Shown in pieces: positions 1 through 33,297 of a stretch of DNA of 33,297 nt; position 1 is the first letter of the stretch, and each line of letters starts with the position of its first letter. A model generated the notes under the pieces. The model did not search any database and had not been told where the DNA came from. It was given only the letters and a program-made list of their open reading frames with translations. Source of the stretch: a virus (Duplodnaviria; Caudoviricetes); IMG/VR virus record IMGVR_UViG_3300026196_000017, positions 1 to 33,297 of that record, one strand, 5' to 3'. The position numbers were made by a program, and so were the translations under genes.

Positions 1-147
1 AATGACTTTGAAAAAGGGCTAATTCAATCGCGTCCTTCCTCTCCTGCAACAGGAACAATTAATATGAGGGATCCCGCAGGGAACTTAAGAGCCGTTCCCA
101 AAAATCAGGCTCAGCAAGCCCAAGCGGCAGGATATAGAAAAGCATGA
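1..147 (+). CDS. C-terminal end of the internal virion/DNA-ejection protein that starts at 32364 (wraps the window end)
   Basis: Frame 1 is open from base 1 (NDFEKGLIQSRPSSPATGTINMRDPAGNLRAVPKNQAQQAQAAGYRKA*). Its TGA overlaps the ATG at 144 (ATGA coupling). It continues ...LDKIA from the window end. Confidence 0.7.
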   Translation, partial: NDFEKGLIQSRPSSPATGTINMRDPAGNLRAVPKNQAQQAQAAGYRKA

Positions 148-1487
148 GTTTCCAAGAGTTCGGCGAAATCATTGAAGCAGCTCCGGAGGGAGAAGAGAGG
201 GCTCAATTCGGAGAAATTATCGAAGAGGGATCTTCTCCCAAAATGGGAAGTGAGGCCACTCGAAGAGCTGGTCAATTAGGAGCGCGGGGAATTGAATCGG
301 TTTTGGGCCTTCCAAGAGCTTTAGGTGAAACACTTGAATCCCTAGTTCCCCGAAAAACTCTTCAGGCTGGGGCAGAAAAAATTGGATTAGGCGCTCCTGT
401 AAAAAAAGGGTTAGAACTCACCCAAAAATATGCTCCCTATAAACTGTTCCCTAAAAGCGAACAAATAAGAGATCTTAATGAAGAGCTTTTTGGAGATGCA
501 TTTAAACCGCAGGGAAAATGGGAAGAAAGAGTTGGAGAAGCCTTCGGGGAATTTGCTTCCATGAGCATTCCTTTTGCTGGTCAAGTAAAGCCATTTAGAG
601 CAGGATTAACAGCCTTAGGAGCCAACGGAGCAAAAGCAATTGGAGAAGAATTGGGGCTCGATGATAAAAAATCAAATTATCTAAAGCTCGGGACGTATCT
701 GTTGGGTTCCTTCATCCAGCCTAATGCAGCGAAAAAGTATTATACTGAACAATATGCTAAGGCAGCCAGAGCCCTTCCAGAAAATGCCACGGTAGATTCT
801 GTAAAACTTAATGGAAGGCTTATTGACCTTAAAAATCGTCTTCAAAAAGGAGGAGTTTCCTCCGCGGATAAACCCACCCTTACTCAGATACAAAATCTTG
901 AGAAAGAAATGCAAGGAGCCCAAATTCCGGTTGATTCGCTCCAGGCTTTTAAACGTAAGCTCAATATTGCCCGTGGCGATCTCTACAAACAGCTTGAGGG
1001 AAATAAATCAGGGATAAAAACAGCCAAGAAGAATTTAGATGATCTAGCCAAAATAACTGATCGTTCGTTAGAGACATATGCCAAACAAAACCCAGATTGG
1101 GGAGCTCACTACCAAGCCGCAAACAATGCATTTGGGGCAGCAATGCAAAGTAAAAGAGTAGGAAAATTTCTTTCCAACTTAGTAGGAAAAGGAGGCATTT
1201 CGCATTTAGGATTAGCAGCTATTCTGGGACATACGGGAAAATTGGGCGTTGCGGTCAAAGGTGCTGCTGTTGGATACCCAACCTTGAAAGCAGGAGAAAC
1301 AATAGCTCAGATCATGAAAAGCGCGCCTTTAAGGAAAGAATTTTTTCGTCTATATACCCAAGCGCTCGCAGGAAATGCCAAAGGAGCTCAAAAAAGTATC
1401 CTGAAACTTAATCAGGATTTGTCTAAGGACAATCAGAAAGAAACAATTCCTGGAAAAGGGCGCTTTGTCTTAGAAGAAGAAGGCTAA
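144..1487 (+). CDS. Putative internal virion/DNA-ejection (pilot) protein, 447 aa
   Basis: Ala/Gly/Lys-rich helical-looking protein, third of three coupled ORFs after the tail-tube genes; this matches the position of the P22 gp7/gp20/gp16 ejection genes. Confidence 0.55.
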   Translation: MSFQEFGEIIEAAPEGEERAQFGEIIEEGSSPKMGSEATRRAGQLGARGIESVLGLPRALGETLESLVPRKTLQAGAEKIGLGAPVKKGLELTQKYAPYKLFPKSEQIRDLNEELFGDAFKPQGKWEERVGEAFGEFASMSIPFAGQVKPFRAGLTALGANGAKAIGEELGLDDKKSNYLKLGTYLLGSFIQPNAAKKYYTEQYAKAARALPENATVDSVKLNGRLIDLKNRLQKGGVSSADKPTLTQIQNLEKEMQGAQIPVDSLQAFKRKLNIARGDLYKQLEGNKSGIKTAKKNLDDLAKITDRSLETYAKQNPDWGAHYQAANNAFGAAMQSKRVGKFLSNLVGKGGISHLGLAAILGHTGKLGVAVKGAAVGYPTLKAGETIAQIMKSAPLRKEFFRLYTQALAGNAKGAQKSILKLNQDLSKDNQKETIPGKGRFVLEEEG

Positions 1488-1606
1488 TAGAACCTATGAC
1501 GATCCCCCATATTTTCAGCATCTGAGTCTTCCATTTCTTCCTGATCTTGTTTGTTGGAAAAATAACAGAAAACAATAAAAGAAATAATAAAAGAAAATGT
1601 CCACAT
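1484..1606 (-). CDS. Small single-pass membrane protein with acidic tail, 40 aa (not in ORF track)
   Basis: MWTFSFIISFIVFCYFSNKQDQEEMEDSDAENMGDRHRFY*; AGTAGGA upstream of the ATG. Confidence 0.5.
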   Translation of the reverse strand: MWTFSFIISFIVFCYFSNKQDQEEMEDSDAENMGDRHRFY

Positions 1607-1638
1607 AATATTATCCTACTAGGATTTTTCTAAGGAAT

Positions 1639-1770
1639 CTAAAATTCAGTAAAATATATATCTATTTCTTTCTCTTCGTCAGAAAGCTTATCAAATTTAG
1701 CTTGAGCTCTCTCGTCACTACACAGCCACATAACCCAAAATCCTGCTACGACAAATATTAAAAAACCCAT
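1639..1770 (-). CDS. Small single-pass membrane protein with acidic tail, 43 aa
   Basis: MGFLIFVVAGFWVMWLCSDERAQAKFDKLSDEEKEIDIYFTEF; GGAG SD upstream of the ATG at 1770 (shorter than the ORF-track call). Confidence 0.55.
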   Translation of the reverse strand: MGFLIFVVAGFWVMWLCSDERAQAKFDKLSDEEKEIDIYFTEF

Positions 1771-1772
1771 AT

Positions 1773-1961
1773 TTATTTCTCCTTTTCCAATACACGCTGC
1801 ATCAAAAGCAGATATCTTTCTTCGAGAGTGCATAGTCTTCCATGAAAATCTTTCATTTCATTGTAGGATTGACGATGCATTGCCCAAGTGGTGCCAATCA
1901 TAGTTAAAGCTAAACCGAATAATGCTACGATCAAAGTTAAAACTTGTGGCCAATCCATCAT
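1773..1961 (-). CDS. Small membrane-anchored coiled-coil protein, 62 aa
   Basis: N-terminal hydrophobic helix (VLTLIVALFGLALTMIGTTWAM) followed by EMKDFHGRLCTLEER; coupled to the upstream ORF. Confidence 0.7.
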   Translation of the reverse strand: MMDWPQVLTLIVALFGLALTMIGTTWAMHRQSYNEMKDFHGRLCTLEERYLLLMQRVLEKEK

Positions 1962-2173
1962 TCACCTTCTTTTTTACTCTCAAGCCATTCAAAGAACGAC
2001 TTCTCGTTAATTAAGAGCCGCTTCCCCACTCTAAAAACCACATGTTTTAAAGAGGGGTCCTGACGAATTAATCTTCTAAAGGATGCAACGGTAGGCCAAA
2101 CGTGGTAATCGTTCCATTTAACCAAAGGAATGATCCGAGTGTTTGGTCGCGTTATCTGCACCTTCATGTTCAT
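1958..2173 (-). CDS. Small excisionase-like/winged-helix DNA-binding protein
   Basis: IPLVKWNDYHVWPTVASFRRLI...VFRVGKRLLINEKSFFEWLE resembles the Xis/HTH_17-type C-terminal pattern (RVGxRxLIxxxxFxxWL). Confidence 0.6.
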   Translation of the reverse strand: MNMKVQITRPNTRIIPLVKWNDYHVWPTVASFRRLIRQDPSLKHVVFRVGKRLLINEKSFFEWLESKKEGE

Positions 2174-2273
2174 AAGTGTACCTACGTTCCTTATTTTTGC
2201 AAATACAGAGAATTTATTTTATTTTGGTGGTACAAGTGGTAATGTAAAGAAAAAATTTCACTGAGGTACCCTC

Positions 2274-4697
2274 ATGGCAGACAGTTTAGGACGAGACCCC
2301 CTTTCATATCTTGGGATTACTCCCGCAACCCAGGCACAAGTTTCAGCCGGTTCAAGAGACGATGTATATGTATCCCCTTTAACACTCGATCTTGATGCAG
2401 CGAGCACAACTGAATCGGGGGTGGTGCGATTAGCTACTATTGCCGAAACTACTACAGGTACAGCAACAGATATCGCCACAACTCCCGCGGGCGTGGCCGC
2501 AGTAGCCATTGCTGGCGCACCTGATGCCACCACGACCACAAAAGGTATTATCGAGATCGCTACCGACGGGGAAGCTGTAGCGGCCGCCAGCGGATCTCTA
2601 GCATTAGTGCCTTCAAACCTCACTTCAGTCTTTGCTTCTCCTCCCGGGATTGGCGGTACTAGCGCAGCAGCCGGAGCTTTCACCACTTTAACTGCTTCGG
2701 GCGCATTTTCTTTAACAGGAGATCAGGTTCAGGTAGATGAAGGGGGAACGGGCCTTTCAACTGTTTCAACAGGGGATCTTCTTCTGGCAGATGGTGCAGA
2801 TAGTATCGCAGCATTATCCATCGGCACAGCACGCCAGCTCCTTCAAGTAAACGCCGGAGGCACCACAGCTGAATGGGCAAGCAACATTGACATTCCCGGA
2901 ACGCTAGACGTAACAGGTACTGCAACTTTTGATGGCAATGTGAGCATTGCGGGAACCTTTACTCTTGCGGACCTCACCTTGACAGGTTTCTTAACCGTAG
3001 ATGGCCTCATTACGGGCAACGCTTCGGCAACAATCGATACCGGCGGTACTGCTCTCAACTTGGGTACGGATAACTCCGGGGACGCCGTAAATCTCGGTAC
3101 AGGAACAGTTGCTCGAGCCATTGCAATCGGTAGTTCGGCAGCAGCTCACACTATCACAATTGGTAGTGCGACAGGAGCGGCAAGCTTAGACCTTCTCTGC
3201 GGTACCGGGGACTTTACTATCGTTCCCGCAGTCACAGGAACAATTACTATTGGTGCCGCAACAAACACCGGGACTTTGACGCTTGGTAACTCAACTTCAG
3301 GCCAGCAGCTCGATATCAGCAATGCGATTAACACCGGCGCTCAAACAGTAAACATTGCTTCTGGCGCTTGTGCGGCAGATACGACAGTAAACATCCTCGC
3401 CGGCGCGTCGACTGCGGGAACGCAAACGCTAAATTTGGCAACCGGAGCAGCCGCTAGTTCTGTATTTATTGGTAACACAACTGGGGCTTCGGCTGTCGTT
3501 ATTAACTCAGGAACAGGCTCAATTGCTCTTGCTTCTACCGGAACCGGCGATATCACGTTGGATTCCGATGCCCTCCTAATTCTTGATGCGGATGGAGTTC
3601 TTGAGCTTAACAGCTCGGCCGGTGCAATAAGCATTGGTAACGATGCAGATGCACAGGCAATCAACATCGGTACAGGTGCGGCTGCTCGAACTATTACTCT
3701 GGGTAATGTGACAGGCGCTACAGATGTGGTGTTCAACTCAGGAACCGGCGGCTTTGCCTTCAACCCGACCGGGGCCGGAGATATTACTTTCAACGTATCT
3801 GCGGGTGGTTTAGCAGTAGTTGGGGGTGGAAACGCCATTGATATCGGTACAGATGCGGCCGCCAATGCAGTGACCGTCGGTTCAACAAACACAACCGCAG
3901 CTACAGTCATTCAATCAGGGTCAGGAGATATACAGTTAAATTCTACCGATGCAATCTTTCTCGATTGTGTCGGAGCATTGCAGCTAAACAGTTCCGCTGG
4001 GGCAATCTCTATCGGTGACGAAGCAGATACAGGAGCAATCGACATCGGTACTGGAGCAGCCGCAAGAACAATTACCATGGGTAACGTCACAGGCGCTACC
4101 GCTCTAGCTTTTAATGCAGGTACTGGTGGCATAGCTCTTGCTTCTACCGGAACCGGAGATATCACAATCGATTCTGATGATACCGTTTTAATTGACTCAG
4201 ACGGCGTTTTAGAGCTTAACAGCTCCTCTGGGGCTATCAGCATCGCAAACGACGCTGTGGCGCTTAGTGTGAACGTGGCAACGGGTGCCGCTGCGATGAC
4301 TACTACTGTCGGAAGCACAAATACTACTTCTGCTACTACAATTCAAGCTGGTAGTGGAGAGATTAGCTTAAGCGCAGCCGGTGCGGTAAGCATGGTTCCC
4401 GCCACTAACAGCGTAGCCGGTACATCCTTGACCCTCAACGGCAGAGTGGGTGTTGCGACATTCACAGGACAAACTACAGCAGCGGGAGCAAATTTAGACC
4501 TTACCATCACCAACTCCTCTTTAGGAGCTGGAGATGGAGTATTTGTTACAGTTTCGAATAAAGGAACAAATGATGCTGACATTACTCTTGAAGGGGTAAT
4601 TACTGAGACTGCGGGAACATTGACTTTGCATTGTCAAAACAACGGGGCAGCCGCGCTCAATGGTGACGTGATTGCGACATTTTGGATAATTAACTAG
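2274..4697 (+). CDS. Long tail fibre/spike protein, Gly/Ala/Thr-rich and repetitive, 807 aa
   Basis: Tail-fibre-type repeats near the N-terminus (ASTTESGVVRLAT, ATTTTKGIIEIAT), many short beta-type repeats (IGTGAAARTIT) and very few K/R residues. Confidence 0.7.
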   Translation: MADSLGRDPLSYLGITPATQAQVSAGSRDDVYVSPLTLDLDAASTTESGVVRLATIAETTTGTATDIATTPAGVAAVAIAGAPDATTTTKGIIEIATDGEAVAAASGSLALVPSNLTSVFASPPGIGGTSAAAGAFTTLTASGAFSLTGDQVQVDEGGTGLSTVSTGDLLLADGADSIAALSIGTARQLLQVNAGGTTAEWASNIDIPGTLDVTGTATFDGNVSIAGTFTLADLTLTGFLTVDGLITGNASATIDTGGTALNLGTDNSGDAVNLGTGTVARAIAIGSSAAAHTITIGSATGAASLDLLCGTGDFTIVPAVTGTITIGAATNTGTLTLGNSTSGQQLDISNAINTGAQTVNIASGACAADTTVNILAGASTAGTQTLNLATGAAASSVFIGNTTGASAVVINSGTGSIALASTGTGDITLDSDALLILDADGVLELNSSAGAISIGNDADAQAINIGTGAAARTITLGNVTGATDVVFNSGTGGFAFNPTGAGDITFNVSAGGLAVVGGGNAIDIGTDAAANAVTVGSTNTTAATVIQSGSGDIQLNSTDAIFLDCVGALQLNSSAGAISIGDEADTGAIDIGTGAAARTITMGNVTGATALAFNAGTGGIALASTGTGDITIDSDDTVLIDSDGVLELNSSSGAISIANDAVALSVNVATGAAAMTTTVGSTNTTSATTIQAGSGEISLSAAGAVSMVPATNSVAGTSLTLNGRVGVATFTGQTTAAGANLDLTITNSSLGAGDGVFVTVSNKGTNDADITLEGVITETAGTLTLHCQNNGAAALNGDVIATFWIIN
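3525..4225 (+). repeat. Internal duplication in the tail fibre gene (609-nt offset)
   Basis: GCTCTTGCTTCTACCGGAACCGG at 3525 and 4134; GAGCTTAACAGCTC at 3603 and 4212; protein repeat IALASTGTGDITxDSD...DGVLELNSSxGAISI. Confidence 0.85.
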
Positions 4698-4713
4698 GGG
4701 AACTAGAAGAAAA

Positions 4714-4977
4714 ATGGTTAGCGTTAAAGATTTATCCAGAATTGAGCCGCAAGGGGACTTCTCTTTCTTCTACGAATCTAGGATGGAAAACGATGCCAAT
4801 GGCAATCCTATTTACATTGGATATACGCAAGTCCCTGACAGTGGAACTGATGTAGAGAGGTGGTTCATCGTTAAAGTTACCTACGATGCTAATCAATCTC
4901 CTACTCGTTATCAGCTTCCTGATGGAGGAGTGGCTTTTAAATATGCTTGGGACGACAGAGCAACCCTCTTCAGTTAA
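4714..4977 (+). CDS. Small virion/tail-associated protein, 87 aa
   Basis: GNPIYIGY...WFIVKVTYD...YAWDDRATL pattern that I associate with small phage proteins next to tail fibres; position in the tail module. Confidence 0.5.
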   Translation: MVSVKDLSRIEPQGDFSFFYESRMENDANGNPIYIGYTQVPDSGTDVERWFIVKVTYDANQSPTRYQLPDGGVAFKYAWDDRATLFS

Positions 4978-4986
4978 GGAGTTTTA

Positions 4987-5691
4987 GTGGGATACAAATT
5001 CAATCCTTTACCGTGGAGATTCGACAGAGTTGATGGTGGAGCCGGTGGCGGGGATATTGAGACTCTAACGGGTAATAGCGGGGGTGCTGTTGGTCCCGAT
5101 GGAGCTTCCAATGTCAACATTCTTGGCTCCGGCAACATTGACGTAGCCGGAAATCCCGGTACAAATACTCTTACCATTTCCGAATCTGATCCTTCAGTGC
5201 GCTTTTTAGCGGGGGATGCAGCAACGAGTGTTCCTCCGGATGGTTCGGGTATTATCAATATTGTGGGAAGCGGCAGTGTCACCGTTACTGAAGATGTTCC
5301 CGGAAATACTCTTACTATTGCAGTATCCGGCATTCCTAATTACATATGTGGGACGGGATCAACCATTGATACAGCAACTGTAGACTTAGTGACGATAGCT
5401 ATGGGAGGATCCGCGGCGTGCTTTACCGTACGAGGTATTATCACAGGAAAAGCGGCCTCTGCTCATGCTATTGGAGGGCAAGTTGTAGCAACTGTCCGTA
5501 CCGATGGAGCAACTGCCACAATAGTCAACACTCCCGATATCATAAAAAACGCTGATTTGGTTCTTTCTTCCGGTAGCTTTACAATTGTAGCTTCTGGTAA
5601 TGATCTAATTTTAAGAGCTGCCGGAGCGCTAGGTAGTGTCATTTCATGGCAAGGATGTTTAGAAAATATTAGTGTAACCAACGGGGTATAA
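4987..5691 (+). CDS. Tail fibre/spike component, 234 aa
   Basis: GTG start after AAGGAG; repeated (L)xGDxGxxVxPD...INIxG...GNTLTI units; Gly/Thr/Ser-rich. Confidence 0.6.
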   Translation: MGYKFNPLPWRFDRVDGGAGGGDIETLTGNSGGAVGPDGASNVNILGSGNIDVAGNPGTNTLTISESDPSVRFLAGDAATSVPPDGSGIINIVGSGSVTVTEDVPGNTLTIAVSGIPNYICGTGSTIDTATVDLVTIAMGGSAACFTVRGIITGKAASAHAIGGQVVATVRTDGATATIVNTPDIIKNADLVLSSGSFTIVASGNDLILRAAGALGSVISWQGCLENISVTNGV

Positions 5692-6803
5692 TGGCTGGAT
5701 TTAACGACGACGTAGTCTTTGCACAACAAGGAATGAGGATTGGAGATGAAACGATTTCCTCCTCCGAGCAAGCATCAATTCAATTTGATGAACCAAGCGA
5801 GGATGTAGCTCTTCTTATTGCCAATACTTCCGACGATGCAGCTTCGAGTGCCTATGAAGAGATCAAGCTCAATAGCGTCAACTCCGGGGAATCCTTTACT
5901 AGATATAGAGCAGGCGACACTTGCTCATATGCATTAGGCTTTTTGGCTGATGACTCTACTCCTACCTTCCGACTCACCTTCAACAATAATGGAGACTCTT
6001 CGCCAAACAATCGCACAATGACTCCATGGAGAATTAGCAACATTAATCCTGGTGCCGATACCATGGAAATGGTAGTTAAATCTTTCATGACTGTGGCTTC
6101 GGAGGGATCTGGTACCGCTCTATTTCAGGTGAATGGTAACCTGGAAGTAGGAACGAATGCAGTGATTCTTTTGAATCAATTCAATGGAACAGATGATACT
6201 TATATTCACCATGGGGGTGGAAACGGCTCAAACTGGCGCTATGGAACTTATGCGACGGATAGTTCCAATTTCTATATGACCAATGCTTCTGTAGCCGGAT
6301 GGCCCCCTACTGCGGCAAGCACTACGGGCGTAATCACTCAAGACGGCCATTATACGTTTCCTAAAACCGCATGTTTTGCCGCATTCACGACCAATGCTCA
6401 AAATAATGTAACCGGAGATGGAAACGATTATACGGTCATTTTTGACAATGAAGAATTTGATCAAAACGGAGATTATAATTCTACTTCAGGAATTTTTACA
6501 GCTCCTGTAGATGGAAATTATTTATTTGTTTCGAATGTTGCAGTCTTCAGTATAACCTCCTCTATGACCACTGGTTCTTCAAGTATTGCAACCTCCAATG
6601 GAGGAAGTTTAGGTCTTTATTGTTCTCCAGCAGCTTGCGATGCAAATAATACCACTTTAGGATTGGGAGCACATACTATTCGCCAACTGGACGCACTTGA
6701 CACTGCTTTTGTAAGTGTCCTTTTTGAGAATGGAGCCAGCAATTCAGCTGATATTACTACAGGTGGAAGTGCTACCCATTTTTCCGGGATGTTGGTATGT
6801 TAA
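5691..6803 (+). CDS. Tail fibre/receptor-binding protein with C-terminal C1q/TNF-like domain, 370 aa
   Basis: ACFAAF...VIFDNEEFDQNGDYNSTSGIFTAPVDGNYLF...FSGMLV matches the gC1q signature (F..E.....G.Y...TG.FTAPV.G.Y.F; terminal FSG.L). Confidence 0.75.
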   Translation: MAGFNDDVVFAQQGMRIGDETISSSEQASIQFDEPSEDVALLIANTSDDAASSAYEEIKLNSVNSGESFTRYRAGDTCSYALGFLADDSTPTFRLTFNNNGDSSPNNRTMTPWRISNINPGADTMEMVVKSFMTVASEGSGTALFQVNGNLEVGTNAVILLNQFNGTDDTYIHHGGGNGSNWRYGTYATDSSNFYMTNASVAGWPPTAASTTGVITQDGHYTFPKTACFAAFTTNAQNNVTGDGNDYTVIFDNEEFDQNGDYNSTSGIFTAPVDGNYLFVSNVAVFSITSSMTTGSSSIATSNGGSLGLYCSPAACDANNTTLGLGAHTIRQLDALDTAFVSVLFENGASNSADITTGGSATHFSGMLVC

Positions 6804-6819
6804 TGATAAGGAGTTTAAA

Positions 6820-7125
6820 ATGAAAATTCAAGTAGATGGTCTAGAAGTTTTTCAATTAGAAGAATGGGAAAAAAAAGTTATCAAAAATGATATCCCAGAC
6901 GAAATGTTCGAAGACGATATGAAGCGCAGATTAACGTATTCCTTGAAGCATAAAGCCGAGCGTTGTTTTGAGCGCTTGCATGCTCAGTGGATGCCCATTT
7001 TGCGTGATGATCCTTCCGTTGCATCAGTACCTACAGATAAAGCAGCTTTTGTGGATCTAATCATGAGCCGCCCCGAATACAAGAGCCGCTCAGCAAGAGA
7101 TGCAGAGGAAAGAGCGCGCGGATAG
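6820..7125 (+). CDS. Hypothetical protein after the tail fibre (possible fibre chaperone), 101 aa
   Basis: AAGGAG SD then ATG at 6820 (MKIQVDG...); last gene of the rightward late block. The function is positional inference only. Confidence 0.55.
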   Translation: MKIQVDGLEVFQLEEWEKKVIKNDIPDEMFEDDMKRRLTYSLKHKAERCFERLHAQWMPILRDDPSVASVPTDKAAFVDLIMSRPEYKSRSARDAEERARG

Positions 7126-7218
7126 GGGGCTCGAGAAAAATCCTCTCGCAGAAAAATTCCTCTAATTTGTATTGTCTGTGCGTCCACCTGTGGACACTGT
7201 ATCATATTTAAATCAGAC

Positions 7219-7258
7219 TCCTCTCGCGCGCACACTGAGTTACGCGAGAGGATTTTTT
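7219..7258 (+). terminator. Intrinsic terminator-like hairpin between convergent operons
   Basis: TCCTCTCGCG (7219-7228) pairs with CGCGAGAGGA (7243-7252), followed by TTTTTT. Confidence 0.6.
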
Positions 7259-7386
7259 ATTTCAGTCTTTTCAGAGACAAACCGAATATTCTACCACCAT
7301 TAAGATGTCATGGATGTAGAGAAAGAACAAAACGGCGAGGCTCCCACAAACAATAAGTCCTATCCAAAAAGTTAGACATTTATCAC

Positions 7387-8253
7387 TCATTTTGGACACA
7401 TAATCCGGTAGAACCCAATGCCCGGGGGCTTCAGGTATTTTTCTATATCAATGCCATCTTCTTTCATTTTCTCTAGATCATAACTCTTCCTTGGGGCTGT
7501 TCTACATATTTTATAGTTGCCACACTTAAAGTTTCCGTCGTCTCCATATTCGACGATAGAGGCTTTGAGCTCATCTTGCTTCTTTTTAAGACCTCGCATG
7601 TCTAAGCTGGTGTCCTCATATTTAATCAAAAGCTCTTTCAGCTCTTCGCTTTCTACCTCCACATACTCATCAGAAGAGTGTTCGGGAGGAGTAAAGCACT
7701 TTACATGCTCCCAAAATTCTTGAGCGTGTTTTTGCATAATGAGAAACAAGTCTCTATCGGGATAATGCTCAAAAAGAATCACCTCTTGTTCTTGCGCATC
7801 CCAAATCCCGAGATACCCTCTTTCAGCTCCAACAATTCCCATGCTCCATTGAAGTTGCATGATCCACCTTTCATGGTTATCAGGATCTTTAGCTTTCTCC
7901 AATGTTGAGGGAGTTGCCGGAGACTTGATTTCCAGCACTATTTTGTGTTTAACATCGTAACCGTCCAAAGAAGCCTTGAAGATGGAAATCTCATCTTCTA
8001 CGCACACGGGTTCAAAGCAGCATGAAAGCTCCAACGATACCTTTTCCACAGCAATGGGTTCCCATTTTTTCCCGAATTCGGTAAATTGATTTCCCTCAAA
8101 GTTCTTAGAAAGCCCGCACTTTTCTTCCCATAACGAGTAAGGCGTGGCATAAGGGTTGGATCCCATGATAGTGGCTATATCTGAGGATCCAATCCCCCCT
8201 CGTCGCCATGCGACCCAAGCTGGAGAGTCTTGTTGTAAATCAATTATTTTCAT
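7387..8253 (-). CDS. YqaJ-family (lambda-exonuclease-like) viral recombination nuclease, 288 aa
   Basis: WVAWRRGGIGSSD...NPYATPYSLWEEK, G..WEP, ASLDG, LEIKSP and Q.Q motifs of the YqaJ family. Confidence 0.9.
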   Translation of the reverse strand: MKIIDLQQDSPAWVAWRRGGIGSSDIATIMGSNPYATPYSLWEEKCGLSKNFEGNQFTEFGKKWEPIAVEKVSLELSCCFEPVCVEDEISIFKASLDGYDVKHKIVLEIKSPATPSTLEKAKDPDNHERWIMQLQWSMGIVGAERGYLGIWDAQEQEVILFEHYPDRDLFLIMQKHAQEFWEHVKCFTPPEHSSDEYVEVESEELKELLIKYEDTSLDMRGLKKKQDELKASIVEYGDDGNFKCGNYKICRTAPRKSYDLEKMKEDGIDIEKYLKPPGIGFYRIMCPK

Positions 8254-8782
8254 CTAGATGCCTCCAGCTTTTTTTATTAATAATGTCAGAGATGGTTTTG
8301 CGGTGCAATCCTGTAAATCTCGCAATTTCACAGCAATTGGGAACTAAACAATATAATTCTTTTATCATAATTACTTGTTTTTTAGTAAGTTTGGTCCAAT
8401 GAAGGTCTTCTCCTTTTTTTTGGAACTCAGGATGTTTTCTTTTAAAATGATTTTCTCCCGTGGGGAGTCGCTTCTTATTCTTTGCGTCTACCATGTTATC
8501 TTTATGGGTTCCCACAAATAAATGTTCAGGAAGAATGCATTTTCTGTTATCACAGCTGTGGCAAACTAAAAAATGAGCTGGGATATGCCCGTAATGCGCC
8601 AAAAAAGAAGCACGATGAGCAGTCATTCTTTTTTTCTCTAAAGCGACTCGGGCATATCCAGTATTGTCTATTTTTCCTGTCCATTCCAGGCAACCTGTTT
8701 CAAGATTTTTCTTTACGGATTTCATTAAACGGGATCGCCATTTTTCTTGTTCTTTTTTATCCATTTTCTCATCGAATTTCAT
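8240..8782 (-). CDS. Free-standing HNH homing endonuclease with C-terminal HTH, 180 aa
   Basis: GCLEWTG...GY...AHRAS...VCHSCDNRKCILPEHLFVGTHKDNMVD; C-terminal KLTKKQV...EIARFTGLHRKTISDIINKKSW. Confidence 0.9.
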   Translation of the reverse strand: MKFDEKMDKKEQEKWRSRLMKSVKKNLETGCLEWTGKIDNTGYARVALEKKRMTAHRASFLAHYGHIPAHFLVCHSCDNRKCILPEHLFVGTHKDNMVDAKNKKRLPTGENHFKRKHPEFQKKGEDLHWTKLTKKQVIMIKELYCLVPNCCEIARFTGLHRKTISDIINKKSWRHLDENN

Positions 8783-15605: not shown

Positions 15606-17841
15606 CCCCAAGCAAAAAGACTTTGTGATGAACTCCGACGGTCGCTACAACCTGGCGATCGGTTCGGTTCGGTCAGGAAAAACTGTAGCTGCAAACTTCG
15701 CTTTCATGAGGTTTGCGGCTACAGACATTAAAGGGCCGATGGTCATCCTTGGAAAGACAGAGCACTCCATCAAAACCAACATCCTGACGCCCTTTGCCGA
15801 CATCCTCGGCAAATACTTCCACTACAAGGCCGGAGAGCGCAAGCTTTACATTGCCGGAAGGGAAATCGATGTAATCGGAGCGAGTGATCTTAAGGCCGAA
15901 GGAAAGATTCGGGGAGCAACCTATTCCGGGGCGCTAGTAGACGAAGCTACCGTCATCCCTGAGCCGGTGTTTCGTCAGCTTACCTATCGCTTGTCTGTGC
16001 CAAACGCTCGTCTCTTTGCAACAACCAACCCGGACAGCCCTTACCATTGGCTAAAGACAGGCTACATAGACCAAACCCATAACGAAGACATTGGTGTGAA
16101 GGTTTGGCGCTTTAACTTCGCCGACAACCCTACGCTTGACGAGGGATACATCCGCAAGATTAAAGCCGAGTCTCATGGCCTATGGTATAAGCGCTTCATT
16201 GAAGGAGAATGGGTATTAGCGGAAGGAGCGATCTACGACTTCTTTGACGAGAAGATACATACTATTCCGCACCAGCCCGGCATGGCGCAAGAGTACTCCG
16301 TAGGCATTGACTACGGAACTATGAACCCTTGCTGCTTTGTTTTGATAGGCTACAACCCCAACCTCTTTCCTCAGCTGTGGGTGGAAAAGGAATACTACTA
16401 CGACAGCCAAAAGTCTAACCGCATCAAGACTGACTCGGAGTATGCACAGGACCTGGCCAAGTTTATTGAAGGATTGCCGATCTCTGCGATCTATGTAGAC
16501 CCGTCTGCGGCCTCGTTCAAAGCTGAGATGCGCAGCGCGGGAATCACTAACATTTTCGATGCGCAGAACGATGTCATGAACGGCATTCGTTTGGTTACCG
16601 AGCACTTGGCGAACGGAACGATGAAAATATGTCAGTGCGCCCGTAATGTCATCCATGAGTTTTCTAACTATGTGTGGGATCTTCAGGCTGCCCAAAAGGG
16701 AGTGGAAAAACCCTTAAAGACAAACGACCATTGTTTTGTAGCCGGCACCCCTATCTTGACTGAAAAAGGTGAGGTTCCTATTCAAAAGATAAATGTAGGA
16801 GACAAAGTTTTAACACGTGGAGGATGGAACGAAGTAAAAGAGGTTTTTATTAGGAAAGCCGAGGTAGCAGAATATGAAATAATGGGTCTAAAATTAACCT
16901 GTACTCCTTCTCATAAACTATTTACGCTTGAAGGATATAAAGAGGTGCAAGCTTTGACACCTTCAGATATTCTGTTTACAGAATGGGAGGATTTGCCATG
17001 GATGAAATCATCGTTTTTGAGGGGAAAAAATACAGACGTTACCCGGAGTCTGAGAGAAATTCTGACCGCACCTATTTTAAGTGCAGAGGAAAGTATTTAC
17101 ATAGAGCAGTTTGGGAATTCCACCATGGCAAAATTCCATCCGGACACCATATTCATCACAAAGACAACAATCCCCTCAACAATGACATTAGCAATCTCGA
17201 ATGTTTGTCACCTAGAGAGCATTATACCCTCCATCAGGAAAGTCTTACTGAAGGCCAAAGAGAAGCTCGAAGACAAAACTGCGAATATATTAGACCACTC
17301 TCAAAAAAATGGCATAAGTCTCAAGAAGGAAGAGAATGGCATAGTAAGCACGGAAAAGAAGCATTCAAAAAAAGAATTCCAAAAGACCATAAATGTCACC
17401 AGTGCGACAGAGAATTTGAGTCCACCAAATACTTCAACACAAAATTTTGTTCAAATAACTGTAAGTCACAATGGAGAAGAGTTAATCACCTTGATGATGA
17501 AGAAAGAAGCTGTTTTCAATGTGGCTCCAATTTCTCAATCAACAAACACTCTAATACAAAATGCTGCTCCAAGAAATGTGCCGCACTCATGCGTTGGGAT
17601 AAGAAACGTCTACAACATGCACATTGAAAATGACCATGAATATTTTGCTTATCGACTATTAAGTAAAAATTGCATGGATGCCCTTCGCTACGTACTATTT
17701 TCTCGCTACCAGAAGCTATCGCAAAATCGTTTAACGCAAGAAGATATGGACAGATTCCATGGGGAAATATATGGTAGACAACCTAATTTGCCGGACTTTT
17801 TTAGAGATACAGGGTTAGAAGGAGGCCACAGGATTTTATGA
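15592..17841 (+). CDS. terL: Terminase large subunit (PBSX/Terminase_3-6-like) containing an intein; 749-aa precursor, 436 aa after splicing
   Basis: Walker A GSVRSGKT, Walker B ALVDE, TTNPDSP.HW, nuclease GIDYG and YVDPSA; the conserved NDH|CMDALRY motif is split by the insertion. Confidence 0.95.
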   Translation: MWELSPKQKDFVMNSDGRYNLAIGSVRSGKTVAANFAFMRFAATDIKGPMVILGKTEHSIKTNILTPFADILGKYFHYKAGERKLYIAGREIDVIGASDLKAEGKIRGATYSGALVDEATVIPEPVFRQLTYRLSVPNARLFATTNPDSPYHWLKTGYIDQTHNEDIGVKVWRFNFADNPTLDEGYIRKIKAESHGLWYKRFIEGEWVLAEGAIYDFFDEKIHTIPHQPGMAQEYSVGIDYGTMNPCCFVLIGYNPNLFPQLWVEKEYYYDSQKSNRIKTDSEYAQDLAKFIEGLPISAIYVDPSAASFKAEMRSAGITNIFDAQNDVMNGIRLVTEHLANGTMKICQCARNVIHEFSNYVWDLQAAQKGVEKPLKTNDHCFVAGTPILTEKGEVPIQKINVGDKVLTRGGWNEVKEVFIRKAEVAEYEIMGLKLTCTPSHKLFTLEGYKEVQALTPSDILFTEWEDLPWMKSSFLRGKNTDVTRSLREILTAPILSAEESIYIEQFGNSTMAKFHPDTIFITKTTIPSTMTLAISNVCHLESIIPSIRKVLLKAKEKLEDKTANILDHSQKNGISLKKEENGIVSTEKKHSKKEFQKTINVTSATENLSPPNTSTQNFVQITVSHNGEELITLMMKKEAVFNVAPISQSTNTLIQNAAPRNVPHSCVGIRNVYNMHIENDHEYFAYRLLSKNCMDALRYVLFSRYQKLSQNRLTQEDMDRFHGEIYGRQPNLPDFFRDTGLEGGHRIL
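16986..16990 (+). promoter_or_regulatory. Internal Shine-Dalgarno for the nested HNH gene
   Basis: GGAGG, 7 nt before the ATG at 16998, embedded in the TerL codons for W-E-D. Confidence 0.7.
16998..17627 (+). CDS. HNH endonuclease with two C-terminal zinc-finger repeats, nested out of frame inside the intein, 209 aa
   Basis: YLHRAVWEFHHGKIPSGHHIHHKDNNPLNNDISNLECLSPREH (HNH_3-type); CHQC...FCSNNC and CFQC...CCSKKC; frame is -1 relative to terL. Confidence 0.88.
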   Translation: MDEIIVFEGKKYRRYPESERNSDRTYFKCRGKYLHRAVWEFHHGKIPSGHHIHHKDNNPLNNDISNLECLSPREHYTLHQESLTEGQREARRQNCEYIRPLSKKWHKSQEGREWHSKHGKEAFKKRIPKDHKCHQCDREFESTKYFNTKFCSNNCKSQWRRVNHLDDEERSCFQCGSNFSINKHSNTKCCSKKCAALMRWDKKRLQHAH

Positions 17842-18077
17842 ATGATAAAAACTTCGTAGAGCAAGAAATGAATCTGGTCGCCGGGATAAAAGAATTTCTG
17901 GATCTTAATGGCTATGACGACTACCGAGTAGTGCTCAGCGCCCTCTCAATCATGCTAAGTGAGTTAATTGGAATGACCATGACAGAGAAAGAAATAGAAC
18001 TTTTTCTAGACATGTTCTCCAAAGCAGTCAACGGTTTTCATTTAGAATTCGGTCATCTCGTAGAAAAAGAAAATTGA
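17838..18077 (+). CDS. Hypothetical protein, 79 aa
   Basis: ATGA-coupled to terL. Confidence 0.55.
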   Translation: MNDKNFVEQEMNLVAGIKEFLDLNGYDDYRVVLSALSIMLSELIGMTMTEKEIELFLDMFSKAVNGFHLEFGHLVEKEN

Positions 18078-18118
18078 CATACAAAAATATAGTGCTGTAG
18101 TGTAAAGTAAATATTTAC
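18074..18118 (+). promoter_or_regulatory. Putative sigma70/66-type promoter and dyad upstream of the portal gene
   Basis: TTGACA at 18074, TAGTGT at 18098, GTAAA-N7-TTTAC dyad at 18102-18118. Confidence 0.5.
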
Positions 18119-18132
18119 ATTTCAAGAGAGCT

Positions 18133-20193
18133 ATGTCCTTATTTCGCCCCTCTGAACCTTCATGGTACATCAACTCCGAAGATCGAAGCGTCATTCAACG
18201 CATGGATGAATGCTATCAAAACTCCATTACTATTCAGCAATCCTTTTGGTCGGAAGCAGACCTAGACACCCGATTCAGAGCCGGCGACCAGCAGCTGTGG
18301 AACGACATCTACGGAAACCTTCCGGCATTTAGAAAGCGAGCGTTTAACTTCAACCGAATCCGTAGAGTCTGCAACATGGTGACGGGTCACCAACGCCGAA
18401 ACAGGCGCTCAACGAACTACGTACCGCGTGAAAATGCAGATGCAGCAACAGCCACACAGTTCACCAAGCTAGGCTATTGGTTTAACGATCAAGCTTCTGT
18501 GGGAGATATCTTTTCGCAAGCCTTCGATCAAATGCTCACCACCGGAATGAGCCTACTCTCTTTTTGGGCTGACTACCGCTCCGATCCAATCTCTGGAGAC
18601 CCAAAAGTGGATGTAGTGAGCTACAACGCCTTTTTAATCGACCCTTACTTCCGTAAAGCGGACCTTTCGGACTGCAACTTTGTGTGGACACGCAAGTACC
18701 TCTCTCATATTGAAGCGATGTCTCTAGACCCTTCCAAGAAAGAAATGATCGAGCAGATACAAAAAACGCAAGGTAGAGACGGAAAATTTCAGTTTCTCCC
18801 CGAGTCCTACAACTACGGAATAACCGACCTGCTCACCTACGACGAGTACTGGTATAGGGATTTTCGCCAGCAAAAGATGCTCGTTGACCTCACCACAGGG
18901 GAGGCCATGGAATGGTCGGGGAGTGAAGAAAACCTCAAAGAGTTCTTACGCTTCTCCGGCAAGCGAGTGACAGTCATTGAGCAAACTGTTCCCACCGTCA
19001 AACTGGCAACTGTACTAGAAGGACACGTACTCTATCATGGCGAAAACCCCCTTGGCATTGACTCCTATCCTTTTGTTCCTTTGTTGGGGTATTACGATCC
19101 TCAGCTTCCTTACTTCCCATGGCGGGTCCAAGGAATGGTTAGAGGACTGCGAGACGCGCAATATCTCTACAATCGACGAAAAGTTATTGAGCTGGACATT
19201 CTCGAATCACAGATTAATTCTGGATGGAAGGCAAAAGAGAATGCGCTTGTAAACCCAAAAGACGCCTTCCTCTCAGGACAAGGACGGCTACTAGCCATTA
19301 AAGAAGACGCTCAGATGAGCGACGTGGAGCAGATTCAACCACCTCAGGTTCCGCCCTCAATGATTCAGCTCTCCGAGATTCTTGGGCGAGAGATGCAAGA
19401 GATTTCTGGGGTAAACGAAGAGCTTTTAGGCTCGGCAGACGACGATAAAGCGGGGGTGCTTTCAATGCTCCGTCAAGGCGCTGGCCTCACCACTCTTCAA
19501 GTTCTGTTTGACCAAGCTGATTTAGCCCAAAAATACCTAGGAAACATCTTTTTACAGTATGCACAGAAAAACTTTACTCCCGGCAAAGTCCAACGAATCA
19601 TTGGAGAAAAGCCTTCCGAAGCCTTCTACCATCGCTGTTTCGGAAAATACGACGCTGTTGTTGAAGAAGGAGTCAATACCGCTACTCAAAGGCAACAACA
19701 GTTTCTCCAGCTCCTTCACTTGCGTGAGATTGGCATTCCCATTCCGCCGAAGGTTCTTATTGAAAATGCTACTCTTAGCGACAAAAAGGAACTCATCGAA
19801 GCCATTGGACAAGAGGAAGAGCAAAAGCAACAAATCGGCATGCAGCAAATGCAGCTACAGATGGAGCTTTTACAGGCTCAGATTAAAGATCTAGAGTCGA
19901 AGTCTATGGCCAACCAAGGCCTAGGAATGGAAAGAATGTCTAGGATAGAAGAAAATAGAGCACTTGCGGTAGAAAGAATGGCTGAATCCCAGAAGGATCG
20001 GGAGTTAGGGGCCCTGCACTATACCAAGGCCCTTAAAGAACTAGAAGGGTTGGACCTTCATAACCTTCAAAATCTTTTAGCTGTACTAGATACACTCAAA
20101 CAGCGCCTCGGAACCTCGGAGAACCCCCCTCCATCAGAGCCTTTTCAACAAGAAAATGAAACGGAAGTAGTTGAAGAAAATGCCGAACTGTGA
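18133..20193 (+). CDS. Portal protein, P22-like, 686 aa
   Basis: D.RFRAGDQ.W, FNRIRRVCNMVTG.Q, YPFVP, GMVRGLRDAQ...N, ISGVNEELLG and a Q-rich C-terminal coiled-coil barrel; follows terL. Confidence 0.9.
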   Translation: MSLFRPSEPSWYINSEDRSVIQRMDECYQNSITIQQSFWSEADLDTRFRAGDQQLWNDIYGNLPAFRKRAFNFNRIRRVCNMVTGHQRRNRRSTNYVPRENADAATATQFTKLGYWFNDQASVGDIFSQAFDQMLTTGMSLLSFWADYRSDPISGDPKVDVVSYNAFLIDPYFRKADLSDCNFVWTRKYLSHIEAMSLDPSKKEMIEQIQKTQGRDGKFQFLPESYNYGITDLLTYDEYWYRDFRQQKMLVDLTTGEAMEWSGSEENLKEFLRFSGKRVTVIEQTVPTVKLATVLEGHVLYHGENPLGIDSYPFVPLLGYYDPQLPYFPWRVQGMVRGLRDAQYLYNRRKVIELDILESQINSGWKAKENALVNPKDAFLSGQGRLLAIKEDAQMSDVEQIQPPQVPPSMIQLSEILGREMQEISGVNEELLGSADDDKAGVLSMLRQGAGLTTLQVLFDQADLAQKYLGNIFLQYAQKNFTPGKVQRIIGEKPSEAFYHRCFGKYDAVVEEGVNTATQRQQQFLQLLHLREIGIPIPPKVLIENATLSDKKELIEAIGQEEEQKQQIGMQQMQLQMELLQAQIKDLESKSMANQGLGMERMSRIEENRALAVERMAESQKDRELGALHYTKALKELEGLDLHNLQNLLAVLDTLKQRLGTSENPPPSEPFQQENETEVVEENAEL

Positions 20194-20250
20194 CAAAACT
20201 TAATTTGAAAGCGTATTCTAAACGTACGGTCACCCCGTAAACAGAAAGGT

Positions 20251-20655
20251 ATGCTCAACCAAACAGCAACCCAAGAGGGAAAAATGGCTAAACATTACAA
20301 GCAAGGGTATAACGACCGCCTCGACGAGTCACTAGGAATGAGACGAGGAAAAGAAAGCTCCAAAAAGCAGAGCTACAAATCAAGACGCGACGAAAGCCGC
20401 GGCATGCGTCGTCATAATGCAGACATGCATTCTAAGGCAGATAGCGAAACCCAGCTTTATCACAAAGGCAAAGACTACTATGGTCCAGGGTTCGGCGAGC
20501 CGTCTAATTTGCCACAGCGTGAAATTATGCATAAATATCCTGAACCTTATCCACGTTTGAAGACTGATTATCCTGACACTCTCTCCGAGATTGACCGTGA
20601 TATGATGGATTCTTACGAAAAGGTTGAACGGCATCAATCGGATTCAATGTATTAA
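20251..20655 (+). CDS. Hypothetical charged protein (likely start MAKHY at 20284)
   Basis: Repeated RxDESxGMRR motif; GAGG SD before 20284. Confidence 0.6.
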   Translation: MLNQTATQEGKMAKHYKQGYNDRLDESLGMRRGKESSKKQSYKSRRDESRGMRRHNADMHSKADSETQLYHKGKDYYGPGFGEPSNLPQREIMHKYPEPYPRLKTDYPDTLSEIDRDMMDSYEKVERHQSDSMY

Positions 20656-20834
20656 TGCCTATCATGGAACGCCCCAACTCCCGCACGAAGAAGATCTTTA
20701 AGCTGGTGATGGAGCGCGCCCAAAATTATGGAGACCAGGCAGAGTTTTTTGAAGTAGATATTCAAGAGACTCTGCCTTCAGGTAAAGAGGTAAAGGAAAA
20801 TGAAGAAGCCGTCTTCTATCCGCCCAAACGTTAA
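20655..20834 (+). CDS. Hypothetical protein, 59 aa (not in ORF track)
   Basis: TAATG coupling; MPIMERPNSRTKKIFKLVMERAQ...PPKR*. Confidence 0.45.
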   Translation: MPIMERPNSRTKKIFKLVMERAQNYGDQAEFFEVDIQETLPSGKEVKENEEAVFYPPKR

Positions 20835-21087
20835 AAAGAAAGCCGTCAAGCATCTAAAAGCTGATATTCGAGGCTATAAAAAACAGCGCAAAAACTTATC
20901 CCACGAAATTAAAGAAGACAAAGAGCTCATCACGACGCTCCGAGGAAAGAAAAATGGCAGAAAAAAAGAAAAAGCGTGCTGCACCGCGTGTAAAAATGGT
21001 CACAGTTGCAAAGGGAGTAAAAGTTCCCCGAGGAAAAGAGTCAAAACTGCGAAAAAAACCGGGCTCAAGCAACGCAGGAAAGTATAA
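20800..21087 (+). CDS. Small very basic (K/R-rich) protein, 95 aa
   Basis: AAGGA SD; K/R-rich; CCTACKNGHSC segment. Confidence 0.55.
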   Translation: MKKPSSIRPNVKKKAVKHLKADIRGYKKQRKNLSHEIKEDKELITTLRGKKNGRKKEKACCTACKNGHSCKGSKSSPRKRVKTAKKTGLKQRRKV

Positions 21088-21280
21088 AAAAGTCTCCAAG
21101 ACAGAATTCTGTGGTGAATCAGGTGGCTCCAGTAAATTCAGCTATCCTGTTAGCAGTGCTAAGCGTTGCCGCGCTGCTTTGGCCTATGCTCATAATGCCC
21201 CTAAACCATCTGGAATCAAAGCGTGTGTCAAGCGAAAATGCAAGGGCGAAATCAAAAAATACTCAAAAAAAAGTAAATAA
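20954..21280 (+). CDS. Small very basic protein, 108 aa
   Basis: K-rich; FCG.SGG...SYPV...R.RAALAYAHNAP.P.GIK motif. Confidence 0.65.
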   Translation: MAEKKKKRAAPRVKMVTVAKGVKVPRGKESKLRKKPGSSNAGKYKKVSKTEFCGESGGSSKFSYPVSSAKRCRAALAYAHNAPKPSGIKACVKRKCKGEIKKYSKKSK

Positions 21281-21282
21281 AG

Positions 21283-21588
21283 ATGAGCAGGTTAAAACGT
21301 GGCCTCAAAGTCAAGCATGAAGACATCGGGCCCTACAAGCCCGTCAAAAAGCACAGGAAAAAAGCCTCTCAGAGGAAGTATTCTCCTAAAGCTAACAAGA
21401 AAATTCACAGCGTTATTCGGGAATTTGAGGAAGGGGATTTACATAGCGGTAGTAAGAAAGGCCCTAAGGTTAAGAACCTTAAGCAAGCGGTTGCTATCGC
21501 CATCGCGGAAGCTAAACGCAAAGGATATAAAGCTGGGGAAAAGTGGAAAAAATCCGAGCGAAAGCCAAGAAGAAAAGTTAAGTCATAA
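21283..21588 (+). CDS. Small basic protein, DUF6496-like, 101 aa
   Basis: KIHSVIREFEEGDLHSGSKKGPKVKNLKQAVAIAIAEAKRKG matches the DUF6496-type motif (V..E.K.G.LHSG..G.KV..RKQAIAIALSEAR..G). Confidence 0.75.
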   Translation: MSRLKRGLKVKHEDIGPYKPVKKHRKKASQRKYSPKANKKIHSVIREFEEGDLHSGSKKGPKVKNLKQAVAIAIAEAKRKGYKAGEKWKKSERKPRRKVKS

Positions 21589-21615
21589 AAACGGAAAACC
21601 TTTATGCTAAGTGAA

Positions 21616-21681
21616 GAGAAGAGGCGCCTATGTCGATAGACGGGGAACCTCCTGAAATTCCTTGCCTCTTCTCGCTTTTTT
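21616..21681 (+). terminator. Long-loop hairpin followed by T-tract
   Basis: GAGAAGAGGC (21616-21625)/GCCTCTTCTC (21664-21673), then TTTTTT. Confidence 0.45.
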
Positions 21682-21696
21682 AAAAGGAGTTTAAAT

Positions 21697-21939
21697 ATGA
21701 AACAAGAATGGTTTAAAATGGTTTTACAAGTTCGTTCAGCAATTTATCTTTTGGGTTTGGTAGCAGTCGTCGTGGGTAGCTGTGTGGCTTTTCACAATAA
21801 CTGTCCCCCTCATTCGGAAGACTTTCCTAAAACAAATGTGTTCCTGTGTAATCCTCAGCTGGCTTTCTGGCCACCGGATATGGTTCCGCATCCGATGCCT
21901 CCTGAAAGTCCTTCGAATGATGATGACAATTGGGCCTAA
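21697..21939 (+). CDS. Small membrane/lipoprotein-like protein with Pro-rich tail, 80 aa
   Basis: AAGGAG SD; hydrophobic AIYLLGLVAVVVGSC; Pro-rich, acidic C-terminus. Confidence 0.6.
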   Translation: MKQEWFKMVLQVRSAIYLLGLVAVVVGSCVAFHNNCPPHSEDFPKTNVFLCNPQLAFWPPDMVPHPMPPESPSNDDDNWA

Positions 21940-21989
21940 AGGAGGATACAATCGTTAAATTGATGATCCAATTTTGGAAGGAGATACCC

Positions 21990-22178
21990 ATGACCCTAAA
22001 AATTATATTTGGAATAGCCTTCATCGGCTGTCTATGTATTTTGGCTAGCTGTTCTTTTGGATGGCTCAAAAATTATCCTCAAGACAATTTCGTGGAAGAG
22101 ATGGTGGAAGATGTAATCAAGCATGAAACAGGGCTTGATATCGATATCACTCCTTTCTCAAGCGAAATAAATGATTAG
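21990..22178 (+). CDS. Small lipoprotein, 62 aa
   Basis: AAGGAG SD; MTLKIIFGIAFIGCLCILASC signal peptide with LASC lipobox; acidic mature part. Confidence 0.65.
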   Translation: MTLKIIFGIAFIGCLCILASCSFGWLKNYPQDNFVEEMVEDVIKHETGLDIDITPFSSEIND

Positions 22179-22284
22179 TCACACAGAATATCTATACCTC
22201 ATTTTGGGGTTTTTTTGGGGGGTGGCCACGTTGTGGACCACCCAACTTACCTTCAGGTCCATCAAAAAAAGGAGGGACAAATGA
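22171..22284 (+). CDS. Single-TM micro-protein with basic tail, 37 aa (not in ORF track)
   Basis: MISHTEYLYLILGFFWGVATLWTTQLTFRSIKKRRDK*; overlaps both neighbours. Confidence 0.45.
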   Translation: MISHTEYLYLILGFFWGVATLWTTQLTFRSIKKRRDK

Positions 22285-22385
22285 TTAGAGGCATCTTAGC
22301 CGGATTCCTTTTGGGAGCCTTTTTGTGTTTTGTCGCGATTTTTTTCCTAAAACATTCCGAATCTTTGCTAGAGTTTTTTAAATAA
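22281..22385 (+). CDS. Single-TM micro-protein, 34 aa (not in ORF track)
   Basis: AAGGAGG SD, ATGA coupling; MIRGILAGFLLGAFLCFVAIFFLKHSESLLEFFK*. Confidence 0.55.
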   Translation: MIRGILAGFLLGAFLCFVAIFFLKHSESLLEFFK

Positions 22386-22402
22386 AGTAAAAGGAGATTA
22401 CC

Positions 22403-22687
22403 ATGGCAGTTAATAGCAGTGCGGCGCGAGAGCTTTTCCCGCCACTACCCGAAACTGAAGAGGTAAAATATTCTCAACCTCGGCGTCAGCCAAAAATTGG
22501 AGATACCTATCGTGTCATCTTCGTGGACACACAAGGCAACTACCTGATGACTGAGATGCGTTGGCTGGACTCCGGCTGGGAAGATCAAACCAAAAATGTT
22601 GTGGACTGGTTTGAGAAAAGGGAAAAGCCTAAAAGCACATGGCCGCTAGTTTTTGATTTCGAGATTGAAGATGATGCAGAGTTTTAA
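22403..22687 (+). CDS. Hypothetical protein, 94 aa
   Basis: AAGGAG SD; no motif recognised. Confidence 0.6.
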   Translation: MAVNSSAARELFPPLPETEEVKYSQPRRQPKIGDTYRVIFVDTQGNYLMTEMRWLDSGWEDQTKNVVDWFEKREKPKSTWPLVFDFEIEDDAEF

Positions 22688-22820
22688 GTCTATGTAAAGA
22701 TTGAGAAATTGAGAAATGTGCTGGTGCAACTTAAGTATAATTATCAGACGCAGTTTTTCAAAGATCTCATAAAGATTCAGAATGGGAAAACCCGAAAAAA
22801 TGAAGGTGATCGGGACGCCT

Positions 22821-23042
22821 TTAGGCGATCACATGCCAATCTCTTGCTTCCAAATCATCTTTTTCAATCACGTATGGGTATGAGTTGCCTTCTAAAGTAA
22901 AAGGGACTTCCCCGTCTACATAGGGATGAGAATGAAGGAAAACGTTGCCATTCCACCACATTTTCATATCTGATCCCCAACACATGCGTCTTATTTTATA
23001 CCCTTTCCTAGCCATTTTTACAGCGGTCGCAAATTTCATCAT
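22821..23042 (-). CDS. DUF2829/Tad2-like protein (candidate anti-defence nucleotide sponge), 73 aa
   Basis: MKF..A....RKG.KIRR..W at the N-terminus and D.LEARDW at the C-terminus match the DUF2829/Tad2 pattern (MxFxxAL..lK.G..V.R..W ... D.LA.DW). Confidence 0.65.
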   Translation of the reverse strand: MMKFATAVKMARKGYKIRRMCWGSDMKMWWNGNVFLHSHPYVDGEVPFTLEGNSYPYVIEKDDLEARDWHVIA

Positions 23043-23048
23043 AATTCC

Positions 23049-23234
23049 TCAGGCAAAGTCTTTAAATAGCTCGTTCAATGTCTCTCTCAAACTCAACTCT
23101 TCTACGAACCCTTTCTTGAGATAGATCCCAACGGCTAGACAAAGGACTTCTTTCATTTTTAGGTCATTGTCGAAGCAGTAGTGTTTCAGGTCTCGGTAGA
23201 GGGAGGGGGGAAGTTCAAATGTAAGTCTTTTCAT
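23049..23234 (-). CDS. Ribbon-helix-helix (ParG/CopG-like) regulator, 61 aa
   Basis: KRLTFELPPSLYRDLKHYC....KMKEVL..AV..YL: alternating beta strand followed by two helices. Confidence 0.75.
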   Translation of the reverse strand: MKRLTFELPPSLYRDLKHYCFDNDLKMKEVLCLAVGIYLKKGFVEELSLRETLNELFKDFA

Positions 23235-23235
23235 G

Positions 23236-23267
23236 CATTAAAGCATAAAAACATAAACACATAAACT
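23236..23267. repeat. Four tandem 8-bp repeats directly upstream of the RHH gene (putative operator)
   Basis: CATTAAAG CATAAAAA CATAAACA CATAAACT. Confidence 0.6.
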
Positions 23268-23284
23268 CAATGAGAAAGAAAGAT

Positions 23285-23313
23285 TTGACATTAAGATCAG
23301 CATTAAATATTTT
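23285..23313 (+). promoter_or_regulatory. Putative sigma70/66-type promoter
   Basis: TTGACA (23285), 17-nt spacer, TATTTT (23308); ATG follows at 23320. Confidence 0.55.
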
Positions 23314-23319
23314 ACTACT

Positions 23320-23787
23320 ATGTCTGAAACCCTCGGAAGTAAAGCGCTTGACCTTCTCGAACAAGGAGATGACCTCACTCCTATTGATATGGGAGAGAAA
23401 CTAGCTGAGCTTACATCTAAAAAGCTTCAAGAGGTGATAGAAACGCATAAAGCTTATGGTGCGGAATACTATATCCAAATCGTTTTCCAGCAAGAAAATT
23501 TGCATGCCCGCTGTCTCCCCAATGTTCACCACTTACAATCCATAGTAACTTCACAATCTCCCGGTATGAGGCCTGATCGTAGCTGTTTCAAATATAACAA
23601 TAAGACGGATGAGCTTACCTATCTTTGGAGTTTGCCCGATTTAGCATCTTGCACATTCATGATAGAAAATGAATCGGAACTTAGCGCTGACGAGCAGCAG
23701 TTGCTAGGTTTTGTGAAAGATTTCTTCTATCAGTGCTTAAGCTCAATTCAACAAAAAAAATATTCAATGAAGAATTTGACTTTTTAA
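23320..23787 (+). CDS. Hypothetical protein upstream of the scaffold gene, 155 aa
   Basis: Long clean ORF; no motif recognised. Confidence 0.7.
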   Translation: MSETLGSKALDLLEQGDDLTPIDMGEKLAELTSKKLQEVIETHKAYGAEYYIQIVFQQENLHARCLPNVHHLQSIVTSQSPGMRPDRSCFKYNNKTDELTYLWSLPDLASCTFMIENESELSADEQQLLGFVKDFFYQCLSSIQQKKYSMKNLTF

Positions 23788-23887
23788 TCGCCCTAATGTT
23801 AAATCAAAATTTAACTTGATTCGTTAGCCCGCGTTAGAGGCTCAAGTTAAGTAGGCCGTAAAATAGTATTCGCCATACTGGAGGAAA

Positions 23888-24658
23888 ATGTCTGAAGAAG
23901 AACAAGTTGCTCTTGAAGAGCAAGAAAGTGCGGACGTAAAAGAAGAGGGTGAGGACGTCGCTCATCAGGACACAGACAATTCCACTATTGCTCAAGAGTC
24001 TCAGGAGCAGTCTGGGCAGGCCGAAGAAGGCACGAAGGACTACAACTGGAGAAAGGCTCGCGAGCAGCTAGAAGAGTTGCAATATGAGAACAAGCTGCTG
24101 AAACGGCAGTTTGATGAAATGCAGACCTCTAAGAAGAAGTCTTCAGAGGACGATGAGTTAAAAGCCATCGAAAACGAGATTCGCAATCTCCCCGCTGACG
24201 AGCTTCTCACTTATGAGCAAGCCGAAAAGATGGCAATGCTCAGAGAAAGAAAGTCTGAGCTTAAGTTTCAGGCTTTAGAGGAGCGTTTAGCTAAAAAAGA
24301 AAGCGAAACGCTAGATATTAGGGTTAAAAACCAATATCCCGATTTCTACTCCGTTGCAACCGATAGTGTTATAGAAGAATTAAAACAGGATCCTTTGTTC
24401 GTCAAGATGTTGAATGGACTGAAAGATCCGTTTGATAAGGTCGCTCTTATCTACAAAGAAGCGAGAGCCCTAGGGGGGCAAGTACCTTCAGGTAGAGAAG
24501 AAAAGCAGCTGGAAGCCAATAAGGGCAAGCCGAGATCTACAAACGCAATTGGTGGAGGATCTCCTTTACATCAAGCGCAAGATTTCGCAGCTTGGCCCAA
24601 TCCGGACCTTAAAAAACGACTTCACCAAGAGATGGTTGACGCGATGAAGGGTGCATAA
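23888..24658 (+). CDS. Capsid scaffolding protein (putative), 256 aa
   Basis: Acidic N-terminus and coiled coil, directly upstream of the capsid gene; GGAGG SD. Confidence 0.7.
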   Translation: MSEEEQVALEEQESADVKEEGEDVAHQDTDNSTIAQESQEQSGQAEEGTKDYNWRKAREQLEELQYENKLLKRQFDEMQTSKKKSSEDDELKAIENEIRNLPADELLTYEQAEKMAMLRERKSELKFQALEERLAKKESETLDIRVKNQYPDFYSVATDSVIEELKQDPLFVKMLNGLKDPFDKVALIYKEARALGGQVPSGREEKQLEANKGKPRSTNAIGGGSPLHQAQDFAAWPNPDLKKRLHQEMVDAMKGA

Positions 24659-24674
24659 GACGGAGAAATAAAGA

Positions 24675-25622
24675 ATGTCTATTACTACTACTTCCTCTCT
24701 TCCGGCTCCAGTTCAACAAAGCTTTAGCTACAAGCTATTGAGCGTTCCTACGCCCTATTTTATTCATAAAATCCCGGCGATGTTGAAAAGGATGCCTCGG
24801 AATGGAGGTACCACACTAAGGATGCGTCGATATAACGCGCTTCCTACATCAAAAGTCCCTCTGGGGAATTCGGGCATTACACCGCCCCCCGTGAATCTAA
24901 CAGCTGTAAATATTGATGCTGAGATGAACTTTTATGGGCAGTACATCATCTTAAACGAGCAAGTAACCTTGCAAAACCAAGACCCAGTGCTAAACGAAGC
25001 AGCTCAGCGTCTCGGTGTTTCTCTTCGACAAACTGAAGATGAGCTTGTAAGAGATATGCTAGCTTCTACGGCAAGTTTTATTCACTGTACTGGTGGATCA
25101 AATGGAGACAATCCAACAGAAATTACTCGCTCTGATGTAGATGCTGTTGTAAGGACTCTAGCGACTAACAACGCGTTCACTATTGCCGATAATATGGAAG
25201 GGGAAGATAAATTTGGAACAGCTCCTATTCGAGATGCTTACTTTGCTCTAGCAAGTACTTCTCTCATTGGAGATTTGGAACAAGTTTCAGGTTTTATTCC
25301 AAAAGCTCAGTATCCAAGCCCAATGCAGGCGCTCCGTCCTGAATGGGGTAGTGTTTCAAATTTAAGATTCTTGCTTTCTAGCATTGGGTCAGTGACCCCA
25401 ACAGCATCTGCCTTAGGGGCAAATGTATACGATATTTTTTGCGTAGGGCTGGAAGCCTATGCTTGCATCGAGCAAGACGGATATTCTGCTCAATTCATCT
25501 ATCGACCACCAATCTATGATAGTCCATTGGCTCTTAATGCTTCTGTGGGTTGGAAAATGGCTCAAGTTCCAAGAATCACGAATGATGCTTGGGTAATTGA
25601 TCTACAAGCAACATTATCATAA
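24675..25622 (+). CDS. Major capsid protein, N4-gp56 family (HK97 fold), 315 aa
   Basis: MPRNGGTTLRMRRY..L, PL..G.TPP, YG.Y..L...V, ..KY......EWGSV...RF, PL...SVGWK motifs. Confidence 0.88.
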   Translation: MSITTTSSLPAPVQQSFSYKLLSVPTPYFIHKIPAMLKRMPRNGGTTLRMRRYNALPTSKVPLGNSGITPPPVNLTAVNIDAEMNFYGQYIILNEQVTLQNQDPVLNEAAQRLGVSLRQTEDELVRDMLASTASFIHCTGGSNGDNPTEITRSDVDAVVRTLATNNAFTIADNMEGEDKFGTAPIRDAYFALASTSLIGDLEQVSGFIPKAQYPSPMQALRPEWGSVSNLRFLLSSIGSVTPTASALGANVYDIFCVGLEAYACIEQDGYSAQFIYRPPIYDSPLALNASVGWKMAQVPRITNDAWVIDLQATLS

Positions 25623-25632
25623 GGAGAAAAAA

Positions 25633-26604
25633 ATGAGTTACGGAACTATTTTAGCCCAAGGAAGATTTACTTCGGACGGAACAGCAAAAGTCCTCACTAT
25701 CCCCTCTGATGCCGACTGGATGAAAGTAATTAACTATACCATAGCTGATGCGGACCAAACCAACGCTGTAGGTGTAGAATATTACTGGCAAAAAGGGATG
25801 GATGATGGGACAGGCATTGAATATAAAAAATCTAATGCAGCTAATGCGGCAAACTTAACCGACGCTTTAGCTTCAGGCGGTTTTACTGTATTGGATGCTA
25901 ATGCTTCTTATGGTCCCGCTATTACGGGAACTACCATCACTAAAGCTGATCCGCCAGTATGTTCGGCCCTTTCACACGGGTATTCTGACGGAGATTTGGT
26001 ATTTTTCACGAATTTGACGGAAATGCCTCAGCTAGCACGGATCGCATGGACAGTAGGTAGCGTCACAACCGATACCTTTGAATTAACGTACATGGATACA
26101 AATACAGCTAATTTTACCCAAGAAAGTGCGTTTACCGTAAGAAGCATTCCTGAAAGCTTCTTTACTTGGAGTGACACAACGTCTTCCATTACGGCGATTA
26201 CCCTTGGGTCGACCACTGATGTACAGACTTCGAATGACAATAGTGATTTTACCTATGCGGTAGGTCAAGTTGTTCGTTTTTATATACCACCAGAATTTGG
26301 GACAGTAGAGTTGGATGGAGTTCAAGGGGAGATTACTGCTTATAATTCCACCACTAATACTTATACAATTGCGGTAGACTCAAGTTCTTATACTTCATTT
26401 GCATGGCCCACAGCGAGTTCAGTGCCTTTTTCTTTGGCGCGATTAGTTGAAGTTGGAGACGCTTCTTCCTCACCTGTGAATCCTGTAACAAATACAGCAG
26501 CATTACAGATTAAGTTGGCAGCAGGGGCTGACAGTCCGGCTGGGTCTACTTCAGATGTAATTTATTGGTATGCGGGTAAGTCAATTAGTGTAACGAATGA
26601 ATAA
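25633..26604 (+). CDS. Virion structural/decoration protein with FCCH-like beta domains
   Basis: ITKADPPVCSALSHGYSDGDLVFF...M..L (ubiquitin-E1 FCCH-like domain common in phage structural proteins); AAGGAG SD before 25633. Confidence 0.6.
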   Translation: MSYGTILAQGRFTSDGTAKVLTIPSDADWMKVINYTIADADQTNAVGVEYYWQKGMDDGTGIEYKKSNAANAANLTDALASGGFTVLDANASYGPAITGTTITKADPPVCSALSHGYSDGDLVFFTNLTEMPQLARIAWTVGSVTTDTFELTYMDTNTANFTQESAFTVRSIPESFFTWSDTTSSITAITLGSTTDVQTSNDNSDFTYAVGQVVRFYIPPEFGTVELDGVQGEITAYNSTTNTYTIAVDSSSYTSFAWPTASSVPFSLARLVEVGDASSSPVNPVTNTAALQIKLAAGADSPAGSTSDVIYWYAGKSISVTNE

Positions 26605-26611
26605 AAAAAAT

Positions 26612-26639
26612 GGGAAGGGCTTCGGCTCTTCCCTTTATT
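26612..26639 (+). terminator. Hairpin terminator after the capsid genes (possibly bidirectional)
   Basis: GGGAAGGGC-TTCG-GCTCTTCCC with a UUCG loop, TTTATT after and an A-run before. Confidence 0.7.
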
Positions 26640-26648
26640 GAGGTAAAC

Positions 26649-27020
26649 ATGACTTTAGCTATTCCTGAAGAGAGAAAATCAAGTAGAAAACTCACCAAGG
26701 AAGAATATAAAATTATGAGAGAAAAAGATCTCAAAATGGTGAAAGGGATTTTTCGCTCATTTGAACCGCGTGGTGGGTCAATAACTTTTTGCTACAAAAA
26801 ATACAAAGAAGATCCAGTTATGAACTTTACCATGATGGATGGCCAAACCTACGACGTTCCATATATGGTTGCTAGGCATTTAAATAACTCTTGCTCCTAT
26901 CCTAAACATACAAATGTTTTAGATGCGCAAGGAAATCCTTCAGTCTGTGTGGGAGAAAAAGTAAAGAGATGTTCTTTTGAAAGCTTAGAGTTCATGCAAG
27001 ACATTTCCCTAAGCTCCTAA
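26649..27020 (+). CDS. Hypothetical virion morphogenesis protein, 123 aa
   Basis: GAGGT SD before the ATG at 26649. Confidence 0.6.
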   Translation: MTLAIPEERKSSRKLTKEEYKIMREKDLKMVKGIFRSFEPRGGSITFCYKKYKEDPVMNFTMMDGQTYDVPYMVARHLNNSCSYPKHTNVLDAQGNPSVCVGEKVKRCSFESLEFMQDISLSS

Positions 27021-27040
27021 CTCTTTTGTAGAGGAAAAAA

Positions 27041-28039
27041 ATGAGCGCCACCTCAGGGGCAGAGCTAAGTACATTAGAAAGAATTCGAACTAAAGTGAGA
27101 AGGCTCACAGCCTCTCCTTCAGCGAACCAGCTTTCGGATTCAGAGATCGATGACCAGGTCAACAATTTCTATTTCTTCGACCTTCCTGAAGAGCTGCGCT
27201 TATGGAATTTGCGCGAAGAATACAACTTTTACACCGACCCCAACGTTGATGCTTATCCGTTCCCTAGGAACCACTACATCAACATGTATCAGCCCATTTA
27301 TATTGCGGGATATCAAAGCTTTTTCTCTCAGGAAAGAGAGCAGTTTTTTAGGATTTATCCGCAGCTCGAGTTTTCCGAAGACGTAGCTACTGGAGATGGA
27401 GTCACCACGGCATATACTTTCACGGTATCTAATACTCCTGTCATGCGAGGGTATCAATACCTTCCTGATGCAACAATCTTTTCAAGATTCTTTGTTTCCT
27501 ATACTGACGCTAGCGGAAACTCAGTGATTGCTAGAGACGATGGTGCAGGAGGTTTTGTCGATGAAGATGGATCCACGGTTTTAACGGGAACACTAGACTA
27601 CGAAACCGGAGTAGTGACCGGCCTTACATTTTTAGCGGCTCCCCCCTCAGGTGCGACTATCGTAGCCCAATATGTAGCCTATCAAGCTTCGAGGCCTCAG
27701 GCGCTGCTCTATTACAGCTCCACGATGTTCTTGCGCCCTGTTCCCGACAAAGCCTATAAAGTAGCTTTTGATGTCTTGAAGCAGCCCACTTTTCTGCTGC
27801 AAAACGACAGTAACCCCGCTTTACAAGAGTGGTGGCAAATTCTGGCTTTTGGAGCCACAAAACGCATCTTAGAAGAAAGGCAAGACATGACTTCATTGGT
27901 TAACATTATGCCCATGTATAAGGCAGAGGAAGCTAAGATTCTTAGACGTACCACCCAGCAATTGGCACAAGAAAGAACGGCGACAATATTTACTGAACAG
28001 GTTCAATTTCCGTACGGGAATTTCTTTAATCGTTTTTAG
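27041..28039 (+). CDS. Head-tail adaptor/tail tubular protein A-like with inserted beta domain, 332 aa
   Basis: TL..IR..VRRL N-terminal helix, LRPVPDKAY motif and helical C-terminus typical of podovirus adaptors. Confidence 0.6.
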   Translation: MSATSGAELSTLERIRTKVRRLTASPSANQLSDSEIDDQVNNFYFFDLPEELRLWNLREEYNFYTDPNVDAYPFPRNHYINMYQPIYIAGYQSFFSQEREQFFRIYPQLEFSEDVATGDGVTTAYTFTVSNTPVMRGYQYLPDATIFSRFFVSYTDASGNSVIARDDGAGGFVDEDGSTVLTGTLDYETGVVTGLTFLAAPPSGATIVAQYVAYQASRPQALLYYSSTMFLRPVPDKAYKVAFDVLKQPTFLLQNDSNPALQEWWQILAFGATKRILEERQDMTSLVNIMPMYKAEEAKILRRTTQQLAQERTATIFTEQVQFPYGNFFNRF

Positions 28040-28052
28040 TAGGAGAGACTAA

Positions 28053-28658
28053 ATGACTTACACCCCCGACATTCCCAACGCCTCTGACATCGTAGCCCAA
28101 TCTCAGCCTATCATCAAAACGAACTTTCAGCAGTTGAACGTTGTATATGGCTCAAGCGGCGACCACTTTCCTTTTGACGATACGGATCCAAACGAACAAT
28201 TTAAGCATGCTCGAGTAACGTTACCTCGCTTACCTCAATCAAACCCCCCGGGAAATGTTTTGCCTACTCCAGGGGCTAGCGAAATGTCCATCTTTTGTGA
28301 TGTATCAGGAGGTTTCAGCCAGCCCTACTACCGAAGAGATAATGCCACGGTAAATATCCCTGTTTCTCCAATTCAAGCATTCGGGGAAGCTACTGGGGCA
28401 GCAGTCCCGGTTCTTACTCCTAACTCTTATAATATCGCCTCTGTCTCCCTCGTGGGAGTTACCTATACTTTTACGTTTACTGAGGCGTTAGCGGACGCGG
28501 ATTATGTTGTTACGGGTGGTTTCTCAGCTACGGGTAACCAAGTTGGTTTGCGCTTTTCAAATAAGACTACTACCTCCGTGGACGTAAAGGTATTAACATC
28601 AAATGGAGCAGCTAGCACCGCAGTAAGTTTAATATCGATCATGATTTTGAGAGCGTAG
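28053..28658 (+). CDS. Tail-associated protein, 201 aa
   Basis: C-terminal SYNIASV....YTFTF..A.....Y.V beta domain seen in tail-fibre-related proteins; position in the tail module. Confidence 0.5.
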   Translation: MTYTPDIPNASDIVAQSQPIIKTNFQQLNVVYGSSGDHFPFDDTDPNEQFKHARVTLPRLPQSNPPGNVLPTPGASEMSIFCDVSGGFSQPYYRRDNATVNIPVSPIQAFGEATGAAVPVLTPNSYNIASVSLVGVTYTFTFTEALADADYVVTGGFSATGNQVGLRFSNKTTTSVDVKVLTSNGAASTAVSLISIMILRA

Positions 28659-31223
28659 ATGGCTTACCAACCGTTTTACATCGCCGGAGTGAAAAGCGGG
28701 TTAGTCAGAAATCCTGAAGCGTTCCTTATTCCCGAAGACGCCTTCCCGACACTTGAGAATGCCTATATTTGGCGTGACAAGATTAAGCGCAAGCTGGGAT
28801 ACCAAAAGCTAGAAAGGCTTCAGCGAAACCTTACTAGTGTGAGCTTGACCAATACCGATGGTTCGGGGACCTATACGGAATCAGATTTATTAGCAGCCCA
28901 AAGAGCAACGCAAATTTATGCGCAGCTTCGACCGGGAACAGTCGTCATCACGATTGACCCGGGAGGAGGGAGCGAGACGATTTATAACGATGCGACAACC
29001 GAAGGGGTTCTGACTCATATTTCCGGACCTTTTACGGGGTCGGGAGTAATTACCTACCTTTCAGGTTCTCCCCCTACTTCTCCGGCGACTATTTCATTCA
29101 CAGCTGCTCCGGGAGCGGGTGTGACTGTCACGGCCAACTACGGTTACTTTCCCGGTTTGCCGGTCATGGCCATAGGAAACCGAGAGCTTTCGACGATAAA
29201 TTTAGAGGAACTCATTTGCTTCGACACTGTATTTGCTTATCGATTTAATACTTCGTCAAATCAATTTGAGGAATGGTTGCCAGGAACTACGTGGACCGGA
29301 ACAAATTCGGACTTCTTTTGGACTATTACGTATTGGCAAGACACGTCGCAAAATGATCTTTTTTGGGCTACAAACTTCACGACCGGGGATCCCATTCGCT
29401 ACTCAAATGGAGTGAGCTGGACAGATTTTGCCCCGGCAGTAGGGGCTACCTGTGTCGATGACGAAAACTTGGGTAATGTAACAACGCCTTGGAATAGCTT
29501 CGGGCCCGCAAGTGTTACGAATGGGGACGTCAAAGAAAAAAGTGTTGTCGTAACCGTAGGAGTAAAGGGAGAAGATGCCATTACGGTGCTTACTGATGAC
29601 GGGGCCGGCGCCCTGTCTACTTCCACCTCAGGAAGAAGCGACACCGGTACGATAAATTATTCTACCGGGTCCATTACTTTGACCATCAACCCGGCCTTAA
29701 CCGCTGATGCATCAGTCCATGTGGAGTACTGCTACTTAGGCGAGCTTTTACAGCAGTGTTTAGCCCTTATTCCTTTTAAAGACCGCCTGTTAGCTTTCAA
29801 TACATACGAAGGGGACACCCTCGTAGGAGCCGTTCACTACCCTCAGCGCCTTCGCTATTCTCAAAATGGCGATCCCTCAGATCAATTTGATGGTTGGAGA
29901 TCGGATATACCGGGGCGGGGAGGATTTATTGATGCGCCTACTTCCGAGCACATAGTCAGCGTAGCCTTTATCCGCGATATTTTAATCGTGAGTATGGAAA
30001 GGTCCACTTGGCAAGTTAGGTATACCGGAAACGAAGTTCTTCCCTTTGTGTGGGAGAAAATCGACACCGAATACGGGTGTGAATCCACCTATTCTACCGT
30101 TCAATTTGATCGAGGCGTGCTCCAAATTGGAAGAGACGCCCTTACAGTTTGTAACGGAAATTCTGTCGAAAGAATCGATTTGCAAATACCCGATGAAGTG
30201 GGAGCTTTTGTCAGCGTAGATGAAGGAAATCAACGAGTGCACGGATACAGAGATATGAATGTCCAGCTCGTGTATTGGACCTACAACTCCAATGGAGACA
30301 AGACTTTCCCCGACAGCTTACTTGTCTATAATTACGTGACAAATACTTACTCAATTTGGAAAGATCACTTTACAGCCCTAGGCCGCTGGTATCGCGATAC
30401 AGTGATACGTTGGCAAGACATTACCGTTCCTTGGGAAGCGTGGATCCACGCTTGGAAATGGGCATTTAGACAGCAAAACTTTCCCGAAGTGATTGGAGGA
30501 AATCAAAATGGGTACATCGAGATCTTTAACCAGCTTACCTACAATGATGTTAGCCTATTCATTTTTAATATTAGCGGGACTACTCAAACTACTATTAGTT
30601 GCATTGATCACAACTTGGTGGACAGTCAAATTGTGCGCCTACGCAATATTGTGGGTGACAGCAACAACACTGCTCTTAACGATGAGTTTTTTAAGGTTTA
30701 TGAAGCGCAAGATGACGATTTCAAAATTCTGAAATATGATACGAACACTGAAAGTTTTGTCGAAGTCACCCCAGGGTCGACCTACCTAGGGGGAGGAGAA
30801 ATCGAGGTGTGCAACAACTTCAATATCCTTTCCAAAGAGTTCAACATCTACGAGTCAGGTCAGCGCGTAATGCTTGGTTATGTAGATTTCCTGGCGGACA
30901 CCTCCGACGATGGTGAATTTACCTGTCAGGTATACGTTGACAGCAACTCAAACACTCCCATCAACACGGATTCTGAGGGCAATAGCATTGATCAATCCAA
31001 CTTTGTCAATAGCATCGTAGAAACCGATAAGCCCCAGTTCGAACTTCAAGGAGCCGACAGATATTGGCATCGATTTTACTGTCAAACAGACGGGACAGTC
31101 TTTCAATACAGGCTCTCCCTTTCGGATGTAGAGATGATTACTCAAGCAGTTTATGAATCCAATGTCACCATACATGCTTTAATTTTATGGCTCACTCCTG
31201 GGCCAAGGTTGATCGGGGGGTAA
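28659..31223 (+). CDS. Tail nozzle/stabilisation protein (P22 gp10 / T7 tubular B-like beta-propeller), 854 aa
   Basis: LEN.Y.....IKRK.G N-terminus; FKDRLL.F...RLRYS...DP...W, EYGCES, LVYNY....SI propeller motifs. Confidence 0.7.
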   Translation: MAYQPFYIAGVKSGLVRNPEAFLIPEDAFPTLENAYIWRDKIKRKLGYQKLERLQRNLTSVSLTNTDGSGTYTESDLLAAQRATQIYAQLRPGTVVITIDPGGGSETIYNDATTEGVLTHISGPFTGSGVITYLSGSPPTSPATISFTAAPGAGVTVTANYGYFPGLPVMAIGNRELSTINLEELICFDTVFAYRFNTSSNQFEEWLPGTTWTGTNSDFFWTITYWQDTSQNDLFWATNFTTGDPIRYSNGVSWTDFAPAVGATCVDDENLGNVTTPWNSFGPASVTNGDVKEKSVVVTVGVKGEDAITVLTDDGAGALSTSTSGRSDTGTINYSTGSITLTINPALTADASVHVEYCYLGELLQQCLALIPFKDRLLAFNTYEGDTLVGAVHYPQRLRYSQNGDPSDQFDGWRSDIPGRGGFIDAPTSEHIVSVAFIRDILIVSMERSTWQVRYTGNEVLPFVWEKIDTEYGCESTYSTVQFDRGVLQIGRDALTVCNGNSVERIDLQIPDEVGAFVSVDEGNQRVHGYRDMNVQLVYWTYNSNGDKTFPDSLLVYNYVTNTYSIWKDHFTALGRWYRDTVIRWQDITVPWEAWIHAWKWAFRQQNFPEVIGGNQNGYIEIFNQLTYNDVSLFIFNISGTTQTTISCIDHNLVDSQIVRLRNIVGDSNNTALNDEFFKVYEAQDDDFKILKYDTNTESFVEVTPGSTYLGGGEIEVCNNFNILSKEFNIYESGQRVMLGYVDFLADTSDDGEFTCQVYVDSNSNTPINTDSEGNSIDQSNFVNSIVETDKPQFELQGADRYWHRFYCQTDGTVFQYRLSLSDVEMITQAVYESNVTIHALILWLTPGPRLIGG

Positions 31224-31715
31224 ATGACTTTTAGCCCGGAAAATTCACTTCAGTCTTTTTTGCCTACAACCTTGATCATCCCCGACTTAGAGAATGAGGA
31301 TGAATTTAACTATGTAATGTCCGACTATCTCAAGAAAAGTTCGGCTGCGGTCAATGAAAAAGACATCGGACAATACCTACAGACTGAAGTGCTATGCGGT
31401 CAAAAATTTTTTAACGATGAGGACACAAAAAATACTCACTCGGTGTATCGAAAGGTAATCGACTTCGGCGCTCTGCCCGCTTCTTCGGCAAAAACAGTAC
31501 CTCATGGAATAGACATTCAAGAGTCAACCCGCTTTACAAGGATTTATGGAACTGCTAACTCTCCTTCATCTTTCATCCCTCTACCTTACGCAGATTCTAC
31601 CGCAGCTAATTCGATTTCATTGGAAATAACTGAGCTAAACGTAGAAATTACAACTGCCATAGACTATTCAGCTTATACTGAGACTTATGTAGTTGTGGAA
31701 TATTATTATTCCTAA
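31224..31715 (+). CDS. Tail-associated structural protein, 163 aa
   Basis: VYRKVIDFGALP....VPHGI...VVVEY C-terminal beta domain common in phage tail proteins. Confidence 0.55.
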   Translation: MTFSPENSLQSFLPTTLIIPDLENEDEFNYVMSDYLKKSSAAVNEKDIGQYLQTEVLCGQKFFNDEDTKNTHSVYRKVIDFGALPASSAKTVPHGIDIQESTRFTRIYGTANSPSSFIPLPYADSTAANSISLEITELNVEITTAIDYSAYTETYVVVEYYYS

Positions 31716-31772
31716 GGTCTTTACAGGAGGAATGAAGAGTAGTAAAGTAATAATTTTAGAAAAGAGGTCACC

Positions 31773-32363
31773 ATGTCATTTTTCAAAGGAAGAAAAGAAA
31801 GCTTCAAACAAGTTCCCACTAAAACAGGTCAGCAACAAGACCTACTCTCAAACCTTCTCTCGGGCCTTGGTCAGGGTGGTCTAGGAGGTCAGGGTTATCA
31901 AGCTGCCATACAAAACTTACTCGGGATTCTCCAGGGGTCACCTGAGTCTTTTCAAGCTTTGGAAGCCCCGGCTAGAACCGCTTTCGAACAACAAACGGTC
32001 CCAAGCATTCTTGAAAGGTTTTCCGGGGCGGGGGCTAGAAGCTCCTCAGGGCTTCAACAGACGCTCGGCCAAGCCGGAAGTCAACTTGAGCAAGGATTGG
32101 CTTCTCAGCGCGCTGGAATGCAGCAGAACGCCGCTTCACAGCTGCTAGGAAACTTCATGAACCAAGCAAATCTGGGTTTAGGCACGAACACATTCGAGAA
32201 TGTATATCGTCCAGGCCAATCAGGAATTTTTGGGCAATTAGGCCAAGCTTTGTCTCCAGCTCTAGGAAGTTTTGGCCAGGGTTATGGCCAGTCCCTCGGA
32301 TTGGGACAATCCACAGGAATTAATAACGTATTGCAATTGCTGGCACAACTGGGAGGTCTATAA
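31773..32363 (+). CDS. DNA-ejection protein (P22 gp7-like position), Gln/Gly-rich, 196 aa
   Basis: Low-complexity G/Q/L/S composition; GARSSSGLQQTL motif; follows the tail genes. Confidence 0.6.
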   Translation: MSFFKGRKESFKQVPTKTGQQQDLLSNLLSGLGQGGLGGQGYQAAIQNLLGILQGSPESFQALEAPARTAFEQQTVPSILERFSGAGARSSSGLQQTLGQAGSQLEQGLASQRAGMQQNAASQLLGNFMNQANLGLGTNTFENVYRPGQSGIFGQLGQALSPALGSFGQGYGQSLGLGQSTGINNVLQLLAQLGGL

Positions 32364-33297
32364 ATGGTTCAAGTAATCCCACGAACTCCTTCAGCTTCAG
32401 AGAATCTAGCTAACCTTTTGGGAGCGGGCGCTCAGGGGCTTGGACAAGGCTACCAAGCGGGAATGCAAGGAAAGCTCCAACAGATGATGGATGCCCGTAA
32501 AAGCGCAGCAGAAAGACAAAGAATGGAAGGGGTCTTTGAAGAACTTGGACTTCCTAAAGCTTATGCAGGACTCCCAGAAGGAGTAACGAAAGAACTCCTC
32601 AAGGAAAAAACTCAGGAGAATAAGCTCCAACAGCTCATGCACTTATTAGGTGGAGGACAAGGGGGACAAGGAGGAGAAGAAGGGGTTGATGTAAATGAAG
32701 AGCAGGTAGGCCCTCGAGGAGGAATCAGCGACGAAAACATTCTCGCCATCAGTGCTATTGATCCTAACATGGCAAGACTTCTCCAAGGGCAGAAAGAGGC
32801 CGGCTATAAACGCGAGGCGACGGCTTTTAAAGAGACAAAAGACACTCGACAAGACATTCTGAAAGGAGCAAAAGCTGCCCAAGAGAACAATATGCGTTTA
32901 GACCGCATGGAGACTTTAATAGATGAAGGAAACCTCATCCCAGGAGCGTTCAATTCATTTCTACAAAAAGTAGGCCTAGATATTCCTGCCCTGAAAAATC
33001 CCGATTCCCAAGAATTTGAGAAGTTGAGCACGGATATGACTAGAAATGCTCGCGAAATTTATGGAAATCGATTGACCAACTTTGAAGTGCAGACATTTTT
33101 GAAGACTATTCCTACGCTTTCACAAACGACTGAAGGTCAAAAAAGAGTAATTCATAATCTGCGTCTGCTAAATGAAGGCGCTCGTCTTCGGTCAAGGGCA
33201 ATGAATAAGATTATTAAGAGTAACAAGGGAATCCCTCCATTTGACATTGCCGAGAGAATAGAAGAAAAAATTAGCCCCAAGTTAGACAAAATTGCAA
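32364..33297 (+). CDS. Internal virion/DNA-ejection protein, N-terminal 311 codons (open to the window end; not in ORF track)
   Basis: GGAGG SD; MVQVIPRTPSASENLANLLGAGAQGLGQGY...FLKTIPTLSQTTEG...LDKIA with no stop before 33297. Confidence 0.75.
   Translation, partial: MVQVIPRTPSASENLANLLGAGAQGLGQGYQAGMQGKLQQMMDARKSAAERQRMEGVFEELGLPKAYAGLPEGVTKELLKEKTQENKLQQLMHLLGGGQGGQGGEEGVDVNEEQVGPRGGISDENILAISAIDPNMARLLQGQKEAGYKREATAFKETKDTRQDILKGAKAAQENNMRLDRMETLIDEGNLIPGAFNSFLQKVGLDIPALKNPDSQEFEKLSTDMTRNAREIYGNRLTNFEVQTFLKTIPTLSQTTEGQKRVIHNLRLLNEGARLRSRAMNKIIKSNKGIPPFDIAERIEEKISPKLDKIA

Follow-up and report, generated by a model that had tools for sequence, protein, structure and literature searches.

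Can an intein be mobile when its homing nuclease is written in another reading frame? The question is raised by the gene for the terminase large subunit (TerL) in a stretch of phage DNA of 33,297 nucleotides (Caudoviricetes; IMG/VR record IMGVR_UViG_3300026196_000017), hereafter called the window. The TerL open reading frame (15592–17841, + strand) encodes 749 amino acids and is free of stops over its full length. A preliminary description of this DNA proposed that a dual-coding intein interrupts the gene, with an HNH endonuclease in the -1 frame. We consider it highly probable that the locus is a two-gene mobile element, in which a predicted self-splicing terL intein holds a -1-frame HNH gene; this gene is likely translated on its own and is the likely driver of homing into intein-free terL.

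The TerL frame is composed of the following parts:

15592–16731, + strand: TerL N-extein, 380 aa, with C-terminal end K-T-N-D-H; holds the ATPase domain and the greater part of the nuclease domain
16732–17670, + strand: class 1 intein in frame with TerL, 313 codons (939 nt), Cys first and Lys-Asn last
16999–17625, + strand: intein-frame filler, about residues 90–298; no stops, poor conservation, mostly predicted unstructured
17671–17841, + strand: TerL C-extein, 56 aa, whose N-terminal residue is the +1 Cys

The N-extein matches Pfam Terminase_6N/Terminase_3 and the PHROG terminase large subunit, and is 97% identical to the same part of an empty allele (L237/P0121). This allele encodes a TerL of 436 aa (97% amino-acid identity), relative to which the window carries an exact 939-nt insert; across the insertion site it reads NDH-SMDAIRY. 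In the window, the residue after the intein is the +1 Cys of CMDALRY, and excision of the 313 codons would leave 436 aa, which is the length of the empty allele and of the spliced product foreseen in the preliminary description. The GC content is 38–39% in the insert and 50% in the N-extein.

The insert has the motifs of an intein: Cys1, block B TxxH (T58, H61), block F from V293 and a C-terminal Lys-Asn. C1, T58, H61 and N313 are invariant across 57 intein sequences. Among the 129 relatives listed, Cys1 is kept in 129/129, TxxH in 127, the terminal Asn in 129 and a +1 Cys or Ser in 129. The TerL frame has Pfam matches to Terminase_6N, to Hint_2 (E 2.7e-8) and, under the curated cut-off, to Intein_splicing (E 3.7e-5). 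The AlphaFold model has pLDDT values of 93–98 at residues 1–80 and 80–97 at residues 281–313, and all 11 of its 11 Foldseek matches at E≤0.001 are inteins or Hint domains, led by the gp41-1 intein (E 7e-5, rmsd 1.9 Å over 84 columns); by both methods the model has a Hint fold. Together with the essentiality of TerL, this conservation points to a class 1 intein that is predicted to splice itself out. A penultimate His is common in class 1 inteins, though not universal. Here the residue is Lys, so splicing could be slower; it is His in 86, Ser in 27 and Lys in 2 of the 129 relatives listed.

Where, then, is the nuclease? Pfam and PHROG profile searches found no nuclease family in the intein frame. 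The filler has AlphaFold pLDDT values mostly below 50, and its 209 residues include 21 S, 21 T, 21 I, 19 K and 17 N. The only near-invariant filler residues before block F, G128 and G194, are shifted readings of Trp39 and Trp105 of a second protein:

16998–17627, + strand: nested HNH nuclease gene, 209 aa, -1 frame (= +2) relative to TerL

This reading frame, which has an additional in-frame ATG at 16983, matches Pfam HNH_3 (E 2.1e-18) and phrog_15471 (E 1e-36), so that the scan of both frames proposed earlier places Hint and HNH just where the preliminary description had put them. The stop codon lies within intein block F, 43 nt short of the intein end. In the protein, an I-HmuI-like core (residues 6–82) is followed by a helical linker and a pair of zinc fingers with four Cys each (C133–C155, C172–C194). 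All eight zinc-finger Cys, also part of the earlier proposal, are invariant across 56 homologues, as are H35, H53, H54, N62, N66 and H75 in the HNH homologues. The protein is modelled with a mean pLDDT of 96.8 and has the beta-beta-alpha-metal core with conserved His/Asn of I-HmuI-like homing endonucleases. Its top structural match is I-HmuI itself (1u3e; rmsd 2.4 Å over 70 residues, with a VIA Z of 7.7 that, being below 8, is modest); Foldseek gave no match at E≤0.001, and Pfam no endonuclease VII family at E≤0.1. The position of this gene in the -1 frame rules out a canonical full intein with an in-frame homing endonuclease. The element had been called invisible to annotation. That holds for the exact 209-aa protein, which is absent from 15 billion called proteins among which the 749-aa TerL is present, but not for its kin, since 328 HNH homologues are called as proteins elsewhere.

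A single-protein HNH query against viral contigs gave no match; related loci were recovered with an alignment query. The family set was drawn from the best 80 matches per large collection, ranked by likeness to the window HNH, and its class proportions therefore lean to nested forms. It holds 236 loci, window included, or 200 distinct loci (95% nucleotide clusters); L155 was dropped for want of a profile match. Among these 200 listed loci, 134 have a contiguous intein with a -1-frame HNH (nested, like the window), 29 are split, with intein halves separated or broken, 26 are intein-free, 8 edge and 3 partial clusters are unclassified, and none has a contiguous intein with the HNH in the +1 frame. 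All listed nested loci with readable flanks lie in TerL beside the same D-x-x-R-Y motif. The HNH frame passes an integrity filter in 130 of the 134, the other four lacking only the second CxxC; intact HNH frames beside a poorly conserved intein middle are the opposite of what the preliminary description had expected if it were wrong. In 19 of the 29 split relatives listed, the C-half starts from a separate ATG that overlaps the 3' end of the nuclease gene. About 20 of the 26 intein-free homologues listed adjoin terL, the free-standing ones directly behind its 3' end. The intein N-part is fused in frame to the HNH in P0241, P0243, P0246 and CL2 in L005, and one distant relative, P0244, is a fully in-frame HNH intein at the same terL motif.

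Members of the HNH family thus occur as separate genes next to terL, as out-of-frame genes nested in the intein, as genes that split it, as fusions to its N-half and fully in frame. Hosts carry about a dozen phylum labels, and the nested loci include some in cultured phages, whose annotation of the gene names nothing but 'terminase large subunit'. In FastTree trees (midpoint roots, modest supports), one clade unites 121 of 128 nested HNHs and 7 intein-free HNHs, and a single clade contains 27 of 28 split inteins. That a free-standing HNH gene invaded a mini-intein, as first suggested, is plausible, and the midpoint-rooted trees accommodate either direction. Extein and HNH similarity are weakly correlated (Spearman 0.28), and no near-identical elements in distant exteins were found among the loci compared. 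Rfam at gathering scores reported no intron or other RNA in the window and four loci; at E≤1, L008 and L045 gave one chance-level match only, which leaves an intron reading of these two loci unconfirmed.

How does one stretch of DNA serve two frames? With the HNH protein held fixed and synonymous codons drawn by the usage of the virus genome, the intein frame is free of stops with a probability of 0.0044, and the other shifted frame with a probability of 2e-14; the third frame has 24 stops. The chance of 4e-5 given in the preliminary description was overstated about 100-fold, because stops are possible at only 14 codon junctions. The -1 frame may be the one in use as the only shifted frame where synonymous codon choice can avoid stops. 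Among the matches listed, intein-free homologues average 6.3 stops in the corresponding frame (n=24 of 26 clusters) and split homologues 8.5 (n=28 of 29), with 1 of these 52 free of stops. Codons that make stops in the intein frame occur 0 times in the nested HNH genes listed and 392 times in the non-nested ones. Changes at HNH codon positions 1, 2 and 3 number 191, 168 and 452 (14 disjoint close pairs, 2848 codons), and the window HNH is on average 45% identical to 133 listed nested relatives in the HNH frame versus 24% in the intein frame, the HNH frame being closer in all. Purifying selection acts on the HNH frame and the intein frame merely avoids stops, which is the frame-specific pattern predicted beforehand.

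The nested gene is preceded by a second version of the sequence beside which the intein sits, a feature that the preliminary description does not mention:

17677–17691, + strand: TerL D-A-L-R-Y codons, inferred nuclease binding site
16956–16970, + strand: second copy of the TerL D-x-x-R-Y codons, GACACCTTCAGATAT, position weight matrix (PWM) score 13.5 bits; candidate operator

The PWM has only three matches on both strands of the 33 kb: this copy, a match at 29388 and the true site, which begins at 17677. In the HNH frame the copy reads DTFRY; in the intein frame it lies inside the codons for LTPSDI. Of 186 listed loci, window included, 82 have such a copy shortly before the HNH start (60/134 nested, 12/28 split and 10/24 intein-free), compared with 1/1499 background windows, 3/320 intein N-part windows and 0/10 control inteins. 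The 10 control inteins were taken from TerL relatives and from phage records, the intein N-part alignment being too variable for a collection scan. The window copy overlaps a TTGACA (16954–16959) and a weak -10-like TATTCT (16968–16973). TTGA overlaps the start of the motif in 27 of 82 copies versus 12 of 135 true sites among the matches listed, and a -10 box lies at offset 20 past the copy in 15 listed nested loci and at none of the true sites. The upstream His codon is kept in 0 of the 82 listed copies; lacking the upstream half of the site, a copy would be bound and not cut.

A known phage system offers a model. In I-TevI, according to the parts of a review (PMC2988022) available, a homing-site copy next to the nuclease promoter lacks the cleavage half and is the operator for autorepression. 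The window copy lacks the upstream His codon, with the homing site here inferred and no promoter called by a promoter scan upstream of the window HNH; unlike this copy, which lies inside intein-coding DNA, the I-TevI system described there is an intron-encoded GIY-YIG enzyme. From these comparisons, the upstream copy is likely an I-TevI-like operator of the nuclease.

Alternatively, the layout and the homing enzyme could be real and the copy a mere entry scar with no regulatory role now, left because an intein 'xxLxxGD' strand resembled the target or because the nuclease gene brought along a piece of the terL 3' end. We regard this as possible but doubtful. The intein frame holds the copy in 45 of the 60 listed nested cases (all three frames are used, 45/13/2), and D-A-L-R-Y-G-D fits a Hint strand; over half of the nested loci listed (74/134 at 12 bits) have no copy; and the free-standing homologues right behind the terL 3' end could readily have supplied such a piece. 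Decay would be expected of a neutral scar, whereas the copy persists, in all three frames, among HNH genes only about 45% identical. In intein-free and split loci it also lies outside the terL frame, with stop codons flanking several of these copies, and it spans the -35/-10-like boxes. Against our own reading, copies are barely more similar to the terL site of their own locus (9.6/15) than to those of others (9.3/15).

Expression of the nuclease from its own start, as we propose, would require signals inside the intein. One candidate is visible in the window sequence:

16986–16991, + strand: Shine-Dalgarno-like GGAGGA, 6 nt before the ATG at 16998

On its own this motif is not significant, because 51% of synonymous intein-frame resamplings give a 5-base match. 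Among the nested loci listed, Shine-Dalgarno matches of at least 5 bases occur in 32 of 129, versus 3% of control windows; 122 of 129 have a start codon close to where the profile begins (ATG in 106), 218–281 nt from the intein start (5th–95th percentile); and 23 of 105 carry a -10 box ahead of the ATG, where 6.1 would be expected, with a 6-nt gap in 22 of the 23. These start codons, the fixed gap and the Shine-Dalgarno excess all speak against production by a -1 ribosomal frameshift, which would fuse the nuclease to the TerL-intein N-part. The in-frame fusions and the fully in-frame P0244 lend the frameshift some footing, and we judge it very unlikely.

Does the element move? Filled L244 and empty L245 share 96% identity across 900 nt of N-extein, and their differences crowd around the site: 22 in the last 200 nt before it versus 13 in the preceding 916 (Fisher p 2e-9), and 13 among the first 21 nt after it. 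As read from this single pair, the pattern shows a co-conversion footprint of homing. The window and its own empty relative, at 81–85% nucleotide identity, are too diverged for a footprint to show. Slightly less credible even than the frameshift is that the HNH was domesticated as a terminase packaging cofactor, a role that HNH proteins have in certain cos phages, and is maintained because it serves the phage rather than homing. Strong purifying selection and the many intein-free homologues adjoining terL would suit such a role, and the accessible portion of PMC11855218 mentions HNH help to terminases. Against it, no HNH match lies within 2 kb of terL in L237, despite its 97% identical TerL, or in the fetched DNA of 30 of 37 TerL relatives; alleles with and without the intein exist side by side at 96% identity and show a conversion tract; and the top structural match is a homing enzyme.

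The DNA itself is sound: with 0 mismatches and 0 gaps in each case, run X1 (a possible source run) spans the full stretch, two X5 contigs cover all but 71 bases, and a contig of X6, from a study none of whose runs is flagged as a possible source, covers 16400–17646. An ordinary in-frame HNH intein thrown out of frame by two compensating sequencing or assembly errors, a form with its one in-frame precedent in P0244, is refuted and has next to no chance of being right: contigs of separate runs contain no such indels, 133 other distinct loci listed have the same frame relation, and the nested genes lack intein-frame stop-making codons.

We propose the following mechanism for the two-gene element. 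The terL mRNA would be translated straight through, and the Hint domain would fold around a tolerated, mostly unstructured 200-residue loop and then excise. The nuclease would be made from its own start inside the intein, with a Shine-Dalgarno in the window and an internal, probably leaderless promoter in about one fifth of relatives. Its zinc fingers would bind the D-x-x-R-Y codons and its HNH domain would nick a few codons upstream in empty alleles, and repair off the filled allele would copy the intein and its flanks. The upstream copy would be bound and left uncut, serving as an operator. A bolder version could as readily fail as hold: that these are terL inteins with a self-regulated nuclease, in which some 30 bases are at once intein beta-strand, promoter and operator (a decoy D-x-x-R-Y), and which form a widespread unpublished family with the nuclease in every state.

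How much of this is new? From the text available of two preprints, an out-of-frame nuclease in a contiguous intein is already known since 2025, with other nucleases: endonuclease VII-like (Gosselin, Arsenault and Gogarten, bioRxiv 10.1101/2025.01.02.630785) and LAGLIDADG (Phillips, DeSimone and Gogarten, bioRxiv 10.64898/2026.09.14.751524). The non-canonical inteins of actinobacteriophages in the former closely resemble ours, as far as the accessible text goes: the nuclease is in frame 3 on the same strand within a contiguous intein, the host frame is open, the in-frame filler is unstructured, invasion by a free-standing nuclease is proposed, and terminase is among the four hosts. There, HNH is described only in frame and an operator-like copy is not mentioned; the window nuclease has an HNH_3/I-HmuI-like core and two zinc fingers, and its family spans many host phyla. 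Pfam and structure set it apart from endonuclease VII-like enzymes, Gosselin's Gordonia phage proteins being compared by their description. The accessible part of Phillips et al. describes a +2-frame LAGLIDADG gene in a cyanobacterial dnaX intein, which shares with ours the frame, a disordered filler, frame-specific purifying selection, a secondary-invasion model and Shine-Dalgarno motifs ahead of the hidden start; it concerns a chromosomal gene and does not mention HNH, terminase, promoter or operator.

Other precedents share single traits, again from the portions of each source available. The ShiLan domain (Arsenault et al. 2025, PMC11855218) is a hidden out-of-frame HNH in a phage methylase whose host frame is stop-free and for which leaderless initiation is also proposed, but that insert has no splicing domain and stays in the host protein, whereas ours is an intein in an essential gene. 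The layout of the 29 split relatives listed is that of the fractured genes with split inteins and GIY-YIG or Vsr-like nucleases of Dassa et al. 2009 (PMC2677866), while the window intein is contiguous. The HNH core is shared with the nicking enzyme I-HmuI (PMC2988022). Our literature search, with most subscription journals outside its coverage, found no paper on the HNH/TerL family, on out-of-frame HNH in terminase inteins or on the target copy. The supplementary tables of Gosselin et al. might include members of the family.

Out-of-frame intein nucleases are described as rare in the printed accounts, so far as these were accessible. The HNH/TerL family alone has at least 134 distinct contiguous loci, and many inteins with a seemingly degenerate linker may therefore be mobile. 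An intein that tolerates an almost freely evolving 200-residue loop is also useful for intein engineering. The upstream copy predicts both the recognition site of the nuclease and its autoregulation, shown elsewhere, in the sources available, only for the intron enzyme I-TevI. Finally, one nuclease family occurs in all the intermediate states predicted by the long-standing 'splicing first, nuclease later' model, which makes that model testable on one lineage; if this reading is true, the family would show, in living examples, the steps by which inteins acquire homing nucleases.

The terL gene of the window encodes an intein, and the DNA of the intein encodes a nuclease. In the terL frame, Pfam matches Hint and intein families to the insert and finds no nuclease family; in the -1 frame it matches HNH_3. 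The 313-residue intein within TerL, and the assignment of Hint and HNH to different frames, had been put forward in a preliminary description and are both borne out.

Features of the terL region
15592 to 17841, + strand: terL, an unbroken reading frame
TerL residues 381-693, + strand: intein insert, 313 aa, running from Cys to Lys-Asn and followed by Cys
16998-17627, + strand: HNH open reading frame, -1 relative to terL (HNH_3, E 2e-18)
16956-16970, + strand: second copy of the terL D-x-x-R-Y codons (matrix match), in the HNH frame

The AlphaFold model of the HNH protein has a mean pLDDT of 96.8, and the structure closest to its core is I-HmuI. Read in the intein frame, the overlap is modelled with pLDDT mostly below 50, flanked by two confident Hint halves whose structural matches are solved inteins. 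Two compensating indel errors, which could have displaced an in-frame HNH, find no support: contigs of three sequencing runs align to the window with no mismatches and no gaps, and one of these runs comes from a study in which no run is flagged as source. The window sequence is present in soil metagenomes, and the 33-kb phage contig also has genes for the portal and the major head protein and for recombination and replication. Its host is uncertain; one TerL relative (72% identity) carries the label Chlamydiae bacterium. Two small reading frames, one before terL (15213-15605, 130 aa) and one between terL and the portal gene (17838-18077, 79 aa), have no Pfam match.

In the overlap and in the intein N-part alike, constraint follows the frame that encodes the folded product. 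Differences counted by codon position in 14 disjoint pairs are concentrated at HNH third positions across the overlap (191/168/452 at positions 1/2/3) and at the intein's own third positions in its N-part (94/66/210). Stops in the intein frame arise at Leu, Ile, Val and Met codons: those with a final A when A or G follows, and those with a final G when A follows. These combinations number 392 in non-nested homologues and 0 in nested ones. The counts agree with the predicted purifying selection in the HNH frame; over the overlap, the only constraint on the intein frame is to remain open. Two conserved glycines of the filler are shifted readings of two conserved HNH tryptophans. The chance of a stop-free intein frame, previously put at about 4e-5, is 0.0044 for the window, compared with 2e-14 for the third frame, which explains why the -1 frame is always used. 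Only 1 of 52 non-nested HNH genes is stop-free in the intein-equivalent frame. The only intein-free homologue stop-free in the +1 frame (locus L125, 2422-3121) has two D-x-x-R-Y-like copies upstream.

The arrangement is common. Loci were fetched by HNH alignment (confirmed contig matches: the best 80 of 401 viral, 62 genome and the best 80 of 400 metagenome) and 14 phage records were added; the 236 loci with a profile match, window included, form 200 clusters at 95% nucleotide identity. Among the matches listed, 134 clusters have a contiguous intein with HNH in the -1 frame (nested), 29 have split or broken inteins and 26 have HNH without an intein; the remainder lie at contig edges (8) or are partial (3). 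No contiguous intein with HNH in frame or in the +1 frame occurs among these 200. Among longer proteins, a search turned up P0244, an HNH intein that is entirely in frame and sits at the same terL motif, and three proteins with the intein N-part fused to HNH (P0241, P0243, P0246); these fusions, and that of L005, end without a C-part. Nuclease-free mini-inteins of 136-148 aa occupy the same motif in L268, L270 and L276.

All intein cases with readable flanks adjoin the C-terminal D-x-x-R-Y motif of TerL. Relative to one shared Asp, the 134 nested loci place the intein in no fewer than four neighbouring registers, namely before C-x-D, before C-D, after D-A and farther upstream; adjacent registers account for 77, 40, 10 and 2 of 129 among the matches listed, and they are intermixed on the intein tree. 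Cultured members, with terminase as their sole annotation, are Tetrasphaera phage TJE1, Acinetobacter phage Highwayman, Clostridium phage phiCDHM19 and Rhodobacteraceae phage LS06-2018-MD07. The genome contigs with nested loci are labelled with 12 phyla, two of them archaeal, although they come from metagenome bins, in which contigs may be misplaced. The elements of phiCDHM19 (L007, 1790-2779) and phiCD119 (L010, 1543-2532) are 99% identical; six single-base gaps break both the terL and HNH frames of the latter, through either decay or sequencing error. In Exiguobacterium phage vB_EauM-23 (L008, about 2200-3130) and in L045 and L108 (about 2275-3130), terL stops at the same D-H motif. The L008 gene resumes as C-D-A-T-R-Y past an insert that carries an HNH of this family but lacks an intein. 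This insert has the look of an intron at the same site, although Rfam matched nothing there; no resumption was found in L045. Mycobacterium phage Pacc40 gp60 (L280, 1301-2300) contains an insert of 331 residues that is free of stops and matches intein profiles at both its N- and C-terminal ends; it may be the hidden HNH-like insertion described in gp60 (PMC11855218).

The element appears to be mobile. A related phage, L237, has an uninterrupted terL of 436 aa with the junction NDH-SMDAIRY, and the TerL part before the intein (N-extein) is 97% identical in amino acids to that of the window. GC content in the window is 38-39% in the insert and 50% in the N-extein. The filled allele L244 and the empty allele L245 share 96% identity across 900 nt of N-extein. 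Of the 35 terL mismatches upstream of the insertion site, 22 fall within the 200 nt next to it; past the site, 13 of the initial 21 nt differ, and the +1 residue is Cys in L244 and Ala in L245. In this one pair, the pattern fits co-conversion from a more distant donor. L157 (2228-3308) and L160 (1715-2684) are 98% identical in extein and 91% in intein N-part but only 55% in their nucleases, suggesting that exchange of the nested gene alone is possible within an intein. The L157 nuclease has a third zinc finger. A short contig of run X7 matches window 17604-17693, a segment that covers intein block F/G and the first part of the C-extein; there are 7 differences within it, and beyond it the similarity ends. 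This points to another filled relative in a wetland sample.

The nested gene has candidate signals of its own. A start codon lies close to the profile start in 122 of 129 nested loci (matches listed). In 23 of 105, the ATG follows a -10 box (6.1 expected with the intein-frame protein fixed), in 22 with a 6-nt gap that would give a leaderless message. Another 23 loci have Shine-Dalgarno matches of at least five bases (14.7 expected); the two signals never occur together. The window belongs to the Shine-Dalgarno group, its match alone not being significant.

The 75 nt before the HNH start were scanned with a matrix derived from the D-x-x-R-Y codons of 135 true terL sites, at a 12-bit threshold that was chosen once. 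Among the matches listed, it found a second copy in 60/134 nested, 12/28 split and 10/24 intein-free loci, compared with 1/1499 background windows in HNH genes and 0/10 control inteins. Of the nested copies, 45 lie in the intein frame, where they encode DALRYGD of the Hint strand, 13 in the HNH frame and 2 in the third frame, and this spread points to a role at the DNA level. The His codon found before true sites is missing from every copy, nested or not, and overlap with -35/-10-like boxes is more frequent among copies than among true sites. I-TevI binds a similar operator and cuts it poorly (PMC2988022); the HNH copy would be its counterpart. We consider it somewhat probable that the copy is an operator of the nested gene, although more than half of the nested loci (matches listed) have no detectable copy. 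That it is an inert scar seems doubtful to us. A third match in the window (29388-29402, 13.9 bits), inside an 854-aa reading frame, is probably due to chance.

Related systems include split inteins around a nuclease gene (2009, PMC2677866), a hidden HNH that has no splicing domain around it (2025, PMC11855218), same-strand frame-3 endonuclease VII-like nucleases inside inteins (2025, bioRxiv 10.1101/2025.01.02.630785) and an out-of-frame LAGLIDADG in a dnaX intein under frame-specific selection (2026, bioRxiv 10.64898/2026.09.14.751524). The literature searched contained nothing on the HNH/terminase intein family or its target copy. The out-of-frame inteins of TerL would work in the same way as the published ones, but their nuclease lies outside the published nuclease families. 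The out-of-frame HNH inteins of TerL are real, under selection and widespread, and they add an empty allele, a conversion footprint, a full series of intermediate states and a predicted operator.
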